Notes under the pieces: generated by a model | The model's input: only the letters and a program-made list of their open reading frames with translations | What the model was told of the DNA's origin: nothing | Database searches by the model: none | Position numbers and translations under genes: made by a program | Origin: Patescibacteria group bacterium | GTDB lineage: Bacteria > Patescibacteriota > Patescibacteriia > UM-FILTER-42-10 | Direction of reading: 5' to 3' | Length of the DNA: 64,000 bases | Assembly: GCA_041666485.1 (NCBI GenBank) | Contig: JBAYGW010000001.1 | Location: 15,299 to 79,298 of the forward strand | In this document: in pieces, positions 1 through 64,000 of the stretch | How positions within the stretch are numbered: the first letter of the stretch is position 1 | Layout: each line of letters opens with the position of its first letter

Positions 1-1
1 C

Positions 2-172
2 GGAGCCCCGGATTTTAAAGTAGGCGATTATCGGGAATTTAAAAATAAATATTTGATGTCAAACAGTAATTTTACGCTTATGCAACGAACGGATTATGAA
101 ATGATTGAACTAAAAGGGATTGACGTACTGGTATATTTTCCGAGCAAATTATTTGATGAAAGAAAAAAATAA
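2..172 (+). CDS. 3' end of an unidentified protein-coding gene, truncated by the window edge
   Basis: Frame 2 is open from the window start to TAA at 170-172 (..GAPDFKVGDYREFKNKYLMSNSNFTLMQRTDYEMIELKGIDVLVYFPSKLFDERKK*). No family recognised. Confidence 0.3.
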   Translation, partial: GAPDFKVGDYREFKNKYLMSNSNFTLMQRTDYEMIELKGIDVLVYFPSKLFDERKK

Positions 173-224
173 TATGGAAAAATATTTGGAGGAATTTTTT
201 GCTGAGTGGAGAGGGGAAAAATAA

Positions 225-623
225 GTGCATAGATTAAATTCAAAATTGATTGCTCCCTGCGGTATGAATTGTGGAATCTGTCTGGGGTATTTACGAAAAG
301 ACAATACATGTCATGGTTGCAGGGATATGAACAGGAATAAATATTGCAGGAAATGCATAATCAGAAACTGCGCAATACTTAAAAAGAACAAATGGAAGTT
401 CTGCTCAAGTAAATGCCAAAACTATCCATGCCGGCGGCTGAAAAATCTTGATACAAGGTATAAAACCAGATATGGAATGAGTATGCTTGAAAACCTGCAG
501 TTTATCCGAGAGCAGGGGATTAGAAAATTTGTAGCAAATGAGCAAATACGTTGGACATGTAAAAAATGCCATGAAGTTGTATGTGTTCACCGCCCGGCTT
601 GCTTAAATTGCGGAAAAAAATAA
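225..623 (+). CDS. Small cysteine-rich protein, DUF3795-like (multiple CxxC pairs)
   Basis: GTG start. 132 aa with about 20 Cys arranged CGMNCGIC, CHGC, CRKC, CSSKC, CKKC and CLNC. The pattern resembles the DUF3795 family, recalled from memory. Confidence 0.5.
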   Translation: MHRLNSKLIAPCGMNCGICLGYLRKDNTCHGCRDMNRNKYCRKCIIRNCAILKKNKWKFCSSKCQNYPCRRLKNLDTRYKTRYGMSMLENLQFIREQGIRKFVANEQIRWTCKKCHEVVCVHRPACLNCGKK

Positions 624-637
624 GTAAATAAAAAAAT

Positions 638-2056
638 ATGAATAAAAATAGTGGAAAAGCGGGGCTCCTAAATCATTATTTTATGCCAGATGATGTAAGA
701 CTATTTGACTACAATCAAATATTTTCTGTTTCTTCTATGTGGGTTGAATTAGGTATGAAAGATACAATCGCGACATATGATTTGATGGTTCGCGGACTGC
801 CGGAAAATAGAAATTTTCTGCTGTTCGGCGGATTGGAGGAAATTCTAGAAAATATTGTCAATTGGAAATATACGAAATCTGAAGTTGATTTTTTATTGAA
901 AATAAAAAGTATAACGCCGAAAATGGCGAAGCTGATGCGAAACTTCAAATTTAATGGTGACATTTATGCTATGAAAGAGGGGACGGTGTTTTTTTCTAAT
1001 GAGCCGGTCGTTCGCCTTGACGGCCCAATCTGGCAGATTAATTTATTTACTTTCTTTTTAATAAACGCACTTACGTCCAACACAATCTTTCTTTCAAAAA
1101 TTGCTAGAAATGTATTAGCTACCCAAGGGAAATATGATCTTATTGTTTGTTCCTCAACGCGTGCACATTCAAATGAATCTTCCCTGAAATTTGGTAGAGC
1201 AGCCTATTTACTCGGCGGTCCATCCGCACTTATTCCGGCCTTTGCCAGAAAGTTCAATTTGCCTCATGTAAATGTTAGCACAAAGGCTTACCATGCATTT
1301 ATAAAATCATTCCCGTCTGAAATTGAAGCAATGAGGTCGGCGATGCGTATATTTGAAAGACTGGATTTTATGATTGATACGTATGACTATAAGCAAGGTG
1401 TTAAAAATGTAATTACTGTTGCCAGGGAATTAAAAAAACAGAAGAAAGGTCATGTTATTGGAAATGTTTGCATAGACAGCGGTAAAGATGCTTACGATTT
1501 TTTGAAACAATCAAAATATGTAAGAAATGAATTGGATAAATCCGGCTTTACTAAAATAGGGATAACCGTTGCCGGTAATTTTGAGGAGAAGAAAATAGCA
1601 ATATTAGCAAAAAATAACGCACCTATCTCAAGTATTCTGGCTTGCACAGAATTAGTAACATCGGCAGATGCTCCGAAACTTGAGTCGGTCCTGAAACTAG
1701 CAGAAAGACGGGATGGGAAAAAGATAGCGTACAGTGCAAAATTGGCTCCAGGAAAAGAAAGTTATCCGGGGAGGAAGCAGGTTTTTAGATTATTCAAAAA
1801 TGGTAGAATGGTTAAAGATACGATTGCTCATGAAAAAGAAAGGTTTGGCACGCCACTACTTCAAAAAGTAGTAAGCAAAGGAAGATTGGTATATAAACTG
1901 CCGAACCTTGATAGTATTAAACGGCATATTACGAAACAAATTAATTCATTACCAAATAAATTGAAAGATGTAAATAAGAAACACGAATATCCTGTGTCAG
2001 TCAGTCCGAAGCTTGAAAAAATTATGAATACACTAAGAAGAATACATAAGAATTGA
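638..2056 (+). CDS. Nicotinate phosphoribosyltransferase-family protein (divergent PncB-like)
   Basis: Carries the NAPRTase landmarks FMIDTYD and EIEAMRS and the N-terminal NAPRT_N-like segment ([24 protein letters not shown]). The canonical GTRR and TSN..GT.AH catalytic motifs are degenerate here (STRAH, STKAYH). Confidence 0.55.
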
Positions 2057-2076
2057 TAATTAAATTTAATACGAAT

Positions 2077-2460
2077 ATGTTACAAGAATTCAAAAAATTT
2101 GCGCTAAAGGGCAATGTCATGGATATGGCAGTCGGTGTCATCATCGGTGCCGCCTTTGGTAAGATTGTCAGCTCATTTGTATCGGACGTCATAATGCCAC
2201 CGATCGGTGTTTTAACCGGTGGTGTAAATTTTGACGGACTATTTATTACATTAAAAAAGGCAACCGATACCACCGCAGCTGTCAATCTGAATTACGGATT
2301 ATTTATCAATGCAATCATTGATTTCCTAATAATTGCTTTTGTAATATTTCTTGCTGTTAAACAGATTAATAAATTGAGGAAAAAGGAAGCAGAAAAACCC
2401 GTTGCTCCGTCCGAGGAAATTTTACTGCTGCGGGAAATTAGAGATTCATTAAAAAAATAG
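2077..2460 (+). CDS. mscL: Large-conductance mechanosensitive channel MscL
   Basis: [44 protein letters not shown] is near-identical in pattern to E. coli MscL TM1 ([40 protein letters not shown]). The ORF track starts 24 nt upstream at 2053; the ATG at 2077 matches the family N-terminus. Confidence 0.9.
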
Positions 2461-2492
2461 GTTAAGCATTTAATTATTTTAACCTTGCGTAT

Positions 2493-2606
2493 ATGAGCGA
2501 TATATATTCAATATTAGGTTGGGGATCACCGGTTGGAACTGGTCTATTCTTGGTTTTTTTAGGACTATTTATCTTCTTACTGGCGCACTCCGACCGTAAA
2601 AAGTAA
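2493..2606 (+). CDS. Possible 37-aa hydrophobic micro-protein (MSDIYSILGWGSPVGTGLFLVFLGLFIFLLAHSDRKK)
   Basis: ATG-initiated small ORF directly after mscL, absent from the ORF track because of its length. It has a single predicted TM helix and no homology evidence. Confidence 0.15.
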   Translation: MSDIYSILGWGSPVGTGLFLVFLGLFIFLLAHSDRKK

Positions 2607-2647
2607 ATGGCTAGTATTAGCCACGACTTGCCAAAATTAGAAAAAAA

Positions 2648-3958
2648 ATGTATACTATAGTTACTAAAATAACAAATATGCTATTTTGGCTTAAAACAAA
2701 AACAGAGAATAAAAACCTGCAAATGATCGGATTGGCGTTGTTTGTCGCCAGTTTTTTGTTTATTCCGAAAATTGCGCATCTGGATGACAGTCAAACAGTA
2801 ACGGAAGAAGAAAAACAGCAGATTATTACTGAAACAAATCAGCAAATAAACGAAAAACAGGCTCAAATAGATGAGCTGCAGAAGAAGATAGATCAGTACA
2901 AGGAAAATATCGCAATTAAGCAAAGAGAGCAGGCAACTATTCAAAGTGAGGTATCGCTGATTAGTGATCGGATTGCAAAAAAGGAGGCAGAAGTTGAAGC
3001 AAAACAGGCAACAATTGAAAAACTGGAATTAGAAATAGCCGACCTGCAGAATAGGATAGGGGAGAAGTCTACTGAAATCGGAGGTGAGAAACAGGATCTC
3101 GGAGAAATTATTAGGGAAATGTATGAATATGATCAAAAAACATATTTGGAAGTTGTGATAGCAAATAAGAATTTCTCAGATTATTTCCTGCAGCTGCAGT
3201 ATATTGAGGAGCTTGGTAATAAAACAAAAGATTCGCTTGATACATTGCAGAATCTTAAGGACACCTTAATTCAGCAGAATGCCAGTTTAGATGAAAAAAA
3301 AGCTGATATGGAACTGGAAAGAAACAAGTTGGTTGCTGATCAGCAGGACTTGGAAGGAGAAAAGTCATATCAGGATAATCTGCTGTATCAAACGCAGATG
3401 GATGAAGATAAGTTTCAAAAACTGGTTGATGAAGTAAAAGCTGAACAGAACAAAGCAAATTCCACAATTACGGATCTTGAAAGAGAAATGCGCAACAAGT
3501 TAGAAGGAGAATCTTATGATGGAAGTGGAGCTGACATAATCGCTGGTACTTCTACATTATCATGGCCTGTTGATCCTTCACTTGGTATATCATGTGGTTT
3601 TCATTGTGGCGATTATCCGTTTGCAAGATGGTTTCAGCATAATGCGATTGATATTAGGACACCGCAGGGAACAACACTAAGGGCGGCCGCCTCAGGTTAT
3701 GTTGCAATTGCGAAAGATGCGGGACTAGGTTACAGTTATATATTAATTGTGCATGGGGATGGTCTAGCAACAGTTTATGGCCATGTCAGTAGGATTGATG
3801 TTGCGCCTGACCAGTTTGTCCGTAGGGGAGATGTAATTGGTGCCACGGGAGGAATGCCGGGTATGCCAGGGACAGGAAGTTTTAGTACGGGAGCGCATCT
3901 TCACTTTGAAGTTCGAGTTGACGGTATACCGGACGATCCAATGAAGTTTTTACCATAA
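2648..3958 (+). CDS. M23-family metalloendopeptidase with N-terminal TM anchor and long coiled-coil (EnvC/NlpD-like murein hydrolase)
   Basis: The C-terminus has the HxxxD motif (FQHNAIDIRTP) and the HxH motif (GAHLHFEVRVDG) of peptidase M23. The middle 300 aa are Q/E/K-rich heptad-like coiled-coil. Confidence 0.85.
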   Translation: MYTIVTKITNMLFWLKTKTENKNLQMIGLALFVASFLFIPKIAHLDDSQTVTEEEKQQIITETNQQINEKQAQIDELQKKIDQYKENIAIKQREQATIQSEVSLISDRIAKKEAEVEAKQATIEKLELEIADLQNRIGEKSTEIGGEKQDLGEIIREMYEYDQKTYLEVVIANKNFSDYFLQLQYIEELGNKTKDSLDTLQNLKDTLIQQNASLDEKKADMELERNKLVADQQDLEGEKSYQDNLLYQTQMDEDKFQKLVDEVKAEQNKANSTITDLEREMRNKLEGESYDGSGADIIAGTSTLSWPVDPSLGISCGFHCGDYPFARWFQHNAIDIRTPQGTTLRAAASGYVAIAKDAGLGYSYILIVHGDGLATVYGHVSRIDVAPDQFVRRGDVIGATGGMPGMPGTGSFSTGAHLHFEVRVDGIPDDPMKFLP

Positions 3959-3994
3959 TTTATTTCTTTTTATTTATTGTCTGGCTGTAAATAT

Positions 3995-4028
3995 AAAAAG
4001 GGGACCTAAATGGTCCCTTGTATTTTGA
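3995..4028. terminator. Bidirectional rho-independent terminator between convergent genes
   Basis: Hairpin GGGACC-TAAAT-GGTCCC (4001-4017) extended by A:T and G:U pairs. An A-run lies on the left and a T-run (ttgtatttt) on the right. It sits between the + strand peptidase stop (3958) and the - strand ORF stop (4075). Confidence 0.5.
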
Positions 4029-4074
4029 TATGTGTGGCGTCGTTTAATAAATCTTATAAGACGCCTAAATATAC

Positions 4075-4773
4075 CTATTTTAAATACGGGTCTGATAATG
4101 CCTTATATTTGGATATTTCTTTAACAAATGTATCAAAAGAAAGCAATTCAACATTTATGTTCTTATTTACTTTCAATGTTTTAGTTCTTTCTTCAATTAT
4201 GGAGTTGGATATTTCTTTATTTGAAACAACCAAATATATTTTGTATGGGAAATTCTTATAGGTATTAATCTTGTGAATTATATTATTAGTGAAATGACTT
4301 ATTTCAGTATCTGGAAAAAATACATCAACAGCATATTTGCCATTCTTGTGATAAACAATAAAGTCAACTTTTAATGTCGTATCATCTACTACAACCCGTG
4401 CCTGATTATGGACAAATGGTTCATGGTAATAATCATTAAGAACAACATATACTTCTTGTTCAGCATTGAATCCTCTATCCCATAGTATCTTTGATTTTCT
4501 GCTTCTAGTTGCACCTTTTGTATAATTCGTTTCAGTTAAACCAAGCTCTTTTCTAATGTTTGTTATTCCACCAAATTTCCTTTCCAGGGTTTTAACAGTA
4601 GGAAGATAAGTGCAGTTTTTCATATCTGATGCGACTGGCCATCTATTATTTTCTTTATAATATTGTCTGAAGCCAGATAAAATATTATCAATATTCCAGG
4701 ATACATGAAACTTATCATATCCATTTGGTATATTGATTAATCCATTTTCTTGTTTATAGTACTTTGGATGCAT
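4075..4773 (-). CDS. Hypothetical protein with homing-endonuclease-associated-repeat-like N-terminus and nuclease-like C-terminal half
   Basis: 232 aa. The N-terminal segment W-x3-I-x4-F-x-QYYKEN-RWP-x11-YLP-x5-LERKFGG-x5-RKELGL fits the HEAR-type motif of endonuclease-associated modules. The C-terminal half (EQEVYVVLND..VDFIVYHKNGKYAVDVFFPDTE) could be a PD-(D/E)xK-like core. The start is 3 nt from the ftsQ stop. The DNA is more AT-rich than the flanks. Confidence 0.5.
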   Translation of the reverse strand: MHPKYYKQENGLINIPNGYDKFHVSWNIDNILSGFRQYYKENNRWPVASDMKNCTYLPTVKTLERKFGGITNIRKELGLTETNYTKGATRSRKSKILWDRGFNAEQEVYVVLNDYYHEPFVHNQARVVVDDTTLKVDFIVYHKNGKYAVDVFFPDTEISHFTNNIIHKINTYKNFPYKIYLVVSNKEISNSIIEERTKTLKVNKNINVELLSFDTFVKEISKYKALSDPYLK

Positions 4774-4775
4774 AC

Positions 4776-5831
4776 CTATTCCATCACATAGACCTTTTCA
4801 CCGAATCTGAGATCAATATAATCTATATTCTCTCTTGCTGCCTGATCCGGCGCTTTTTTTTGTAAATATATTTTTAATCTTTCCAGCTGGGTTGCAATAT
4901 CATCATTTACGGTAAAATATGCTTTCCAGCCTTCAGTGGTTAAAACCGCTATATCTTGTACCGCCTTTACTAAATCACATTCAATTGAGCTATTGACGTT
5001 GCTATTGGCAGGATCAGACCTGTTTACATTCTGATTAGAACGATTGGTGTTAAGCGTGGCTTTGTTTATATTGCTATTAGACGAATTAATATTACTATTC
5101 AGGTCATCTGTATCATCTTTTTCCTCTTTTGTACTACAAGTTGTCTCCGGAATCAAAAACCTTTCAATCTCAACATTTGTTTTATCCTTGAAACGATCCT
5201 TGATAATAATTACCGCATTGACCAGTTCAGGTGATATGATTTGGTCCTTTAATTTGATTATTCGTTTATTCAGATCTTCAATTTTTGGAAAATACGCCCT
5301 CACTTCCGCTTCCGGTACTACATGTGTTACTACCCCCTGAAGATCCATATAATAAAACGCTCTTTCAGTTATGAGTGTCAGGTTGGGAATTTTTTCCTTA
5401 AGCCGGACGATTAATTTATTTGGAAATCTTTTTGTGATTGTAATCTCGTCCAGAACAAATGCGTCCCACAGTTTCTGCTGAGCCTCATCAACATCGTAAA
5501 TGAAAAAATTACTCTGTTTAAAAACCAGAAATCTATGCTCACTAAATGACTTATTAACTTCGTTGCTAATCGTTTCGTAAGTCAGCTCCTGATTGCCGGT
5601 AACATCAATAACCCTGATCGTAAAATAGGCTGAATAAAAAAAGAAATAGATTAATCCCCCGATGACAAGCAATAATGCTATTATCCTGGGTCGGGTTATG
5701 AGTCGCAAAACACTGACCTGCTGTTTCTTTTTTTTGAAATAAGGATTTTCATAAACCGGTTTGTTTACGACTTTGATTTCCCTTTTGCGGAAACCCCGGG
5801 CTCTTTTTAATTTCAGTCTATTACGGAACAT
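4776..5831 (-). CDS. ftsQ: Cell division protein FtsQ/DivIB (POTRA + beta domain) with internal N/S-rich low-complexity insert
   Basis: Basic N-terminus, a single TM (IIALLLVIGGLIYFFFYSAYF), and POTRA-like VIDVTGNQELTYETISNEV..FLVFKQSNFFIY. It lies immediately downstream of ddl, the canonical order. Confidence 0.75.
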   Translation of the reverse strand: MFRNRLKLKRARGFRKREIKVVNKPVYENPYFKKKKQQVSVLRLITRPRIIALLLVIGGLIYFFFYSAYFTIRVIDVTGNQELTYETISNEVNKSFSEHRFLVFKQSNFFIYDVDEAQQKLWDAFVLDEITITKRFPNKLIVRLKEKIPNLTLITERAFYYMDLQGVVTHVVPEAEVRAYFPKIEDLNKRIIKLKDQIISPELVNAVIIIKDRFKDKTNVEIERFLIPETTCSTKEEKDDTDDLNSNINSSNSNINKATLNTNRSNQNVNRSDPANSNVNSSIECDLVKAVQDIAVLTTEGWKAYFTVNDDIATQLERLKIYLQKKAPDQAARENIDYIDLRFGEKVYVME

Positions 5832-5833
5832 TA

Positions 5834-6976
5834 TTATTTGTTTTCTTTATACCAATCTTTTTTTGGTTTATAGGATGTTAACGATTGTCGGGAATCCTTA
5901 AACCTTTCCAGTGCCAGTTGAATCAGTTTATCAATCAGTTTCTGATACGAAATACCGGATGCTGCCCATAATTTGGGATACATGCTGATTGAGGTAAATC
6001 CGGGGATCGTATTCACTTCGTTTAAATAGATTTTTCCAGTTTTTTTATCAATCAGGAAATCAACCCGTGCCATACCGGCACAGTCCAGAGTTTGATAAGC
6101 CTTGATTGCCATTTTTTTAATACTATCCGCTGTCTTCTTGGAAAGTTTTGCAGGGATGATGGATCTGGATTTATCGTCAACATACTTGGCATCGTAATCG
6201 TAGAATTCATTACTGGGAATTATTTCACCCGGAACAGATGCTTGCGGGTCATTATTCCCTAATACGCTCACCTCTATTTCTCTCGGTTTTTTAAGACCCT
6301 GCTCAATCAATAGCTTTCTATCATACCGTGAGGCCTCTAAAATTGACGATACAAGGCCTTTTTGATCGTTTGCGAGCCCTATTCCCACAGAAGAGCCCAG
6401 ATTAGCAGGTTTTACAAATATCGGGTATTTGAGGGTTTTACGGATTGCTGAAATAAGCTTGTTTTGACTCGCTGCCCATTCTGTTCTAAGGAAACTGACA
6501 TACGGCAGAACCGGCAGTCCGGCCTGCATAAATAACTGCTTGGACACTACCTTGTCCATCGCAACTGATGATGCTAAAACGCCGGCGCCGACATACGGGA
6601 TATTTGCCAATTCCAACAGTCCCTGCAGTGTTCCATCCTCGCCGTACGGCCCGTGAATTATCGGGATGATAACATCCAATCCTAATACACTTTCCTTTGC
6701 ACCAGATTTAGACATCTGTACCAGTCCCTGTTTGGTGGAATCCGGAGTCACCATTTTTTCAAATTTAGGCAGAATTTTTTTTGTCCCGGCTTTTAGTGTT
6801 GCAAACGCAGTCGTGCCGGCGATCCATTTTCCGGCTTTAGTTATGCCTATCGGGATAATTTCGAATTTCTTTCGGTTAAGGGAGTTTATAATACTTTCAG
6901 CAGATACTATTGATACTTCATGTTCTCCGGATCTTCCGCCGAAGATCACCCCTACTCTAATTTTTCTCTGGCTCAT
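5834..6976 (-). CDS. ddl: D-alanine--D-alanine ligase
   Basis: N-terminus KIRVGVIFGGRSGEHEVSIVSA and an ATP-grasp C-terminus (LNEVNTIPGFTSISMYPKLW), consistent with Ddl. Confidence 0.9.
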   Translation of the reverse strand: MSQRKIRVGVIFGGRSGEHEVSIVSAESIINSLNRKKFEIIPIGITKAGKWIAGTTAFATLKAGTKKILPKFEKMVTPDSTKQGLVQMSKSGAKESVLGLDVIIPIIHGPYGEDGTLQGLLELANIPYVGAGVLASSVAMDKVVSKQLFMQAGLPVLPYVSFLRTEWAASQNKLISAIRKTLKYPIFVKPANLGSSVGIGLANDQKGLVSSILEASRYDRKLLIEQGLKKPREIEVSVLGNNDPQASVPGEIIPSNEFYDYDAKYVDDKSRSIIPAKLSKKTADSIKKMAIKAYQTLDCAGMARVDFLIDKKTGKIYLNEVNTIPGFTSISMYPKLWAASGISYQKLIDKLIQLALERFKDSRQSLTSYKPKKDWYKENK

Positions 6977-6994
6977 TTTAAGCGTCGTAAAATA

Positions 6995-8134
6995 TTAAAT
7001 GACTATTCTAGGAATTTGAGAATTTATCCTTGTAACGACCTCATAATTAATTGATTTGGTATCCGAAGCAATCTGGTCGGCAGTTATTTCCTGCTTGCCT
7101 TGTCGGCCAATTATCACAACTTCATCCCCTACCTCCGCTGAGTCCGCTGCAGATACATCAATGATGGTCAGATTCATACACACCTTGCCGATTACCGGGC
7201 ATTTTCTGCCACCAACTAGCACAATACCCTTATTGGAAAGCTGTCGGCTATAACCTTCATTATAACCGATCGGCAAAATCGCAATTACCGAATCCTTTTT
7301 TAATTTATATGAGCATCCGTAGCCGATCAGTGATCCTTTGGGCAGATGCTTAATTTGTATTATTTTAGTTTTCCAGGATAAAACCGGCTGTAACTCAAAA
7401 TCAGGAAATTTTTTATGCACCGTAATTTCATTATTTTCCGAAGGCCATAAACCGTAAACAGCTATACCCACGCGAACCATGTTGAAATGAGTATTGGCGG
7501 AGACAAGTGTTGCCGCACTACACGCGGCATGCGGTATGGAAATTTTTATCCCCATCCTTTGGAGCGAAAACAGCAAATTACGGAACTTTTCTATTTGTGA
7601 ATTTGTGAAAGTCCAGTCATTATTTTCCGAATCAGCAAAATGAGTAAAGACGCCGATGATTTTAATCATGTTCAATTTTGAACACTTTTCAATAAAATCA
7701 GTTGCCTCATCTGCCAGTATGCCGAGCCTAGATGTCCCTGTGTCAATTTTAATGTGAATTTTAGCAATAATATTCAAACTACCCGCTAATGCTGAAATTT
7801 CTTCTGCTGTTTCAAAGTCATAAACCACCAAATCAACATTCTGTTCAATTAGTTCTTTAATCTGCCCTTTTTCATAATAGCTCAAGACAAGGATTGGAGT
7901 ATTTAATGATTTACTCCTTAGCAGTAATGCCTCGGTTCCATTTACAACCCCTAAATAATCAACACCTGCTTCTGACAATATGTTAGCGACCTCAACAATG
8001 CCGTGTCCGTAGGCATTGCTTTTTATAATCGGCATCAATAGAACATTCGGTCCTGTCAGCTCTTTGAATTGGGCAAGATTGTGTTTAAGCGCTTGTGAAT
8101 CAATTTCTATCCATGTAAGATTTTCAGACATCAT
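6995..8134 (-). CDS. alr: Alanine racemase
   Basis: PLP-lysine motif PIIKSNAYGHG, with a TIM-barrel plus C-terminal beta domain. Confidence 0.9.
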   Translation of the reverse strand: MMSENLTWIEIDSQALKHNLAQFKELTGPNVLLMPIIKSNAYGHGIVEVANILSEAGVDYLGVVNGTEALLLRSKSLNTPILVLSYYEKGQIKELIEQNVDLVVYDFETAEEISALAGSLNIIAKIHIKIDTGTSRLGILADEATDFIEKCSKLNMIKIIGVFTHFADSENNDWTFTNSQIEKFRNLLFSLQRMGIKISIPHAACSAATLVSANTHFNMVRVGIAVYGLWPSENNEITVHKKFPDFELQPVLSWKTKIIQIKHLPKGSLIGYGCSYKLKKDSVIAILPIGYNEGYSRQLSNKGIVLVGGRKCPVIGKVCMNLTIIDVSAADSAEVGDEVVIIGRQGKQEITADQIASDTKSINYEVVTRINSQIPRIVI

Positions 8135-9388
8135 TTATTTTTGTTTTATTAATTCCAAACCGCCCAAATACGGCTGCAATTTCTCGGGTACCGCTACACT
8201 GCCGTCGGCCTGTTGGTTTTGCTCCAGAATTGCCGGAAATATTCTACTGGTAGCCAAGCCAGATGCATTCAGTGTGTGTACAAATATACTTTTAGCATCC
8301 TTACCTTTGTATCGGATATTTCCGCGTCGCGCCTGATAATCTAATGCATTGGAAATACTGGAAACTTCTTTATAGGTATTCATACTAGGAATCCAAACTT
8401 CAATATCAACCGTTTTAGCCATGGCGCTTGAAGTATCGCCCGCCGCCAGTTGTACAGTATTATAATGCAGGTTCAGACCCTCAACAAGTTCCTGCGCGTT
8501 TTTAACCAGCTCTTCAAACGACTGCCAGGAGTCTTCCGGTTTCGTGAGATGAAACATTTCAATTTTATTGAACTGATGGCCACGTATCATTCCACGCTCC
8601 TCTGTGCGATATGCGCCCGCCTCCTTTCTAAAGCATGTTGAAAAGGCAAAATACTTTAGCGGCAATTTACTGACATCCAAAACTTCGCCGGCATGGTAAT
8701 TACCCATCATCATTTCACTGGTTGCATTCAAGCAGAGTTTATCATCATCAGTCCAGTAGAGATCATCTTTAAATTTCGGCAGATGACCGGAAATATAAGC
8801 TGAGTTCTGATTTAAAAGGTACGGCGGAATCATGAATTGGTAATCAGGATGTGCTCTATGATAGTCTATAAAGTAATTTAATAGCGCCCATTCAAGTAAA
8901 GCGCCGGTACCGGTATACGCCCAAAACCCTGATCCGGACATTTTGGCTGACCGTTTGTAGTCTATCAGACCTAAATTAGTTGCGATTGCTACGTGGTCCT
9001 TCGGCTTGAAATCAAATTTCGGTTTTTCAGCGAAAGTGCCGATAATTTTATTATTTTCTTTTCCGCCCGCGACTACGTCTTCGGCGGGAATATTCGGAAG
9101 CGCGCCAATTAATGAATTATAGTCAGATTCTAACTGTTCAAGTTTTAAATCCAGCTGCTTGATTTCTAAACCGGTTACCTTCATCAGCTTTACCGTGTTC
9201 TGATCCGGTTTTGTTTTGGACGCCTTGTTTCTTTTGGCCTGCAGTTCCTCCTTTTTGGTCAAAATTGTCCGACGTTCCACATCAAGTTTAATAATTTTAT
9301 CTAAATCAAAATCTTTTTTCTCCAGACGTTTGAGCAAAGCTTTTTCAACTTCTTTTTTATTTTCAGTTATATATTTAATGTCCAGCAT
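8135..9388 (-). CDS. serS: Seryl-tRNA synthetase
   Basis: N-terminal coiled-coil arm (MLDIKYITENKKEVEKAL..) followed by a class II core (RTEERGMIRGHQFNKIEMF..). Confidence 0.9.
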   Translation of the reverse strand: MLDIKYITENKKEVEKALLKRLEKKDFDLDKIIKLDVERRTILTKKEELQAKRNKASKTKPDQNTVKLMKVTGLEIKQLDLKLEQLESDYNSLIGALPNIPAEDVVAGGKENNKIIGTFAEKPKFDFKPKDHVAIATNLGLIDYKRSAKMSGSGFWAYTGTGALLEWALLNYFIDYHRAHPDYQFMIPPYLLNQNSAYISGHLPKFKDDLYWTDDDKLCLNATSEMMMGNYHAGEVLDVSKLPLKYFAFSTCFRKEAGAYRTEERGMIRGHQFNKIEMFHLTKPEDSWQSFEELVKNAQELVEGLNLHYNTVQLAAGDTSSAMAKTVDIEVWIPSMNTYKEVSSISNALDYQARRGNIRYKGKDAKSIFVHTLNASGLATSRIFPAILEQNQQADGSVAVPEKLQPYLGGLELIKQK

Positions 9389-9392
9389 ATAT

Positions 9393-9977
9393 TTAAAGAT
9401 ACTTGATTATTTCTTCAATATTTTTTCTCCGGTTGTCAATTTGATAATACTCATCCTTGCTAAGATCCATTAAGTATTTTTTATACGTATCTTCAATGAA
9501 TAGCGCGCGATATGGAAATCCTGGTGGGAAGTATTTATGCGCTTTATCGGTAAGTTCGCCATGAATAGCATGGTGCACAGTGTGTATTTGATCCGGAGAT
9601 TTTACTAAACAGGTAACGGAAGTAAAATGCGCCGATCTTTGTTTTGGTGGAATATCCTGAATCTTTTCTTTTAATAATCTAAGCGCTTCTTCATCTGACA
9701 TGTGGTATCCTAACCAGCGCCTGGATTTTATACCCGGCTCGCCGTTAAGATAATCAATCTCCAGACCGGAATCTTCCGCAATGGTGGGGATTTTAGCAAT
9801 TTGATAATAATAGACAGCCTTGCCCTGCGCGTTTTCAGTAAATGTCTGTCCGTTCTCTTCAAATGAGTCTTTAATATTCATGCTTTCTAAAGTTTCCACA
9901 TCAATGCCAAAATCATTGAGCAACTTTGTATATGCTTCAATTTTTGCGGGATTACCTGTTGCGATTAGTACCTTCAT
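9393..9977 (-). CDS. rdgB: Non-canonical purine NTP pyrophosphatase (RdgB/Ham1 family)
   Basis: MKVLIATGNPAKIEAY.., FTENAQGKA, and a C-terminal Ham1 signature. Confidence 0.85.
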   Translation of the reverse strand: MKVLIATGNPAKIEAYTKLLNDFGIDVETLESMNIKDSFEENGQTFTENAQGKAVYYYQIAKIPTIAEDSGLEIDYLNGEPGIKSRRWLGYHMSDEEALRLLKEKIQDIPPKQRSAHFTSVTCLVKSPDQIHTVHHAIHGELTDKAHKYFPPGFPYRALFIEDTYKKYLMDLSKDEYYQIDNRRKNIEEIIKYL

Positions 9978-9979
9978 AT

Positions 9980-10531
9980 TTATAATTCTAATTTATCATT
10001 AATATTTTTCATTGCTTCCAGCGACAACCCGGCGAATTCTTCCAGTGTCAAACCGATCTCGCTGCACCTGCTGATTGTTTCACGGTTTGCTCCTCTGGCA
10101 AATGATTTCTCCTTAAAACGGTTCAGGATATTATCAACTGTTAAAGATTTCAACTTTTTTTCCGGGATGACTAATGCAGAAGCCACTATTAGTCCGGTTA
10201 TCGGGTCGGTGCAAAATAATGATTTAGCTATGAGTGATCCTCTCGGTATACCGTGTATTGCATTGTGGGTAATTACTGCATCTACGATTTCTGGTTCCAT
10301 GCCGATTTCTCTAAGCATTTTACCTCCTACCAGCGAATGTTTTTTTTCATCATCTTTTGTTGTTTCGTAGTCAATATCGTGCAGCAAACCGGCAAGCGCC
10401 CATTTTTTCTCATCCTCTCCGAAACGCTGTGCTAGTTTTTTCATAACAGCTTCAACAGCCAGGGAATGTTTGATCAAATTTTTGCTTTGGATATTTTTTT
10501 CCAAAAAGACTATGGCGTCTTGTCTGTCCAT
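9980..10531 (-). CDS. HD-domain phosphohydrolase
   Basis: HSLAVEAVMKKLA..AGLLHDIDYE (H..HD metal-binding motif). Confidence 0.75.
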   Translation of the reverse strand: MDRQDAIVFLEKNIQSKNLIKHSLAVEAVMKKLAQRFGEDEKKWALAGLLHDIDYETTKDDEKKHSLVGGKMLREIGMEPEIVDAVITHNAIHGIPRGSLIAKSLFCTDPITGLIVASALVIPEKKLKSLTVDNILNRFKEKSFARGANRETISRCSEIGLTLEEFAGLSLEAMKNINDKLEL

Positions 10532-10532
10532 T

Positions 10533-12005
10533 TTATTCCGGTTTTAATGTCGGGAACAGAATTACTTCTTTTACGCTATGGGTGTTCGTTATTACATTAA
10601 CCAGTCGGTCAATTCCCATGCCGAAACCTGCAGTTGGAGGCATTCCGTATTTCAAGGCTTCCACAAATTCCTCATCTTTTTTCATTGCCTCCTCATCACC
10701 CTTCTTCGTTAGTTGTGATTGGTGTTTAAATCTTTCCTCCTGTTCAACCGGATCGTTTAATTCACTGTAAGCATTGCATAATTCAATTGTACCGCCGACC
10801 ACAATCTGAAAACGTTCAACATATTTCGGCCTGCCTGGTATCTGCTTAGCCAACGGTGACAGCTCAATTGGATGATTAATGATAAATGTTGGATTAATAA
10901 ATGTCGGTCGGACAAATTTTTTAAATAATTCATCGGCAATTTTTCCCTTACCCCATTCTTGTTCCACTCTTAATCCCTTCTTCTTTGCAATATCAACTAT
11001 ACTGTTTTCATCATATTCGTCTAAATCCACACCGCAAGCTTTTATCAGCGCTTCACGGTAGTCAACCTTTTTATAGGGAGGGGTAAAATCCAAATCGCAA
11101 TTATTATAGCTAAGTATTGTTGACCCCGTTACTTCTTTTACGAGATTAAATAATAACTGCTCAGTAAATTTCATCAGTTCTTTATAATCTTTATATGCCC
11201 AATAGAATTCTATTTGGGTAAACTCCGGGTTATGAGAGTAATCTATACCTTCATTTCTGAAACAGCGCGCAATTTCAAATACCTTCTCAAATCCACCGAC
11301 AATTAATTCTTTCAAATATATTTCAGGGGCAATTCTTAAAAACAGATCCGTATTCAAAGCGTTATGGTGTGTTTTGAAAGGCTTGGCGATGGCGCCGGAT
11401 GCTACTTGCTGCAAAATTGGTGTATCAACCTCAATAAATCCTTCATCTGTGAAATAGTTTCTGATGAATTGTACTACCCTACTTCTGGTAATAAATATTT
11501 TCTTTACTTCTTCGTTGGAAAGTAAATCCAAGTATCTCTTCCGATACCTCGTTTCAATATCCTTTAAACCGTGCCATTTTTCAGGCAGAGGCATCAATGC
11601 TTTTGAAATTAACAGGAACCCGGAAACCAGAATTGTGTTCTCGCCTTTTTTGGTAATAAACGATGTCCCGGTTACCTCAATAAAATCACCAACATCAATA
11701 TTGTTTCCGAAAAAAGTATATACATCGTCGCCGACAATATCTTTTTTAAAGTATAGTTGAATTTTTTCTGATTCATCCTCAAGGTGGGCAAAGGTTGAAC
11801 CGCCGTGCTTACGAATACTTCTTAGCCTGCCGACAATTTTAAGTTCCAGTTTTGATTCTTCAAAGTTCTTAAAATCTGCAAGGATCTCCTTAATTGTATG
11901 CGACCTGTGAACTGTTGACGGGTATGGGGAGTCAATTACTGATCGGATATTATCAAGTTTTTGTTTTCTGGTCGTTTCCTCGTCCAGGTAATCAATATTC
12001 TCCAT
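10533..12005 (-). CDS. lysS: Lysyl-tRNA synthetase (class II)
   Basis: An OB anticodon-binding N-terminus and the class II motifs FRNEGIDYSHNPEFTQIEFY and GFGMGIDRLVNVIT. Confidence 0.9.
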   Translation of the reverse strand: MENIDYLDEETTRKQKLDNIRSVIDSPYPSTVHRSHTIKEILADFKNFEESKLELKIVGRLRSIRKHGGSTFAHLEDESEKIQLYFKKDIVGDDVYTFFGNNIDVGDFIEVTGTSFITKKGENTILVSGFLLISKALMPLPEKWHGLKDIETRYRKRYLDLLSNEEVKKIFITRSRVVQFIRNYFTDEGFIEVDTPILQQVASGAIAKPFKTHHNALNTDLFLRIAPEIYLKELIVGGFEKVFEIARCFRNEGIDYSHNPEFTQIEFYWAYKDYKELMKFTEQLLFNLVKEVTGSTILSYNNCDLDFTPPYKKVDYREALIKACGVDLDEYDENSIVDIAKKKGLRVEQEWGKGKIADELFKKFVRPTFINPTFIINHPIELSPLAKQIPGRPKYVERFQIVVGGTIELCNAYSELNDPVEQEERFKHQSQLTKKGDEEAMKKDEEFVEALKYGMPPTAGFGMGIDRLVNVITNTHSVKEVILFPTLKPE

Positions 12006-12074
12006 TGAAGTATTGTATTTAGTTAGATTAATTGTCCAAAGTATTATAACATTGTCCTACTGTTTTTTCAAATA

Positions 12075-12100
12075 AAAAACCCCACAAATGTGGGGTTTTA
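12075..12100 (-). terminator. Rho-independent terminator downstream of greA
   Basis: AAAACCCCACA-AA-TGTGGGGTTTT is a perfect 7-bp GC-rich stem. The minus strand then reads a U-run (complement of ttttttcaaataaaaaa). Confidence 0.6.
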
Positions 12101-12112
12101 GCATATGTTTAA

Positions 12113-12577
12113 TTAATCAATCTCAATAATCCTGAATTGCTTGAATCCTTGCGGAATTTTTACTTCTACAATATCACCAACTTTTTTACCTAAAAATGCC
12201 TTACCTATCGGCGATTCATTGGAAATCCTTCCGTTAGACGGATCCGCCTCATTAGAACCGACAATGGTATACACTGATTCTAAGTTATCGGAAGAAATTT
12301 TTATTTTTGATCCGACAACTACTGAATCAGAAAGTTTACCTGATTCAATTACCTGGCAGTTTTTGATTACGTGTTCCAGTTCAATAATTTTTCCTTCGGC
12401 AAACGCCTGCTCTTCTTTTGCTTCTGTGTATTCGGCATTCTCTGATAGATCACCAAGTTCTTTTGCTTCACGAATCCGCTCCGCAATTTGCTTTCGCTTA
12501 GTCGTCTTTAAAGTCTGCAGCTCTAGTTTTAATCTCTCAAGACCCTCTTTGGTAATAAATGTATTATTGTCTTCCAT
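12113..12577 (-). CDS. greA: Transcription elongation factor GreA
   Basis: An N-terminal coiled-coil domain followed by a C-terminal FKBP-like domain (GKKVGDIVEVKIPQG). Confidence 0.9.
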   Translation of the reverse strand: MEDNNTFITKEGLERLKLELQTLKTTKRKQIAERIREAKELGDLSENAEYTEAKEEQAFAEGKIIELEHVIKNCQVIESGKLSDSVVVGSKIKISSDNLESVYTIVGSNEADPSNGRISNESPIGKAFLGKKVGDIVEVKIPQGFKQFRIIEID

Positions 12578-12668
12578 TTTGTTGCTAAAACCGATTAAAT
12601 TAACCTATTTTTTTAAAGGTAGTGTTAAAGATACGCAATATAATTAAGTTTGTCAAGTAAAATATTAT

Positions 12669-14594
12669 CTATTTTGAAAAGTACCAGTTTAATGCGTCGC
12701 GAGCAACGGGAAGCGCAACTGAACTGCCCTCGCCACCCTCTTCAATTAGCACCGCAACAACTATTTCCGGAGTATCATAAGGTGCAAAGCCGACAAACCA
12801 AGCGTGTGTTTTACCGCTAGAACCAAACTCTGCTGTTCCGGTTTTTCCGGCAGCGGCAACTGGTAAGCTCTGTAGGCCCGCCGCGCTTCCACTGGTTACA
12901 GCCTGTCTTAGACCCTCCCTGACAATTTTCAAATATGCTGAATCAATAAAGTCCTTCCTAATGACCGTCGGCTGGATTTTTGATGATACGTTTGAATTGC
13001 TGGCATTAATGTATTGAACTAAAAATGGTTTGTACAGTGTGCCGCCATTTGCGATGGCAGCAATGTAATTTGCCACCTGTAGCGGAGTAACCAAAATATC
13101 ACCCTGGCCGATAGCTAAGTGATAGGTGTCACCGAGGTACCAGCGTTCACCTTTTGTTTCTAGCTTCCACTGTTCTGTGGGAAGAAATCCTGTAGATTCG
13201 CCCGGCAAATCAATATTAGTCTTTTCACTGACACCGAACAGACTGGCATATTTTACAATCCGTTCAAGTCCTAATCCTTCCATTTCGTCATTACCACCGC
13301 CAACTAAGTAAAAAAATGTATTAACTGATTCAGCTAGGGCTTTTCTGACATCTGTTATACCGTGTCCGCCGGCCTTCCAATCCGGAAAGAATTGAGGCCC
13401 GGCTTTTATTCCACCGGTGCTGACTACTGTTGTACTACCGGTGATTATGCCTTCCTGCAGTGCGGCCGCTGCGATTACAGGCTTGATTGTGGAGCCGGAA
13501 GGATATTGACCGGTAATACTTCTCATAAATAAAGGTCGCGACGGATCATTCAGTAAATCGCTAAATTGTCCCGGCTGTAAGCCTTTGGCAAAATCATTGG
13601 CGTCATAACTTGGTACGTTTACCAGCGCCAATACCTCGCCGGTACGGGGATCAAGCGCAACCGCAGATCCGCCCGGGGCGCCGATGCGTTCTAACACGCC
13701 GTTTATGCTGTCATAAAGCACCTTCTGCAATCCGATATCAATAGTCAGTGTGAGATTTGAGCCTGACTCGGGTTCCTGGCTGGCGACCACTTTTTTCTCC
13801 TTGCCGAGCGAATCAACTTCAATTCTTTTTTTGCCGTCCTTGCCTTTCAATAATTTTTCGTAATATAATTCCAGTCCGGTTTTTCCTACATAATCATTCA
13901 TTAAATATTCCCCATTCTCGGAATTTGCATACTCCGCCTCGGATATTTTTCCGGTATACCCGATAGTATGCGCGGCAATTACCGGATTCGTGTATTCTCT
14001 GCTGTCGCGTATGGCAATCACGACACCCGCCATTGATTTACTCTCAATTTGTAATAGCAGTGCTTTGGCATAATCAATGTGTTCTTGAATCACCACCGGT
14101 TCGTATGAAACACTTGGTGACTTTGTAACAAGTGCCCTAATATCATCTGCCGGCACTTCAAGAATTCTGGCGATTAAATCATATATTTTTTGCTGTTCCT
14201 TTTCATCGTCAGGAAAGTCAGCGGGTATGATATTCAATGAAAAGTTTGCCACATTTCTGACCAATAATTCACCGTTACGATCATACATTACTCCCCTTCT
14301 AGCTTTGATTGTTTCTATACGAATTCTATTTCCATCCGAAATATCACGATAGTAAGCGCCTCTGAACATTTGGAACCAGATGCTTCTAAATAATAGAATT
14401 GCGATGCCAAGCAACAGAACCAAAAAGAATGCCCGGAGTTTTGACAATTCAACGGATACTTTTAATGCTGTTGAGCTAAATTTTGAATCCGGTAAATCAT
14501 TTCCCAAACTGAAGTTACGGCTGTAGTTTCCAACATGCCCGTCTTTAATGTTTTCAGAGCTACCATAGATATCAAATGGGTTAAAACGTTTCAT
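12669..14594 (-). CDS. mrdA: Penicillin-binding protein 2 (class B transpeptidase, elongasome)
   Basis: SxxK (STIKP), SxN (SVN) and KTG(T) motifs. It lies directly downstream of mreBCD. Confidence 0.85.
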   Translation of the reverse strand: MKRFNPFDIYGSSENIKDGHVGNYSRNFSLGNDLPDSKFSSTALKVSVELSKLRAFFLVLLLGIAILLFRSIWFQMFRGAYYRDISDGNRIRIETIKARRGVMYDRNGELLVRNVANFSLNIIPADFPDDEKEQQKIYDLIARILEVPADDIRALVTKSPSVSYEPVVIQEHIDYAKALLLQIESKSMAGVVIAIRDSREYTNPVIAAHTIGYTGKISEAEYANSENGEYLMNDYVGKTGLELYYEKLLKGKDGKKRIEVDSLGKEKKVVASQEPESGSNLTLTIDIGLQKVLYDSINGVLERIGAPGGSAVALDPRTGEVLALVNVPSYDANDFAKGLQPGQFSDLLNDPSRPLFMRSITGQYPSGSTIKPVIAAAALQEGIITGSTTVVSTGGIKAGPQFFPDWKAGGHGITDVRKALAESVNTFFYLVGGGNDEMEGLGLERIVKYASLFGVSEKTNIDLPGESTGFLPTEQWKLETKGERWYLGDTYHLAIGQGDILVTPLQVANYIAAIANGGTLYKPFLVQYINASNSNVSSKIQPTVIRKDFIDSAYLKIVREGLRQAVTSGSAAGLQSLPVAAAGKTGTAEFGSSGKTHAWFVGFAPYDTPEIVVAVLIEEGGEGSSVALPVARDALNWYFSK

Positions 14595-14595
14595 A

Positions 14596-15123
14596 CTATT
14601 TTCTTACTAAAAATTGATTTTGAAAACGTTTAGTCAATGTACGCAGGAGCAGAAATAAAATCAACGCCGATATTCCGTTCACACCTGCCTGCACCAAAAT
14701 TCCCGACCAGAGATGAGGAATCTGGTAAATTGTAATCGTCAAACTGTTTGTGTAATAGAATAACACTGAAGCGGCAAAAAATAGCAAATTGTAGATAATA
14801 CTTCCCGTAATTGCCATCAAAACAAACGGGAGCAGTGATTTGTTGGTCAGTAAATTTTTTAGTAAATAATACAATACAATAGAAGTAATTATGGTAATTA
14901 CTATAAATGTTCCGAACGGCATTATGGAATAAACCTCATGTAAGGCACCGATTAAAAATGACCACCACAAAAGCGGAATTAATTCCAATCGAAATGCCAG
15001 CAAAGTTAAAAACAGCACTACGACACTAATCGGTGCAATCCCGACAACAAACGGCTCAATAAAACTTATTTGAATTATTAGTACAGCAAAAATTACAATT
15101 GCAATTGAAATATTTTTTGACAT
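14596..15123 (-). CDS. mreD: Rod shape-determining protein MreD (polytopic membrane protein)
   Basis: 175 aa with about 5 TM helices, positioned between mreC and pbp2. Confidence 0.55.
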   Translation of the reverse strand: MSKNISIAIVIFAVLIIQISFIEPFVVGIAPISVVVLFLTLLAFRLELIPLLWWSFLIGALHEVYSIMPFGTFIVITIITSIVLYYLLKNLLTNKSLLPFVLMAITGSIIYNLLFFAASVLFYYTNSLTITIYQIPHLWSGILVQAGVNGISALILFLLLRTLTKRFQNQFLVRK

Positions 15124-15125
15124 TA

Positions 15126-15932
15126 CTAACGGATTATTATTGAAACAATTTGTAATCTGTCTAATGTGACAGGTGGCTGAATTGAAGCGGTCTGGAATAG
15201 TTCTTCAGTTTGATTTGATATTGAACTTACTTGCCCGATCACTAAGCCTTCAGGAATGTTTTCCTCAATGCCGGAACTGACCACTATTTGATCAGTTAAA
15301 ATTTCTTCTGACTGTGGGATCAGCTGCATTTCCAGTGAAAGCCCCAGTTTGCCGACAACCACTCCCGGGCTGTTGGTGCTGTTTTGCACATATGCACCAA
15401 TTGAACTGTTTGAATCAGTAATCAATATCATATTAGAATCATTTTCTGAAGCTTCAACAATTTTCCCGACCAATATCCCTTCCTTATAAACAACCGGCAT
15501 TCCGACTGCGATTCCATCGTTTGTTCCGCGATCAAGGATATATAGCTGGGTACCGGGGTGAGGTGATTTTCCGATTATCTGTGCTGCCTGAAACTCATAG
15601 TTATTAGTCTTCAGGTATTCAACTTCCTGCTGTAACACTTCGCTTTTAGTCATTAATGAATGCAGTCGCGCGTTTTCAATTAAAGCGTTACTGAGCTGAT
15701 TCTGAAGCTCCTGATTGTTCCTGCCTAGCTCAACGGCTGACTTTATGTTCTCAGAAGCAAAAAATCTCAAACCGGCGTTGTAGGTTATTTTCTCTATCGG
15801 ACGCAGTACATAAAAAATTGCATTTTCAACCGGACGCAAAATACCAACAGAGTGCAAAAAAACTAGTAGCACAGTGGCTACCAAAATCAGAAGCAATACG
15901 TTAATCCTTATATTAAAGATCTTCTGTTTCAT
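15126..15932 (-). CDS. mreC: Rod shape-determining protein MreC
   Basis: N-terminal TM, a coiled-coil, a beta-rich C-terminus (GMPVVYKEGILVGKIVEA), and its position after mreB. Confidence 0.75.
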   Translation of the reverse strand: MKQKIFNIRINVLLLILVATVLLVFLHSVGILRPVENAIFYVLRPIEKITYNAGLRFFASENIKSAVELGRNNQELQNQLSNALIENARLHSLMTKSEVLQQEVEYLKTNNYEFQAAQIIGKSPHPGTQLYILDRGTNDGIAVGMPVVYKEGILVGKIVEASENDSNMILITDSNSSIGAYVQNSTNSPGVVVGKLGLSLEMQLIPQSEEILTDQIVVSSGIEENIPEGLVIGQVSSISNQTEELFQTASIQPPVTLDRLQIVSIIIR

Positions 15933-15946
15933 GTATTAATTAAATG

Positions 15947-17002
15947 TTACTTTAAATATGTATCTTCCTGAGTTGAAAGAACAAACAGATCTTTCACTGA
16001 GTCAATATCCTCCAATATTAAGCCAGTACCCCGGACAACAGCGGTTAATGGATCATCAATTATGTGAACAGGAATTCTGACCTCTTCTTGAATCGCTTTA
16101 TCCAAACCCCTGAGCAATGCTCCGCCTCCGGATAAGACAATTCCTCTTTCATAGATATCCGCTACTAATTCCGGCGGAGTCGCTTCAATTGTATTTTTAA
16201 TATTTTCAATAAATAATCTCACGGTTCTGGCCAGAGCTTCCTGCAGTTGAGCGGAATTAATGATTACTTCTTTCGGCAAACCGGTTATTAAATCTCTTCC
16301 GCGCATTTTTGTCTCCCGAATTTCTTTCTCAGGATACGCAGATCCGATTTCAATTTTGATCTGTTCGGCGGTTCTTTCGCCAAGCAATAAATTAAACTTA
16401 TCACGGGCATACTGAATAATATTACTGTCCAGTTCATTACCAGCTACCCGCAATGATTTCCAGGTTACAATACCTCCCAAAGAAATCACGGCAATCTCGG
16501 TGGTGCCGCCGCCGATATCCACAATAAAGTTTCCAGTGGAAGTCTGAATCGGCAACCTGGCTCCTACGGCGGCCGCCATCGGCTCTTCAATCAGAAAAAC
16601 CTGTCTGGCTCCAGCATTCAATGCGGCGTCTTCAACCGCCTTGCGCTCCACTTCCGTAACGCTCATAGGAATCCCGATTACTACCCTTGGTCTTGGAAGG
16701 ATTGAGAACGATTCCCGATGAACCTTTTCAATAAAATGTTTAAGCATTTTTTCTGTTACTTCAAAATCAGAAATTACGCCGTCCGCCAACGGTCTGGTTG
16801 CGACAATATGAGCGGGTGTTTTTCCGATCATGTTTTTTGCGTCATTGCCAACCGCCAGGATCTGGTCCGTTCGGACATTGATCGCAACAATTGAAGGTTC
16901 GTTAATTACTATCCCCTTATCTTTTACATACACCAAAGTATTGGCCGTTCCAAGGTCAATGCCAATATCTTGTGAGAATCTTCCGAATAAAGAATTAAAC
17001 AT
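15947..17002 (-). CDS. mreB: Rod shape-determining protein MreB (actin homolog)
   Basis: DIGIDLGTANTLVYV..., IVDIGGGTTEIAVISLGG, and full actin-fold phosphate and adenosine motifs. Confidence 0.9.
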   Translation of the reverse strand: MFNSLFGRFSQDIGIDLGTANTLVYVKDKGIVINEPSIVAINVRTDQILAVGNDAKNMIGKTPAHIVATRPLADGVISDFEVTEKMLKHFIEKVHRESFSILPRPRVVIGIPMSVTEVERKAVEDAALNAGARQVFLIEEPMAAAVGARLPIQTSTGNFIVDIGGGTTEIAVISLGGIVTWKSLRVAGNELDSNIIQYARDKFNLLLGERTAEQIKIEIGSAYPEKEIRETKMRGRDLITGLPKEVIINSAQLQEALARTVRLFIENIKNTIEATPPELVADIYERGIVLSGGGALLRGLDKAIQEEVRIPVHIIDDPLTAVVRGTGLILEDIDSVKDLFVLSTQEDTYLK

Positions 17003-18224
17003 TTGTTCCTTTAATTATCCCAATTGCTTCGTTTAATTTACACATCTTTGTTTCGCCGGTCTTTCTAATCCTCATTTCCACATCTCCACCGGTCTTTTTG
17101 CTTACGACAATTCTTACAGGAATGCCAATCAAATCAGCATCTTTTAGCTTAGAACCCGCTGTTTCTTTACGGTCATCATATAATACTTCAAGTCCATTTT
17201 TCTGTAAAGAAGCGTAAATAGCGTCCCCCTCCTCATCGTTATTAATGCTGATTAAGTGGATGTCAAATGGAGCGATTTCTTTCGGCCAAATTATACCGTT
17301 TGCATCGTTATTTATCTCCACAACCGTTCCCAGTGCTCTTCCTAAGCCGATACCGTAACAGCCCATGATGATTTCTTTTCTAACTCCATCTTCATCTGTA
17401 TACATTAAGTCAAAAGCTTTTGAAAATTTTGTCTTTAAGGGAAAAATGTTACCGACTTCAATTGACTTTTTTTCCAATAAATCTTTGCTCTTACATTCCG
17501 GACAGGAGTTTTGTTCATTAATAATTTCTTTGTTTACTGCCACCTCGCATTTCGGGCAAAGATATATTAAATCTTCACCGGAGGCAGTCACTGTTTGAAA
17601 TTCATGCGAATATTTGGAAAAGGTACCACCTGATGCAAAAGTGAGATATGTAGATTCTCCGATTCCGATCCGATTGAATATATTCTTGTATGCAATCTTT
17701 GATTTTTCATAATAATCCTCAAAATCCGCTTCATTTTTATGAAAGGAATAAAGATCCTTCATCATAAATTCCCGCCCGCGCAGGATCCCAGATTTTGCCC
17801 GAAGTTCATTTCTAAACTTTGTCTGGATTTGGTAAAGATATATCGGAAGATCTTTATATGAATTAATGTATTGTTTCACCAAAGGCACCACAATCTCTTC
17901 ATGGCTCATGCCCAGAACATATTTTTTACCAGTTGCTGATTCCAGATGAAACAAAATATCAATATTTTCGCGGCCGGTTATTACATAATTTTCATGTGGA
18001 TGCAAAGCCGGCATATATATTTCCTGACCGCCGATTGCATTTATTTCTTCCCTAATAACTTTTTCAATTTTCTTTAGTACACGCAAACCGAGCGGTAGAT
18101 ATGTGTATACTCCCGCCGTCAGTTTGTTAATAAATCCGGCCCGCACTAATAATTGCGCATTAGTGCTTATTTCATCCTTCGGCGCATTTTTGCTTGTTTT
18201 TGGGAATAGAGTTGATTGTTTCAT
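16995..18224 (-). CDS. proS: Prolyl-tRNA synthetase (short form without INS editing domain)
   Basis: The N-terminus LLVRAGFINKLTAGVYTYLPLGLRVLKKIEKVIREEIN parallels ProRS ([29 protein letters not shown]..). Confidence 0.7.
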   Translation of the reverse strand: MKQSTLFPKTSKNAPKDEISTNAQLLVRAGFINKLTAGVYTYLPLGLRVLKKIEKVIREEINAIGGQEIYMPALHPHENYVITGRENIDILFHLESATGKKYVLGMSHEEIVVPLVKQYINSYKDLPIYLYQIQTKFRNELRAKSGILRGREFMMKDLYSFHKNEADFEDYYEKSKIAYKNIFNRIGIGESTYLTFASGGTFSKYSHEFQTVTASGEDLIYLCPKCEVAVNKEIINEQNSCPECKSKDLLEKKSIEVGNIFPLKTKFSKAFDLMYTDEDGVRKEIIMGCYGIGLGRALGTVVEINNDANGIIWPKEIAPFDIHLISINNDEEGDAIYASLQKNGLEVLYDDRKETAGSKLKDADLIGIPVRIVVSKKTGGDVEMRIRKTGETKMCKLNEAIGIIKGTNV

Positions 18225-18226
18225 GT

Positions 18227-19336
18227 TTATCCGGTTAAATTTTTCATAAATCCGAAAATACTGTCCTTGAAACGGGATATATCTCTGATACTTACCAGTA
18301 TAACCAGTCCAATTAGAATAAAGAAGCCGGCTGTATGGATCATTGATTCCAGTTTTTGTGATACCGGTTTGCGCCGGATCTTTTCAATTAGAAGAAACAG
18401 TACCCTTCCCCCATCCAGTGCAGGAAACGGTAAAAAGTTTAAAATCATAAGGTTAATGGAAAGTAGGGCGGTGAACTGAAGCAGATAGATGAAGCCCAGT
18501 TTCGCCACTCTTGAAGTCATCACGGCAATGCCAATCGGACCGGAAATATCCGCCGGTACCGTTTGTTTGACTATTAGATTCTTCAATAACTCGTAGAATG
18601 CCACCAATATTTGCCAGGCAACAGAAAAAGACGCCTTTATACCCTCAAAAATTGCCCCATACCAAGGATATGACACGATCGCTGTTTCTACGAGGCCGGT
18701 GCCCATTTTACCGATGCCAGACTGATCAATATCCTTTAGAATAATCTCGGATGTGATAGTTTCATTGCCACGTGACAGTTCAACGCTGATTGTTTGATCC
18801 AGTTTCGGTGAGGTATATGCAATTAAACCTTCAACGCTATCAAACTTTTTTCCATCAATTGACAGAATATTATCCCCTACCTGCAGACCGGCATTGAACG
18901 CCGGTGATTCTTCCAAGACAGACAAAACTTGGATCTTTTCATCGCGAATACGGTCCATGGGCAAATCGTCATTTACAACTGAAGGCAGACCGATAAAAAA
19001 ACCGATACTCAACAAAATAACTGCCAGTACAAAGTTCATAAATACTCCGCTGGAAAGTATCACCGCTCTCTTCCATATTTTCAGGTGAGCAAAACTGTCT
19101 TTATCTTCCTGATGATCACCTGACTCGCCTTTTATTTTTACAAAACCACCAAATGGAATCCAGTTGATTGAATATATTGTTCCTTTTCGCTTAATGCCGA
19201 AAATTCTCGGTGGGAATCCAAAACCAAATTCTTCAACTGCGGCGCCAAGTTTTTTTGCCGCGAAAAAATGTCCTGCTTCGTGCACGAATATTATCAAGCC
19301 AAGTACTACGACTAAAATAAGAATGGTAATTATCAT
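18227..19336 (-). CDS. rseP: RIP site-2 zinc metalloprotease RseP
   Basis: HEAGHFFAAKKLG (HExxH) in TM1, an internal PDZ domain, and the LDG motif (FPALDGGRVLF). Confidence 0.85.
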   Translation of the reverse strand: MIITILILVVVLGLIIFVHEAGHFFAAKKLGAAVEEFGFGFPPRIFGIKRKGTIYSINWIPFGGFVKIKGESGDHQEDKDSFAHLKIWKRAVILSSGVFMNFVLAVILLSIGFFIGLPSVVNDDLPMDRIRDEKIQVLSVLEESPAFNAGLQVGDNILSIDGKKFDSVEGLIAYTSPKLDQTISVELSRGNETITSEIILKDIDQSGIGKMGTGLVETAIVSYPWYGAIFEGIKASFSVAWQILVAFYELLKNLIVKQTVPADISGPIGIAVMTSRVAKLGFIYLLQFTALLSINLMILNFLPFPALDGGRVLFLLIEKIRRKPVSQKLESMIHTAGFFILIGLVILVSIRDISRFKDSIFGFMKNLTG

Positions 19337-19339
19337 AAT

Positions 19340-19891
19340 TTATACGGTCATTATTTCTTTTTCTTTTTTTTCAGCGATCTCTCTTATTTTTTCTATAGCT
19401 GAATCAGTCTCTTGCTGTAATGTTTTTTGTGCTGCAAACATTTCATCTTCGGATATCGCCTTATCTTTTTCCAAAGCTCTTAATTCCTTAATTGCTGATT
19501 CTCGGGCGGCACGTACTGCAATTCTGGCATCTTCAACTTTGGAATTGATTAATTTTACCAGCTCAAGTCTTTTTTCCTCAGTGAGTGTTGGTATGCTGAT
19601 ACGGATCTGCTGGCCTTCATTTACCGGTGACAAACCAATTTCAGAAGCATAAATTGCATTTTCAATGGCTTTTAAGACTGACTTGTCCCAAGGCTGGATG
19701 AGCAACGATCCTTGATCCGGCGCAGTGATTGTTGCTAACTGTAGTAACGGCTGTTTAGCGCCATAGCATTCTACTGATACATTTTCAATCAGATTTGGCG
19801 TAGCTCTGCCAGATCTTATTTTGGAAAGCTCAAATTTAAGGTGCTCAATCGCTTTTTCGGAGTCTGTTTTAAAATTATTGATTTGGTCCAT
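19340..19891 (-). CDS. frr: Ribosome recycling factor
   Basis: Full-length RRF pattern (ELSKIRSGRATPNLIENVSVECYG...). Confidence 0.9.
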   Translation of the reverse strand: MDQINNFKTDSEKAIEHLKFELSKIRSGRATPNLIENVSVECYGAKQPLLQLATITAPDQGSLLIQPWDKSVLKAIENAIYASEIGLSPVNEGQQIRISIPTLTEEKRLELVKLINSKVEDARIAVRAARESAIKELRALEKDKAISEDEMFAAQKTLQQETDSAIEKIREIAEKKEKEIMTV

Positions 19892-19908
19892 GCTAAGCTT
19901 ATTAATAA

Positions 19909-20979
19909 TTATTTCTTTTTTGGCGCAAATGTGCCGGCATATATGATTTCCGGTGATTCGGGATCCACTAACAGGGTCGTAATTTTTCTGCCGGAAGGAA
20001 ATGTTTCAATTGTTTTCCAGGTTGTACTTGCATCAGTTGTTTTGTGAACAACTTTTCCGATTGTAAAATACATTTCGTCAGTATTATCCGGGTTTACACC
20101 TACAGTTGATATCGGCACTGAACCAAATGGAAAAAGCGTAGTGATCGGCTGCCATGTTAATCCAGAATCCGGACTTTTTATTAATCCATAATTTGTTGCA
20201 AGATAAAGAATCTCAGGATCATTTTCCGTAAATGTAAACCAGTTAATGGTAGTAGCCCCCGGCCAATCCTTAAAAGCATCCTTTGTAATCAATGTCCAGT
20301 TACTGCCCCCATCCGATGATTTATATATGCCCTGATCTAATGAAACGGCATATATAATTCGCGTATCTCTTGTGCTTACATACAGCCGCTTAATTGTTGT
20401 TTTCAACGGTGAATCCGAGTTAAGAGTTGTCCAGGTTTCGCCGGAATCAATACTTTCAATGATTTGTCCGTCCTGAGTCGCGGCAATAATTCTTGACGTG
20501 TCGTAGTAGTCAATATTTACGGATACAATGATCTGACCGCGCGGTTCAAGATAAATAGTTTCCCAATTTGCCCCGTCATCCTTCGTTTTGATTATACTTG
20601 ATCCGGTTGCCGTATAAACTGTTTCGGGGATTAGTGGGTCAATACTAATTGTTGAATAGTTTCCTGAGCTAATTCCAAATGCTGTCCAGGTCTCGCCGCG
20701 GTCTTTGGTACGCCATATACCATTGCTGTCTGTACCGATGTAGATTATATCTTTATTTTCAGGATGGAAAACCATTACAGTCGGATTAACATTATTGAGA
20801 GTGATTGTTTTGTTCTTTTCCGCGCGAACAAAAACTTTTTGCATCCATAATTCAGCGCTGTCATCCGAACGAAAAACACCCCCATCAATTGACTTTGTGG
20901 AAGAAATACTAACACATCCTGCTCCGGAAAGTGCGATTGAAAACAACAATAGGATAAATAATGATAGTGATTTACGCAT
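19909..20979 (-). CDS. Secreted or lipoprotein BNR/Asp-box repeat beta-propeller protein
   Basis: A signal peptide ending ..ALSGAGC, and at least six S/T-x-D-x-G-x-T-W motifs (TKDRGETWT, TKDDGANWET, SIDSGETWTT, SSDGGSNWT, SPDSGLTWQ, TTDASTTWKT). Confidence 0.65.
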   Translation of the reverse strand: MRKSLSLFILLLFSIALSGAGCVSISSTKSIDGGVFRSDDSAELWMQKVFVRAEKNKTITLNNVNPTVMVFHPENKDIIYIGTDSNGIWRTKDRGETWTAFGISSGNYSTISIDPLIPETVYTATGSSIIKTKDDGANWETIYLEPRGQIIVSVNIDYYDTSRIIAATQDGQIIESIDSGETWTTLNSDSPLKTTIKRLYVSTRDTRIIYAVSLDQGIYKSSDGGSNWTLITKDAFKDWPGATTINWFTFTENDPEILYLATNYGLIKSPDSGLTWQPITTLFPFGSVPISTVGVNPDNTDEMYFTIGKVVHKTTDASTTWKTIETFPSGRKITTLLVDPESPEIIYAGTFAPKKK

Positions 20980-21985
20980 TGGATTTAATTGTTAAAAAAT
21001 AATTTTCTAGTGCCAATTGAGGATTAATGCTATTAGTAAATTTTTCTTTTATGGAAAATAGTTTTTTTTGTTGGCTTATCAGATCTGCAAAAGAGTATTT
21101 GGCGGAGAGTTTTCTTAATACAGGCAGTTCAGCAGTGTTTATAATTTGTTTTTCCAGATAATTCTTAATTAAAATGCAATCATGCACAATTATGCTGAAA
21201 TAATTTATTAAATCACTTGCATTATCAATTCGTTCCTGATACTTTTTTAGTCCTAAATACTGCTGAATACATGCAAATTTTTCCGGGATGCCACTATTGT
21301 AAACCGACAATATTGCCTGAATATCATTTAAATATTTTTCGTATTTTTCTTGGTCATTATAGTATTCTATTGCTAAACCGGGCTTTCCCATCGCTAGCGC
21401 GGCGATTGTATCAGCTTTCAAAATATCACAGCCGCTATTTTGCAACATGTCTCTTATCTTTGATTTGGCGACTAATGAAAACTGGATAATTTGGCAACGT
21501 GATACAACAGTTGATGGAAGCGACTCTGTGTTCTCAGCAATAAGAATTATAATTGATTTTCCGGGAGGTTCTTCCAAAGTTTTTAGCAGAGCATTTGCCC
21601 CCTCAATATTCAGTTCATCGGCTGTATTGATAATCCCCACCTTTCTCTTACTTAAGAGGGTTGTTTTGTAAAAGTTATTTTGAAAAATTCGCAATTCACC
21701 CACAGAAATATTTTTTTTATCGGCCTCCTTCTGTAATAAATGAAAATCCGAATGAACATTTTTATCAAACTGCAGACATGAATCACATTTCCCGCAAGCT
21801 TTTATATTTTTGAGCGTGTCCCCTCTCTGACATAATGACGCTTTAGCAAAGCTATTTGCCAACTTGAATTTGCCTATTTTTCCAGGACCAACAAATAAGT
21901 ATGCGTGAGTAAATTTCTGGCCACTTATTGTATGATCCAGAAATTCTACTATCTTTTCGTTTCCTATAAACTCTTGTGGCGCCAT
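20972..21985 (-). CDS. holB: DNA polymerase III delta-prime subunit (clamp loader AAA+)
   Basis: HAYLFVGPGKIGK.. Walker A-like motif, a zinc module C-x-C-x2-C, and SRC (TVVSRCQIIQF). Confidence 0.8.
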   Translation of the reverse strand: MAPQEFIGNEKIVEFLDHTISGQKFTHAYLFVGPGKIGKFKLANSFAKASLCQRGDTLKNIKACGKCDSCLQFDKNVHSDFHLLQKEADKKNISVGELRIFQNNFYKTTLLSKRKVGIINTADELNIEGANALLKTLEEPPGKSIIILIAENTESLPSTVVSRCQIIQFSLVAKSKIRDMLQNSGCDILKADTIAALAMGKPGLAIEYYNDQEKYEKYLNDIQAILSVYNSGIPEKFACIQQYLGLKKYQERIDNASDLINYFSIIVHDCILIKNYLEKQIINTAELPVLRKLSAKYSFADLISQQKKLFSIKEKFTNSINPQLALENYFLTIKSNA

Positions 21986-22086
21986 ATATGCAAATTAATT
22001 AACCGTTTTTATTATAAAATAACCTCATAATTTGGAGGATAATGCAATCATATCACATTCTAAAGCACCATTCAAGCCGTATTTTG

Positions 22087-23301
22087 TCAACTATGAACCG
22101 ATGTTTTAATATTTTGTAGGGTTTCTGCTGCGGTTTTTCCCCAGCTAAATCGCTTGATTCTTAAGTATCCGTTTTTTACCAGGTTATCCCTTACAAAACC
22201 CTCATTGTTTATGACCGATGACACTGATTTTGCGATTGCGGCGGGTTCATTTGGGTCAACAAGTAGCGCGGCATCTCCCACTACTTCTGGAATTGAGGCT
22301 GAATTTGAAGCTACGACCGGCGTGCCCACCGACATTGCTTCAAGTGGCGGTATACCAAACCCTTCATAAAAACTTGGAAATACAAAAACCTCAGCCGATT
22401 TAAGCAGTAATATTCTTTCTTCTTCAGTAACCCAGCCGGGCTGTATAACATGGTCTTCCAGCCCGTACTCCATGATCTTTTCTTGAGCTGACTCAAAGCG
22501 ATATCCGGGTTTTCCGATCAAGACTAATTGACCATCATAATTGTAATTCTTTTTCAAAATATTGAAGGCCTCAATTAAACCGGAAATATTCTTCTTTTCT
22601 TCAAGTCTGCCGATATATATGACAAATGATTTTTTGATACGGTATTTTTTTAAAATAAGATCAATCTCGTTTGATGATAAATCAGCCTGTAGTCGAGAGT
22701 TGTCATAAGCAAGAGGTATCACAGTAATTTTATTTTCGTATTTTTGCCCAAACAGTTCCAAAATCTCTGACTTTGTAAAATTAGAGATAGTTAGAATCTT
22801 TTTTGCATGTTTAAGCGCAAATCGGGCTGAAAAACGATGGTAGTCATACTCATTACTGCCGTACTTACCCATTGTAAAAATTTTTACTAAAATATTTATC
22901 AGCCATTTACTGAATGATGTTTTATAACCGATTGAATTCTTGGAATACAGTTTGTGGAATCTTTCAAAGCCAACATCATGCAGTGTTGTTACTGTGTTCT
23001 TCGGATGTATAACAGGAATTGTGTGAGCGGGAACAAAAAGAACATCGGGTTTTCTATAAAACATCTCCCAGGAAAGCCTTATCTGAGTCCATAAAAATTT
23101 TGGTGGCCATTTTAGCACTTTGCTGACAAAATTGGCCGGCAATTCGGCAAGCTCGCCCCTCAGCGGTTCCTTGGAATACAAAATAAACTGATCATTTGGA
23201 TCAGCGATTTTTTTAAATTCCTGAATTAGATAATAGGCATACCACTCTGTTCCGGTTCTTCTTAGTTCATTTGCTCTGGAAGCATCAATGCCAATTATCA
23301 T
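22087..23301 (-). CDS. Glycosyltransferase family 4 (GT-B, RfaB-like)
   Basis: EX7E-type C-terminus (FVFPSFYEGFGIPPLEAMSVGTPVVASN). Confidence 0.8.
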   Translation of the reverse strand: MIIGIDASRANELRRTGTEWYAYYLIQEFKKIADPNDQFILYSKEPLRGELAELPANFVSKVLKWPPKFLWTQIRLSWEMFYRKPDVLFVPAHTIPVIHPKNTVTTLHDVGFERFHKLYSKNSIGYKTSFSKWLINILVKIFTMGKYGSNEYDYHRFSARFALKHAKKILTISNFTKSEILELFGQKYENKITVIPLAYDNSRLQADLSSNEIDLILKKYRIKKSFVIYIGRLEEKKNISGLIEAFNILKKNYNYDGQLVLIGKPGYRFESAQEKIMEYGLEDHVIQPGWVTEEERILLLKSAEVFVFPSFYEGFGIPPLEAMSVGTPVVASNSASIPEVVGDAALLVDPNEPAAIAKSVSSVINNEGFVRDNLVKNGYLRIKRFSWGKTAAETLQNIKTSVHS

Positions 23302-23318
23302 AAGGTTCAGTAATGAAT

Positions 23319-24323
23319 TTATTTTGTTTCTAATATACTGCGCTTATAGGAATCCAAATTTTCCAGGGCAATTCCCGTACCTCTCACAACCGAAAGTAAC
23401 GGCTCGTCGGCGACATATGAAGGAACACCGGTGGTTCTTGTGAGCAGTTTATCAATATTTCTTAGTAAACCTCCGCCGCCGCTAATTACAATTCCACGGT
23501 CAATAATATCAGCGGCAAGTTCCGGAGGCGTATCTTGAAGCACGTCCTTGACCGCCAGTACAATACCTCTCAATTCTTCTTCAATAGCTTCAGTAACATC
23601 ATCACTGGTCGCGGTGATTGTGCGCGGTAGTCCGGTAACAATATCACGACCTCTGATATCGCTCGTCAGCTTTTCCGTCATTGGTAACGCGGATCCGATA
23701 TTTATTTTTAATAATTCAGCGGTCTTTTCACCAATTGCCAAGTTATATTTTTTTCTGATGTATTCCGCGATTGCGTTATCAAATTTATTACCGCCGATTC
23801 TTACTGAAGTATTGGTGACCATTCCGCCAAGTGAAATTACAGCTACCTCTGATGTTCCTCCTCCGATATCTATGATCATATGGCCAGATGCCGAACCGAT
23901 CGGAATGTTTGAACCGATCGCCGCGGCAATTGGTTCCTTGATAATATAAGCGGCCTTTGCCCCGGCTTGTAATGTTGCGTCAATCACCGCACGGCGCTCA
24001 GTGGAGGTAATTCCGGCGGGAACAGCAATCATCACTTCCGGACGAAACAGACGGACCCCACCCAATGCTTTGTTAACAAAATATCTCAGCATGCTTTCAG
24101 TAGTCTTGTAATCGGCGATTACGCCGTCCTTTAACGGTCGTGATGCGACTATCGTATCGGGCGTTCTGCCCAGCATCTCATTTGCTTCATTTCCTACTGC
24201 TAGGACTCTTTTATCAGAAATTGAAATAGCCACTACTGAAGGTTCATTTATTACAATACCGCGCTTTGGTACGTAAACCAGCGTATTTGCAGTTCCTAAA
24301 TCTATTCCAATTTTTCTAGACAT
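23319..24323 (-). CDS. Second MreB-family actin homolog (MreB/Mbl paralog)
   Basis: GIDLGTANTLVYVPKRGIVINEPSVVAI and IIDIGGGTSEVAVISLGG, about 60% identical to the mreB at 15947-17002. Its start overlaps the upstream gene's stop by 1 nt. Confidence 0.85.
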   Translation of the reverse strand: MSRKIGIDLGTANTLVYVPKRGIVINEPSVVAISISDKRVLAVGNEANEMLGRTPDTIVASRPLKDGVIADYKTTESMLRYFVNKALGGVRLFRPEVMIAVPAGITSTERRAVIDATLQAGAKAAYIIKEPIAAAIGSNIPIGSASGHMIIDIGGGTSEVAVISLGGMVTNTSVRIGGNKFDNAIAEYIRKKYNLAIGEKTAELLKINIGSALPMTEKLTSDIRGRDIVTGLPRTITATSDDVTEAIEEELRGIVLAVKDVLQDTPPELAADIIDRGIVISGGGGLLRNIDKLLTRTTGVPSYVADEPLLSVVRGTGIALENLDSYKRSILETK

Positions 24324-26296
24324 TACTTGAATTTTACACTAAATTCACGATCTTGCCCAAGATCCGTAGGGAAAGTTACTATATTTTGCCCATCTTGAGC
24401 ACCTTTGTCAATAGGATAGTACGAATCAATCCTTTTCCCCAGATCAAGTTTTATGTTTAGTCCATAAGTAGCTGTTCCGGATTGCTTTTGCACAAATAAT
24501 GAGTAATCGCCTGCAGCAATTTTCTCAGAAATTTTTTGTGGCAGTTTATAATTAAACATCAACTCACCTTGTTCCTGCGGTTCTATAGAAATGAATCCGC
24601 CAAATACTGTTTTTCCAAATTCTGTGGTAATCTCCACTTCACCTGGCTTACCTCCGTGCAATTTATCATTTTCCATGACTCCTCCCGAATTCAAAAGCTC
24701 GCTTCCTTCCGGAACGTATACACGGGTGTAGGTTCTGTAGCGCGTTGATTTCCAATTAAAAGTTCCCTGATTGTCATAATGAATCTTAACCGTGGCAATA
24801 TAGTCATTGTCAGAGTTCTTTTCCACATTATAATTGATCGTGCGGATAACTCCGGGATCGGATTTAAGACTGGCCATGTTTGAATCAACAATGTGCAAAT
24901 AATCGCCGTCCACTGAACGGATACTGCCGCCCCAGCCCTGATCAAGTATTGATTGTTGTATCCCCTTATCTTTCAAATAAAGGAGTATGTGCTTTGCATT
25001 TGTATCTTTTTGAAACGTAGTCCATAAATCAGGCCATTTGTTGGATGGAAGCTCAAGTACTTTATCCAAAAGTTTGGATGATAATACGCCGATTATCTCT
25101 TTTCGCTCTGTTTCTGAAATACCCTGGCGATAAAATCCCTGCTCAACCTGATACTGAAGTGTTTCTATAAAATTTTCAGAAGTAAACGTAATTCCATTAA
25201 CATCAATCGGACCGGTTAAGGCAATAAGCGATTCAATAAATGTTGGGGTAACGGCAATTACTCCGTCAATTTTGTTTTCAGTTCCGCCTTCCTGATGATA
25301 AAACCACTCAGCCTTTTCCGCCGTGGTTGGAAAATCAGGTGACCAGTTAGAGTCACGCATAAACCATTTGTCGGCGCTTAAATATTTCTGCAGTTGCCAG
25401 GGCGGCTCAGCAATTAATGTGCTGTGGTTAGGTGTATCAAGATTATAAATATTATCGGTATTAAAATAATCAATCGCGCCGTTACTCAATTTTAGTATCC
25501 CGTATGTTCCAATAAATCCTCCGGTGGGTCTCAGTTCGGTGTTATTTTGGAGTAAAAATAAGTAAGTCTTTTTAGCAGGATAGCCCGCGATTTGCGGGAT
25601 TGATTCCGCAGCAGGAATTGCCAATTCCAAGCCGCTCTGTATTGCCGGTAACTGCTCCTTTAATGGCGTAACAATTTTCTTTATTGAACCAATCAAACCT
25701 TTTTCAGGAATGTTATCAATCGCCTCAACTGCCAAATCTATATCAGCCTTTACTCCCTGGAGTAGCGGCGGAGCCTCGTAGATTGTTTTAAGTATTCTTT
25801 TCGTCTGTTCCGGAGAAATCGTTGATAGACTTACTGTTCCTCCATCTTTCTTTAGAGGCGCAAAAACAGAATCACCTAAATCGGTTATATCCTGTAAACC
25901 ATTGCCCAGCTGAATCGTTGCAATTAATATATTATCTACGGCATTAATCTGCCGCCCTAGAACTGGTATAAATTTAAGATATTTCAGCTTTTGAATTTCA
26001 GTTTTTGAATTTTGCAGTTTTTCGTCCGCTGTAACTAATGCTCTCTTTGCTCCGCTAAAATCCTGTGCCCCAATTGCACCTTGTGCTCTAACAAAGTCCT
26101 CTCTACCGGCTAGTGCAAAATCATATGCTGACTTAACGGTAGGATAATAGATGATAATGGGAATGATAACTAAAACAGCAAGACCTGCGACATAGTAGAT
26201 CCATTTCCTAGAATGTTTCCCCTTTTTGCCTTGACGGGGGTTTTTTTCCGCAAAGTTCAACAAGTGATTAATCTTCTGCTTGCTATTTTTTTTCAT
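24323..26296 (-). CDS. Membrane-anchored extracytoplasmic protein, DUF4012-like
   Basis: 657 aa with a single N-terminal TM and a conserved core (KKTYLFLLQNNTELRPTGGFIGTYGILKL) resembling DUF4012, recalled from memory and not verified. It is translationally coupled to mreB2. Confidence 0.55.
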   Translation of the reverse strand: MKKNSKQKINHLLNFAEKNPRQGKKGKHSRKWIYYVAGLAVLVIIPIIIYYPTVKSAYDFALAGREDFVRAQGAIGAQDFSGAKRALVTADEKLQNSKTEIQKLKYLKFIPVLGRQINAVDNILIATIQLGNGLQDITDLGDSVFAPLKKDGGTVSLSTISPEQTKRILKTIYEAPPLLQGVKADIDLAVEAIDNIPEKGLIGSIKKIVTPLKEQLPAIQSGLELAIPAAESIPQIAGYPAKKTYLFLLQNNTELRPTGGFIGTYGILKLSNGAIDYFNTDNIYNLDTPNHSTLIAEPPWQLQKYLSADKWFMRDSNWSPDFPTTAEKAEWFYHQEGGTENKIDGVIAVTPTFIESLIALTGPIDVNGITFTSENFIETLQYQVEQGFYRQGISETERKEIIGVLSSKLLDKVLELPSNKWPDLWTTFQKDTNAKHILLYLKDKGIQQSILDQGWGGSIRSVDGDYLHIVDSNMASLKSDPGVIRTINYNVEKNSDNDYIATVKIHYDNQGTFNWKSTRYRTYTRVYVPEGSELLNSGGVMENDKLHGGKPGEVEITTEFGKTVFGGFISIEPQEQGELMFNYKLPQKISEKIAAGDYSLFVQKQSGTATYGLNIKLDLGKRIDSYYPIDKGAQDGQNIVTFPTDLGQDREFSVKFK

Positions 26297-27111
26297 TTAT
26301 TTTTTATCGGTAATGGTTTTCCTTTAAATTTTTTTGCGTAATGTAAAAAATCTCTAACATGGACTCGGGTAACATAATTGAAAATACCGGACAATCCAGG
26401 GCTCGCCGCGGACTCTCTATGATGGTAGTGAATCATTTTTGAATCCGCTACGTAGTATACTTTATAGTTTTTTTCCCAAAACATTCTGCACCAATCCGTG
26501 TCGCCAATATAAAGAAAATATTCCTCATCCAGTAATCCCACGTCATCAATCGCTGATTTTCTTGCTAGGATAAATGCACCGAATAACCAGTCAACAGGCC
26601 GGTTACTATTATGATCAAAATCAAGCATCAGATAGTTATTCAGGTATTTTTGTGCGGATTTTGTCTTACCAAGAGGGCTTCTTCTGTACAACGGCATTAT
26701 TCCGGTCGGAAAACGGAGACATGAATTCTGGACTGATCCGTCGGGATTGAGTAATTTCGGTCCGCAACACCCAACATCCGGATTATTATCCATAAAGGAT
26801 ACTAATTTTTCCACTGAGCCGGAAGCAATAACGATATCGGGATTGACTATTGCAATATATTTACCGTGGGCTGCTTTAATACCGGCGTTATTGCCCGCAC
26901 TGAATCCTTTATTTTGTGTTTGCTCTATAAAACGAACCGAAGGAAATTCAGCCTTTAAGCTTTTTACACCACCAGTTGGTGAAGCATTATCAACTACAAT
27001 AATTTCATAATCAACAGAAATATTTGATTTCAAAATATTCTTCAGACAGTACCGCACAAGGCCTGCAGATTTATAGTTTAAAATAATTAATGATAGAGTC
27101 ATTGGAACCAC
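26293..27111 (-). CDS. Glycosyltransferase family 2
   Basis: GT-A N-terminus LIILNYKS..EIIVVDNAS, a DxD motif, and NTGFSAGNNAG. Confidence 0.8.
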   Translation of the reverse strand: MVPMTLSLIILNYKSAGLVRYCLKNILKSNISVDYEIIVVDNASPTGGVKSLKAEFPSVRFIEQTQNKGFSAGNNAGIKAAHGKYIAIVNPDIVIASGSVEKLVSFMDNNPDVGCCGPKLLNPDGSVQNSCLRFPTGIMPLYRRSPLGKTKSAQKYLNNYLMLDFDHNSNRPVDWLFGAFILARKSAIDDVGLLDEEYFLYIGDTDWCRMFWEKNYKVYYVADSKMIHYHHRESAASPGLSGIFNYVTRVHVRDFLHYAKKFKGKPLPIKNK

Positions 27112-28106
27112 CTCTGTAATTTATTTTTAGACAGTTTTATTTTAGAATTGACCGTTGCTCTTTTTTTTAATATTTGAGGGAGATTGCGGAAAAAGCTTAT
27201 TAAAGCGCTCAGCGATGACGGTTCTCGCAGGAGTAAATAGACAAATTTCTTAATCTCGTACCAGATAAGAAAAGGGTTAAATAGTATATTTACCCAGGCT
27301 TCGTTTTTAATCAGCATAAACCAATGATTGCGGTAGGACAAATAGTTCACTTTATTGGATTTATTTTGCCGGTTTCTAATCGTACCCTGATCGGACAGAT
27401 CTGTTGCCATTGCCGCGCCTCTGGCGTGGATTGCTACTGCTGACGCGATATAAGAAGATGAATAACCAAGCAATTGAAGTCGCCATGCCAGATCAACATC
27501 TTCTTTATACGAAAAAAAACTCTCGTCAAAATATTGGTTGTTGTAGGCAATAGCATTCAGTGCCGCTCTTTGGTACATAACTAGAGCGCCTGATATACCA
27601 AATACTTCCCCGGAATTGCTGAATTTATCCGAATTTCTTTCATTTTCTCCCCGATCAACAGCTCTTCTGCTGCGATTAATTGCGATTCCAGTAGAATCAA
27701 TAATATCAGAGTTGGCGGGGTTATTCAAGTCTGCAGTTGACTTCAATAGTTTACCGCCGACAGAGCCGATAGTTGAGTCGGACTTGATTTTATAATAAAG
27801 TTGCTCAAGCAAATTAGCGGCCATTACAATATCTGTATTGCAGAGCAGTACGTATGGCGATTTTGAAAGACTTATCCCCTGATTATTTGCCTTTGCAAAG
27901 CCCAGGTTACTGTTATTTCTGATTATGGTTACGTTCGGATAATTTTGTTCAATCCAAAATACAGAATTATCAGATGAGCCGTTGTCAACAACTATCACTT
28001 CAAAATTTCGCAAAGTCTGAATATTAATGGAATTAAAAAGCGTCGGAAGATATTTTATACTATTCCAGGTAACAATAATAATTGAAATTTCTGGTATGTT
28101 ATTCAC
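27099..28106 (-). CDS. Glycosyltransferase family 2
   Basis: ISIIIVTWNS..EVIVVDNGSSDNS. Confidence 0.8.
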   Translation of the reverse strand: MNNIPEISIIIVTWNSIKYLPTLFNSINIQTLRNFEVIVVDNGSSDNSVFWIEQNYPNVTIIRNNSNLGFAKANNQGISLSKSPYVLLCNTDIVMAANLLEQLYYKIKSDSTIGSVGGKLLKSTADLNNPANSDIIDSTGIAINRSRRAVDRGENERNSDKFSNSGEVFGISGALVMYQRAALNAIAYNNQYFDESFFSYKEDVDLAWRLQLLGYSSSYIASAVAIHARGAAMATDLSDQGTIRNRQNKSNKVNYLSYRNHWFMLIKNEAWVNILFNPFLIWYEIKKFVYLLLREPSSLSALISFFRNLPQILKKRATVNSKIKLSKNKLQRWFQ

Positions 28107-29628
28107 GATTTTCTTTGCTCAAAGTATTATCCGCCGGAACATGATTGGTTAATGAAACGAATACAGCGGTGGTCAGTAATAAATAACCAATACCTAGTGG
28201 ATGGTTTAAATACGGGGTTGTTGCATTGATTGTGCACAGTACCACTAAGCCGACCAGTAGACCAATTATCAGTGAACTTTCCAATGGACGCTGAACATAC
28301 AGCCGGTACGCCCGCATGCCATATCGGAAAAGTGAAACTAATAGCAATAAATATGCCAGCAAACCAAATATTCCCATCTCAATCCATGTATCAAGATAAC
28401 CCCACTCAAATGAAAATGTTTTATACATACCGTCCGGGTTTGCCGCCAGTGCTCGTGGGTCTGATGTCTGGTATGTAACAGAAGTGCCAAAACCGGAGCC
28501 AAGAATCGGATTCTCACGTATTTTATCCATTAGAGGATCAAGCAATTTAAACCGGCTGGCGGATGCCGCCTCCTCTGTTACGTCCTTAGTCCTTTCTTCA
28601 ATTAATCCCCCGCTAAAGGATGAAGGATTCGGCCAGGGAAATTTGATTATTCCTAATACGGAAATATAGACAACCAAAAAAACGGAAAACATGGATAGTC
28701 CAACCTGAAAAGTTTTTTTCATTGACAGCTTCATAATGAACAGGATGGCATACATAAGAAAAACAATCCCGACGATTCCGCCAAGCCAAAAACTCCGTGA
28801 ATAACTGACAAAAGTCACTAGGGCGGATAAAAAACCAACGAGCGAATAAATTAAGTAATCTCCTCTTTTGAAATTATTTTTAGTGACATTAATGAGGATG
28901 GCTGATATCACAAAAAAACTGAAAATTGCGTATATATGGCTCTGGAAAAATATTCTGTAAAAATCATTATCCATTTTAGTAATTTCGCCTACGCCGGTAT
29001 CGCGTACCCATTTATAAAGGCTGGGCAAAACAAACTGAACCTGATGGGAAAATAGAAACAAAAGTACTACAGTTTTAATAAGCATGGCTAAAACAGCTGC
29101 GGATGCAACCTGGAATACCCTTTGAATCTGCCTAGCGCTTGATACAGCAGAGATAAATACAGGCAGTAGGGCAAAAAACAGCCACCCGTTTACATCGTAA
29201 AAAATATCCTTTATTGGATTATTATTCAAGTATCCGACCAGAATTCCTAGCACAACAAATACTAAAACAATTCCGTACCATTTAATTAAGCCAAAGTTTT
29301 TAAACCTGAATTTTCTAACAAATATTTCCCTGACAGCCCATACAGTAAAAATTGACAAAAACAATCCTAGGCGCAACGATACGGAGATCCCGGATATTTC
29401 GTAAGAAAACAAATATCCTTTTGAACCGATAATTAGTTCCGCTAAAATAAAATATATTCCGTACTCTATTTTCCAGATCGCGAGGCCCGCGGCAATAATT
29501 ATCAAAGCAAAAAAACCACCAGTTTTCAATATTGGATAAAAAGATGCAGTATACGAAATAAACTCAATCAGAGTAATGATTAATAACGTATAAACAAAAT
29601 TTCTACCCAGCAATCTTATTGATTTCAT
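28099..29628 (-). CDS. O-antigen ligase/polymerase-like (Wzy_C) polytopic membrane protein
   Basis: About 12 TM helices with a large periplasmic loop near the C-terminal third, embedded in a GT cluster. Confidence 0.6.
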   Translation of the reverse strand: MKSIRLLGRNFVYTLLIITLIEFISYTASFYPILKTGGFFALIIIAAGLAIWKIEYGIYFILAELIIGSKGYLFSYEISGISVSLRLGLFLSIFTVWAVREIFVRKFRFKNFGLIKWYGIVLVFVVLGILVGYLNNNPIKDIFYDVNGWLFFALLPVFISAVSSARQIQRVFQVASAAVLAMLIKTVVLLFLFSHQVQFVLPSLYKWVRDTGVGEITKMDNDFYRIFFQSHIYAIFSFFVISAILINVTKNNFKRGDYLIYSLVGFLSALVTFVSYSRSFWLGGIVGIVFLMYAILFIMKLSMKKTFQVGLSMFSVFLVVYISVLGIIKFPWPNPSSFSGGLIEERTKDVTEEAASASRFKLLDPLMDKIRENPILGSGFGTSVTYQTSDPRALAANPDGMYKTFSFEWGYLDTWIEMGIFGLLAYLLLLVSLFRYGMRAYRLYVQRPLESSLIIGLLVGLVVLCTINATTPYLNHPLGIGYLLLTTAVFVSLTNHVPADNTLSKENRE

Positions 29629-30545
29629 TGAATATTTATTTTATTATTTTTCTGCTCAAATACACCGACGATCGCTGATAATGCAATACTAATCGGAATA
29701 AACATCATAAGTATCCAGTAGACAAATCGGCCATGATGCTTTTTCATATAATACAGCAGACTCTTGTTAAAAAGCTTTTGCTCCTTAACCGCGCATAAGC
29801 GTGCGAAACTCTGGCTCTGATTATGAATAATAGAAAAGGTCGGTGAATATATCACTTCCCACCCGGCTGATTTAGCGCGTCTACAGTAGTCCACATCTTC
29901 AAACCAAATCCAGAAATGTTCATCCAGCATGCCGATCTGCTCAATACAGGAACGGCGCAGGAACATATAGGCCCCCATCACCTGATCAACTTTCTGCTCT
30001 TTTGTATAATCAAAATCCAGAGCAAAATATTTTTTTATTGGTTTTAGATTCGGAAAAAAATTATGCAATTTGCAAAGAACTAAAATTTGCGAAAGCAGAG
30101 AAGGAAATTTTCTTACCGAGTATTGCATTGTCCCGTCAGGATTATGAATCGCACAACCCAGGATGCCAGCTTTTTCATAATTCCGCATATATGCAATAGA
30201 ATCAATTAGGGTATTTTCATTTACTTTAGTATCGGGATTCAGCAGTAACACATACCCTCCGCGGGAAATTTTGATTGCCTGATTGTTTGCTTTGGCAAAT
30301 CCTTTGTTAGCCGTATTCCGTATCAGATTTATATCAGTATAGGAATCAGTAATAACTTTTGTGGTATTATCCTTGGAATTATTGTCAACAACAAAAACCT
30401 CAATATTAAGGTTTTGTTTTGCCTTTTCAATGGATGTTAAACAGTCCGATATGTCCTTTTCAGAATTCCAGGTTACAATCACAATTGATAGATCAACTTC
30501 ATTGCTCATAGTCCATATTTTACGATATTCAAGGGCTTCTGGCAA
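29625..30545 (-). CDS. Glycosyltransferase family 2
   Basis: LSIVIVTWNSEKDI..EVFVVDNNSKDNT. Confidence 0.8.
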   Translation of the reverse strand: MPEALEYRKIWTMSNEVDLSIVIVTWNSEKDISDCLTSIEKAKQNLNIEVFVVDNNSKDNTTKVITDSYTDINLIRNTANKGFAKANNQAIKISRGGYVLLLNPDTKVNENTLIDSIAYMRNYEKAGILGCAIHNPDGTMQYSVRKFPSLLSQILVLCKLHNFFPNLKPIKKYFALDFDYTKEQKVDQVMGAYMFLRRSCIEQIGMLDEHFWIWFEDVDYCRRAKSAGWEVIYSPTFSIIHNQSQSFARLCAVKEQKLFNKSLLYYMKKHHGRFVYWILMMFIPISIALSAIVGVFEQKNNKINIQ

Positions 30546-30630
30546 TTACCCATCAAAACACCAAAAAGGCTCACAGCGTTCAATATTTTGCTGATACAGG
30601 AGTAATATTTGGTAAATAAGACGATGTGTA

Positions 30631-32352
30631 CTACCAGCTTCCGCCTCCGCCACCGCCAAAACCGCCGCCGGAAAATCCCCCGCCAGAGAAACCACTTCCT
30701 CCGCCAGAAGCAGATGAAGAAGGTCGGGAAATAAGAGTTGAATTAGTGCTTGTTTGAAAGCTATTTAAACTATTGATTAAATATAACGTGCTGAAATTTG
30801 TGCCGATTGGTCCCTCGTACCAGGACGGCTGCTGCTTATATATTTCGGAGAACTGGCTTGCCCACTCTTTTTCTACACCCAGAACCATGGCATAAGGAAG
30901 TAGATGGTCAAAATGTTCCGGTTTCTTTTCGGGAGCATTATGGAATTTTATTCTGTCTTTTTCAGCAACGGACAAATATGTTTTCAGTCCCAGGATATGC
31001 TCGCGGGCATTCACACCTTTGATTGTCTTTGATGGCATAAATAGGCTGAAGATTAAAACAATTATTCCAGAAAGAATAAATGAAAGTGTATAGAACGCCC
31101 CCAAGATGCCGACAAAAAAACCGACAATAAATATTGCAACACCGATTCCGTTATATGCCAGCCGGACATTTTTAGGGTTTTTGGCGAAATATTTTTTGTT
31201 GACTGTTTCTTTGTATAATTTATCGGTAACCTGAGGGTAGTCTTTGTAAAACTTATTTTTCAGTTCTGAAAGTTTTACTGATTCCTTGTCACCGAAGATT
31301 CCCAGTAAAAGTGTTTTTTCAAAATCGGTTTTCAGTACATCTGCATTGGTAAGCTTAACGAAACTATAGTCCGTTTTCCCCTCACCCTTTATAATTTTCA
31401 GATTACCATTGACTGCAAATTGAATTATTTGTGCGGAAACATCTTTGGTTTGGACTTTTTCATCAATAATCGTACCGACTTCAGCCGCGGTAATATTATC
31501 CGGTGCATCATATTGGGCAATGATCGTGCCTTTTCCTTTAGGATCCCTGCCTTTCACTCGCCAAAGATAAATCATTAAACTAAGAACTATAATCGGCATA
31601 AAAAGTATACCGTTGTCTTTCAGATATTCAATAAATTTATCATAAGCCGTCGGTTCAATAACCAAACCCTTAGGAAAACCGGTAACAATTGTTAATCCGT
31701 CATAAATTCCTAAATCCTGTGCGGTAAATATAGCTTCACTAACGTTATCTGATGAATCAATATTTGTTAATATTGATTCACAATTATTATCTGTTTCATA
31801 CGCCCCAGCAAAGCATTTTGTCTGTAATTTATCTGCCGGTATTTTATCGGGCAATGAAACAGAAGCACTAACCTTGGTGATCGGTACGTCCCACTCGTTG
31901 CCTGTCACATTCCAGTACAGTTCATCCCAATCGGAAAAATAATTCAAAGCCTTTTTTATTGTGTAAGTAATTATATAAGTGTGCTGACCGGTAACAAAAG
32001 CATCGGCATCGCCGATTTTTAATTCAACATTCTTCCCGGGGTACGATATTACATAGTTATACAATTCCCCATATTCATTCGTAACGGAGATATCAGAGAT
32101 GCGAAGATTATAATTTCCGCCACGCGCTTTGTAACTGATCGGGATAAACCGGAATATTCCATGCCGCTGCTGATCAGAAAAATCATAGAGAATCGTCTCT
32201 GTTACAGTAATACTGGAATTATTATTAATCGCGATTTTAGCGTTGAAGTCAGTGACATTTTCAAAATCTGCTGCCAGAGTAGTATTCGGCATTATGAAAC
32301 AAAAGACCGCGATCAAGCACAGTGTTGCAATATTCGCATATTTAATACGCAT
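30631..32352 (-). CDS. DUF2207-family membrane protein with poly-Gly C-terminal tail
   Basis: A signal peptide, a large extracytoplasmic N-domain, 2-3 TM helices, and a C-terminus SGGGSGFSGGGFSGGGFGGGGGGSW characteristic of DUF2207. Confidence 0.65.
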   Translation of the reverse strand: MRIKYANIATLCLIAVFCFIMPNTTLAADFENVTDFNAKIAINNNSSITVTETILYDFSDQQRHGIFRFIPISYKARGGNYNLRISDISVTNEYGELYNYVISYPGKNVELKIGDADAFVTGQHTYIITYTIKKALNYFSDWDELYWNVTGNEWDVPITKVSASVSLPDKIPADKLQTKCFAGAYETDNNCESILTNIDSSDNVSEAIFTAQDLGIYDGLTIVTGFPKGLVIEPTAYDKFIEYLKDNGILFMPIIVLSLMIYLWRVKGRDPKGKGTIIAQYDAPDNITAAEVGTIIDEKVQTKDVSAQIIQFAVNGNLKIIKGEGKTDYSFVKLTNADVLKTDFEKTLLLGIFGDKESVKLSELKNKFYKDYPQVTDKLYKETVNKKYFAKNPKNVRLAYNGIGVAIFIVGFFVGILGAFYTLSFILSGIIVLIFSLFMPSKTIKGVNAREHILGLKTYLSVAEKDRIKFHNAPEKKPEHFDHLLPYAMVLGVEKEWASQFSEIYKQQPSWYEGPIGTNFSTLYLINSLNSFQTSTNSTLISRPSSSASGGGSGFSGGGFSGGGFGGGGGGSW

Positions 32353-32366
32353 GGTTTTATTTATTA

Positions 32367-32633
32367 CTATTTATTTCTCCAATGACGTTTTTGAATATAT
32401 ACTATTTTCCAGCCCCAGAAACCCATAATTAGGCCGCTTGCAGAACCCAGAACCAATAATGCAAGCTGAAGCCATGCCGGCAATGCGCAGCTGCCGGCGC
32501 CAAAGCTATTATACCAGTGAATTTCCGTGACTTCGGTTAAGGAAAGATACGTGTATTCAATTATTGCGTGAACAATAAAACTGAATATTATGCCTAAAAT
32601 TGTAAATGAAAATATGTAAAATATTTTTTTCAT
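32367..32633 (-). CDS. Small two-TM membrane protein
   Basis: 88 aa with two hydrophobic helices, tightly packed between neighbours. Confidence 0.4.
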   Translation of the reverse strand: MKKIFYIFSFTILGIIFSFIVHAIIEYTYLSLTEVTEIHWYNSFGAGSCALPAWLQLALLVLGSASGLIMGFWGWKIVYIQKRHWRNK

Positions 32634-32634
32634 C

Positions 32635-33375
32635 CTAATATAATTCCTGCTGACCCGGCAACATCTGGATAGATCCAGGTAATGTGCCTTTTAAATATGA
32701 ATATCCGTTATGATATTCCAGCTTGTCCATTGAAAAACTTTCCAATTTAGCAAAACGGTTGTTGAGAATGTCCTCAGCCGCTTTCTCTATTCTGTCATAA
32801 TATTTTTCCGGAATCGGTAAAATACCAATCTTAATTTTTTGTACATCAATATCCACCGATTTATTGGAAATCTTTGAAACACCAATCTTTGCGTAAACCG
32901 GTGCGTTCAAATAGGTCTTAACAAATGTTGATATTTCCATCCCCCCTTCAACATATTTAACCTGGGTGTTTTTGATGTGCGGTGCATTCTGCAAAAAGTG
33001 ATCAAGAATTGATGTTACCTCTTCCGAAGTATACTGGGCATCCACGGCAATTTTACCTTTTACTTCTTTATTACCAATTCCTGAAAAAGTGTTCGGGTCG
33101 CCCTTAAATTCAATCGGAAATTTTACCATAGCGGATTGAAACGCTTCATCAGATGGTTGAATACCAAGATTGACCGGTTTGCCGGCGCCAAAAACATCGG
33201 AAATTACCGGTATATGGAACACGCCTGACGCGCCAAGTAATAAGCATGGAAAACCTAAAACTATTAATAATACTATAGTCCAAATAATTGATTTCTTTTT
33301 AAATCTTTTTGGCGGTTTTTCTTTTTCCGGTTTTGTCCGCTCGGTATTTACTGGGGTATTCGTTTCAATTCGCAT
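32635..33375 (-). CDS. Membrane-anchored hypothetical protein
   Basis: A basic N-terminus, a single TM (IIWTIVLLIVLGFPCLLLGASGVF), then a roughly 200-aa extracytoplasmic domain with no recognised family. Confidence 0.5.
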   Translation of the reverse strand: MRIETNTPVNTERTKPEKEKPPKRFKKKSIIWTIVLLIVLGFPCLLLGASGVFHIPVISDVFGAGKPVNLGIQPSDEAFQSAMVKFPIEFKGDPNTFSGIGNKEVKGKIAVDAQYTSEEVTSILDHFLQNAPHIKNTQVKYVEGGMEISTFVKTYLNAPVYAKIGVSKISNKSVDIDVQKIKIGILPIPEKYYDRIEKAAEDILNNRFAKLESFSMDKLEYHNGYSYLKGTLPGSIQMLPGQQELY

Positions 33376-33394
33376 AACATATATTTATAATTGA

Positions 33395-34246
33395 TTAGAT
33401 TGTAATATCCCGACGTTTAAAATAGTATGCGGCAATCAGTGTCGCCAGAATCGCAAATACAGAAAATACTGATATGTTGATCCAGTCTATTGAATTACTA
33501 ACAATCGCGGCCTCATAATCGTAATAGTAAAAAAATGAAAAGTATTTTGTATCCGACCATTTTTCGCTCAAACCGGATATAATTTGTATCACATACATTG
33601 ATATATAAATTCCACCGAGTGTCATATATACCTTGCTTTTTTCTGAAAAAATTGCGGACAATAGCATAGCTAAACTGAAAGTTGCCCATCCAAACAGCAT
33701 GGTGATACAAAAAATGGTTACGTAATTTGCAAATACGTAATGTATCCCATAAATTGCCGCAATTGGAGGGAGTAATACTGTCGCTGAAAGAGTAAATAAG
33801 GCAAGTCCAAATATTCCGGCAAAATACCTGCCAAAAAATATTTTAATTCTGGAAACGGGTCTTGCGAGTATAATTTCGGCTGTTCCTTTTTCAATTTCAC
33901 CCGCTATGCTTAATCCGGCTATTGAAGATATCAGGAATAGCAGCATAATCGGTACCATAAAACTGTAATTTTCCATTGCCAAAAAGTTTTCAAGATTCAC
34001 AAAGCTTGCCTCACTGATCGGGAACATTGACAAAAACGCGTCAGGATAACCGTCTAATAACTTCATAAAATCTTCAGACATACCTTTCATTGACGGAAAT
34101 AATGCAATATACATCCAGGCAACTAACAAAGCTGAAACACAATATATCAGCAGTGTTATCTTTTTATCACGTAGGGTTCTAAAAAAAATTGTTATCATGC
34201 TACATATAAAATTCAATAAATATTTCTTCCAATGACGCATGCTCAA
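33395..34246 (-). CDS. ABC-2 type transporter permease
   Basis: Six predicted TM helices. It overlaps the upstream ATPase gene by 47 nt. Confidence 0.6.
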   Translation of the reverse strand: MSMRHWKKYLLNFICSMITIFFRTLRDKKITLLIYCVSALLVAWMYIALFPSMKGMSEDFMKLLDGYPDAFLSMFPISEASFVNLENFLAMENYSFMVPIMLLFLISSIAGLSIAGEIEKGTAEIILARPVSRIKIFFGRYFAGIFGLALFTLSATVLLPPIAAIYGIHYVFANYVTIFCITMLFGWATFSLAMLLSAIFSEKSKVYMTLGGIYISMYVIQIISGLSEKWSDTKYFSFFYYYDYEAAIVSNSIDWINISVFSVFAILATLIAAYYFKRRDITI

Positions 34247-35072
34247 TATGCAGATCTCTCAAATTATGCCTACTCAGTTTTCCAACCAGCTCATTTAAAT
34301 CACCTCTGACGCCCAAAATTAAACCCCCTGCAATTATTTTTTTGATTATGACACCTTTTAATTCAAATTCACTTGATTCAAAATTATCAGCAAAATAAGC
34401 GGTTACATTGTAAAGCCGTTTGTCTTTCAAATTGCGGGTACTTTCAGTCGCAACCATTTTCCCATTCTTAATTATTCCAACCTTGTGACATACGCGATCA
34501 ACCTCGGAAAGATTATGTGACGACATAAATACGGTTGTTCCATGCTTTGTGAGCTCGCCAATCAAATCATAAAGCGTATTCTGCAATAACGGATCAAGCG
34601 CGTTAGTCGGCTCATCCATAATCAATAATTCCGGCTCGGTCATGAAAGCCATGATAATACCCAATTTTTGCTTATTGCCTGAGGAAAGTGCCTTAACCTT
34701 TTGGGCGGAATCAAAATTGAATCTGTCCGAAATTTTTTGTGCAATATCCGTACCGCCATTCAATCTGCTGACAAAATCAATATGATCCTGTCCGGTCCAT
34801 TTATCGTACAGGCGTAAATTTCCGGAAAGATAGCCAATTTTTTTCTTTAATTTTACTGAATCTTTTTGCGCATTAAATCCGAGAATATTTATACTACCGC
34901 TGGTCGGCCTGATAAAATCCATCATGCACCGGATTGTGGTTGTCTTACCGGCACCATTTGGTCCTAGGAAACCGAAAACCTCCCCCTTCTCTACTGAGAA
35001 GGATACGTTGTCTACCGCTTTATTGTTTCGGAAGTGTTTGGATAGATGATTAACTTCAATAACATTCATCAT
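34200..35072 (-). CDS. ABC transporter ATP-binding protein
   Basis: Walker A GPNGAGKTT, signature LSSGNKQKL, and Walker B LIMDEPTNALD. Confidence 0.9.
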   Translation of the reverse strand: MMNVIEVNHLSKHFRNNKAVDNVSFSVEKGEVFGFLGPNGAGKTTTIRCMMDFIRPTSGSINILGFNAQKDSVKLKKKIGYLSGNLRLYDKWTGQDHIDFVSRLNGGTDIAQKISDRFNFDSAQKVKALSSGNKQKLGIIMAFMTEPELLIMDEPTNALDPLLQNTLYDLIGELTKHGTTVFMSSHNLSEVDRVCHKVGIIKNGKMVATESTRNLKDKRLYNVTAYFADNFESSEFELKGVIIKKIIAGGLILGVRGDLNELVGKLSRHNLRDLHIEHASLEEIFIEFYM

Positions 35073-35083
35073 ACAATGTTATC

Positions 35084-35968
35084 TTAGCTGTTGAAGTCGT
35101 CGTCTTTATTTTTTTTGAATTGCTTGATTACATTATCATACATACCAAGCATGTTATTAAACAGTTTCTCAAACATTATTTCTGTCTTATTTCCAGCCAG
35201 TGGTAGCCGATAATCAAGTTCGCCGTGCGTAACGCGCTGCATACCCTGTGCCAATATCTGATACGGTCTGTTTAATTTTCTGGCCATAAGTAAAGCAATA
35301 ACTAGGAAGATAGGAAGCAGTATTAAGTCCATATATAACAATGATATAAGCATAGTTTTTCTTTCCGCAACTACGTTACCGGCAGATTCATCAACACCTA
35401 AAACTGCGACTGTTTCACCTTTATCATTTAAAATTGGAGCATAACCGGAAATCCATTGACCCCATTTGTCAGTCGCTATCTTATTATCGGTTGAAGGTTT
35501 TATTAATCCTTCTTTCAAATCTGCCTGAGCAGAGACATCATATCGTTCACCGACATCCGGACGCATCTCGGATTCATCAATATAATTATCTCCGTTTGCA
35601 TCTTGCGTTTCTCTCGCCGCCACAACAAAAGTCATTATGTCAACATTTGTGGTCGGCCTCAAAGTATAGATATCAAATATTAATGGATTCCCGTCCATGA
35701 CATTCTTGAAGTAATTTTCAATCGTTTTATAGTCATCCGATCCTTGTTGCTCGTTTGAAATGATATTCTCATGTGTCTGGTAAGAAACGTTATCTGCTAA
35801 ATTTTCCGCAATAATCTTCAGTGATTCACTGGTATTATTCATCATGGCAGTTACTCCAAAATAATATACAAAAATATTTGTGATCAACATAATTGAAATA
35901 AATGCCGTAATTGCATAACGAAAAATTTCTCTTTTAAGCAGATTTGAACGTTTATCAATTTGTTGCAT
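35084..35968 (-). CDS. Sensor-like membrane protein: TM, periplasmic domain, TM, HAMP-like helix, no output domain
   Basis: Two TM helices flank a roughly 150-aa extracytoplasmic domain. The C-terminal 55 aa have an amphipathic HAMP-like pattern (RKLNRPYQILAQGMQRVTHGELDYRLPLAGNKTEIMFEKLFNNM). Confidence 0.55.
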   Translation of the reverse strand: MQQIDKRSNLLKREIFRYAITAFISIMLITNIFVYYFGVTAMMNNTSESLKIIAENLADNVSYQTHENIISNEQQGSDDYKTIENYFKNVMDGNPLIFDIYTLRPTTNVDIMTFVVAARETQDANGDNYIDESEMRPDVGERYDVSAQADLKEGLIKPSTDNKIATDKWGQWISGYAPILNDKGETVAVLGVDESAGNVVAERKTMLISLLYMDLILLPIFLVIALLMARKLNRPYQILAQGMQRVTHGELDYRLPLAGNKTEIMFEKLFNNMLGMYDNVIKQFKKNKDDDFNS

Positions 35969-36047
35969 AACAATAGGGTTTAGGTAATTATTACGTATAT
36001 TATACTAAATAATCGTTTGTATGTCCAATAGAGTCAAATCACGAATA

Positions 36048-36881
36048 CTAAAACAATCTACCATTCATTGATTTACCCGTCTTCTTTGCCGTTTTCTTAT
36101 GTTTACTCGGCTTTATTTGATTTGGTTTTGGCGTAACTGCTGTTACAGCCTCCCGATACCGGCAATAATCACAGTCTAAATTTGCTTCTGGCAGGACTCT
36201 AGTAGAGAGACATTGGTGCGCTTCCATGATTGCTGTCTCTACCCAAGAATCATTCCCGGTATAGGGCAACAGAAATACATCAAATTCCAGCTTTTGATCA
36301 AAGGCTTTGCGGTCTGTTTTACCGTTGCAATAAACGAAATACCCGGTTGCGGATACATTAAATCCGTTTTTTCTGAGCAGCCATTGGTATACTTCCATCT
36401 GCCGTTTATAGCTCTCCTGCCATTCCGCATCAATGGAAATTTCACCGTCTTTGGATGTCGCCTTATAATCCACCACAAGCAACTCATCTTTGGAATTAAT
36501 CCACAGATCATCAATCGCCCCCTTAACCATGAAATTCGTCGGTTCATGCAAATATGCCACTCCACCGCGCAAAGCATTACGCCAATGGTCAATATCCTGG
36601 TGAGCAAATGGTATGGCGTCTATGCCGTAGCTTTTCATTAACGGGTGTTGAGTACCATTGGCACGGTGTAAGTCAAATTCTTTCTTAAGGAGTGTATCAA
36701 CCGCAGAATTTAAATTAAACGGGAACCCCGGAGGACGACCGACACCCAGTCGCCTGTCCAAATAAAAACAGCGCGGGCAGTCAATAAACAAATCAATTTT
36801 AGATCTACTTAGATTAAACGGAACCTTTGATTGCGGGTCAAATAAATTTTTAGTTCTGAGTGCATTGTAATATTGTGACAC
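36048..36881 (-). CDS. PD-(D/E)xK nuclease, Cas4/RecB-like with 4-Cys Fe-S cluster (orphan)
   Basis: N-terminal CPRC and C-terminal CDYC cysteines, motif II D (GAIDDLW), motif III VVDYK (DxK), and QxxxY (QMEVYQWL). Confidence 0.7.
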   Translation of the reverse strand: MSQYYNALRTKNLFDPQSKVPFNLSRSKIDLFIDCPRCFYLDRRLGVGRPPGFPFNLNSAVDTLLKKEFDLHRANGTQHPLMKSYGIDAIPFAHQDIDHWRNALRGGVAYLHEPTNFMVKGAIDDLWINSKDELLVVDYKATSKDGEISIDAEWQESYKRQMEVYQWLLRKNGFNVSATGYFVYCNGKTDRKAFDQKLEFDVFLLPYTGNDSWVETAIMEAHQCLSTRVLPEANLDCDYCRYREAVTAVTPKPNQIKPSKHKKTAKKTGKSMNGRLF

Positions 36882-36882
36882 T

Positions 36883-39696
36883 TTATTCTTCCAATAGTTT
36901 GTTAATTATATCGCCTAATTCATCTATTTTTGAGCCATAAGTTGTCCAATCGCCGGCCTTTTGCGCGTCAATTGCAGAATTGTAAAGCTCTGACGCCTGA
37001 TTAAGCAGCTCATTGTTTGGCGCTGAAATTGGGACTTCATTGTTTATCTCAATTGTTTCATTTTCAGTATCAGTAAATATTTTATTTAATGCCAACTCAA
37101 GCGTTTCTTCCATGGCAATTCGGTTTTCATGTGCAACAATTACACGTTTTAATTCCGGAATTTTTCCGCCCTCTGCCCTTAAATATATCGGCTGAACATA
37201 AATTAAAGATTCTTCTATCGGGATAACCAGCAAATTACCTGAAATTACTTCTGAACCGCGCTGATCCCAAAGAGAAATTTGTCTTGATATTTCAGGATCC
37301 TGGTTTATTCTGTTTATAATTTGATTTGGTCCATAAACTAGCTTTTGTTTCGGAAATCGGTAAACAACAATTTTTCCGTAGTTTTCATTATCATTCCTGG
37401 CAACCATCCAGGCCGCCAGGTTATCCTTACCTTTTGGTGTAAATGGAAGCATCAGTATATATTCCTCCTTTGCTTCACCCGGCAATTTCATTATCATATG
37501 GCGCATCATTGGATCCGATTCCTCATTCTGCGGTTGCGTTGGAATTTGCCACTCATCCTCTTTATTGTAAAAGTTTTGTGGCTCGTCCATATGATATTCT
37601 GAATAGATATCGGTCTGAAAAGCAAATAAATCTTCTGGGTAGCGGATATGCGAACGCAGATCCGTTGGCAATTCATCCATTGATTTAAAAACATCTTTGT
37701 ATAACTTCTGGTAGGCTTGGATAATGGGGTCAGTTGTATCACTGACGTATATATTGGTTACGCCGGTGTATGCATTGATCGTAATTTTTACTGAATTTCT
37801 AATATAGTTTAAATTTGAAACAACAAAAGAGTTCTCTGCCACAAAATCATTCAACCGTGAGTCAGACACCTTTTCCGCATATGGGTAGCGGTTACTGACT
37901 GTGTAGGCGTCATAAATCCATTCCATAGCGCCATTTTCAGTAATTACTAAATAAGGGTCTAAATCAAATTTTAGAAATGGCGCCAGTTTTCGTACTCGGT
38001 CGTCAATATCACGATACATCAATAAACGAGAACTATTTGTAATGTCATTGGAAAGAAATAATTTTGACGATTTGAATCTAAGTGCAAACAGTAACTTATC
38101 CATTAATGATGAAATTTGAACCCCTCCGCTTCCGCTATAGATTGAGTATATATTGTTTTCACCAGAAGGATAATTGAATTCTTCTGCTGAAGAATTAACA
38201 ATTACATAATTATTCGGCATTTCCCCGTAGTATATCTCGGGGTTATTAATTTTTATCTCTTTGATTGATGATTCCGGAGGCAGATCTTTAACGAATAAAA
38301 CCGGCAGTCCCTCCTTTGTAACTTCATTCACCGGACTTAGTGTTAATCCGTAACCATGGGTGAAGGTTAAATGCTCATTAATAAAATTCAATTGCGGCAG
38401 ATTAGCAGTATTCAGCTCTCTGGCTGAAAGCAGTACCTGACGTAGATTACCGCCGATTGTATACCTGTCGTTATCCACAGATAAAAACTCATAATAGGTC
38501 CTTATTTCCTGCAACTGACTGAAGGTATCTAAAAGTGGCTCGCGGTCCCAAAGGCGTATATTCTGGATCGTTAATTGATTGTTATTAATATCCTGATTAG
38601 TCAGCAATGTTTCACCGGTCAAATCTCTTTTTTCAACCTGGTCAATTCCATATGCCTTTTGCGTCGCATCAATATTATTTCTGATATAGGGTGTTTCTTT
38701 TGCAAACTCATTTGGCAGAACAATTAACCGCTGAATGATTTCGGACAGTATCCAACCGCCGATGACACCGACCAGCAGGTATACCAGGATGCTTGAAACT
38801 ACTAGCCTGGTCCAGCTCTTAAACGCATGAATTAATAAAACTATTCCCACAACCAATGCGACTACTGACATAACCTGCAAAACAGGCAGTGTAATATGCA
38901 CGTCGGTATAACTAGCACCGATAAATGATCCCGTCTTGCTGTAAACAAGCGATGGAATTTCAATAAAGTATGTTTTAGCAGAAATGATAATAAAAAAGGT
39001 GGCAAACAAAATAGAAAGCATTCTTTTAGCGGAATGAATAATCCCCGGCCCGGCCGCTTGAAACAGATTTCTTAACCCGCCTTTCAATTGGATTACCCCT
39101 AATAACAGATAAATGAGAACTGATCCGATAACGCCAATAAGGATTATTGCTTCAAACAATCTTATAATCAGCCCGATAAAGGGAAGTGTAAATATGTAGT
39201 ATGAAATATCTTTGTGAAATAGTGGGTCCGTAGAATTAAATGGCGTCTTATTTATATAAAGTAGGATAATCTCCCAGTTTGCTGCTGCAATTAAGCCGAT
39301 TACTATTGATACTAAGATAACAACTGGAATGGTTATTTTACGTATAACCGGGCCGGCATCAATTACCTTCATCTTTGGACCCTGTGGCGTATTTATTTTT
39401 ACATTAAACGACTTGGTTGATGGGGAAAATCTGCGTGCCAGACCAAAAATCAGTGCCAGAATTAGATATGAGCAGATTGCTACACCAAATCCTACTATAA
39501 CTTTTGCAATTAGTGGGGTGGTAAATAACTGCTGGTAACCCACTTCCTTAAACCAAAACCAATCAGTGATTATATTAGCACTGCTAACCAGGGCAACAAT
39601 CAGGATAACCACAATGCCTATGGTTGATATGGTAATTTTTCGTAATTTCTTCATATTTTGCGGAGTATTAGCATGAATAATATAACTATTATACAC
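36883..39696 (-). CDS. UPF0182-family large membrane protein
   Basis: N-terminal DWFWFKEVGYQQLFTT matches the UPF0182 signature (M. tuberculosis Rv0064 DWLWFGELGYRSVFTT). It has about 7 N-terminal TMs plus a roughly 600-aa extracytoplasmic domain and a conserved C-terminal helix (IDAQKAGDWTTYGSKIDEL). Confidence 0.85.
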   Translation of the reverse strand: MYNSYIIHANTPQNMKKLRKITISTIGIVVILIVALVSSANIITDWFWFKEVGYQQLFTTPLIAKVIVGFGVAICSYLILALIFGLARRFSPSTKSFNVKINTPQGPKMKVIDAGPVIRKITIPVVILVSIVIGLIAAANWEIILLYINKTPFNSTDPLFHKDISYYIFTLPFIGLIIRLFEAIILIGVIGSVLIYLLLGVIQLKGGLRNLFQAAGPGIIHSAKRMLSILFATFFIIISAKTYFIEIPSLVYSKTGSFIGASYTDVHITLPVLQVMSVVALVVGIVLLIHAFKSWTRLVVSSILVYLLVGVIGGWILSEIIQRLIVLPNEFAKETPYIRNNIDATQKAYGIDQVEKRDLTGETLLTNQDINNNQLTIQNIRLWDREPLLDTFSQLQEIRTYYEFLSVDNDRYTIGGNLRQVLLSARELNTANLPQLNFINEHLTFTHGYGLTLSPVNEVTKEGLPVLFVKDLPPESSIKEIKINNPEIYYGEMPNNYVIVNSSAEEFNYPSGENNIYSIYSGSGGVQISSLMDKLLFALRFKSSKLFLSNDITNSSRLLMYRDIDDRVRKLAPFLKFDLDPYLVITENGAMEWIYDAYTVSNRYPYAEKVSDSRLNDFVAENSFVVSNLNYIRNSVKITINAYTGVTNIYVSDTTDPIIQAYQKLYKDVFKSMDELPTDLRSHIRYPEDLFAFQTDIYSEYHMDEPQNFYNKEDEWQIPTQPQNEESDPMMRHMIMKLPGEAKEEYILMLPFTPKGKDNLAAWMVARNDNENYGKIVVYRFPKQKLVYGPNQIINRINQDPEISRQISLWDQRGSEVISGNLLVIPIEESLIYVQPIYLRAEGGKIPELKRVIVAHENRIAMEETLELALNKIFTDTENETIEINNEVPISAPNNELLNQASELYNSAIDAQKAGDWTTYGSKIDELGDIINKLLEE

Positions 39697-39937
39697 TTAA
39701 ATCATTAATATGTTTAGCTTGCATTCTAATGCCGGTATTGACAATGAACCAGTTTGATGATAGTTTGTATGCTCGTTACAGTTTATTCCAAATTTGTAAT
39801 GCGGGGTGCACTTGTTGCTTTGCGGCGGAATTATGACTAGTGCGTTCTAGCAACTTGTAGAACAGTCAAATTCCCCACGGGCAAATAGGTGCATCCCCTC
39901 TTTTTTAATATATTGTATTACTTGTTATAATAGAGAT

Positions 39938-40915
39938 ATGGTAAATAAAAAACAGCAAAAAAACTTTTGGCAAAGCTTAAAAAAGCCTTTTTTAGTTATG
40001 GCACCAATGGATGACATAACCGATTTTCCATATCGTCAAATTGTTAAATCCTGCGGTGGGCCGGATGTAACCTTTACTGAGTTTGTTTCAACTGACGGGC
40101 TATGTTCAGCAGGTAGAAATCGGCTTTTGCATGATTTGAAGTATTTAAAAAATGAGAAGCCAATCGTAGCACAAGTTTTCGGCAGTAAACCTGAAAATTT
40201 TACCAAAACTGCCTCATTAATCAAAAAGCTGGGTTTTGATGGAATTGATATTAATATGGGGTGCCCTTTTAAAACAGTAGAAAAGCAGGGTGCCGGTGCC
40301 GCGCTCATAAAAACACCTGTTTTAGCCCAGCAGATAATTGCGGCAACCAAAAAAGGCGCGGGCGACATGCCGGTATCAGTTAAGACGAGAATCGGGTATG
40401 GTAAGGACAGCTCTAAGATTTGGATACCGCAACTGTTAGTAATGAAACCAGCCGCTCTGACTATTCATGCAAGAACTCAAAAAGAAAAATCCAGAGTACC
40501 TGCGCACTGGGATGTAATTAAGGAGATCAGTGCTGTGATAAAGTCGGGCAAAAGCGAAACAGTTCTTATTGGTAACGGGGATGTAAAAAGTATTGCGGAT
40601 GCATATTTAAAGGCGAAGTTATATGGAGCGGACGGAATAATGGTCGGCAGAGGTGCGATGAATAACCCCTGGTTTTTTTCCGGAAAAGACGAAATGGAAG
40701 TAACTACCAAAGAACGGCTTAGGTTATTATTAAAACATGCGAGACTTTACGAAAAAACCTTCAAGGGTATAAAAAGATTTTATAACCTAAGAAAGTTTTA
40801 TTCAGCATATATCTCAAATTTTTCGGATGCAAAAAAACTGCGCATTGAATTGATGAAGGCGCAGAATTCTGAACAGCTGGAAGAAGCTATTAACAAATAT
40901 TTATTAAGCGAGTGA
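39938..40915 (+). CDS. dus: tRNA-dihydrouridine synthase
   Basis: LVMAPMDDITDFPYRQIV, INMGCP and a FMN TIM-barrel. Confidence 0.85.
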   Translation: MVNKKQQKNFWQSLKKPFLVMAPMDDITDFPYRQIVKSCGGPDVTFTEFVSTDGLCSAGRNRLLHDLKYLKNEKPIVAQVFGSKPENFTKTASLIKKLGFDGIDINMGCPFKTVEKQGAGAALIKTPVLAQQIIAATKKGAGDMPVSVKTRIGYGKDSSKIWIPQLLVMKPAALTIHARTQKEKSRVPAHWDVIKEISAVIKSGKSETVLIGNGDVKSIADAYLKAKLYGADGIMVGRGAMNNPWFFSGKDEMEVTTKERLRLLLKHARLYEKTFKGIKRFYNLRKFYSAYISNFSDAKKLRIELMKAQNSEQLEEAINKYLLSE

Positions 40916-41599
40916 GTGTTTAGTTTTAATTATCTTTTCGGCATCCTGATAGCTTTCCAGTCTTTTAATTCTGATACCGAATTTTTTCCATGGTATTTTA
41001 TAGACAATAGACGGTAGCCATCCTGACATGCCGCTTTTTCTTGGTTTTATGGTAAATAATATTTTTGGAATATATATTCCGGTATGTCCTGATTTCAGCA
41101 TAGTCAACCAAAGATCCCAATCCTGAAATCTGTTGATTGTTTCATCAAAACCCGGAAAATATTCCCTCCTGATCAGCGAGGAAGTATGGATATAGTTTTT
41201 TTTGCGAAGCTCTTCTTGATTAAAGGGAAGCAACCTGAAGACTTTTGCACCCCACATAAAATCGGAATAGGCATATGCCGCCTGTTGATTCTCATCTAGG
41301 GCATTTTTCATTTCCCGGAGCATATTATGATTCGCTACGATGTCCGCATCGCAAAACAGTAAATACTCACCTTTCGCAATTTTAGCACCGTTATTTCTGG
41401 CGATATTGGCGCCGGAATTTTTTTGATTAATAACTGTAATTCTGTTTTGATAATGCTCTAAAAGATTTAATGTGTTATCCGTAGAACCATCGTTGACAAC
41501 AATTACTTCAAAATCTTTATACGTCTCTGCAAATAGAGAGTCCAGGCATTGTTTTAGCACATGGCCGTGCTGATAAGTTGGAATTATTATACTGATCAT
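40904..41599 (-). CDS. Glycosyltransferase family 2
   Basis: MISIIIPTYQHGHVL..EVIVVNDGSTDNT. Confidence 0.75.
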   Translation of the reverse strand: MISIIIPTYQHGHVLKQCLDSLFAETYKDFEVIVVNDGSTDNTLNLLEHYQNRITVINQKNSGANIARNNGAKIAKGEYLLFCDADIVANHNMLREMKNALDENQQAAYAYSDFMWGAKVFRLLPFNQEELRKKNYIHTSSLIRREYFPGFDETINRFQDWDLWLTMLKSGHTGIYIPKILFTIKPRKSGMSGWLPSIVYKIPWKKFGIRIKRLESYQDAEKIIKTKHSLA

Positions 41600-41703
41600 A
41601 TAAATGTATGTATTAATACACTAATCATAAATCGGATTTACATATTTGCATAGAGTAGCCAATAAAAAACTGTGACAAAAAGCCCAGTAGTTTCATTTAC
41701 CAA

Positions 41704-42834
41704 TTATAGAATATCGCTAAATGCCCGTGCTTTTACTTCCCAGTCAAATTCTTCCCTCACCCTTTCTCTACCCTGTACTCCGAGCTGATTAGCGTAAGCT
41801 GTATCTTCAAGTAAATTTACTACGCTTTTCGCTAGTTCTGACGGTTTTTTTGGTTCAATAAGCAAACCTGTTTTTTTATGCAGGACTGCATCGCTTACTC
41901 CGCCAGAATTGTATGCAATAACTGGTTTCCCAAATGCGTTTGCTTCAAGATATACAATACCGAACCCCTCCACATCATTATTGGCAAGAATGCGGGTCGG
42001 CATGATGAATACATCAGCTAACTGATATAGACTGGGTAAAGCTTCCCTACTGATCGTTCCGATAAAAGTTACATAACTTTCCAGGTTGTTTTTTGATATG
42101 TACTCCTCAAGAACTGCCCTGTAAGGTCCGTCAGACGTGATTACATAATTAATGTTCGGAAAAGACTGTATAATATCAGGAAGCGCCTTCAGCACATCCA
42201 TATGGCCCTTGCGCTCAATAATGCGACCTACAGTCAGCAAAATCTTTTTACCACCTAAATGATACTGTTGTGCGATCTCCTTTTGATGATCCGTACTACC
42301 GTGTTGTAATATATCAGTTCCGGGTGAAATAATAGTTATCTTTTTTTCAACGATGCCAAGGTCAGTAATTTTGCTTTTAGTATAATGGCTTACTGTTACA
42401 ATATGAGTGCTTTTTTCCAGGATTTTTTTTGCCAGCCAAGTTTTTCTTGCGGAAGATTGCAGAATTGTTATATCCATGGCATGCGTAGATACAATGTATG
42501 GAATTTTAAACAAATAGCTGATAAGAAGTGCCGCCGTCCCTACCGGCAAGATCTGTCCGACGACTATTTGCTTAATATTATTGCTTCTAATCACCTTGCA
42601 TGAATTGCAGAGCAAAAGGAACCATTTCGGCCAAAAAAAACGGGATTTTATGTAAAACTTTTTCCTAATAATTTTATAGCGTTGTTTTAAATCAAAAGCT
42701 GACGCTCCATTCTCTATCGGTGATAGAACTGTAATATCTTCTTTAGGCAGACGAGCGCAAATTTGTGAAAGATATTCAGAAACCCCACCGACTATTGGTG
42801 GAAAATCAGTTGTTATCAGCAGTGTTTTCAGCAT
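41704..42834 (-). CDS. Glycosyltransferase family 4 (GT-B)
   Basis: C-terminus FIMPTRILANNDVEGFGIVYLEANAFGKPVIAYNSGG. Confidence 0.8.
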   Translation of the reverse strand: MLKTLLITTDFPPIVGGVSEYLSQICARLPKEDITVLSPIENGASAFDLKQRYKIIRKKFYIKSRFFWPKWFLLLCNSCKVIRSNNIKQIVVGQILPVGTAALLISYLFKIPYIVSTHAMDITILQSSARKTWLAKKILEKSTHIVTVSHYTKSKITDLGIVEKKITIISPGTDILQHGSTDHQKEIAQQYHLGGKKILLTVGRIIERKGHMDVLKALPDIIQSFPNINYVITSDGPYRAVLEEYISKNNLESYVTFIGTISREALPSLYQLADVFIMPTRILANNDVEGFGIVYLEANAFGKPVIAYNSGGVSDAVLHKKTGLLIEPKKPSELAKSVVNLLEDTAYANQLGVQGRERVREEFDWEVKARAFSDIL

Positions 42835-44092
42835 TTTGTTTTTTAAATACTGCGCGTATGACAGATTTCATGTCATTTATTGAAACTGCCCGAACAGCGA
42901 ATATTAAGAACACGTAAATTGCAACACCGATTGGCATTAGCATTAGTATTGAAATTTTATTTCTAAATAAATAGAGTAAAACGCCCATTGCTGTACTGGC
43001 AAACAGCAGCTTGATAAACTTTGATAATAATAGCTTTTTATTATACGGTGCAATTTTACCAATCCACGGCATACCTAACGTAATCAATGTCACCGCGCTG
43101 GCGACTGCCGCAATACTTGCGCCAATGTAGGTATATCTTGGTATTAAAATGACATTCAGAATTATATTAACTGCTGTAGCAATTCCCATATTTACCGTAT
43201 TGAGCTTCTGACGGTTACAGGCATTAAGAAAATTACCGACCGGATAATTCAAAAACACAAAAACCAATCCAGAAATAATTATCTGAAATGCGACAATAGA
43301 GGCTTCAAAAGCCGGTCCGTATAGTTTCAAAATTATTCTTTCTGCAAGCACAAATGAGCCGGCAGCAATCGGTAAGCTGACCGCCATCAGGTATATCATT
43401 GCCTTTTCAAATGTGTGCGCAAGCTCGCTTTTGGAGGTGACAAAATAACGGCTCATCGCTGGAAAAAAACTGGATGCAAATGCTCCCGGAATAAAGGTTA
43501 AGGACATATTGAATTTTGACGCGATTGAATACCAGCCCACATATTTATCACCCGCCAGTATACCCAGCAGTACTTTGTCAATTTCATTATTAACTTTGTA
43601 AAATATTCCTGCGATCGCAAAAGGAATAGCGATTCTCAATAATAGAGTAACTATCTTTTTATCCAGTTTAATTTTCGGATGCAGCCTTGCTTTAAATACC
43701 ACCAGTGACAGTGAGTAAATAAAGTTAAAAATACTACCGAGCAATACAGCGACTACAACACCGATCACAGAAAATCCAAAAACTATCCCCAGTATTCCGA
43801 AAACAACAATTATCACCTGATAAACCGTCAGGCCGATTGCTTCAAAATGCAGTTTCTGATATGCCCTAAATATTGAATAAAACGAAAAAGTAAAGGAATC
43901 AAGAACAATAATGGCTACGGCGAAGAAAATAATCCGCATTGAAAGCGCATCTCTTCCCATAGCCATCGCGGAAAATATCAGGGCTACAACAGTAATTACA
44001 GAAAATACAAGCTTTATGCCGAGCACTGATGACAAATATTCCTTAGCTTTACTGTAATCTCTTGATACTTCTCTGGTTAATACCGGTCCCAA
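42806..44092 (-). CDS. Polysaccharide flippase (Wzx/MOP family). The called start is TTG and lacks TM1. The true 5' end is probably the ATG at 44280, disrupted by a frameshift at a poly-A tract.
   Basis: About 12 TM helices and the Polysacc_synt-like N-terminal motif ISRELGSESIGKYVWALSFAGIFALFIEFGLG. The upstream frame contains MDKSSNGKIARNTTLLTEPLFF.. See findings. Confidence 0.75.
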   Translation of the reverse strand: MGPVLTREVSRDYSKAKEYLSSVLGIKLVFSVITVVALIFSAMAMGRDALSMRIIFFAVAIIVLDSFTFSFYSIFRAYQKLHFEAIGLTVYQVIIVVFGILGIVFGFSVIGVVVAVLLGSIFNFIYSLSLVVFKARLHPKIKLDKKIVTLLLRIAIPFAIAGIFYKVNNEIDKVLLGILAGDKYVGWYSIASKFNMSLTFIPGAFASSFFPAMSRYFVTSKSELAHTFEKAMIYLMAVSLPIAAGSFVLAERIILKLYGPAFEASIVAFQIIISGLVFVFLNYPVGNFLNACNRQKLNTVNMGIATAVNIILNVILIPRYTYIGASIAAVASAVTLITLGMPWIGKIAPYNKKLLLSKFIKLLFASTAMGVLLYLFRNKISILMLMPIGVAIYVFLIFAVRAVSINDMKSVIRAVFKKQNAENTADNN

Positions 44093-44290
44093 GCCAAATT
44101 CAATAAACAGTGCAAATATTCCGGCAAAAGATAGCGCCCATACGTATTTACCAATACTTTCACTACCTAGTTCACGCGAAATATATGCAAAATAAAAAAA
44201 AGACAGAACCTTTTGAAAAATAAAGGCTCAGTCAACAATGTGGTATTTCTGGCTATCTTGCCATTTGAAGACTTATCCATTGAAAATAGA

Positions 44291-44794
44291 TTATCTTTTT
44301 GCCCATTGTGGGGCTCTTCTTGCCTTCTTTAAACCGTATTTCTTTCTTTCTTTCACCCTAGGATCACGTTTCAAGAATCCAGCTTTTTTTAATTGTGATC
44401 TAAGTTCGGGATTATATTTTTCTAAAACCCTAGCAATACCTAGTCTCACGCTTTCGGCTTGTCCGTGTTTTCCTCCGCCGGAAACTCTTACGGTAATTTG
44501 ACCCGGATCAAGACTTACTAATTCTAGGGGCATTTTTACAATCATCTGTAAATTCGCAGTCGGGAAATAAACCTTCATCTCCTTCTCATTAACCACAATC
44601 TGACCTTGTTTTTTCTGGTACAGTCTGACTCTAGCTACTGATTCTTTTCTTCTGCCAACAGCAAAAAGATAGTCATGCTTAACAACCTTCTTTTTCACCG
44701 GAAGCTCTGCTTTGTGCTCAATAGCTTTCTTTTTTGGCCTGCCACGCTTCTTGGTTGCGGGTGTTTTAGGCGCTGTCTTTTTTGTTGGAGTCAT
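44291..44794 (-). CDS. rpsI: 30S ribosomal protein S9 with a roughly 40-aa lysine-rich N-terminal extension
   Basis: C-terminus GGGKHGQAESVRLGIARVL...KKARRAPQWAKR. The extension contains KKRGRPKKK. Confidence 0.9.
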   Translation of the reverse strand: MTPTKKTAPKTPATKKRGRPKKKAIEHKAELPVKKKVVKHDYLFAVGRRKESVARVRLYQKKQGQIVVNEKEMKVYFPTANLQMIVKMPLELVSLDPGQITVRVSGGGKHGQAESVRLGIARVLEKYNPELRSQLKKAGFLKRDPRVKERKKYGLKKARRAPQWAKR

Positions 44795-44800
44795 ACAAGT

Positions 44801-45178
44801 CTATTTTTTAAACTGAATTTTCTTAAGCATTTTCGTGCGGAGTTTGTTTTTGGGCAACATATTGCGCACTACTTTCAACAGAAAAATTTCTGGATTCTTG
44901 CTAAATATTTCATCCATATTTTTGGTTGTAATTCCGCCCGGATAACCACTATATTTATGATATAACTTATCGTTTTTCTTATTACCTGTCGCAACAATTT
45001 TGTCCGCATTGGAAACAACCACGACAACATGCGCGAGTTTTTCTGGTGAATAATCAACCAGTCGTTTCCCCTGAACAGAAAAAGCGATGTCTGATGCAAC
45101 TCTGCCAAAAGACTTACCTTCGGCGTCAATTCTATATACATGTGGCTTTGGAGCCACGTTATTATTTTTCATCTTCAT
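44801..45178 (-). CDS. rplM: 50S ribosomal protein L13
   Basis: Family pattern HVYRIDAEGKSFGRVASDIA..KLYHKYSGYPGG. Confidence 0.9.
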   Translation of the reverse strand: MKMKNNNVAPKPHVYRIDAEGKSFGRVASDIAFSVQGKRLVDYSPEKLAHVVVVVSNADKIVATGNKKNDKLYHKYSGYPGGITTKNMDEIFSKNPEIFLLKVVRNMLPKNKLRTKMLKKIQFKK

Positions 45179-45530
45179 TTTGTGGAACTAATTCAATTCT
45201 TACTGTTGGGGCATTATCACCCTTCCTATTCCCAATTTTTGAAATCCTGGTATACCCGCCCGGTCTTGATTTAAATCTTTTTCCAAGCACAAACAGTTTT
45301 TTCACTGCTTCCTCGGTATCCAATGACCTCATCACTCTCCGGCGGTTTGTTACGTTTTCCGTCTTAGCCAGTGTAATCATCTTTTCAACATATGATCTTA
45401 GTAATTTGGCTTTCGTTGCGGTAATCGTCAGCTTTTCGTGTAAAATCAAACTTTGCACCAAACCATTAATCAGTGCTTTGCGCGGAGATTTTTTTCTGTC
45501 CAGTATTCCTTTTGATTTTTTATGTCTCAT
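45162..45530 (-). CDS. rplQ: 50S ribosomal protein L17
   Basis: MRHKKSKGILDRKKSPRKALINGL.. and GYTRISKIGNRKGDNAP. Confidence 0.9.
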   Translation of the reverse strand: MRHKKSKGILDRKKSPRKALINGLVQSLILHEKLTITATKAKLLRSYVEKMITLAKTENVTNRRRVMRSLDTEEAVKKLFVLGKRFKSRPGGYTRISKIGNRKGDNAPTVRIELVPQNEDEK

Positions 45531-45537
45531 AAACTAC

Positions 45538-46317
45538 CTATTTCTTTACCTCTGCTTTTTCTTTTTTTGTACCCTCTTCAGATTTTTCCGCATCGTTTTT
45601 TTCTTTCTCTTCCTTCTTTGACTCCTTTTTCTTATCGTATGACTTCAGGAAATCAAAGTGGTTTACCAAAATTTCCGAGGCACTCTTAAATACTTCAATC
45701 GGAGTCAGTGTTCCGTCTGTGACTATTTCAAGCGTAAGCTTATCATAGTTGGTCATTTTTCCAACACGGACATTTTCAATATCAAACCTCGCTTTGAGTA
45801 CCGGTGTGAATATGGCGTCAATTGCAATTACTCCAATTTCGTATTTTTCTTTACCACGGGCTTCAACTGGTGAATAACCAAGCCCATTCTCAACTGTCAA
45901 CTCCATATCCAGTTCTGCTGACTTATCTGTTAGCGTAGCAATTACTAGATCCTTGTTTGAAATTTTAACTTCCGCAGTTTCCTTAATATCTGCTGCTGTA
46001 ACCACCTTTTCACCCTTTACTTTTAGCGTGACCGTTCCAATATCTCCAGTAACCAACTTTAGGCGAAGCTGCTTTATATTTAGAATTATATCCACAACGT
46101 CCTCTTTGACGTGTTCAATCGTGGAAAACTCATGATCCACTCCCTTTATCTTTATGCCGGTAACTGCAGATCCGGACAGCGATGATATAAGCACTCTACG
46201 CAAAGCGTTGCCCACAGTCAGGCCATAGCCAGGATAAAGTGGTTCAACCACAATTATTCCTGTTTTATCATCTTTTTCTGTATATTTAATTTGTTGAGGA
46301 AGTTGGATCTCTGTCAT
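45538..46317 (-). CDS. rpoA: DNA-directed RNA polymerase alpha subunit (NTD only; the alpha-CTD is replaced by a K/E-rich tail)
   Basis: Alpha NTD motifs (VEPLYPGYGLTVGNALRRVLISSL..). The protein ends after about 225 aa of NTD with KKKESKKEEKEKNDAEKSEEGTKKEKAEVKK. Confidence 0.9.
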   Translation of the reverse strand: MTEIQLPQQIKYTEKDDKTGIIVVEPLYPGYGLTVGNALRRVLISSLSGSAVTGIKIKGVDHEFSTIEHVKEDVVDIILNIKQLRLKLVTGDIGTVTLKVKGEKVVTAADIKETAEVKISNKDLVIATLTDKSAELDMELTVENGLGYSPVEARGKEKYEIGVIAIDAIFTPVLKARFDIENVRVGKMTNYDKLTLEIVTDGTLTPIEVFKSASEILVNHFDFLKSYDKKKESKKEEKEKNDAEKSEEGTKKEKAEVKK

Positions 46318-46345
46318 GTTTCTAGAAATTTAAATTATCAATTAT

Positions 46346-46972
46346 TTATCGTGAATAAAATTCTATAATCAATGGGATGTTTAGATTTTGCTTCACTTGA
46401 TCGTAAACCGGCATACTTAATACTTTCCCCTTCAATTCCTTCAAATCACAATCCAACCACGCCGGCGTTTCATTTTTTTGTGTGCTTTTATCCAGCTTTT
46501 CAAATAATTTTTTACTAGTTGTTTTGGTAGAGACCACATCGCCGACACTAACACAGTAGGACGGGATATTTACTTTTTTGCCGTTAACTAATACATGATT
46601 ATGGGACACTAACTGTCGCGCGATCCCTCTGGATTGTGCAAAACCCATGCGGTAAACAATATTATCAAGCCTCGTTTCCAAAATGGTCATCAGATTCTCA
46701 CCGCTATCACCGGTATTTCTCATGGCCTTATGCACGTAGTTTCTGAACTGCTTTTCAAGAATTGCATAAATTGTTTTTACCTTCTGCTTCTCTCTAAGCT
46801 GTATTCCATACTGGCTTTTACGAGATTTTTGCTGCTTCGGTCCGTGCATTCCTGGCGGATAATTTCTTTTAACCATTGCACATTTCGGCGAAAAACATTT
46901 TTCACCTTTTAAAAAGAGTTTTTCACCTTCTCTTCTGCATCTTTTACATTTTGGATCAAGATTTCTTGCCAT
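46346..46972 (-). CDS. rpsD: 30S ribosomal protein S4
   Basis: MARNLDPKCKRCRREGEKLFLKGEKC.. (zinc-ribbon-like N-terminus) and an S4 domain. Confidence 0.9.
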   Translation of the reverse strand: MARNLDPKCKRCRREGEKLFLKGEKCFSPKCAMVKRNYPPGMHGPKQQKSRKSQYGIQLREKQKVKTIYAILEKQFRNYVHKAMRNTGDSGENLMTILETRLDNIVYRMGFAQSRGIARQLVSHNHVLVNGKKVNIPSYCVSVGDVVSTKTTSKKLFEKLDKSTQKNETPAWLDCDLKELKGKVLSMPVYDQVKQNLNIPLIIEFYSR

Positions 46973-46974
46973 AT

Positions 46975-47364
46975 TTATACTCTCCTTGGTTTACGTGAAC
47001 GCGGTCCATTGTGTGGAATCGGAGTTACGTCTTTAATAGACAAAATACTTATACCCTGCGCACTCAAAGCTCTAATCGCTGCTTCGCGGCCATTACCTAC
47101 ACCTTTAACAAATACGTCCACTTCTCGCAGTCCGCAGTCCGCAACTTTTTCCAATAAACTTCTTACGATGACGCCGGCAGCATACGGAGTTGCTTTTTTA
47201 GGACCTTTAAACCCGGAAAGACCGGACGATGCCCATGCAACAACTGCGCCATTTGGATCAGTTAAAGTGATGATTGTATTATTATAAGTTGCCTGAATAT
47301 ATACTCTTCCGGTGGTAAGTACTCTATTTTTCTTCTTCTTTTTGATTGGTTTAGCGGTTGCCAT
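46975..47364 (-). CDS. rpsK: 30S ribosomal protein S11
   Basis: GRVYIQATYNNTIITLTDPNGAVVAWASSG.. Confidence 0.9.
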   Translation of the reverse strand: MATAKPIKKKKKNRVLTTGRVYIQATYNNTIITLTDPNGAVVAWASSGLSGFKGPKKATPYAAGVIVRSLLEKVADCGLREVDVFVKGVGNGREAAIRALSAQGISILSIKDVTPIPHNGPRSRKPRRV

Positions 47365-47377
47365 ATTTATTCGTTAT

Positions 47378-47767
47378 TTATGTTTTTTGATCAGCAACTT
47401 TTCTTCCGCTGCCAACGGTTTTTCGCACATTACCTCTTACGGTTCTGGTGTTTGTCTTAGTCCTTTGTCCGCGAGCCGGGAGTCCTTTTGCATGGCGAGA
47501 TCCTCTGTAGCTGCCTGTTTCTTTTAAGCGCTTGATATTTGTTAAAACTTCACGTTTCAAATCACCTTCAACCCGGTAGTTTTTTTCTATAATTTCTCTT
47601 AAGACATTCGCTTGATCATCAGTAAGCTCGGACGTTCTCATTCCCGGAGCAATGTTTGCCTGTTTAAGAATTCTCCTGGAAAGCACTCTGCCAATACCAA
47701 AAATATATGTTAACGCGATTTCAATTACTTTTTCTTTTGGAAGGGTTACCCCTGCTATTCTTGCCAT
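47378..47767 (-). CDS. rpsM: 30S ribosomal protein S13
   Basis: [26 protein letters not shown].. Confidence 0.9.
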
Positions 47768-47773
47768 AAAATA

Positions 47774-47887
47774 TTATCCTTGACGTTGTTTATGCTTAGG
47801 ATTTTCACACTTAACAACCACTCTACCTTTTCGGCGAGTTACTTTACATTTCATACACATCTTTTTAACGGATGCCCTTACTTTCAT
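47774..47887 (-). CDS. rpmJ: 50S ribosomal protein L36
   Basis: Hand-translated from the minus strand as [37 protein letters not shown] (37 aa). It is not in the ORF track and sits between rpsM and infA as expected. Confidence 0.85.
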
Positions 47888-47898
47888 GTAAATCTATG

Positions 47899-48174
47899 TT
47901 ATTTCCTATAAGTTATCCTACCCTTAGTTAAATCATATGGTGTCAATTCAACAGTAACTTCATCACCCGGTAATATCCTTATGCGATGCATCCGCATTTT
48001 TCCGGACAAATGTGCCAAAATTTCATGACCGTTTTCCAGTTTGACTTTAAAAGTTGTACTTGGTAATAATTCCTCAACAACCCCAGCGACTTCAATAAAA
48101 CCTTTTTTGTTTGCCGAGGCATTCAATTTGTTTCCTTCTGGTGAAGGATTACTATTTTGAATATTTTCAGGCAT
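47899..48174 (-). CDS. infA: Translation initiation factor IF-1 (with roughly 20-aa N-terminal extension, or a later start)
   Basis: S1-like core [60 protein letters not shown]. Confidence 0.85.
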
Positions 48175-48292
48175 ATTGTATTTTAATACTAAAATAAAAT
48201 TCTTTGTCCCTGCATTTTGGACAAGAATTAATACAAAAGTATTGAATTTGCCTTGTTCTGCAGTAACTCATCTATATGCATAAGCAGTGTTC

Positions 48293-48320
48293 ATTATAAC
48301 ATGACTTATAATGCTGTCAA
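48293..48320 (-). promoter_or_regulatory. Sigma70-type promoter (TTGACA-16-TATAAT) upstream of the infA-rpmJ-rpsM... operon
   Basis: The minus strand reads TTGACAgcattataagtcatgtTATAAT, and infA starts about 110 nt downstream. A stem-loop plus U-tract (48214-48236) lies in the leader. Confidence 0.45.
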
Positions 48321-48358
48321 GAAACTACAATAATTGGCTAATATTAGCAAATAGTAAG

Positions 48359-50137
48359 CTAAACTAATATTGCCTTAATTCTCCGAATTCCGGTAGAAAC
48401 TGCCTGTTCCTTTATAATTTTGAAGCTACCAAGTTCTTTTGTATTCGTTACGTGCGGTCCGCCACATATTTCCATACTGAAATCGCCTATTTCGTATACT
48501 TTAACCCTCTCGCCATATTTTGATTCAAAAAGTCCGATTGCGTTCATTTTTTTAGCTTCCTCAAGAGATATTTCTGTGAATTTTACCGGCAATTCCTTCT
48601 GTATCTGTTCATTTACGAGCCTCTCAACACTATCAAGCTCTTCTTCCGTCACCTTTCTCGGATGCGTAAAATCAAATCTCAGACGTTCTGAAGTAATATT
48701 GCTACCTTTTTGCGCGACATGATCGCCCAAAACAGTGCGAAGCGCTTTGTGCAGCAGGTGCGTTGCTGTATGCAGTCTTACGGTCTCACTGGAATGATCT
48801 ACCAATCCGCCTGTAAACTTTTTTTCCGCACCCTTCCGAGAGAGTTGTTGGTGTTTTTTGTATTCCACATCAAACTGTCCACGATCAATTTCAATATTAT
48901 GTTCTTTTAGCTCTTCTTCAATCATTTCAACCGGAAAACCGTACGTTTGGTACAAATAAAATGCTGTTTTACCTGAAAATATTTTCTTTTTTTGGTCAGA
49001 TATGCTAAAAATTCCCAACTCTTTTTCAAAGACTTTTAGACCATTTTGTAGTGTTTCAGTAAATTTTTTCTCCTCTTTTTCCATCTCATCACAAATAAAA
49101 TGCGCGCTAGCGATAATTTCAGGATACACCTCTTTGTGTGACTCAATTACTGCTTCTGCAATTTGCTTTGTAAAACTGGTTTGTATGCCTAATTTTCTAG
49201 CTTGTCTTATTGCTCTTCTAATCAATCTGCGCAATACATAACCTTGATCCATGTTGGAAGGTACTATACCTTCGTGCAAAATAAAGCAGGCGGATCTTAT
49301 ATGATCAACTACTATCCGCTCTGATCTGGTATTTGAATTGAGGGATAATTGGTGTAATTTTTCAAAAACTGGTCTGAAAATCTCAATATCAAACACAGAC
49401 TGCATACCGTTATATATTGCCACCATTCTTTCCATTCCCATGCCGGTATCAACATTTTTCTGCGGCATAGGTTCATACTCACCACTAATATTCTTTGTGT
49501 ATTCCATAAATACATCATTCCAAATTTCCACATATTTTCCGCACCCGCAACTCGGTTGACAATTCTCACTGCAGGGCTCTCGGTCAGTAATATAAAACAT
49601 TTCAGAATCCGGTCCACACGGTCCCGTAATCCCAGCGGGTCCCCACCAATTTTCATGTTTCCCATAAGCGTATATATTTTTTTCGGCAATTCCGTATTTT
49701 TTCCACAAAGCGTAACTATCCTTATCAAATGGCGCATCATCATCTCCTTTAAATACAGTAACAGCTAATTTCTCTATCGGGATATTCAGTTCCTTTGTCA
49801 AAAAATCAAAACTCCACTTTATCGCATCATCTTTAAAATAATCCCCTAATGACCAATTACCAAGCATTTCAAAAAACGTAAGATGCCAGTCATCTCCAAC
49901 TTCGTCAATGTCGCCAGTCCGAATACATTTCTGAAAGTCAGTCAGACGTTTGCCCTCAGGATGCGATTGACCCAGTAGATACGGTACTAACGGATGCATT
50001 CCCGCAGTAGTAAATAAAACCGACGGGTCATTTTCCGGAATCAAAGAAGCGGGCCTGATAATAGCATGCTTTTTCCTTCTAAAATATTCCAGAAATTTAT
50101 TTCGCAATTGAAGTTCATTCATATGATGATTGTACAA
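48359..50137 (-). CDS. alaS: Alanyl-tRNA synthetase, truncated form (catalytic + tRNA-binding + editing domains, no C-Ala domain)
   Basis: FTTAGMHPLVPYLLG, WGPAGITGPCGPDSEMFY, editing-domain HTATHLLH.. and CGGPHV. The protein ends at 592 aa. Confidence 0.85.
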   Translation of the reverse strand: MYNHHMNELQLRNKFLEYFRRKKHAIIRPASLIPENDPSVLFTTAGMHPLVPYLLGQSHPEGKRLTDFQKCIRTGDIDEVGDDWHLTFFEMLGNWSLGDYFKDDAIKWSFDFLTKELNIPIEKLAVTVFKGDDDAPFDKDSYALWKKYGIAEKNIYAYGKHENWWGPAGITGPCGPDSEMFYITDREPCSENCQPSCGCGKYVEIWNDVFMEYTKNISGEYEPMPQKNVDTGMGMERMVAIYNGMQSVFDIEIFRPVFEKLHQLSLNSNTRSERIVVDHIRSACFILHEGIVPSNMDQGYVLRRLIRRAIRQARKLGIQTSFTKQIAEAVIESHKEVYPEIIASAHFICDEMEKEEKKFTETLQNGLKVFEKELGIFSISDQKKKIFSGKTAFYLYQTYGFPVEMIEEELKEHNIEIDRGQFDVEYKKHQQLSRKGAEKKFTGGLVDHSSETVRLHTATHLLHKALRTVLGDHVAQKGSNITSERLRFDFTHPRKVTEEELDSVERLVNEQIQKELPVKFTEISLEEAKKMNAIGLFESKYGERVKVYEIGDFSMEICGGPHVTNTKELGSFKIIKEQAVSTGIRRIKAILV

Positions 50138-50153
50138 TATGCCATTGCTACTA

Positions 50154-51302
50154 TCAAGTAATCACTGCGCTGCCAATTAAGACCGTACTTTTATAAAAAA
50201 CGATTGATTGACCCGGGGTAATCGCTCTTTGAGGTTCAATAAATTCCGCGGATAATACATTATTACTGATTTTAGTTACTGTTAATTCCTGGTCCGTCTG
50301 CCGGTATCTGATTTTTGCCGTGCATTTAAGTGGAAATTTAGGCTCTTCGTCAATCCAATGAACATGGTCCGCAATCAGAGTTTTACAAAATAACTTTTGA
50401 TCATGACTCCCTTTGGCAACAATCAATTCATTTGCCTCAGTATCCTTTGTGACAACATAATAAGGAATTCCGCCGCCGATATTGATCCCTTTTCTCTGAC
50501 CGATAGTATAAAACGGCAGTCCGATATGATTGCCGATTATCTCTCCATCGGTTGTTCTAATTTTACCGGGGGTTTCCTTTAAACGTATCTTTAGAAATTC
50601 TTTAAGATCCACTTCGCCGATAAAACAAATCCCCTGGCTATCTTTTTTATCGTGTGTAGGTAAACCAATTTTCTTCGCAATTGATCTGACGGTTGTCTTC
50701 GTATATGCACCAATCGGAAATAATGTCTTGGAAAGCTGATGTTGATTAAGGGTGCAAAGAAAGTATGACTGGTCTTTATTAACATCCTTACCCTTTAATA
50801 ACTGATACGTGGTTTTACTCCTGCTATTTCTCACCTCCAGAATTTGAGCATAATGACCGGTTGCAATAAAATCCGCTCCCAGTGATAGGCACTTATCCAG
50901 GAATAATTTAAACTTTATCTCCTTATTGCACATGATATCGGGGTTAGGAGTAATCCCCTTCTTATAGCTTTTGTAAAAATAATCAATTACCTTCTCTTTA
51001 TACTCCTTTTCAAAATCAAAAGTATAAAATGGGATTTTAAGCTTAACGCAGACCTTTCTCATGTCCTCCTGGTCTGTAACCCATGGACAAAGATCAAATT
51101 TGTTTTTTAGTGCTTTCTCGTCACTTGGCATTGTCTCAGTCCAATTCTTCATAAAAACACCCACAACATCATAGCCGCGCTTTTTAAGCAAATAGGCGGC
51201 CACTGAGGAGTCAACCCCGCCGCTCATTCCGACAAACACCTTAAGTTTTTTAATCATTGTCTTTTTCATTTTCCCCCAATAACGCAAGTTTAGATATACC
51301 AA
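50154..51302 (-). CDS. mnmA: tRNA-specific 2-thiouridylase MnmA
   Basis: PP-loop VFVGMSGGVDSSVAAYLL and catalytic Cys residues. The true start is probably an internal Met near 51257-51269, because a terminator occupies 51301-51327. Confidence 0.9.
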   Translation of the reverse strand: MVYLNLRYWGKMKKTMIKKLKVFVGMSGGVDSSVAAYLLKKRGYDVVGVFMKNWTETMPSDEKALKNKFDLCPWVTDQEDMRKVCVKLKIPFYTFDFEKEYKEKVIDYFYKSYKKGITPNPDIMCNKEIKFKLFLDKCLSLGADFIATGHYAQILEVRNSRSKTTYQLLKGKDVNKDQSYFLCTLNQHQLSKTLFPIGAYTKTTVRSIAKKIGLPTHDKKDSQGICFIGEVDLKEFLKIRLKETPGKIRTTDGEIIGNHIGLPFYTIGQRKGINIGGGIPYYVVTKDTEANELIVAKGSHDQKLFCKTLIADHVHWIDEEPKFPLKCTAKIRYRQTDQELTVTKISNNVLSAEFIEPQRAITPGQSIVFYKSTVLIGSAVIT

Positions 51303-51327
51303 AAACCCGCCTGCATGGCAAGCGGGT
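51301..51327 (-). terminator. Rho-independent terminator ending the three-gene sigma-r4/HARE - membrane protein - ATPase operon
   Basis: The minus strand reads CCCGCUUGCC-AUG-CAGGCGGG (9-bp stem with 1 mismatch) followed by UUUUUGG. Confidence 0.6.
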
Positions 51328-51341
51328 CGTTAAAGTTTGGT

Positions 51342-53084
51342 CTACTGATCAAATTTAATACTCTGGCCGGGTTTTATCACGTGCTCAGAAACTGGATGTT
51401 GCGGAACACTGTCATCCGGGCTTTTTAGTTCAATTTTCGGCAGAGGTTTATTATTATTATTATTCACTTGATTGGTATAGTTGCTCTTCTTTTTCTTCTT
51501 CTTTCTTCTGCCGCCGTCATGATGCGGATTTGGATTTGACGATGTATTTCTTTTTGTCACGTCACTAAAAGATATCGGGCCTTGCTGCAAAGCATCATTT
51601 AAACGTATCTCCTGCGGTGACTCATTAATTACTGGCTCTTTAATTTCACTCGGTGTTTCTACGGGCTGAGTTTTTGGTTCAATAATTTTCAAAACTGATT
51701 TTATCTTAGGTGCCTCGTTACTTTTTTCATGCTGGCTCTGCGCCGCTACGGTTTGTTTTGGACTTGCATTATCACTTTCATTTTCAGCAATACCTTTATA
51801 CATTTCTTCAACACCACTCCATCTTAGAATCTTATCTTCAACTACTTTTACCGGCCTGGCGTATCTTTCACGCGAAGAAACAATAATTTTGTCTAAATTA
51901 CCTGTCTCCCCCTGAATTGGCGGTAAAATTGTCGCGCTAAAAGGGGCGGATGCGACTCCGTCAATCATCAATTTCAAATATACATTGTACTTCGGCAGGT
52001 TTACCAGATCATTTAACATAAAATACGGCTCAAATTCCTTTTCCAAAAATTCAGCATCTTCAGCACCGACGCGGAAACAAATAATCGTTCCAACGTTTCC
52101 AAATACTGCCGCTTTCACCACGTCGCCAAGCTGTTCAATGTATTGATGAGCAATCGTAAGGTTTAGTCTGTATTTCCGCGCTTCTGAAAGTATATTTGCA
52201 AAGCTTTCCGTGGAGAAGTTCTGAAACTCATCAACATACAGATAAAAATCTTCTCTTGTTTCTTCTGGAATGTCCACACGACTCATTGCGGCCAATTGAA
52301 GTTTTGTAATCATCATAGCTCCAAGCAGTGCTGAATTTTCCTCCCCGATTCTACCCTTCGCCAGGTTCATTAAAAGAATTTTCTTTGTATCCATTATCAC
52401 CCTCATATCAATAGTACTCTTGGGCTGTCCGACAATATTTCTAATAATTGAGCTTGATAAAAATTGACCGACCTTATTTTGAATTGGTGATATTGCCTCT
52501 GTTCTGAAGCGCTCATTGTAATTTGCATATTCATCCACCCAGAATGCCTTAACAATCGGATCGGTCAGATTGGATACAATTTTTTTTCGGTAATTTTTAT
52601 CAACTAAAAGTCTGGTAATACCCAGTAAGGTACTGCCGGGATTTTCCAGCAAAGCAAGAATTGTATTCATTAAAATATATTCAAGCCTCGGCCCCCATGA
52701 ATCAGCCCATATTTTCTTAAAAACTCCTACCAGACCGGAAGCGATCAGATTTTTGTATTGCGGATTAACTTCTTCCAGTATATTAAAGGCGATGGGGTGT
52801 TCGGTATCGGAAGGATTAAAATACACGACATCATTTATTCTGTTGGATGGAATAAATTTAATCACCTTTTCCACTGATTCACCGTGCGGATCAACTAAAG
52901 CGACGCCCCGACCCCTGTGAATATCCGATATCACCATATTTTCAATACAATTGGATTTACCAACACCGGTTTTTCCAATTAAATAAACATGTCTTCTTCT
53001 ATCATCTTCTTTAATTCCAAACCTTACTCTCTTGTTACGAAAGTTAGTTTCGGCGAATACTGTTATATCGTTATAATCCGGCAT
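51342..53084 (-). CDS. TraD/TrwB/VirD4-like P-loop ATPase (coupling-protein family) lacking transmembrane segments
   Basis: Walker A HVYLIGKTGVGKSN, then VALVDPHGE (TrwB_AAD_bind-like pattern), then Walker B plus TraG-D_C-like FYLYVDEFQNFSTESFANILSEARKYRLNLTIAHQYIEQL. The C-terminal roughly 150 aa are low-complexity (RRKKKKKKSNYTNQVNNNNN). Confidence 0.7.
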   Translation of the reverse strand: MPDYNDITVFAETNFRNKRVRFGIKEDDRRRHVYLIGKTGVGKSNCIENMVISDIHRGRGVALVDPHGESVEKVIKFIPSNRINDVVYFNPSDTEHPIAFNILEEVNPQYKNLIASGLVGVFKKIWADSWGPRLEYILMNTILALLENPGSTLLGITRLLVDKNYRKKIVSNLTDPIVKAFWVDEYANYNERFRTEAISPIQNKVGQFLSSSIIRNIVGQPKSTIDMRVIMDTKKILLMNLAKGRIGEENSALLGAMMITKLQLAAMSRVDIPEETREDFYLYVDEFQNFSTESFANILSEARKYRLNLTIAHQYIEQLGDVVKAAVFGNVGTIICFRVGAEDAEFLEKEFEPYFMLNDLVNLPKYNVYLKLMIDGVASAPFSATILPPIQGETGNLDKIIVSSRERYARPVKVVEDKILRWSGVEEMYKGIAENESDNASPKQTVAAQSQHEKSNEAPKIKSVLKIIEPKTQPVETPSEIKEPVINESPQEIRLNDALQQGPISFSDVTKRNTSSNPNPHHDGGRRKKKKKKSNYTNQVNNNNNKPLPKIELKSPDDSVPQHPVSEHVIKPGQSIKFDQ

Positions 53085-54504
53085 TTGTTAAATCGTCATC
53101 ATTAATTATTTCTATAGGAAGATTTTCCGGTATCCCCGCTCTTGGAACGGCCGGCGCACCAGAGGCTGACCTACCTGGCCTTTGCGGAGATATTCCGGAA
53201 GATGAAAATGCTTCTCTTGGCAATGTTGCCGGCGCACCACCTTTGCGGACTTCCGTTCTCTGCACCGGCGGGACTGTGATAGTTGCGATCGGGAAATGAT
53301 AAATACTCGCCAACTCTTCAATATTTAAAATGAATCCTGTTCCCATGCCCAAGTGATTGGCGCGTTTTTTATATGCTCTCAGAATTTTTTTCTTCTTTAA
53401 TGCAACACGCTTTTCAACCCGCCAGTAATCCGCTTTTGTCTTTGTCCTTTTGTGCGGTTTAAACGCATTCAAATTAAGAGTGTTGTACTGAAACAAAGCG
53501 CCTAATACCGGGCTGATGCCTCTGTTTTTATCAAAGATTTCTTTTTTACCAACATAGACAAGCCTGATTTTAGTTCTAAATGCTATTTTGGTCATTTTTT
53601 CCTGTATCGCCTCAATAACACTCCTGGCTCCCGGGGTTAAAAATTGCATTTCACTCTTTGCTTTGGTATCTGCTTTGCTGGTATCAGTACTTGATGCCCC
53701 GCCAAGAACCTGATTAACCGCCTCGTCACCAAAACCCTTCAGAGTACTTGTCAACGGCGAAAAAACTCCTTTTTTCTGTGCTGATTTTTCTCCGGCTAAT
53801 TTTTTGACCAACTGTGAGGCATTTTCCGTCCAGGAAGAATTTGCGGGTGTTATGACAATTTGAAGCCACGTTTGTTCACCCGGTTGCAAACGGGATAAAG
53901 CTTCCAATATTGATGCCATCGGATCGGCAAATGTCTGACTTAAAGTATGTTCAAAATTCTTATAGGTACGTATAGGATATGCTTCTTTTTTTGCCAGTGT
54001 AAATTCGGTACCCCATAGATCATATTCATCATTTGGAAATTTATTTTCCACTGAATCCGTATAATCACCCACCTCCGTTATTTCCGCATCCGGGTATTGG
54101 GCATAAATCGCCGATTCAATCAAATCTCTGTTGCTTTTGTCTGACCTGATCAGATATTGAATATATCCGTCAATACTGACTAATTCAAGCGAATAGCGTC
54201 CCTGGACTTTGCCCAGCCAATAACGTTCGTATTTATTACCCTTTGCCTCAATTGCATATAGATGCGCAAATATCTGTTCAACCGCAACCAGCGACTGCTC
54301 ATTTTCTCTTGGTATATCCAGTGCCAATAAAACCGGTTCCTGTGCGTCCCTATATCTTTGCCTTGCGCGCTCCAACCTCGCAATATATAGGCCGATTATC
54401 AAAAGGACTACCAGGGCAATCCAGCCACCATTCACAAAAATCCACCATGCAGCGGCAAGCGGATTCTGTACACCCATAGATGTAAAATCTAAAGAGATTT
54501 CCAT
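53071..54504 (-). CDS. Membrane-anchored protein (single N-terminal TM) with a Pro/Gly/Ser/Arg-rich C-terminal tail. No family recognised.
   Basis: TM LAAAWWIFVNGGWIALVVLLIIGLYIA, then a roughly 350-aa globular region, then a basic low-complexity tail. Its end overlaps the start of the ATPase gene by 14 nt. Confidence 0.55.
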   Translation of the reverse strand: MEISLDFTSMGVQNPLAAAWWIFVNGGWIALVVLLIIGLYIARLERARQRYRDAQEPVLLALDIPRENEQSLVAVEQIFAHLYAIEAKGNKYERYWLGKVQGRYSLELVSIDGYIQYLIRSDKSNRDLIESAIYAQYPDAEITEVGDYTDSVENKFPNDEYDLWGTEFTLAKKEAYPIRTYKNFEHTLSQTFADPMASILEALSRLQPGEQTWLQIVITPANSSWTENASQLVKKLAGEKSAQKKGVFSPLTSTLKGFGDEAVNQVLGGASSTDTSKADTKAKSEMQFLTPGARSVIEAIQEKMTKIAFRTKIRLVYVGKKEIFDKNRGISPVLGALFQYNTLNLNAFKPHKRTKTKADYWRVEKRVALKKKKILRAYKKRANHLGMGTGFILNIEELASIYHFPIATITVPPVQRTEVRKGGAPATLPREAFSSSGISPQRPGRSASGAPAVPRAGIPENLPIEIINDDDLTNAGL

Positions 54505-54510
54505 TTTAAG

Positions 54511-55668
54511 CTACTGATTAGGGATTGTTTCAGATACTTCCTGTTTAAGCGCATTGTGATTTAAAGTATAGCGTTTATCCGGAAGTTTAGTAAATTTAGT
54601 TTTATCTGTCAGCGCCAAATGGATGGTGTTTTTTCTTACAACCCTCTGGTCCAACACTCTGCGTACTAGCTCATCCCTAGTCAGCGGCTCGCTGGCTTTT
54701 TCCAGTATCTTAATCAGAACATCAGAAACCACGCCCGGCTTGTATCCCCATTCCTCTAATGCATAAATCCCGCGTCCAACCAAAACAAAATCATTATTTA
54801 ATATAAGTTCATTATGCACAGTCGGAGGATATGCTTTACGGCGGTCAAACTTAACTTTATTGATCAGTTCGGTAATATCATTGAAATGCAAGGGCTTACC
54901 CTCCTTTTTCAAAACCAAGTATATCTTATCTTTCATCCGTTTCGGATTAATTGACCCCCATTTCGCTAAACCATACTCATCAAAAGGATTACTATCAATT
55001 TTTTTACTCAATGTAATGTAGGAGTGAATACCTTCATCCGTCAGTAATTCTTTTTTATTGGCGTAGTATTCCGTGTGATGGAATTTGTACAAAAGCTCAT
55101 CCAGTTTCATCGGCTTGCCTTCCTTTTCCAGGATCTGTACAAGCTGATCAATTGTTTCATTAACGAAATCCAAAGATACGTGAGGTAATCCCCAGGATTT
55201 TGATACAGATAGTGATGCCGGGATACGCACAATTTTCATGGAAATCAATTCCTCCAGGATAAACACCGCGCAATTATTATTTAACGGGTTATCGGACGCA
55301 AAATTAAGCAACTCATGCAACAGCGAATGTTCGTCCATGATTCCACCATTATGCCCCAAAACATTTGAAATAGTATGTTCCAATTCTGAGGACATTTTAC
55401 TGAATTCTCTCAACCCTTTTATTTTTTTGATTGCCGAATTCTCTATCTGCCGAATTCGCTCACGAGTCACATTATAAGCCTTACCGATCGCCTCCAGGGT
55501 CTCTTTTGCTTGCCCACTCAAGCCAAAACGACGCCTCAAAACATCCTCTTCCTTATTTGTCAGATATTTAAGTAATGAAGAGACTGTATCACTGGGACTA
55601 AATCCCTCTATTTCCGCCTCCTGTTTTGAACTTATTACCTTATCTAGAATTGAATTTTGGTCTGTCAT
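54511..55668 (-). CDS. DNA-binding protein: sigma-70 region 4 HTH followed by three HARE-HTH-like winged-helix repeats
   Basis: LTNKEEDVLRRRFGLSGQAKETLEAIGKAYNVTRERIRQIENSAIKKIK parallels sigma70 region 4.2 (VTRERIRQIE is identical). Three repeats then follow of the form x-LxKEGKP-[ML]-xxxE[LI]..-G..W (IDQLVQILEKEGKPMKLDEL..YGLAKWG; KDKIYLVLKKEGKPLHFNDI..GIYALEEWG; SDVLIKILEKASEPLTRDEL..), like the RNAP delta-subunit N-terminal HARE-HTH. Confidence 0.6.
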   Translation of the reverse strand: MTDQNSILDKVISSKQEAEIEGFSPSDTVSSLLKYLTNKEEDVLRRRFGLSGQAKETLEAIGKAYNVTRERIRQIENSAIKKIKGLREFSKMSSELEHTISNVLGHNGGIMDEHSLLHELLNFASDNPLNNNCAVFILEELISMKIVRIPASLSVSKSWGLPHVSLDFVNETIDQLVQILEKEGKPMKLDELLYKFHHTEYYANKKELLTDEGIHSYITLSKKIDSNPFDEYGLAKWGSINPKRMKDKIYLVLKKEGKPLHFNDITELINKVKFDRRKAYPPTVHNELILNNDFVLVGRGIYALEEWGYKPGVVSDVLIKILEKASEPLTRDELVRRVLDQRVVRKNTIHLALTDKTKFTKLPDKRYTLNHNALKQEVSETIPNQ

Positions 55669-55697
55669 AATTGTTATATAATTATTCCAATATCTTC

Positions 55698-55726
55698 AGT
55701 ATAGCATAAGCTTGAATAAGTGTCAA
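55698..55726 (-). promoter_or_regulatory. Sigma70-type promoter (TTGACA-17-TATACT) for the three-gene operon
   Basis: The minus strand reads TTGACActtattcaagcttatgcTATACT, about 30 nt upstream of the ATG at 55668. Confidence 0.45.
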
Positions 55727-55745
55727 GAAAGTGGTCATAACAAAA

Positions 55746-55766
55746 AACTGTACAGTACAGACAGTT
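55746..55766 (-). terminator. Candidate terminator after secF
   Basis: The minus strand reads AACUGU-cuguacugu-ACAGUU followed by UUUUUUG. Confidence 0.4.
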
Positions 55767-55782
55767 GCATTGAAATTACAAA

Positions 55783-56679
55783 TTAATTTTTTGAAAACTT
55801 GTTATGCCAAAGCAATAACAGAGGGCTTGCGATAAAAATTGATGAATATGTACCAACGACTATTCCGATGATTAAAGCAAGTACAAAATACTTCAGCGAT
55901 TCACCTCCAAAAAGATACAAAGCAATTAATACTAAAAGTGTTGTAAATGATGTATTAATTGATCTGACCATAGTTTCGTTAATTGATTTATTGATTGTTT
56001 CCTCAAAGTCAGAGCTTGAACCTTTAACTATGCCTTCCCTGATTCTGTCATAAACAACAATTGTATCATGAACAGAAAAGCCTAGAATTGTCAGTAAAGC
56101 TGTAACAAATAATGCATCTAGTTGAACCCCTAAAAAGTATCCAAGCGCGGCAAAAACTCCTGTGACAATCAAAATATCGTGTGCCAGCGCAATTATCGCG
56201 CATACTCCAAATATATAAGCCGGAACCGGTCCTCCTGAGATCTTTCTAAATGCATAGGACAAATAGGCAATAATCGCCGCCATTACAAATAGGACACCGA
56301 CAATTGTCTTCTGCTTAAGCTCGTTACCAACCGTAGGACCAACTGACTCAAAACTCAGCTCATTTACTGTTCCGTAGTTCTCATTCAATTTGGCAAGAAT
56401 TTGTACTCTTGTATCATTCTCAATGGTTTTCATTCTTATCATAATATCCTTGTCCTTTACAGGCTGAACCACGACATCTCCAAGATTGAATTCATCAAGA
56501 ATCGCTTGTATTTCCTGCGCATTTGGTCTGACTCCGTCAAATTGTACCTGCAGTAACGATCCACCACTGAAATCAATGCCGAGCTTCAGTCCGCCCATGG
56601 AAATAAATACAATACTTGCCGTAACCAGCAACATTGAAATTGCATACCATACTTTTCTAGTGCCCAGAATATTATACAT
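55783..56679 (-). CDS. secF: Protein translocase subunit SecF
   Basis: GIDFSGGSLLQVQF and six TM helices. Confidence 0.9.
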   Translation of the reverse strand: MYNILGTRKVWYAISMLLVTASIVFISMGGLKLGIDFSGGSLLQVQFDGVRPNAQEIQAILDEFNLGDVVVQPVKDKDIMIRMKTIENDTRVQILAKLNENYGTVNELSFESVGPTVGNELKQKTIVGVLFVMAAIIAYLSYAFRKISGGPVPAYIFGVCAIIALAHDILIVTGVFAALGYFLGVQLDALFVTALLTILGFSVHDTIVVYDRIREGIVKGSSSDFEETINKSINETMVRSINTSFTTLLVLIALYLFGGESLKYFVLALIIGIVVGTYSSIFIASPLLLLWHNKFSKN

Positions 56680-56687
56680 ATTTGTAA

Positions 56688-58352
56688 CTATTTATTTTTT
56701 ACACCAAACAACCAAAGTCCGTGCCATTTTTTGATGGCTGAGATTCTTAAAAAGTTTCTGGTAATGGTAATTGCGGAAAACATGCTGATCAATATCCCCA
56801 TTGCCAATGTTATTGCAAAACCTTTAATCAAGCTCGTTCCAAACCAGGTAAGAATCAAACAAGTGATTAGAGAAGATACGTTTGAATCGCGAATAGACGG
56901 CCAAGCACGTTTAAAACCGTCCTCAATCGCGCTGAGTAACGGTTTACCTAATCTCAACTCTTCTTTCATTCTTTCAAAAATAAGCACATTGGCATCAACA
57001 GCCATACCGATTGACAGTATGAATCCGGCGATACCCGCTAACGTAAGCGTCACCGGCCAAAGCTTGAATAAGGCTAGTGCTAACAATGAATAGATAAGCA
57101 GGGCAATCACAGACAATAACCCCGGTAGACGATAATAAATTATCATAAACAAAGCAACGAGAACTAGCCCAACGATACCCGCAAACAGACTTCTTTCAAT
57201 TGATTCTTGACCAAGCGTTGCCCCAATGTTTTGCTGATTAAGCAGTGATATCGGGATAGGCAGCGCTCCAGAGTTGAGTCTTCTGGTTAAAATTTTTGCT
57301 TCTTCCAAGGTAAAGCTCCCGGTAATTGACGCCTCCCCCGTTGTTATTTCTGATTGGACAACCGGAATACTGATTGGTGCGTGATCAAGATATATTGCAA
57401 CAGGTTTCCCCAAATTTCGTTTGGTAACTTCTGCAAACAACTTGGTGCCCTCATCATTGAATTTCAAACTAATCTCAGGCTGTCCGGTTGATTGATCAAA
57501 CTGAACCTGGGCGCTTTGCAAGTGTTTGCCTGATAAACCGGTATTCACATAATTCGTTGAGTCTGCGGCTTCCTTTGATTGAGTCTGGATCAATATTTGA
57601 CGTGCTCTTGCCTTTTCTTCCTCCACACCCTGGTCATTAACAGTCGTTGTTTTACTTTCCAGCTTAATAATATGGTATCCGTATTGGGTTTGGACTAACT
57701 CCGGATATACTTTTCCAACCTCCGCTTTTTCAAACACTACTTCATCAAATTCAGGCACCATTGCCCCTCTTCCGAACTCCCCTAAATCGCCGCCATTTTT
57801 GGACGAGGAGCCCTCACTTTTTTCATCAGCTAAAGTTGCAAAATCGGTATTGGGATCAAGCGCTGAAAGCAAAATTTCTTCAGCTCTAATTTTAGCATCA
57901 GCATTATACGCATCCATTGCCTGAGTTTGCTCTGCAGTTAGTTCAACTGGCGCCTGCTCTCTAAACTCCAATAAAGGTGTTTCACCGATCATTTGGATAG
58001 CCTGCGTAATGTCAGATACCCCAGGAAGCTCAACAATCACGCGATAATCATCACCAGATTTATTAGTTTGCACAATTGGCTCCGATACGCCAAAAGAATT
58101 TACTCTTCTCTCTATTACATCTCGCACGCCTTCTATAGCATCCGGTTTTTCTGCAGCAGCAATACCACTGGTATCAGCCTGGTAAACTAAATGCGTCCCA
58201 CCTTGTAAATCCAAGCCAAGGTGAACTTTTATCTCTTTAAAATAACTTCCGATTCGTATATTTGGACCCTTTGGCCAATCAACCAACCCAGCCAAAACAA
58301 CCAGCACTAATATCAGGGCGGAGCTGAGCCAGAGTCTTTTGCGTATTGTCAT
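56688..58352 (-). CDS. secD: Protein translocase subunit SecD
   Basis: GLDLQGGTHLVYQAD, with periplasmic P1 and C-terminal TM bundle. Confidence 0.9.
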   Translation of the reverse strand: MTIRKRLWLSSALILVLVVLAGLVDWPKGPNIRIGSYFKEIKVHLGLDLQGGTHLVYQADTSGIAAAEKPDAIEGVRDVIERRVNSFGVSEPIVQTNKSGDDYRVIVELPGVSDITQAIQMIGETPLLEFREQAPVELTAEQTQAMDAYNADAKIRAEEILLSALDPNTDFATLADEKSEGSSSKNGGDLGEFGRGAMVPEFDEVVFEKAEVGKVYPELVQTQYGYHIIKLESKTTTVNDQGVEEEKARARQILIQTQSKEAADSTNYVNTGLSGKHLQSAQVQFDQSTGQPEISLKFNDEGTKLFAEVTKRNLGKPVAIYLDHAPISIPVVQSEITTGEASITGSFTLEEAKILTRRLNSGALPIPISLLNQQNIGATLGQESIERSLFAGIVGLVLVALFMIIYYRLPGLLSVIALLIYSLLALALFKLWPVTLTLAGIAGFILSIGMAVDANVLIFERMKEELRLGKPLLSAIEDGFKRAWPSIRDSNVSSLITCLILTWFGTSLIKGFAITLAMGILISMFSAITITRNFLRISAIKKWHGLWLFGVKNK

Positions 58353-58400
58353 ATACTACTGGATATTGAAACAAACAAAAATTAGATAAATACTGTAAAG

Positions 58401-58429
58401 ATTATACACAAAATAGAAATTCTTATCAA
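58401..58429 (-). promoter_or_regulatory. Sigma70-type promoter (TTGATA-17-TATAAT) upstream of secDF
   Basis: The minus strand reads TTGATAagaatttctattttgtgTATAAT, about 45 nt upstream of the secD ATG. Confidence 0.4.
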
Positions 58430-58431
58430 AT

Positions 58432-59868
58432 CTAGTTACGAATAATAACCGGAATCCCCAAATTTGCCCATTGATAAACCCAGGCCGAATCGGTGCGGGA
58501 CATATTGATACACCCATGACTCATACGGTGACCGAAGTTATTATGCCAATATGTGCCATGGATCGTGTATGCCCCATAAAAAGACAGGACAAACGGAACA
58601 TCCTTGAGATCGTAGTTATCCGGATTATCCGGACCATAAAACCAGCTCATATCGGTTGATTCACGCTTCCAATATACATTATATTCACCGATAGGTGTGT
58701 CGTGTTTACCCTTGATTCCTGAGGAAATAAGAAATGAGTCAACCAATTTATCGTTTTCATAGGCGTATAATTTCTGTTCGGTAAGATTCACCTCAATGTA
58801 TTTGTAATAATCCGGCCTGTTCACTTCTTGCCATGCACTAGGCCCGGTTATAATGTCGTCTATTCCATCTCCAGTAATATCACCCACAGCAACGTTCACG
58901 CCACCTCTAAAATCTTTTTCGTAAGCAAAAAATGAATTCGCGACAAGGGTGCCATTAGCTTCAAACATCCTGATATGTGGACCACCTGCTCTCGTTGGAA
59001 CAGTTACCACCTCATCAAAACCGTCATTGTCAACATCGCCGGCAGCAACCCGGGTTCCACCCTGAAAATAATCAGGATATGAATAAAATTCTCCTAAGAT
59101 TGTCCTTTTGGCATCAAACTTATATACTTTTGTCCAGGTTTTACCGAATTTTTCCACTGCCATAACAATCTCTTCCTCGGGACCCCCATCAAAATTTCCA
59201 ACAGCCAGTGAGACCCCTCCGCGATCGCCTGAACGAAATGGAAGGAAATCAATTCCCTGAAAATCCCCCAGATAATTAAACACGCGAACATGCGCTCCGC
59301 CTGACGAACCGGGTGCTGCTACAATTTCATCCTTTCCGTCGCCATTAACATCACCGACTGCAACATTTACTCCACCACGCATGTCTTCGGCAAACGCAAA
59401 AAAACCTGGGGTAAATTTCGGATTGCCGTTAACATCAAATATACGGACATGTGGTCCACCGCCGGAACCTGAACCAGTTACTATTTCAATTTCTCCATCA
59501 CCGTTTAAATCACCGCATGCCACCGTAATACCGTTTCTAAAAGATTCCGCATAGGCCAAAAAACCGGTTACTTTAAATGAGTAGGGCCAGATTATTTTTA
59601 CATTCGGACCGCCGCCCGGTCCGGCACCGACGATAATTTCATTTTTACCGTTACCGTCCACATCACACGTTGCTACAGAAACACCCCCCTCAAAACTCTC
59701 GGGATAGACATTTAAACTTCTTCTAATATCTCCAGCAGAACTGAAAACCCGTATTTCGGGAGCGCGGGTTTTGGTATAAGCAAATGAAGTAAATGGTATT
59801 ACTACTAATATAGTTGCGGTAAATAGTATCTTCTTTAGCATACGTATATTGTAACAAAATATATGCAA
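58432..59868 (-). CDS. Secreted FG-GAP-like repeat beta-propeller fused to L,D-transpeptidase (YkuD) domain
   Basis: A signal peptide, then about six repeats F-AY-x-F-GG-[SN]VA-GD[VL][ND]GDG-x-[DE]EI[VI]-G-GGGP[HN]V[RK][IV]F. The C-terminus is HGTYWHNNFGHRMSHGCINM (catalytic His/Cys of YkuD). Confidence 0.75.
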   Translation of the reverse strand: MHIFCYNIRMLKKILFTATILVVIPFTSFAYTKTRAPEIRVFSSAGDIRRSLNVYPESFEGGVSVATCDVDGNGKNEIIVGAGPGGGPNVKIIWPYSFKVTGFLAYAESFRNGITVACGDLNGDGEIEIVTGSGSGGGPHVRIFDVNGNPKFTPGFFAFAEDMRGGVNVAVGDVNGDGKDEIVAAPGSSGGAHVRVFNYLGDFQGIDFLPFRSGDRGGVSLAVGNFDGGPEEEIVMAVEKFGKTWTKVYKFDAKRTILGEFYSYPDYFQGGTRVAAGDVDNDGFDEVVTVPTRAGGPHIRMFEANGTLVANSFFAYEKDFRGGVNVAVGDITGDGIDDIITGPSAWQEVNRPDYYKYIEVNLTEQKLYAYENDKLVDSFLISSGIKGKHDTPIGEYNVYWKRESTDMSWFYGPDNPDNYDLKDVPFVLSFYGAYTIHGTYWHNNFGHRMSHGCINMSRTDSAWVYQWANLGIPVIIRN

Positions 59869-59870
59869 AC

Positions 59871-59899
59871 AAAAAAGAGGAGATCAATCCTCTTTTTTT
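59871..59899. terminator. Bidirectional-type terminator between the two FG-GAP/Ldt paralogs
   Basis: AAGAGGA-gatcaa-TCCTCTT (7-bp stem) flanked by an A-run (left) and a T-run (right). Confidence 0.5.
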
Positions 59900-59907
59900 A
59901 TTACTTA

Positions 59908-61335
59908 CTAATCCTTTACAATCACCGTCGTTCCTACATCCGCCCAATTATACAACTTTTCAGCCGGACCAACGCCTAGTCGTACACAGCCATGTGAAAC
60001 TCTGACGCCGAGATGATTTTGTCCTTCTTTATAACCATTGGCCCACTCGGGTAATTCGTGCAGTCCATATCCACGTGAATCAAACTGCATCCAAAATGGC
60101 ATGTAAAGATTATAAGCACCTGAATATGCTTTTCTATTTTTATTCTGGATGTTAAACGTCCCAAGCGGTGTCGGCATTGACCACTTACCGGTTGAAACCT
60201 GAGCTGTATCAATCAAGTAACCGTTTTCATAATATTTCAGAATTTGATCAGAAATATCAACCTCAATATATTTTTTCAAGTCGGTTCGCCCTTCAGTAGA
60301 TCGTTTACTCGGTGCAACAATTATTTCGTCAATTGAATCATTATCAACATCGCCGGCAGCTAGCATTACACCGCCACGAAATTCTTCTTCAAACGCGAAA
60401 ATAGAATCCGGGTGAGCATAGCCATAAGCTTCAAAATAACGGACGTGTGGGCCACCGCCGGTATTGGCAGCGACAACAATCTCATCTAAACCATCCTGAT
60501 CAACATCCGCATTAGTAAGGTTGATACCTTTTTTGAATGTTTCCGGGAAAGCTCTGAACATACCAAGTACAGTTTTTTCCGGATTGGTTTTATAAACTTT
60601 CACCCAAGCTTCATCTGAAGACTGAACACCAAATATTAATTCTTCCTCCGCACCACCGTCCACATTTCCGCATGCAATACTAACCCCGCCATGATAGGTT
60701 GATGCAAATGGAAAATAATCTATTCCCATATAAGTTCCGTCTTTTTCAAAAACACGAACATGCGGTCCTCCACCAATTCCTGCACCCGTTACAATTTCCT
60801 TATCGCCGTCACCGTTTACGTCACACGTTGCAATATTAACCCCGCCCATAAAACTTTCCTGGTAGGCAAAAAATCCCAAGGTAAATTTTGGATTTCCTTT
60901 TCCATCAAAAACTCTTACATGAGGTGTCGCACCGAAACGCGTGCTCACAACAATTTCATCTTTCCCGTCACCGTCCAGATCACCTGATGCCACATTGACT
61001 CCTTTACTGTAATTTGTACCATAAGCAAAAAATCCAGAAATAAATATTCCTTCGGAATTAAATATTTTTATGTGTGGTCCGCCGCCGGGACCGGGAGCAA
61101 CTACAATTTCTTCTTTACCATCGCCGTTTACATCACCCGTAGCTACTGACGCTCCTCCTTTAAAACTTTCATCATAAGCGAGGAACGACTTTTCCTGAAC
61201 ATTTTTGTCCGATGAGAATATTCGGACGTCGGGTGCACGGTACTCCGTGGCAGATGCAATTTTCGGTAACAAAAAAACAGTACTAGCAAGCACTGCCAAC
61301 GTTAAAAATTTATTCTTTGGGTGTTGTATTTTCAT
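59908..61335 (-). CDS. Secreted FG-GAP-like repeat beta-propeller fused to L,D-transpeptidase (YkuD) domain, paralog 2
   Basis: Same architecture as the first paralog: repeats GDVNGDGKEEIVVAPGPGGGPHIKIF etc., and a C-terminus GLHELPEW..GVRVSHGCVRLG. Confidence 0.75.
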   Translation of the reverse strand: MKIQHPKNKFLTLAVLASTVFLLPKIASATEYRAPDVRIFSSDKNVQEKSFLAYDESFKGGASVATGDVNGDGKEEIVVAPGPGGGPHIKIFNSEGIFISGFFAYGTNYSKGVNVASGDLDGDGKDEIVVSTRFGATPHVRVFDGKGNPKFTLGFFAYQESFMGGVNIATCDVNGDGDKEIVTGAGIGGGPHVRVFEKDGTYMGIDYFPFASTYHGGVSIACGNVDGGAEEELIFGVQSSDEAWVKVYKTNPEKTVLGMFRAFPETFKKGINLTNADVDQDGLDEIVVAANTGGGPHVRYFEAYGYAHPDSIFAFEEEFRGGVMLAAGDVDNDSIDEIIVAPSKRSTEGRTDLKKYIEVDISDQILKYYENGYLIDTAQVSTGKWSMPTPLGTFNIQNKNRKAYSGAYNLYMPFWMQFDSRGYGLHELPEWANGYKEGQNHLGVRVSHGCVRLGVGPAEKLYNWADVGTTVIVKD

Positions 61336-61513
61336 TTTGTTTTTGTTTTGGCTATTTCAATCTATAGAAATAGGCCAGAGATGGCCCAATATTTTTCGAT
61401 TATTATTTCGAAATTATTTATTATTTTTGAGGTCATCTCTAGCCTCTGTTTTTGTTTTTTTGTTTGTTTTATAAAGAACTATACTACTATATTAGCACAT
61501 TTTTCACCTTCTG

Positions 61514-62257
61514 TCAACGCTTCTTTCCAATATACACACCATTAAATCCATCATTTGATTTTACCCGTCTCCCCTTTTTCATATAATATTTTTCTAATGT
61601 TTCAATGTTATTATTTTTTGCCAATTTTTCTATCTCGCCTAATCTGAATGCATGGCAATAACGATTGACAATAACTTCACCCTCCGGATTTTTCCACGCT
61701 TTTTCCGTGTCAAAAAAATCTAAAGCAGATCTTCCAATAATTTTATTTATCACATTTTTTAAAATCAAATTCCTTCTGCTTTTTTCCCACATATTCCAAT
61801 ATGTCATTATAAATATTCCGCCCGGCTTCAGCACTCTTGCTATTTCCTTAACAGACTGATTACGTAATTCATGTGACGGAATATGATATAAGCTTGCAAC
61901 TGCAAACACTATATCAAATGACTGATCAGCGAATGGTAATTCTGTTGCTGATGCTTTGAGAAAGCTATAGCTTGAAATTGAACTGGTTATTTTTTCATCA
62001 GCAATTTTTTTAGCAATTTGAACCAGTTTTTCAGAAACATCAATCCCGACATATTTAATTCCATATTTCACAAGAAAATTAAGAAACCTGCCATTTCCAC
62101 AGCCCACATCTAATACTGAAATCCCTGTTTGCAGGTACTTATCAAAATCATAAAATTCACTCCAATCTTTGTATCTTGTTTGGGAAAAATGATCGGCTAT
62201 GTTATCATAATCGGACGCTACTTTTTCTATTATCAAATTTGCTGTATTCTTATTCAT
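61514..62257 (-). CDS. Class I SAM-dependent methyltransferase
   Basis: Motif I VLDVGCGNGRF, post-I IDVSEKL, and motif II DIVFAVASLYH. The ORF track starts at TTG 62266; the ATG at 62257 is more likely. Confidence 0.8.
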   Translation of the reverse strand: MNKNTANLIIEKVASDYDNIADHFSQTRYKDWSEFYDFDKYLQTGISVLDVGCGNGRFLNFLVKYGIKYVGIDVSEKLVQIAKKIADEKITSSISSYSFLKASATELPFADQSFDIVFAVASLYHIPSHELRNQSVKEIARVLKPGGIFIMTYWNMWEKSRRNLILKNVINKIIGRSALDFFDTEKAWKNPEGEVIVNRYCHAFRLGEIEKLAKNNNIETLEKYYMKKGRRVKSNDGFNGVYIGKKR

Positions 62258-63916
62258 ATGAATCAAAATTTATTAACACAATTTATTACAGAGGCGCTTA
62301 AATCTGGCCTGGAAGATAAAAGCGATTTTTACCTGTTCAAAAGGCAGTTTTCAAAAACACACAAGATCCCCTTTTATACTAACAATGTCATTCTAGCGCA
62401 TTACCGCAAATTGGTTAATGATGGTGTTTTAATAGAGAACAATAAATTTGTTCGGCTATTGCGGATTCGGGACATCAGAACATTATCCGGAATAGCATCA
62501 ATTGGAGTACACACCAAGCCCCTTCCCTGCCCGGGCAAGTGCATTTACTGTCCTACCGAAAAAGGAATGCCAAAAAGCTATCTCTCTACCCAACCCGCGG
62601 TGATGCGTTCCATGGGTCAAAAGTTTGATCCGTACAAAATGGTGAAAGCAAGATTACGGGCATACTATGAAAATGGTCATCCGACGGATAAATGTGAATT
62701 GATTGTAATGGGTGGAACTTGGTCTTTTCACAATAAGCTATATCAGGTCTGGTATTTGAAAAGATGTATGGACGCCTTTAACGACGGAATTAAAAGTAGC
62801 AGAAGAAGCAGAATTGATCTTAAGGAAGTTAAGGAACCAAAAAATTATGCCGAAGCCAAGAAAATATATCGGGACTTACTTACTAAACTGAAACGCGCCC
62901 AGATTCAGAATGAAAAAGCTTACAATAGAGTTGTCGGCATCACACTTGAAACCAGGCCGGATTTTGTCAGTACAAAAGAAGTGCGTATAATGCGTGAGCT
63001 AGGCGCAACTAGAGTGGAGCTGGGTGTGCAAAGTATTCACGATCACATCCTGGATATTAACAAAAGAGGTCATAAGGTAAAAGCAACAGTCAGAGCCACT
63101 CAGCTATATAAAGATGCCGGTTTTAAAATTACCTACCATCTGATGCCGGGACTATATAAAGCCACATTAAAAAATGATTTAGAAATGTTCCATGAGATAT
63201 TTGAGAATCAGGATTTTCAGCCGGATCAGATAAAAATCTACCCGACAATCGTATCTGAATTTTCCGAGCTTTACGATTTATGGAAAACCGGCAAATATAA
63301 ACCATATTCCGACAAAAAGCTTAAACTACTACTTAAGGAGATTAAACTGCTTTGCCCGCCATATATCCGCATTGCAAGGCTATTTCGGGATATTCCAAAA
63401 CAAAGTATTGCCGGCGGAATGCAGATCACGAATATCCGCCAAATTATTCTCAATGAACTGAAGGAAGAGGGCAAATCGTGCCGGTGCATCAGATGTCGTG
63501 AAGCAGGTGGAATCACAGTTTCCCAAAAAGACGTCCGCCTAGTGAAACGGATGTATAAAGCCTCCGGCGGAACGGAAATATTTTTAAGCTATGAATCAAA
63601 GGATTATTCAACTATTTTTGCTTTTTGCCGGCTGAGATTCCCCAAAAATTGGAATAAAGATCATTATATTATTGCGCTGCAGAACTCCGCGTTGATCAGA
63701 GAGCTGCATACTTACGGGGAAATGATCCCGTTAGCAACCAAAAAAGGTAAAACACAGCATATCGGTTTCGGCAAACGACTGATGCAAGAAGCGGAAAAGC
63801 TTTCTATGAATAAAGGATATAAAAAAATAGCCGTTATCTCCGGCATCGGGGTACGGGGCTATTATCGGAAAATGGGTTATCAGCTAGAGGATGAATATAT
63901 GGTCAAAAGCATTTAA
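62258..63916 (+). CDS. elp3: Elp3-family tRNA modification enzyme (radical SAM + GNAT acetyltransferase)
   Basis: CPGKCIYCP radical-SAM cluster. Long collinear similarity to eukaryotic and archaeal Elp3: ELIVMGGTWSF, VGITLETRPDF, VELGVQSIHD, KIYPTIV, IAVISGIGVRGYYRKMGYQLEDEYMVK. The ORF track begins at 62129; the ATG at 62258 matches the family. Confidence 0.85.
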   Translation: MNQNLLTQFITEALKSGLEDKSDFYLFKRQFSKTHKIPFYTNNVILAHYRKLVNDGVLIENNKFVRLLRIRDIRTLSGIASIGVHTKPLPCPGKCIYCPTEKGMPKSYLSTQPAVMRSMGQKFDPYKMVKARLRAYYENGHPTDKCELIVMGGTWSFHNKLYQVWYLKRCMDAFNDGIKSSRRSRIDLKEVKEPKNYAEAKKIYRDLLTKLKRAQIQNEKAYNRVVGITLETRPDFVSTKEVRIMRELGATRVELGVQSIHDHILDINKRGHKVKATVRATQLYKDAGFKITYHLMPGLYKATLKNDLEMFHEIFENQDFQPDQIKIYPTIVSEFSELYDLWKTGKYKPYSDKKLKLLLKEIKLLCPPYIRIARLFRDIPKQSIAGGMQITNIRQIILNELKEEGKSCRCIRCREAGGITVSQKDVRLVKRMYKASGGTEIFLSYESKDYSTIFAFCRLRFPKNWNKDHYIIALQNSALIRELHTYGEMIPLATKKGKTQHIGFGKRLMQEAEKLSMNKGYKKIAVISGIGVRGYYRKMGYQLEDEYMVKSI

Positions 63917-64000
63917 GAAAATACCCTCATCTAACTAACTTCGCAATTGCCAGCTTACCAAATTTCTGAATATTGGAATTTAAAGTACTGTATACAGTCT

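Follow-up and report, generated by a model that had tools for sequence, protein, structure and literature searches.

Three co-oriented genes form a discrete operon

What is the role of an operon that combines a DNA-binding protein, a membrane protein, and an ATPase resembling the coupling proteins TraD and VirD4 on a Patescibacteria chromosome? The question is raised by three co-oriented minus-strand open reading frames (ORFs) in a 64-kb window, the window being the whole stretch of DNA that was analyzed (64,000 nucleotides). Here the first gene is called HTH, the middle gene MID, and the last gene ATP. The operon and its immediate surroundings contain the following features, from upstream to downstream:

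55783..58352, minus strand: secD-secF, directly upstream of HTH, a conserved syntenic neighbor (ORFs and synteny)
55698..55726, minus strand: predicted sigma-70-type promoter, TTGACA-17-TATACT with an extended -10 TG (pattern match)
54511..55668, minus strand: HTH gene, 385 aa, sigma-region-4/HARE-HTH protein (ORF, Pfam, and homologues)
53071..54504, minus strand: MID gene, 477 aa, DUF8128 (PF26449), membrane anchor with a predicted VirB4-like N-terminal-domain fold
51342..53084, minus strand: ATP gene, 580 aa, soluble VirD4/TrwB-type P-loop ATPase
51304..51328, minus strand: intrinsic terminator, a GC-rich stem of 11 bp and a subsequent T run

All three ORFs are located where a preliminary description of this DNA had placed them, and each has thousands of homologues with E values near 0, indicating that HTH, MID, and ATP are real genes. 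Only 6 nt separate the HTH stop from the MID start, a spacing that suggests translational coupling, while MID and ATP overlap by the 14 nt described previously. The predicted promoter matches the consensus at 11/12 positions and is one of three sites within 13 kb that score at least 11/12, with the total number of promoter-like sites in those 13 kb equal to the shuffle expectation. The terminator has a predicted folding energy of -22.7 kcal/mol (z -5.0), a stability that none of 200 shuffled sequences reaches. The near-consensus promoter and strong terminator of the preliminary description are thus both recovered and, together with the 6-nt gap and the 14-nt overlap, define a discrete unit that could be co-transcribed. 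The hairpin in the spacer between secF and HTH is weak, and therefore read-through from secDF is also possible.

ATP is flanked by MID on one side and mnmA on the other. Domain libraries were scanned with the three operon genes, and the remaining ORFs of the 64 kb, judged by inspecting their translations, resemble ordinary housekeeping genes. In agreement with the earlier reading, no ORF of the window was recognized by this inspection as encoding VirB4, VirB6, a pilin, or a relaxase. An Rfam search of the window gave no match.

The operon is vertically inherited with conserved synteny

The gene order secD-secF-(HTH)-DUF8128-ATPase recurs across Patescibacteria species genomes, and is identical in the complete genome CP060223.1. 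ATP adjoins MID in 50 of 70 loci, with about 20 of the 70 MID loci having no ATP beside them. HTH is found in the neighborhood of MID in 39 of 75 loci and is missing in the other 36, in 28 of which secF abuts MID directly. The full trio is present in 36/66 loci, so that the synteny of the three genes extends to relatives. The housekeeping character of the neighborhood stands, but it is more than the backdrop it was taken for: secF lies next to HTH or MID in 39 of 69 evaluable loci, making secDF part of the conserved synteny. When compared across the same loci, the ATP core has a median identity of 65.5%, higher than SecD (52.4%), SecF (47.0%), AlaS (48.7%), or MnmA (46.1%). A scan of 2.9 million viral contigs found the unit to be essentially absent, with one fused-type fragment only. 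These sequence comparisons among species-representative Patescibacteria genomes indicate that the unit is vertically inherited with conserved synteny, and bear out the earlier view that it is not the remnant of a conjugative element. Conservation this high is unexpected for a conjugative coupling protein.

ATP resembles VirD4 and TrwB rather than FtsK or HerA

Several features of ATP can be placed by comparison with the coupling protein TrwB:

52953..52976, minus strand: Walker A GKTGVGKS, residues 37-44, aligning with the TrwB P-loop
52389..52763, minus strand: residues 108-232, a wholly helical insertion that separates Walker A from Walker B and corresponds to the coupling-protein all-alpha domain
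52227..52244, minus strand: Walker B YLYVDE, residues 281-286, aligning with TrwB
51345..51794, minus strand: disordered C-terminal tail, residues 431-580 (pLDDT <50), containing a basic RRKKKKKK patch and ending in the motif KPGQSIKF

The sequence VDPHGE in ATP also aligns with VDPNGD in TrwB. ATP matches the Pfam families TrwB_AAD_bind (36.5 bits, cutoff 20.5), T4SS-DNA_transf (22.6 bits, cutoff 20.1), and TraG-D_C (22.0 bits, exactly at the cutoff of 22.0), as well as DUF87 (28.2 bits, cutoff 23.2), a domain common to the whole superfamily. In a sequence search of the PDB, the sole significant matches were the coupling proteins TrwB (E 1.2e-6) and DotL (E 1.5e-3). ATP therefore has the P-loop domain and the inserted all-alpha domain of a type IV coupling protein, as the preliminary description had proposed, but lacks an N-terminal anchor in the same chain and, within the 64 kb, an association with T4SS or relaxase genes. 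The earlier statement that ATP has no transmembrane segment also holds, with no hydrophobic window scoring >1.6; the anchor is encoded separately by MID. ATP falls far below the NCBIfam equivalogs for coupling proteins (best 48 bits against a cutoff of 250, for conju_CD1115) and the TraD models (15-44 bits against cutoffs of 366-647), and below the VirB4-type Pfam models AAA_10 (14.1 bits, cutoff 27.5) and P-loop_TraG (17.0 bits, cutoff 25.8). The terminal KPGQSIKF motif is kept in most of 26 homologues, and in relatives a CxxC-x17-CxxC zinc ribbon takes its place.

The preliminary description had named FtsK and HerA as possible alternative affiliations. A complex of MID and ATP would be a hexameric-type ATPase anchored in the membrane and belonging to the FtsK-HerA superfamily. 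Given also its extreme conservation and housekeeping context, it could be imagined to act at the division septum like FtsK, as a translocase that segregates chromosomes or resolves dimers. However, ATP does not carry the FtsK_SpoIIIE motor domain, and we consider this role very unlikely. ATP likewise scores 13.2 bits against a cutoff of 970 for the HerA equivalog NF040819, with no NurA-type nuclease adjacent. On these domain models ATP is VirD4/TrwB-like, and not FtsK- or HerA-like. An anti-phage defense ATPase of the DptH, MADS mad8, or HerA type is hardly credible: the unit keeps a stable chromosomal position with very high conservation, nearly the whole phylum has homologues, the adjacent genes include no recognized partner nuclease or methylase, and MID has no match in PADLOC. 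Neither such a stable, conserved position nor such a broad distribution is usual for defense islands.

MID is probably the detached N-terminal half of a coupling-type ATPase

The assignment of MID to DUF8128 (PF26449) comes from precomputed records, which list the family for the identical protein (P0001) and almost every homologue. Our own Pfam and NCBIfam scans of MID found no family, the Pfam release used presumably being older than PF26449. MID has three regions of interest:

54388..54444, minus strand: single transmembrane helix, residues 21-39 (Kyte-Doolittle maximum 2.31)
53302..54336, minus strand: cytoplasmic globular region, residues 57-401, consisting of two alpha/beta domains with a disordered linker at 243-283
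53116..53130, minus strand: conserved C-terminal motif P-x-N-L-P, residues 459-463, after a disordered tail

Structures of MID and ATP were predicted as single chains. The AlphaFold2 (AF2) model of MID has a helix at residues 15-54, and basic residues that follow the transmembrane segment suggest an N-out/C-in topology by the positive-inside rule. P459, N461, and P463 of the C-terminal motif are invariant in 29/29 sequences. In the predicted structure, the cytoplasmic domain has the fold of the N-terminal domain of the VirB4/TraC family. This similarity is not apparent at the level of sequence: a profile search of the PDB with MID returned nothing at E values up to 10, hhalign against two VirB4-like proteins (from Embleya and phage G, gp155) gave probabilities <1%, and the VirB4-family Pfam models CagE_TrbE_VirB, TraC_F_IV, AAA_10, and P-loop_TraG have no match in MID.

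The relationship between MID and ATP is supported by proteins in which both modules occur in one polypeptide. A single profile, phrog_5156, spans residues 88-375 of MID and residues 12-423 of ATP. Fused proteins include gp156 of Bacillus phage G (825 aa; hhalign 97.3%, Foldseek E 2e-16), an ORF of the Priestia megaterium plasmid pFDU301A (98.5%, E 3e-15), and a Patescibacteria paralog (L044:14226-16766; 99.4%, E 3e-21) whose C-terminal half has the Pfam matches of coupling proteins. Phage JL, which also encodes both modules in one chain, is linked to MID by Foldseek, while hhalign of MID against the equivalent protein gp91 of its close relative CP-51 was not significant. The phage and megaplasmid proteins, from Bacillota phages and megaplasmids, are 23-38% identical to ATP and differ from the split MID and ATP in being fused; in both phage G and Priestia a gene for a VirB4-like ATPase lies close to the fused gene. 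An Embleya plasmid carries in a row the genes for PrgI, a VirB4-like ATPase, a coupling protein of 812 aa, Replic_Relax, and NlpC/P60, an arrangement that speaks for an ancestry in conjugation, and the match of MID to the N terminus of this coupling protein (probability 40%, E 3e-4) is only suggestive. The best plasmid match of ATP, a 395-aa product from Sulfitobacter (39% identity), is encoded alone among transposases without MID, and was uninformative.

The earlier proposal that the middle gene supplies a membrane anchor is upheld by its one transmembrane segment and by the natural fusions, but MID is a detached N-terminal ATPase half with a DUF8128 domain rather than a generic anchor supplied in trans. 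The architecture is distinct from that of known coupling proteins. TrwB of R388, VirD4/Cag-beta, and DotL have a simple two-helix anchor, whereas here a separate gene encodes a VirB4-like N-terminal domain of ~350 aa. VirB4/TrwK similarly combine an N-terminal domain with a C-terminal ATPase, but by sequence MID and ATP are not members of that family, missing its Pfam cutoffs. Coupling complexes with separate membrane partners, DotL-DotM among them, resemble ATP and MID in joining a coupling-type ATPase to a membrane protein from another gene. DotL itself, however, retains a transmembrane anchor, and DotM is not known to be related to DUF8128. The findings suggest a distinct lineage of coupling proteins, marked by a VirB4-like N-terminal domain, in Patescibacteria, Bacillota, probably Actinomycetota, and Bacillus phages.

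HTH combines RNA-polymerase-binding modules

HTH contains two recognizable domains:

55417..55572, minus strand: sigma-70 region 4 domain, residues 33-84 (Pfam Sigma70_r4, E 1.3e-11)
54748..54936, minus strand: HARE-HTH winged-helix domain, residues 245-307 (Pfam HARE-HTH, E 2.1e-12)

The Pfam search thus supports the domain content proposed for the first gene. NCBI names the family 'sigma factor-like helix-turn-helix DNA-binding protein', and among the matches listed for its 5,709 homologues, all source names are Patescibacteria-type taxa. The motif TLEAIGKAYNVTRERIRQIE in region 4 is invariant across 23 homologues, region 4.2 being of the primary-sigma type, and in the PDB, region 4 best matches the corresponding fragments of primary sigma factors (E about 1e-11). 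Pfam gives Sigma70_r4 only, with no sigma region 2 found, and the NCBIfam sigma models cover only residues about 14-96 with scores far under their cutoffs. The HARE-HTH domain, nearly invariant in homologues, resembles the N-terminal domain of the RNA polymerase delta subunit, but lies at residues 245-307 in HTH instead of at the N terminus, and HTH scores 36.1 bits against the cutoff of 42 for the delta subunit model TIGR04567 (RpoE). HTH has no hydrophobic segment. Both a primary-sigma region 4 and a delta-like HARE-HTH are known RNA-polymerase-binding modules.

In Southlakia epibionticum, SEML1_0294 encodes the same combination of domains and is essential by Tn-seq, while the adjacent SEML1_0293 is dispensable (Wang et al, 2023; PMC10633639). 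The DNA-binding domains of the first gene stand, but HTH is probably more than the dedicated DNA-recognition subunit described earlier. These data make it quite possible, if short of probable, that the operon holds two unrelated things: a general, essential RNA polymerase accessory factor, and a split ATPase co-located with it by inherited gene order. The absence of HTH near nearly half of the MID genes, which also counts against a functional unit that includes HTH, fits this explanation, as does the invariant, primary-sigma-type region 4.2. Furthermore, the sigma-like proteins encoded near the fused genes of Bacillaceae are not homologous to HTH, and a link to HTH outside Patescibacteria therefore could not be shown. 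On the other hand, a sigma-r4/HARE-HTH gene lies directly upstream of a coupling-protein-like gene in sampled genomes of ABY1/Paceibacteria type and also in Saccharimonadia, the 6-nt spacing suggests translational coupling, and the tails of both MID and ATP carry conserved, putative docking motifs.

A proposed split translocase that may serve a chromosomal T4SS

We favor a model in which MID and ATP are probably one ATPase of the VirB4/VirD4 clade split in two, forming a membrane translocase that possibly serves a chromosomal T4SS. MID would supply the transmembrane helix, oriented N-out/C-in, together with a cytoplasmic domain like the VirB4 N terminus, and ATP a TrwB/VirD4-type nucleotide-binding domain, the all-helical insertion, and the long disordered basic tail with its docking motif. 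At the membrane the two could assemble into a hexameric NTP-driven translocase, the assembly that a single chain would provide in the fused homologues. This motor would deliver its substrate, probably nucleic acid or a nucleoprotein, to the envelope or through it. For this it may bind the chromosomal T4SS of monoderm type present in the lineage, or it may have been recruited to a function that does not involve a T4SS. HTH, presumably co-transcribed from its upstream position, would most likely have an essential role of its own at RNA polymerase or promoters, a role as adaptor for the motor being speculative. The apparent occurrence of the same architecture as one protein within a genuine monoderm conjugation cluster of Embleya, and Patescibacteria T4SS loci that have no coupling protein of their own, make substrate feeding the most likely job of the motor.

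In a survey of 3,035 Patescibacteria genomes, 5,713 VirD4-type homologues were found in 2,918, with only 148 near virB4 (PMC12102498). These orphan coupling-protein homologues, described in 2025, are thus more widespread than VirB4, which is present in 2,417 of the 3,035 genomes, and the excess of at least 501 may be explained in part by incomplete MAGs (PMC12102498). In Southlakia, the T4SS is essential and has no recognizable coupling protein, and SEML1_0294 and SEML1_0293 belong to families flagged 'core' and 'Patescibacteria-enriched' (PMC10633639). The system has thus not gone unnoticed, although our literature search gave nothing useful on PF26449, CPR HARE-HTH proteins, TrsD with a VirB4 N-terminal domain, or a Patescibacteria delta subunit. 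SEML1_0294 lies directly upstream of SEML1_0293 on the same strand, as HTH does of its partner genes, and SEML1_0293 shares TrwB_AAD_bind, TraG-D_C, and DUF87 matches with ATP. By this adjacency and Pfam pattern SEML1_0293 is a putative ortholog of ATP. At 921 aa, with its ATPase domain at 361-795, it is longer than the 580-aa ATP, and its anchor half is apparently fused. The genes upstream of the Southlakia pair encode an alpha/beta hydrolase and topA instead of secDF. The orthology is tempered by the presence in Patescibacteria of at least two types of coupling-protein-like paralogs, one of which, SEML1_0142, is essential.

Unlike other type IV coupling proteins, ATP has no recognized relaxase or T4SS genes nearby, is chromosomal and vertically inherited, and is much more conserved than nearby housekeeping genes. 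Several observations weigh against coupling to a T4SS: the 64 kb contain no recognized T4SS genes, the conservation is higher than expected of a conjugative coupling protein, coupling-protein homologues are more widespread than VirB4, and in Southlakia the T4SS is essential whereas SEML1_0293 is dispensable. The MID genes with no ATP beside them argue against the split-ATPase reading itself.

Some of the same evidence would fit a T4SS-independent DNA translocase for natural transformation or DNA scavenging, by uptake or export, in cells without nucleotide synthesis. Dispensability of SEML1_0293 is expected of a competence gene because the Tn mutants were made by transformation and competence is not needed afterwards (PMC10633639). 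The wider spread of coupling-protein homologues than VirB4, the basic tail of ATP and the zinc ribbon of its relatives, the presence of dprA and topA within five genes of SEML1_0293, and the comF, recG, and radA genes of ABY1-class T4SS loci are also consistent with this function. ATP further matches the N-terminal region of CedD, an archaeal DNA-import ATPase (NCBIfam, E 1.5e-7), but its score of 30.5 bits is far under the cutoff of 600, and inspection of the ORF translations of the 64 kb recognized no comEC, comF, or dprA. ComEC-type uptake is known to use other motors (ComFA, PriA, and RadA). We regard a DNA translocase of this kind as unlikely. Less likely still is a T4SS-independent machine peculiar to Patescibacteria in which a motor with a VirB4-like N-terminal domain, intermediate between VirB4 and VirD4, would move nucleic acid into or out of these nucleotide-auxotrophic cells while the essential HTH tethers it to promoter DNA or RNA polymerase through the C-terminal docking motifs.

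Patescibacteria, which rely on host cells, represent a large part of the diversity of bacteria. Their essential T4SS has no coupling protein in its own locus, yet a homologue is present elsewhere in 96% of surveyed genomes. Our analysis adds that this homologue is here a two-gene split enzyme, whose DUF8128 anchor half has a predicted VirB4-like fold. Its ATPase core is conserved above SecD, SecF, AlaS, and MnmA, and travels with the HTH gene and often with secDF. DUF8128 thereby gains a structural context, as a probable part of a motor that may feed substrates to the T4SS of these organisms.

Organization of the operon

The HTH-MID-ATP unit encodes, downstream of the helix-turn-helix gene HTH, a chromosomal ATPase of VirD4 type that is split between two genes: MID is a DUF8128 protein (PF26449), which supplies a VirB4-like N-terminal domain, and ATP is a VirD4/TrwB-type ATPase. 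The preliminary description had reported a self-contained operon of three co-oriented genes, and this observation was borne out as a whole, with all three ORFs recovered exactly, together with their spacing, promoter and terminator:

54511-55668, minus strand: HTH gene (ORF, 385 aa)
53071-54504, minus strand: MID gene (ORF, 477 aa)
51342-53084, minus strand: ATP gene (ORF, 580 aa)
55726-55698, minus strand: promoter TTGACA-17-TATACT with extended -10 TG (pattern match, upstream of HTH)
51328-51304, minus strand: intrinsic terminator downstream of ATP (-22.7 kcal/mol, z = -5.0)

A gap of 6 nt separates HTH from MID, and the MID and ATP reading frames share 14 nt. Near-consensus sites number three in 13 kb, the operon promoter among them, although promoter-like matches in total equal shuffle expectation; the stability of the terminator was matched by none of 200 shuffles. 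Between secF and HTH there is only a weak hairpin (z = 0.2), and therefore transcription from secDF may read through into the operon.

MID and ATP are two halves of one enzyme

A single PHROG profile of unknown function, phrog_5156 (824 positions), matches both proteins, with MID residues 88-375 corresponding to positions 63-330 and ATP residues 12-423 to positions 392-808. Bacillus phage G contributes gp156 (825 aa) to this profile, and phages CP-51, JL, and Shanette have member proteins as well. The MID profile aligns with the N-terminus of gp156 (hhalign 97.3%, E 2e-11), and the MID model matches the models of gp156 (Foldseek E 2e-16) and the JL protein (E 2e-14). An unannotated ORF of Priestia megaterium pFDU301A combines a transmembrane helix, a MID-like domain (hhalign 98.5%, E 3e-15), and an ATPase part with 38% identity in one frame. 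Within the Patescibacteria, a Magasanikbacteria locus encodes a fused paralog in which residues 45-406 match MID (99.4%, E 3e-21) and the C-terminal half contains coupling-protein Pfam domains:

L044:14226-16766, minus strand: fused DUF8128 and ATPase paralog, 846 aa, next to dnaX

An Embleya linear plasmid encodes an 812-aa coupling protein with a weakly MID-like N-terminus (E 3e-4) that keeps the ELAxxxHxP motif. Its gene is flanked by those for a Replic_Relax relaxase and a VirB4-like ATPase, and PrgI and NlpC/P60 are encoded nearby, which makes this a genuine monoderm conjugation cluster. These fused homologues from phages, Priestia, Magasanikbacteria, and Embleya identify MID as the detached N-terminal half of the ATPase, so that MID and ATP are one split enzyme. 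MID had been proposed as a membrane anchor supplied in trans; it is a membrane anchor, but not a separate partner. The architecture probably descended from monoderm conjugation machinery.

In phage G (gp155-gp156, L081:1196-5338) and pFDU301A (L084:294-8545) the fused enzyme lies near a gene for a VirB4-like (P-loop_TraG/AAA_10) ATPase, and no further type IV secretion system (T4SS) gene was recognized in the annotation and the few neighboring ORFs scanned. The neighbors of the fused gene in phage CP-51 bear the annotations "partition protein" and "replication initiation by nicking". At a distance of ~5 kb from its fused paralog, the Magasanikbacteria genome also carries DUF8128 alone, as a gene that follows secDF and has no adjoining ATPase gene, which means that at least two paralog types of the enzyme exist in Patescibacteria.

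MID and ATP both end in conserved short motifs that follow long disordered tails:

53116-53130, minus strand: PxNLP motif of MID, as (P)PxNLP[ITFV], residues 459-463 (29 of 29 homologues)
51345-51374, minus strand: KPGQx[IV][KR]F motif at the C-terminal end of ATP, preceded by a K/R patch (most of 26 homologues)

In other lineages, a CxxC-x17-CxxC zinc ribbon (PF23477) replaces the terminal KPGQ-type motif of ATP.

The unit is conserved and vertically inherited

With one genome per species, MID has at least 570 relatives, the best 80 loci of which were analyzed; by record title these belong to Kerfeld-, Buchanan-, Falkow-, Uhr-, Magasanik-, Moranbacteria, and other Patescibacteria. ATP follows MID in 50 of 70 evaluable loci and is not adjoining in ~20, while HTH precedes MID in 39 of 75, with secF directly abutting MID in 28 of the remainder. 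The neighborhood recurs as a complete trio in 36 of 66 loci and is linked to secDF in 39 of 69, with mnmA and alaS downstream in several. The order FG-GAP/YkuD, secD, secF, HTH, DUF8128, ATPase is identical in the complete genome CP060223.1. Across the same set of loci, the ATP core has a median of 65.5% identity to its window counterpart, compared with 52.4% for SecD, 47.0% for SecF, 48.7% for AlaS, 46.1% for MnmA, and ~39% for HTH and MID; ATP identity exceeds that of SecD in 26 of 29 loci. The MID profile had one match only in 2.9 million viral contigs. HTH-MID-ATP belongs to the chromosome, is inherited vertically under strong constraint, and is not a mobile-element remnant. On this point the earlier interpretation stands; it needs correction for the separate anchor and is partly supported overall.

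Many TPA MAG records titled "uncultured Gammaproteobacteria bacterium" (L001, L005, L009, L020, and others) carry the secDF-(HTH)-DUF8128-ATPase order; they resemble Patescibacteria-titled records in identity, and their titles look like mislabels.

The rest of the 64 kb resembles housekeeping genes on inspection of translations (domain scans covered the operon genes), including ribosomal proteins, MreB, cell-wall and glycosyltransferase genes, alaS, mnmA, and secDF, and base composition is uniform throughout. An Rfam scan of positions 1-64000 gave no family at gathering score, and hence no tRNA, riboswitch or leader RNA. Tandem paralogs with FG-GAP repeats and a YkuD (L,D-transpeptidase) domain (58432-59868 and 59908-61335) lie just upstream of secD, where CP060223.1 has one such gene. 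The alaS ORF (48359-50137) encodes only 592 aa, well below the ~870 aa typical of bacterial AlaRS. Two ORFs (15947-17002 and 23319-24323) appear MreB-like from their N-terminal sequences; genomes of this type are usually described from ultra-small cocci or rods.

HTH resembles sigma region 4

55417-55572, minus strand: Sigma70_r4 domain of HTH, residues 33-84 (Pfam)
HTH residues 245-307, minus strand: HARE-HTH domain (Pfam)

Against the PDB, HTH best matches primary sigma factors, in fragments of their region 4 (E ~1e-11); its region 4.2, of primary-sigma type, reads TLEAIGKAYNVTRERIRQIE and, like most of HARE-HTH, is invariant across 23 homologues. Region 2 was not found in HTH, which is therefore not a sigma factor, and its score as an RNA polymerase delta subunit fell below the family cutoff. 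HTH may serve RNA polymerase as an accessory factor specific to the lineage. Its domain pattern is shared by SEML1_0294 of Southlakia epibionticum (349 aa), which has Sigma70_r4 at 27-72, HARE-HTH at 225-283, and then winged domains, and which is essential (Wang et al. 2023, PMC10633639, Tables S1 and S2). A separate, essential function at RNA polymerase is the most likely one for HTH, which might also serve the motor.

Possible function of the split ATPase

Beyond the observed gene structure, folds, fusions, synteny, and constraint, we infer a mechanism for MID-ATP. MID, with an acidic N-terminus and a basic stretch past its helix, would insert N-out/C-in and bind the ATP protein; together the two would restore a hexameric ATPase anchored in the membrane, with the architecture of VirB4 and a sequence of VirD4 type. 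Its basic disordered tail, in place of which relatives have a zinc ribbon, could then engage substrate or partners, as could the terminal motifs. We favor a role in feeding substrate, most plausibly nucleic acid; the chromosomal T4SS of the lineage is a possible site. The Southlakia T4SS is essential and lacks recognizable coupling and relaxase proteins (PMC10633639). However, a 2025 survey counted 5,713 VirD4-type homologues, of which only 148 lie near virB4; they occur in 2,918 of the 3,035 Patescibacteria genomes surveyed, more than the 2,417 with VirB4 (PMC12102498). Unusually high conservation also speaks against this reading, as does the dispensability of SEML1_0293 (921 aa, TrwB_AAD_bind 402-719), directly downstream of SEML1_0294, although its normalized reads fell from 5,817 to 1,372 (PMC10633639). 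Southlakia has another gene of coupling-protein type, SEML1_0142 (1,019 aa), and this one is essential (PMC10633639). The main rival is DNA import or export independent of the T4SS, which fits the Southlakia Tn-seq outcome because the mutants were made by transformation.

SEML1_0293 and SEML1_0294 are both flagged "core family" and "Patescibacteria enriched", so that the enrichment of both families in the lineage is already on record (PMC10633639), as is the orphan coupling protein (PMC12102498). In the searchable literature, neither the split architecture nor the VirB4-like fold of DUF8128 was found described, nor was the synteny with HTH and secDF. Identity and lineage-wide presence are partly published, while architecture and synteny provide a testable handle on a conserved unknown of the Patescibacteria.

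Follow-up and report, generated by a model that had tools for sequence, protein, structure and literature searches.

Which role can a promoter-reading domain have in a protein that is not a sigma factor? A large part of bacterial diversity belongs to the Patescibacteria (CPR bacteria), and for most of the conserved genes peculiar to this lineage no function is known. The question is raised here by an open reading frame of 385 codons (54511-55668, minus strand, ATG to TAA) in a 64-kb window, the window being the whole stretch of 64,000 nucleotides that was analysed. The original prediction described its product as a sigma-70 region 4 followed by three HARE-HTH repeats, and proposed an adaptor rather than a transcription factor, a reading that we find plausible. 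The product is best explained as a DNA-binding protein with several HTH modules that is confined to Patescibacteria, is not a sigma factor and is encoded by the first gene of a conserved operon.

The domain anatomy was established computationally, and consists of an N-terminal helix, a sigma-70 region 4 and four winged-helix modules (AF2 model, mean pLDDT 83). The conserved N-terminal helix (residues 6-24, SILDKVISSKQ..EIE.F.P; 55597..55653, minus strand) was delimited from an alignment of 61 homologues and from the model, where it spans residues 7-21. In the 61 homologues S6, I7, L8, D9 and S14 are nearly invariant, and F23 and P25 are invariant. The sigma-70 region 4 domain follows (residues 25-86; 55411..55596, minus strand). 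Pfam Sigma70_r4 matched residues 33-84 with an E value of 1.3e-11 (44 bits for a cutoff of 24), a phmmer search of the PDB with the target returned region-4 fragments only (S. aureus SigA domain 4, E 7e-12), and the modelled domain fits solved sigma-4 structures at 1.1-1.8 Å rmsd. The recognition helix VTRERIRQIE is identical in the target, in Patescibacteria RpoD and in E. coli sigma-70. Residues R69, E70, R71, R73 and Q74, which correspond to E. coli R584, E585, R586, R588 and Q589, are invariant in the 61 homologues, and the domain carries a net charge of +4.1. The predicted region 4 is thus real, and the -35 base-contacting residues, a point that the prediction had left undecided, are all kept in the comparison with RpoD.

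The likeness to RpoD and SigA extends to the fold, the recognition helix and all the -35 base contacts, with about 40% identity to RpoD C-terminal segments over the aligned part, but the target lacks regions 1.2, 2 and 3 and has its sigma-4 domain at the N-terminus, with the winged helices after it. Neither region 2 nor region 3 was detected: Pfam recognized region 4 only, and the NCBIfam sigma models all align by their C-terminal end only. As the target has no region 2, it has no region-2 core binding and no -10 recognition. In Patescibacteria RpoD, PF04545 occurred together with r1.2, r2 and r3 in 120 of 120 proteins among the matches listed, and full sequences were inspected besides the domain listing. 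Because Patescibacteria RpoD retains its own region 4, the target is neither a sigma factor nor half of a split one. A sigma-70 family sigma factor was ruled out by the presence of region 4 only and of a complete RpoD in the same lineages, and a split sigma factor providing region 4 in trans by the RpoD of the same lineages, which holds all regions. The earlier statement that this is not a sigma factor was therefore correct, and the protein clearly exemplifies the use of sigma region 4 outside a sigma factor.

The four winged-helix modules, all encoded on the minus strand, are each modelled as three helices and a hairpin (block-mean pLDDT about 71-94), the modelled units spanning residues 87-160 (A), 166-234 (B), 245-304 (C) and 314-369 (D). 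Module A (residues 87-162; 55183..55410) is variable and slightly acidic (net charge -1.4, column identity 0.51), and alone gave no Pfam match. Module B (residues 163-240; 54949..55182) is acidic and variable (net charge -4.2, column identity 0.51). Module C (residues 241-310; 54739..54948) is a bona fide HARE-HTH and the most conserved and most basic of the modules (net charge +6.5, column identity 0.83), with almost all positions invariant in its helix 3 (PTVHNELILN) and in the hairpin GRGIYAL.EWGY. Module D (residues 311-372; 54553..54738) is basic (net charge +3.9, column identity 0.70); its residues R342, V344, N347 and T348 are invariant, K345 and K346 nearly so. Against Pfam HARE-HTH (PF05066) the whole target scored 47.7 bits, above the gathering threshold of 25.9, and module C (28.5 bits) was the only single module to pass it. 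Modules B and D are HARE-HTH-like, aligning below threshold and to the first half of the model only (E 0.006 and 0.09). Profile-profile comparison with hhalign gave probabilities of 94.6% for B-D, 74.5% for B-C, 51% for A-D and 36% for A-B. Of the three HARE-HTH repeats first proposed, the winged-helix, HARE-HTH-type nature agrees with the model and with hhalign, whereas there are four modules and only one is of Pfam grade.

No extra domain, including an alpha-CTD, was found in the target by Pfam at E values up to 1. Bacterial HARE-HTH proteins that combine features of sigma factors and of RNAP alpha were reportedly described by Aravind and Iyer in 2012 (Cell Cycle 11:119); the target differs by having no detectable alpha-CTD domain. 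Pfam and the NCBI pipeline label the family Sigma70_r4 plus HARE-HTH and "sigma factor-like HTH DNA-binding protein". The sigma-4 and winged-helix parts are already known, while their combination and the operon link described below were not previously characterised, and in our literature search no searchable paper mentioned that link.

The gene heads a three-gene unit read from the minus strand. It is preceded by a near-consensus extended -10 promoter (55698..55726; TTGACA, a 17-nt spacer and TGcTATACT, 11 of 12 matches plus the TG), and the unit is closed by an intrinsic-terminator-like hairpin with a T run (51304..51328, minus strand; 11-bp stem with 7 GC pairs). The VirD4-like ATPase that had been noted downstream is present but is not adjacent, since a DUF8128 gene that went unmentioned lies between the two. 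This gene (53071..54504, minus strand; 477 aa) begins 6 nt past the target stop codon and overlaps by 14 nt with that of the TrwB/VirD4-type P-loop ATPase (51342..53084, minus strand; 580 aa). The DUF8128 protein is modelled with one long N-terminal TM helix and an alpha/beta domain of VirB4 N-terminal-domain-like fold. The model matched the TrwK/VirB4 chains of R388 with a probability of 1.0 and E 3e-4, at TM-scores of only about 0.3. The ATPase itself lacks a TM segment and matches TrwB_AAD_bind and TraG-D_C in Pfam; by sequence (Pfam, PDB) this half is closer to TrwB/VirD4. It bears a long disordered tail with IRLNDALQQGPISF and a C-terminal IKPGQSIKFDQ peptide, and the tail-end peptide [IL]KPGQV[IV]KF is conserved in 48 of 74 loci. 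In Priestia and Pontibacillus homologues, DUF8128 and the ATPase N-terminus are found in one ORF (E 2e-14 and 1e-23), so that on two Bacillota megaplasmids the pair is a single polypeptide. DUF8128 and the ATPase are, by this computationally established split and fused relationship, probably the halves of a split VirB4-like unit. A kinship of the target with the small sigma-like proteins beside the Bacillota DUF8128-ATPase was considered and rejected, the lone BLASTP match being weak (E 0.003) and outside region 4.

At least 583 species-level genomes of Patescibacteria carry the target family, which is core-like and chromosomal. At identities as low as 37-40%, the triad was seen in 78 of the 80 GTDB loci; the contigs of the two others stop right after the target gene. 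It was retained at one locus with different flanking genes (L085) and in the divergent members P0230, P0253 and P0265. Part of this linkage is general synteny, because secDF, mnmA and alaS likewise hold their order in many loci. The near-universal conservation of the operon backs the functional tie between target and ATPase that was originally suggested.

On this basis we tentatively favour, as the leading reading, that the target binds DNA as the sequence reader of a split VirB4/VirD4-like motor, serving it as adaptor or anchor and possibly acting as an autoregulator too. DUF8128 and the TrwB/VirD4-type ATPase would form one membrane-anchored VirB4/VirD4-like hexameric motor split over two genes. 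In double-stranded DNA, the sigma-4 domain would recognise a -35-like TTGACA hexamer; the basic and near-invariant modules C and D would provide extra nucleic-acid contacts, and the acidic and variable modules A and B could be a spacer or offer a surface for protein contacts. The target would thereby bring or anchor specific DNA to the motor, and it may also autoregulate its operon, because its own promoter has a conserved TTGACA. For this protein we infer a DNA specificity, a physical contact with the motor and a part in a process that may be DNA transfer, uptake, anchoring or segregation. One variant member, P0255, carries an added DnaA domain IV, a second sequence-specific DNA-binding module, which points the same way; the lack of DUF8128 downstream of P0255, and its place among sigma-factor genes, count against the reading. 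The enrichment or clustering of TTGACA that would mark a loading site was not seen in the 64-kb window (34 observed for 42 expected), which counts against it as well. Tandem winged-helix arrays are frequently protein scaffolds and not DNA binders, which also counts against a DNA-reading partner, and the top fold matches of the target model in the structure search were UFL1/DDRGK1, Dcc1 and SelB.

Known DNA motors offer partial precedents. Accessory proteins of the TraM type hand DNA to the coupling ATPase TraD, and the gamma winged helix of FtsK guides the FtsK motor. As in F TraM-TraD and R388 TrwA-TrwB, the gene of a DNA-binding protein is found near that of a TrwB/VirD4-type ATPase, and the disordered tail of the triad ATPase ends in a short conserved peptide like the docking tail of TraD. 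However, the folds of the target are HTH and winged helix and not the ribbon-helix-helix of TraM and TrwA, and the triad lies on the chromosome and has a core-like distribution across an entire phylum-level clade, with no linked relaxase, oriT or mating channel: no relaxase (among Pfam-annotated neighbours), oriT-like repeat or channel gene was found near the triad in any inspected locus. The triad ATPase also differs from TrwB-type coupling proteins in that it lacks a TM segment and works with a VirB4-NTD-like partner instead. The resemblance to FtsK (gamma/KOPS) and Streptomyces TraB (clt repeats), in which a motor of the FtsK/HerA superfamily goes with winged-helix readers, is a functional analogy only; in the triad the reader and the motor are separate polypeptides, the reader having five HTH-type modules and the motor falling, by Pfam and PDB, into the TrwB/VirD4 branch.

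According to a 2025 survey, 2,918 Patescibacteria genomes contain 5,713 VirD4-like genes, of which hardly any are found close to a type IV secretion system; the authors of the survey leave the role of these genes open (PMC12102498). The association reported here gives a first functional lead for this orphan VirD4-like motor. In the homologues examined, the ATPase probably makes up half of a split VirB4-like unit and is almost always preceded by a sigma-4-bearing DNA-binding protein, and its conserved tail peptides are suited to partner docking. An orphan ATPase becomes in this way a three-part system with testable predictions, namely TTGACA binding, protein-motor interaction and autoregulation. 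The Southlakia T4CP homologue was reported to be non-essential, which counts against the motor-partner view (PMC12102498); in the main text of the Southlakia paper, where Tn-seq information was sought, the target gene is not mentioned. In a broader and unlikely version of the motor-partner reading, the triad would be a chromosomal DNA-handling machine, in which the free sigma-4 domain guides the motor to TTGACA DNA, or to RNA polymerase located there, and chromosomal DNA is tethered or translocated at the membrane without any need for conjugation, be it in segregation, DNA exchange or uptake. If true, such a machine would be core to a large part of Patescibacteria and previously unrecognised, and it would show for the first time a DNA motor that is targeted by a promoter-reading domain taken over from a sigma factor.

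Among the alternatives, the one that survives best, and that we still hold to be somewhat unlikely, is a promoter-occluding transcription factor or autoregulator. Its sigma-4 domain would compete with RpoD region 4 at -35 TTGACA elements, at its own promoter first, the winged helices would give added affinity or oligomerisation, and the ATPase genes would be regulated cargo. The recognition helix shared with RpoD fits this proposal, and so does the position of the gene, which is the first behind a TTGACA-17-TGnTATAnT promoter. In 72 of 79 loci the homologous gene is preceded by a promoter that fits TTGnnn-N14/15-TGnTAnnnT, mostly with TTGAC[A/T/G] and a 17-nt spacer, and that of the operon is one of only three of this form within the 64-kb window; yet any highly expressed operon would have a strong consensus promoter. 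In about 20 of the 72 loci, GTCAA at 45 nt or less upstream makes an inverted repeat with the -35 element, but the spacing of these repeats varies, they often resemble the terminator hairpin of the upstream gene, and none was found in the window. The proposal is also compatible with the position of the variant P0255 among sigma-factor genes. A repressor would however need far less than 385 aa and four modules, of which two are near-invariant, and autoregulation does not explain why the target gene never parts from the motor genes.

Quite unlikely in our view is an RNA-polymerase accessory subunit, in which sigma-4 would sit on the tip of the beta-flap and a delta-like HARE-HTH on beta-prime, the operon linkage being incidental. 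Both modules are known to bind RNAP, and JGI labels one homologue "RNAP delta subunit". Module C resembles the RNAP delta subunit (RpoE) of Bacillota as a HARE-HTH with a G..W hairpin, and the delta model TIGR04567 is the best HARE-containing NCBIfam match of the target. The score over residues 244-307 was nevertheless 36.1 bits, under the curated cutoff of 42; the target has four modules where delta has one; and an acidic C-terminal tail of the delta type is absent, the C-terminal modules being charged +6.5 and +3.9. The profile of modules C and D retrieved no delta subunit from the PDB and nothing significant, the best match being CadC (E 0.21); the likeness to delta in the original prediction needs correcting. 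The higher conservation of the target family than of its neighbours (55% and 44% mean column identity) would suit an RNAP subunit. Such a subunit might also make up for the alpha C-terminal domain missing in these lineages, as rpoA lacks that domain in the window and at one other locus (L084). This co-occurrence amounts to two cases, however, and the loss is patchy, because of 75 related RpoA proteins only about 33 are without the domain; our literature search on alpha-CTD loss in CPR found nothing. The triad moreover outlasts changes of its flanking genes, which is not expected from incidental synteny.

We consider it very improbable that the target is a translocated substrate, exported by the coupling-type ATPase, for instance into a host, where sigma-4 would act as a decoy on the -35 element or beta-flap: it is encoded near a T4CP-type ATPase, cultivated Patescibacteria are epibionts with conjugation-type T4SSs (PMC12102498), and the presumed targets occur in all bacteria, a possible reason for the high conservation, but this conservation is housekeeping-like and unlike that of typical effectors, no secretion signal was identified in the target, and only 148 of the 5,713 T4CP homologues lie near virB4 (PMC12102498). 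There is just as little to recommend a sensor of modified or foreign DNA, the function originally attached to the HARE-HTH repeats: the target has a Pfam HARE-HTH match and fusions of HARE-HTH to restriction nucleases are documented (PMC12839542), as a role in restriction and epigenetic systems would have it, but no DNA methyltransferase, restriction, nuclease or defence gene lies beside the triad in any inspected locus, and the family, chromosomal and core-like, lacks the patchy distribution of defence genes. Membership of the triad in a defence system was likewise rejected, as PADLOC gave generic domain matches only (sigma-4 of MzaA for the target; HerA/FtsK-type and HerA/mad8-type P-loop for the ATPase).

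The complete ORF at 54511-55668 on the minus strand encodes a 385-aa protein in which Pfam detected Sigma70_r4 at residues 33-84 (E 1.3e-11) and HARE-HTH in two stretches (E 2.1e-12), the best being 245-307. Sigma region-4 fragments were its sole matches among PDB sequences, and the RNAP delta model TIGR04567 of NCBIfam scored 36.1 bits, under its cutoff of 42. The NCBIfam sigma models align to it only at their C-terminal end (last 60-70 positions), which rules out a sigma factor, as the original prediction had stated; its description of the sequence was likewise correct. It had counted three HARE-HTH-like modules. The AlphaFold2 model (61 homologues, mean pLDDT 83, pTM 0.65) upheld their winged-helix fold but not their number, as four units are present: A (residues 87-160), B (166-234), C (245-304) and D (314-369), preceded by an N-terminal helix (7-21) and a sigma-4 domain (25-85). 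With Foldseek, the sigma-4 part fits solved sigma-4 domains at 1.1-1.8 A, and the whole chain matches the tandem winged-helix proteins UFL1/DDRGK1, Dcc1, SelB and Egalitarian. Scored alone against Pfam, module C was the sole one over the HARE-HTH threshold, B and D gave sub-threshold matches to the first half of the model, and A gave zero matches. Profile-profile comparison related B to D at 94.6%, B to C at 74.5%, A to D at 51% and A to B at 36%. Net charge and mean column identity are +4.1 and 0.74 for sigma-4, -1.4 and 0.51 for A, -4.2 and 0.51 for B, +6.5 and 0.83 for C, and +3.9 and 0.70 for D. These values point to sigma-4, C and D as three modules predicted to face nucleic acid, separated by the acidic, variable A and B.

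Region 4 was aligned with E. coli sigma-70, whose residue numbering is used here, and with the RpoD proteins of two Patescibacteria. The recognition helix VTRERIRQIE is the same in all four proteins, and the equivalents of R562, L573, E574, T583, R584, E585, R586, R588 and Q589 are invariant in the family. The -35-contacting residues, whose retention the original prediction had left as a check, are thus kept. Sigma-4/-35 complexes provide an established basis for reading TTGACA recognition from region 4 residues, and the kept contacts predict, from sequence, that the protein recognises TTGACA. A partial RpoD gene at the end of L058, one of the loci with a homologue, was used as a search query; each of the 120 RpoD proteins listed from Patescibacteria has regions 1.2, 2, 3 and 4, and a normal region 4 was confirmed in full sequences. 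Half of a split sigma factor is therefore ruled out, since the listed RpoD proteins have a region 4 of their own.

The family is large and, among the matches listed, confined to Patescibacteria. The best 120 homologues are 356-405 aa long, nearly all with the same Pfam pair. With clusters set at 50% identity, the C-terminal 294 residues alone retrieved 455 at E < 1e-30 and 1,338 at E < 1e-3, and scanning GTDB with a single genome for each species gave at least 583 loci. Their record titles include Kerfeldbacteria, Buchananbacteria, Komeilibacteria, Nomurabacteria, Andersenbacteria and Kuenenbacteria, as well as Microgenomatus (one locus) and Saccharibacteria (two). Sigma region 4, HARE-HTH and the TrwB/VirD4- and VirB4-like ATPase are known parts, and annotation pipelines have already labelled the sigma-4 and HARE architecture: the homologues appear at NCBI as 'sigma factor-like helix-turn-helix DNA-binding protein', and one is called 'RNAP delta subunit' by JGI. 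Aravind and Iyer (2012) reportedly mentioned HARE-HTH proteins with sigma-factor features. Our literature search found no paper on the family's function or operon link.

A gene for a 477-aa DUF8128 membrane protein (53071-54504, minus) begins 6 nt downstream of the sigma-4/HARE gene and overlaps by 14 nt the gene for a 580-aa ATPase (51342-53084, minus); a terminator-like hairpin follows at 51328-51304 (minus). This order holds in 78/80 GTDB loci, usually with secDF upstream, and in the other two the contig stops just past the first gene; whole-genome co-occurrence is inferred from loci of at most 20 kb. The ATPase matches TrwB_AAD_bind, DUF87, T4SS-DNA_transf and TraG-D_C and is nearest TrwB/VirD4 by sequence. 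The AlphaFold2 model of DUF8128 (pLDDT 79) combines a single long TM helix (15-54) with an alpha/beta domain. Among PDB structures it is matched best by the TrwK/VirB4 chains from the type IV secretion system of R388 (probability 1.0, E 3e-4), at TM-scores of only ~0.3. A tblastn search of plasmids matched two Bacillota megaplasmids, Priestia megaterium pFDU301A (L172 5941-9600) and one of a Pontibacillus sp. (L171 5983-9975), where a DUF8128-like region shares a single ORF with the ATPase N-terminus (BLASTP E 2e-14 and 1e-23 against the window proteins). Given this fusion and the TrwK/VirB4 fold match, DUF8128 and the ATPase probably make up the two halves of a single unit of VirB4-like architecture. 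On both megaplasmids the ATPase frame is broken, with ~1-1.4 kb separating the Walker B region from the C-terminal part; an intein, an intron or gene decay could each account for this. Nearby genes include VirB2-like, CheW-like and TadZ-like ones and those of small sigma-like factors.

The ATPase also carries a long disordered tail (51342-51850, minus) with an ISLxEAL-like motif (46/74 loci), a CxxC...CxxC zinc-finger-like element (42/74) and an extreme C-terminal peptide resembling [IL]KPGQV[IV]KF (48/74), IKPGQSIKFDQ in the window. Coupling proteins have partner-docking tails, as in TraD-TraM, and by this resemblance the conserved motifs look like putative docking peptides. We tentatively favour, at slightly less than an even chance, a DNA-reading partner of the split VirB4/VirD4-like motor: the protein would read DNA for it as adaptor or anchor, and may double as autoregulator via its own TTGACA promoter. 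A 2025 survey counted 5,713 VirD4-like homologues across 2,918 genomes of Patescibacteria and placed only 148 of them near virB4; the Southlakia copy was non-essential, and the function of the homologues was left open (PMC12102498).

The promoter ahead of the first gene, a near-consensus extended -10 element (TTGACA-17-TGcTATACT), lies at 55726-55698 (minus), and TTGnnn-N14/15-TGnTAnnnT occurs in 72/79 regions upstream of the homologous gene. A pure regulator occluding the -35 element is an unlikely reading, albeit the best placed of the rivals. The triad is kept despite differing flanks (L057, L058, L062, L065, L075, L077, L079, L084, L085) and in the divergent homologues P0230, P0253 and P0265, which match in the C-terminal half only.

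One GC-rich variant, P0255 (552 aa; L167 2540-4198), joins the sigma-4/HARE core to a C-terminal DnaA domain IV (Bac_DnaA_C, E 1.2e-22), a DnaA-box-binding HTH, which supports sequence-specific DNA binding as the predicted core activity. Its gene is flanked by one for a sigma factor and one for an ECF-like sigma and adjoins parB; the locus is without the DUF8128/ATPase pair, and downstream there is no DUF8128. The family can thus occur apart from the triad, in a setting related to transcription or to the origin. That it is a general RNAP accessory factor seems improbable. The modified-DNA sensor of the original prediction is very improbable, as no methyltransferase, nuclease or defence genes were linked in the inspected loci and PADLOC gave generic domain matches only; exported cargo is just as remote.

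In ~20/72 loci (L003-L077; e.g. L049, L032, L071, L035), against a rough chance expectation of ~3, a GTCAA no more than 45 nt upstream of the -35 TTGAC pairs with it as an inverted repeat or hairpin, the -35 element being the 3' arm; this repeat is absent from the window's own operon promoter. It may be an operator, or else a terminator of the upstream gene that overlaps the promoter. The 64-kb window has just three near-consensus extended -10 promoters (TTGACA-17-TGnTATAAT, at least 10/12 matches), each of them on the minus strand (12043-12071, 55698-55726, 61489-61517), which suggests long operons with few strong promoters. Two tandem paralogous genes at 58432-59868 (478 aa) and 59908-61335 (475 aa), both minus, code for secreted proteins in which FG-GAP/beta-propeller repeats are joined to a YkuD-type L,D-transpeptidase domain. 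In many related loci a homologue is conserved upstream of secDF.

The window's RpoA (259 aa, 45538-46317, minus) consists of the N-terminal domain and a Lys/Glu-rich tail; the alpha C-terminal domain is absent, NCBIfam rpoA models matching only positions 2-251 of 320. Our literature search found no paper on this loss in Patescibacteria. The RpoA at L084 4017-4928 likewise lacks the domain; further relatives are in loci L087-L166. Among 75 complete metagenome relatives, ~33 are without the domain; these are 233-296 aa long with charged tails, and in several the end is an AT-hook-like KKRGRPKK. Some ~42 retain a normal helix-hairpin-helix domain (307-329 aa).
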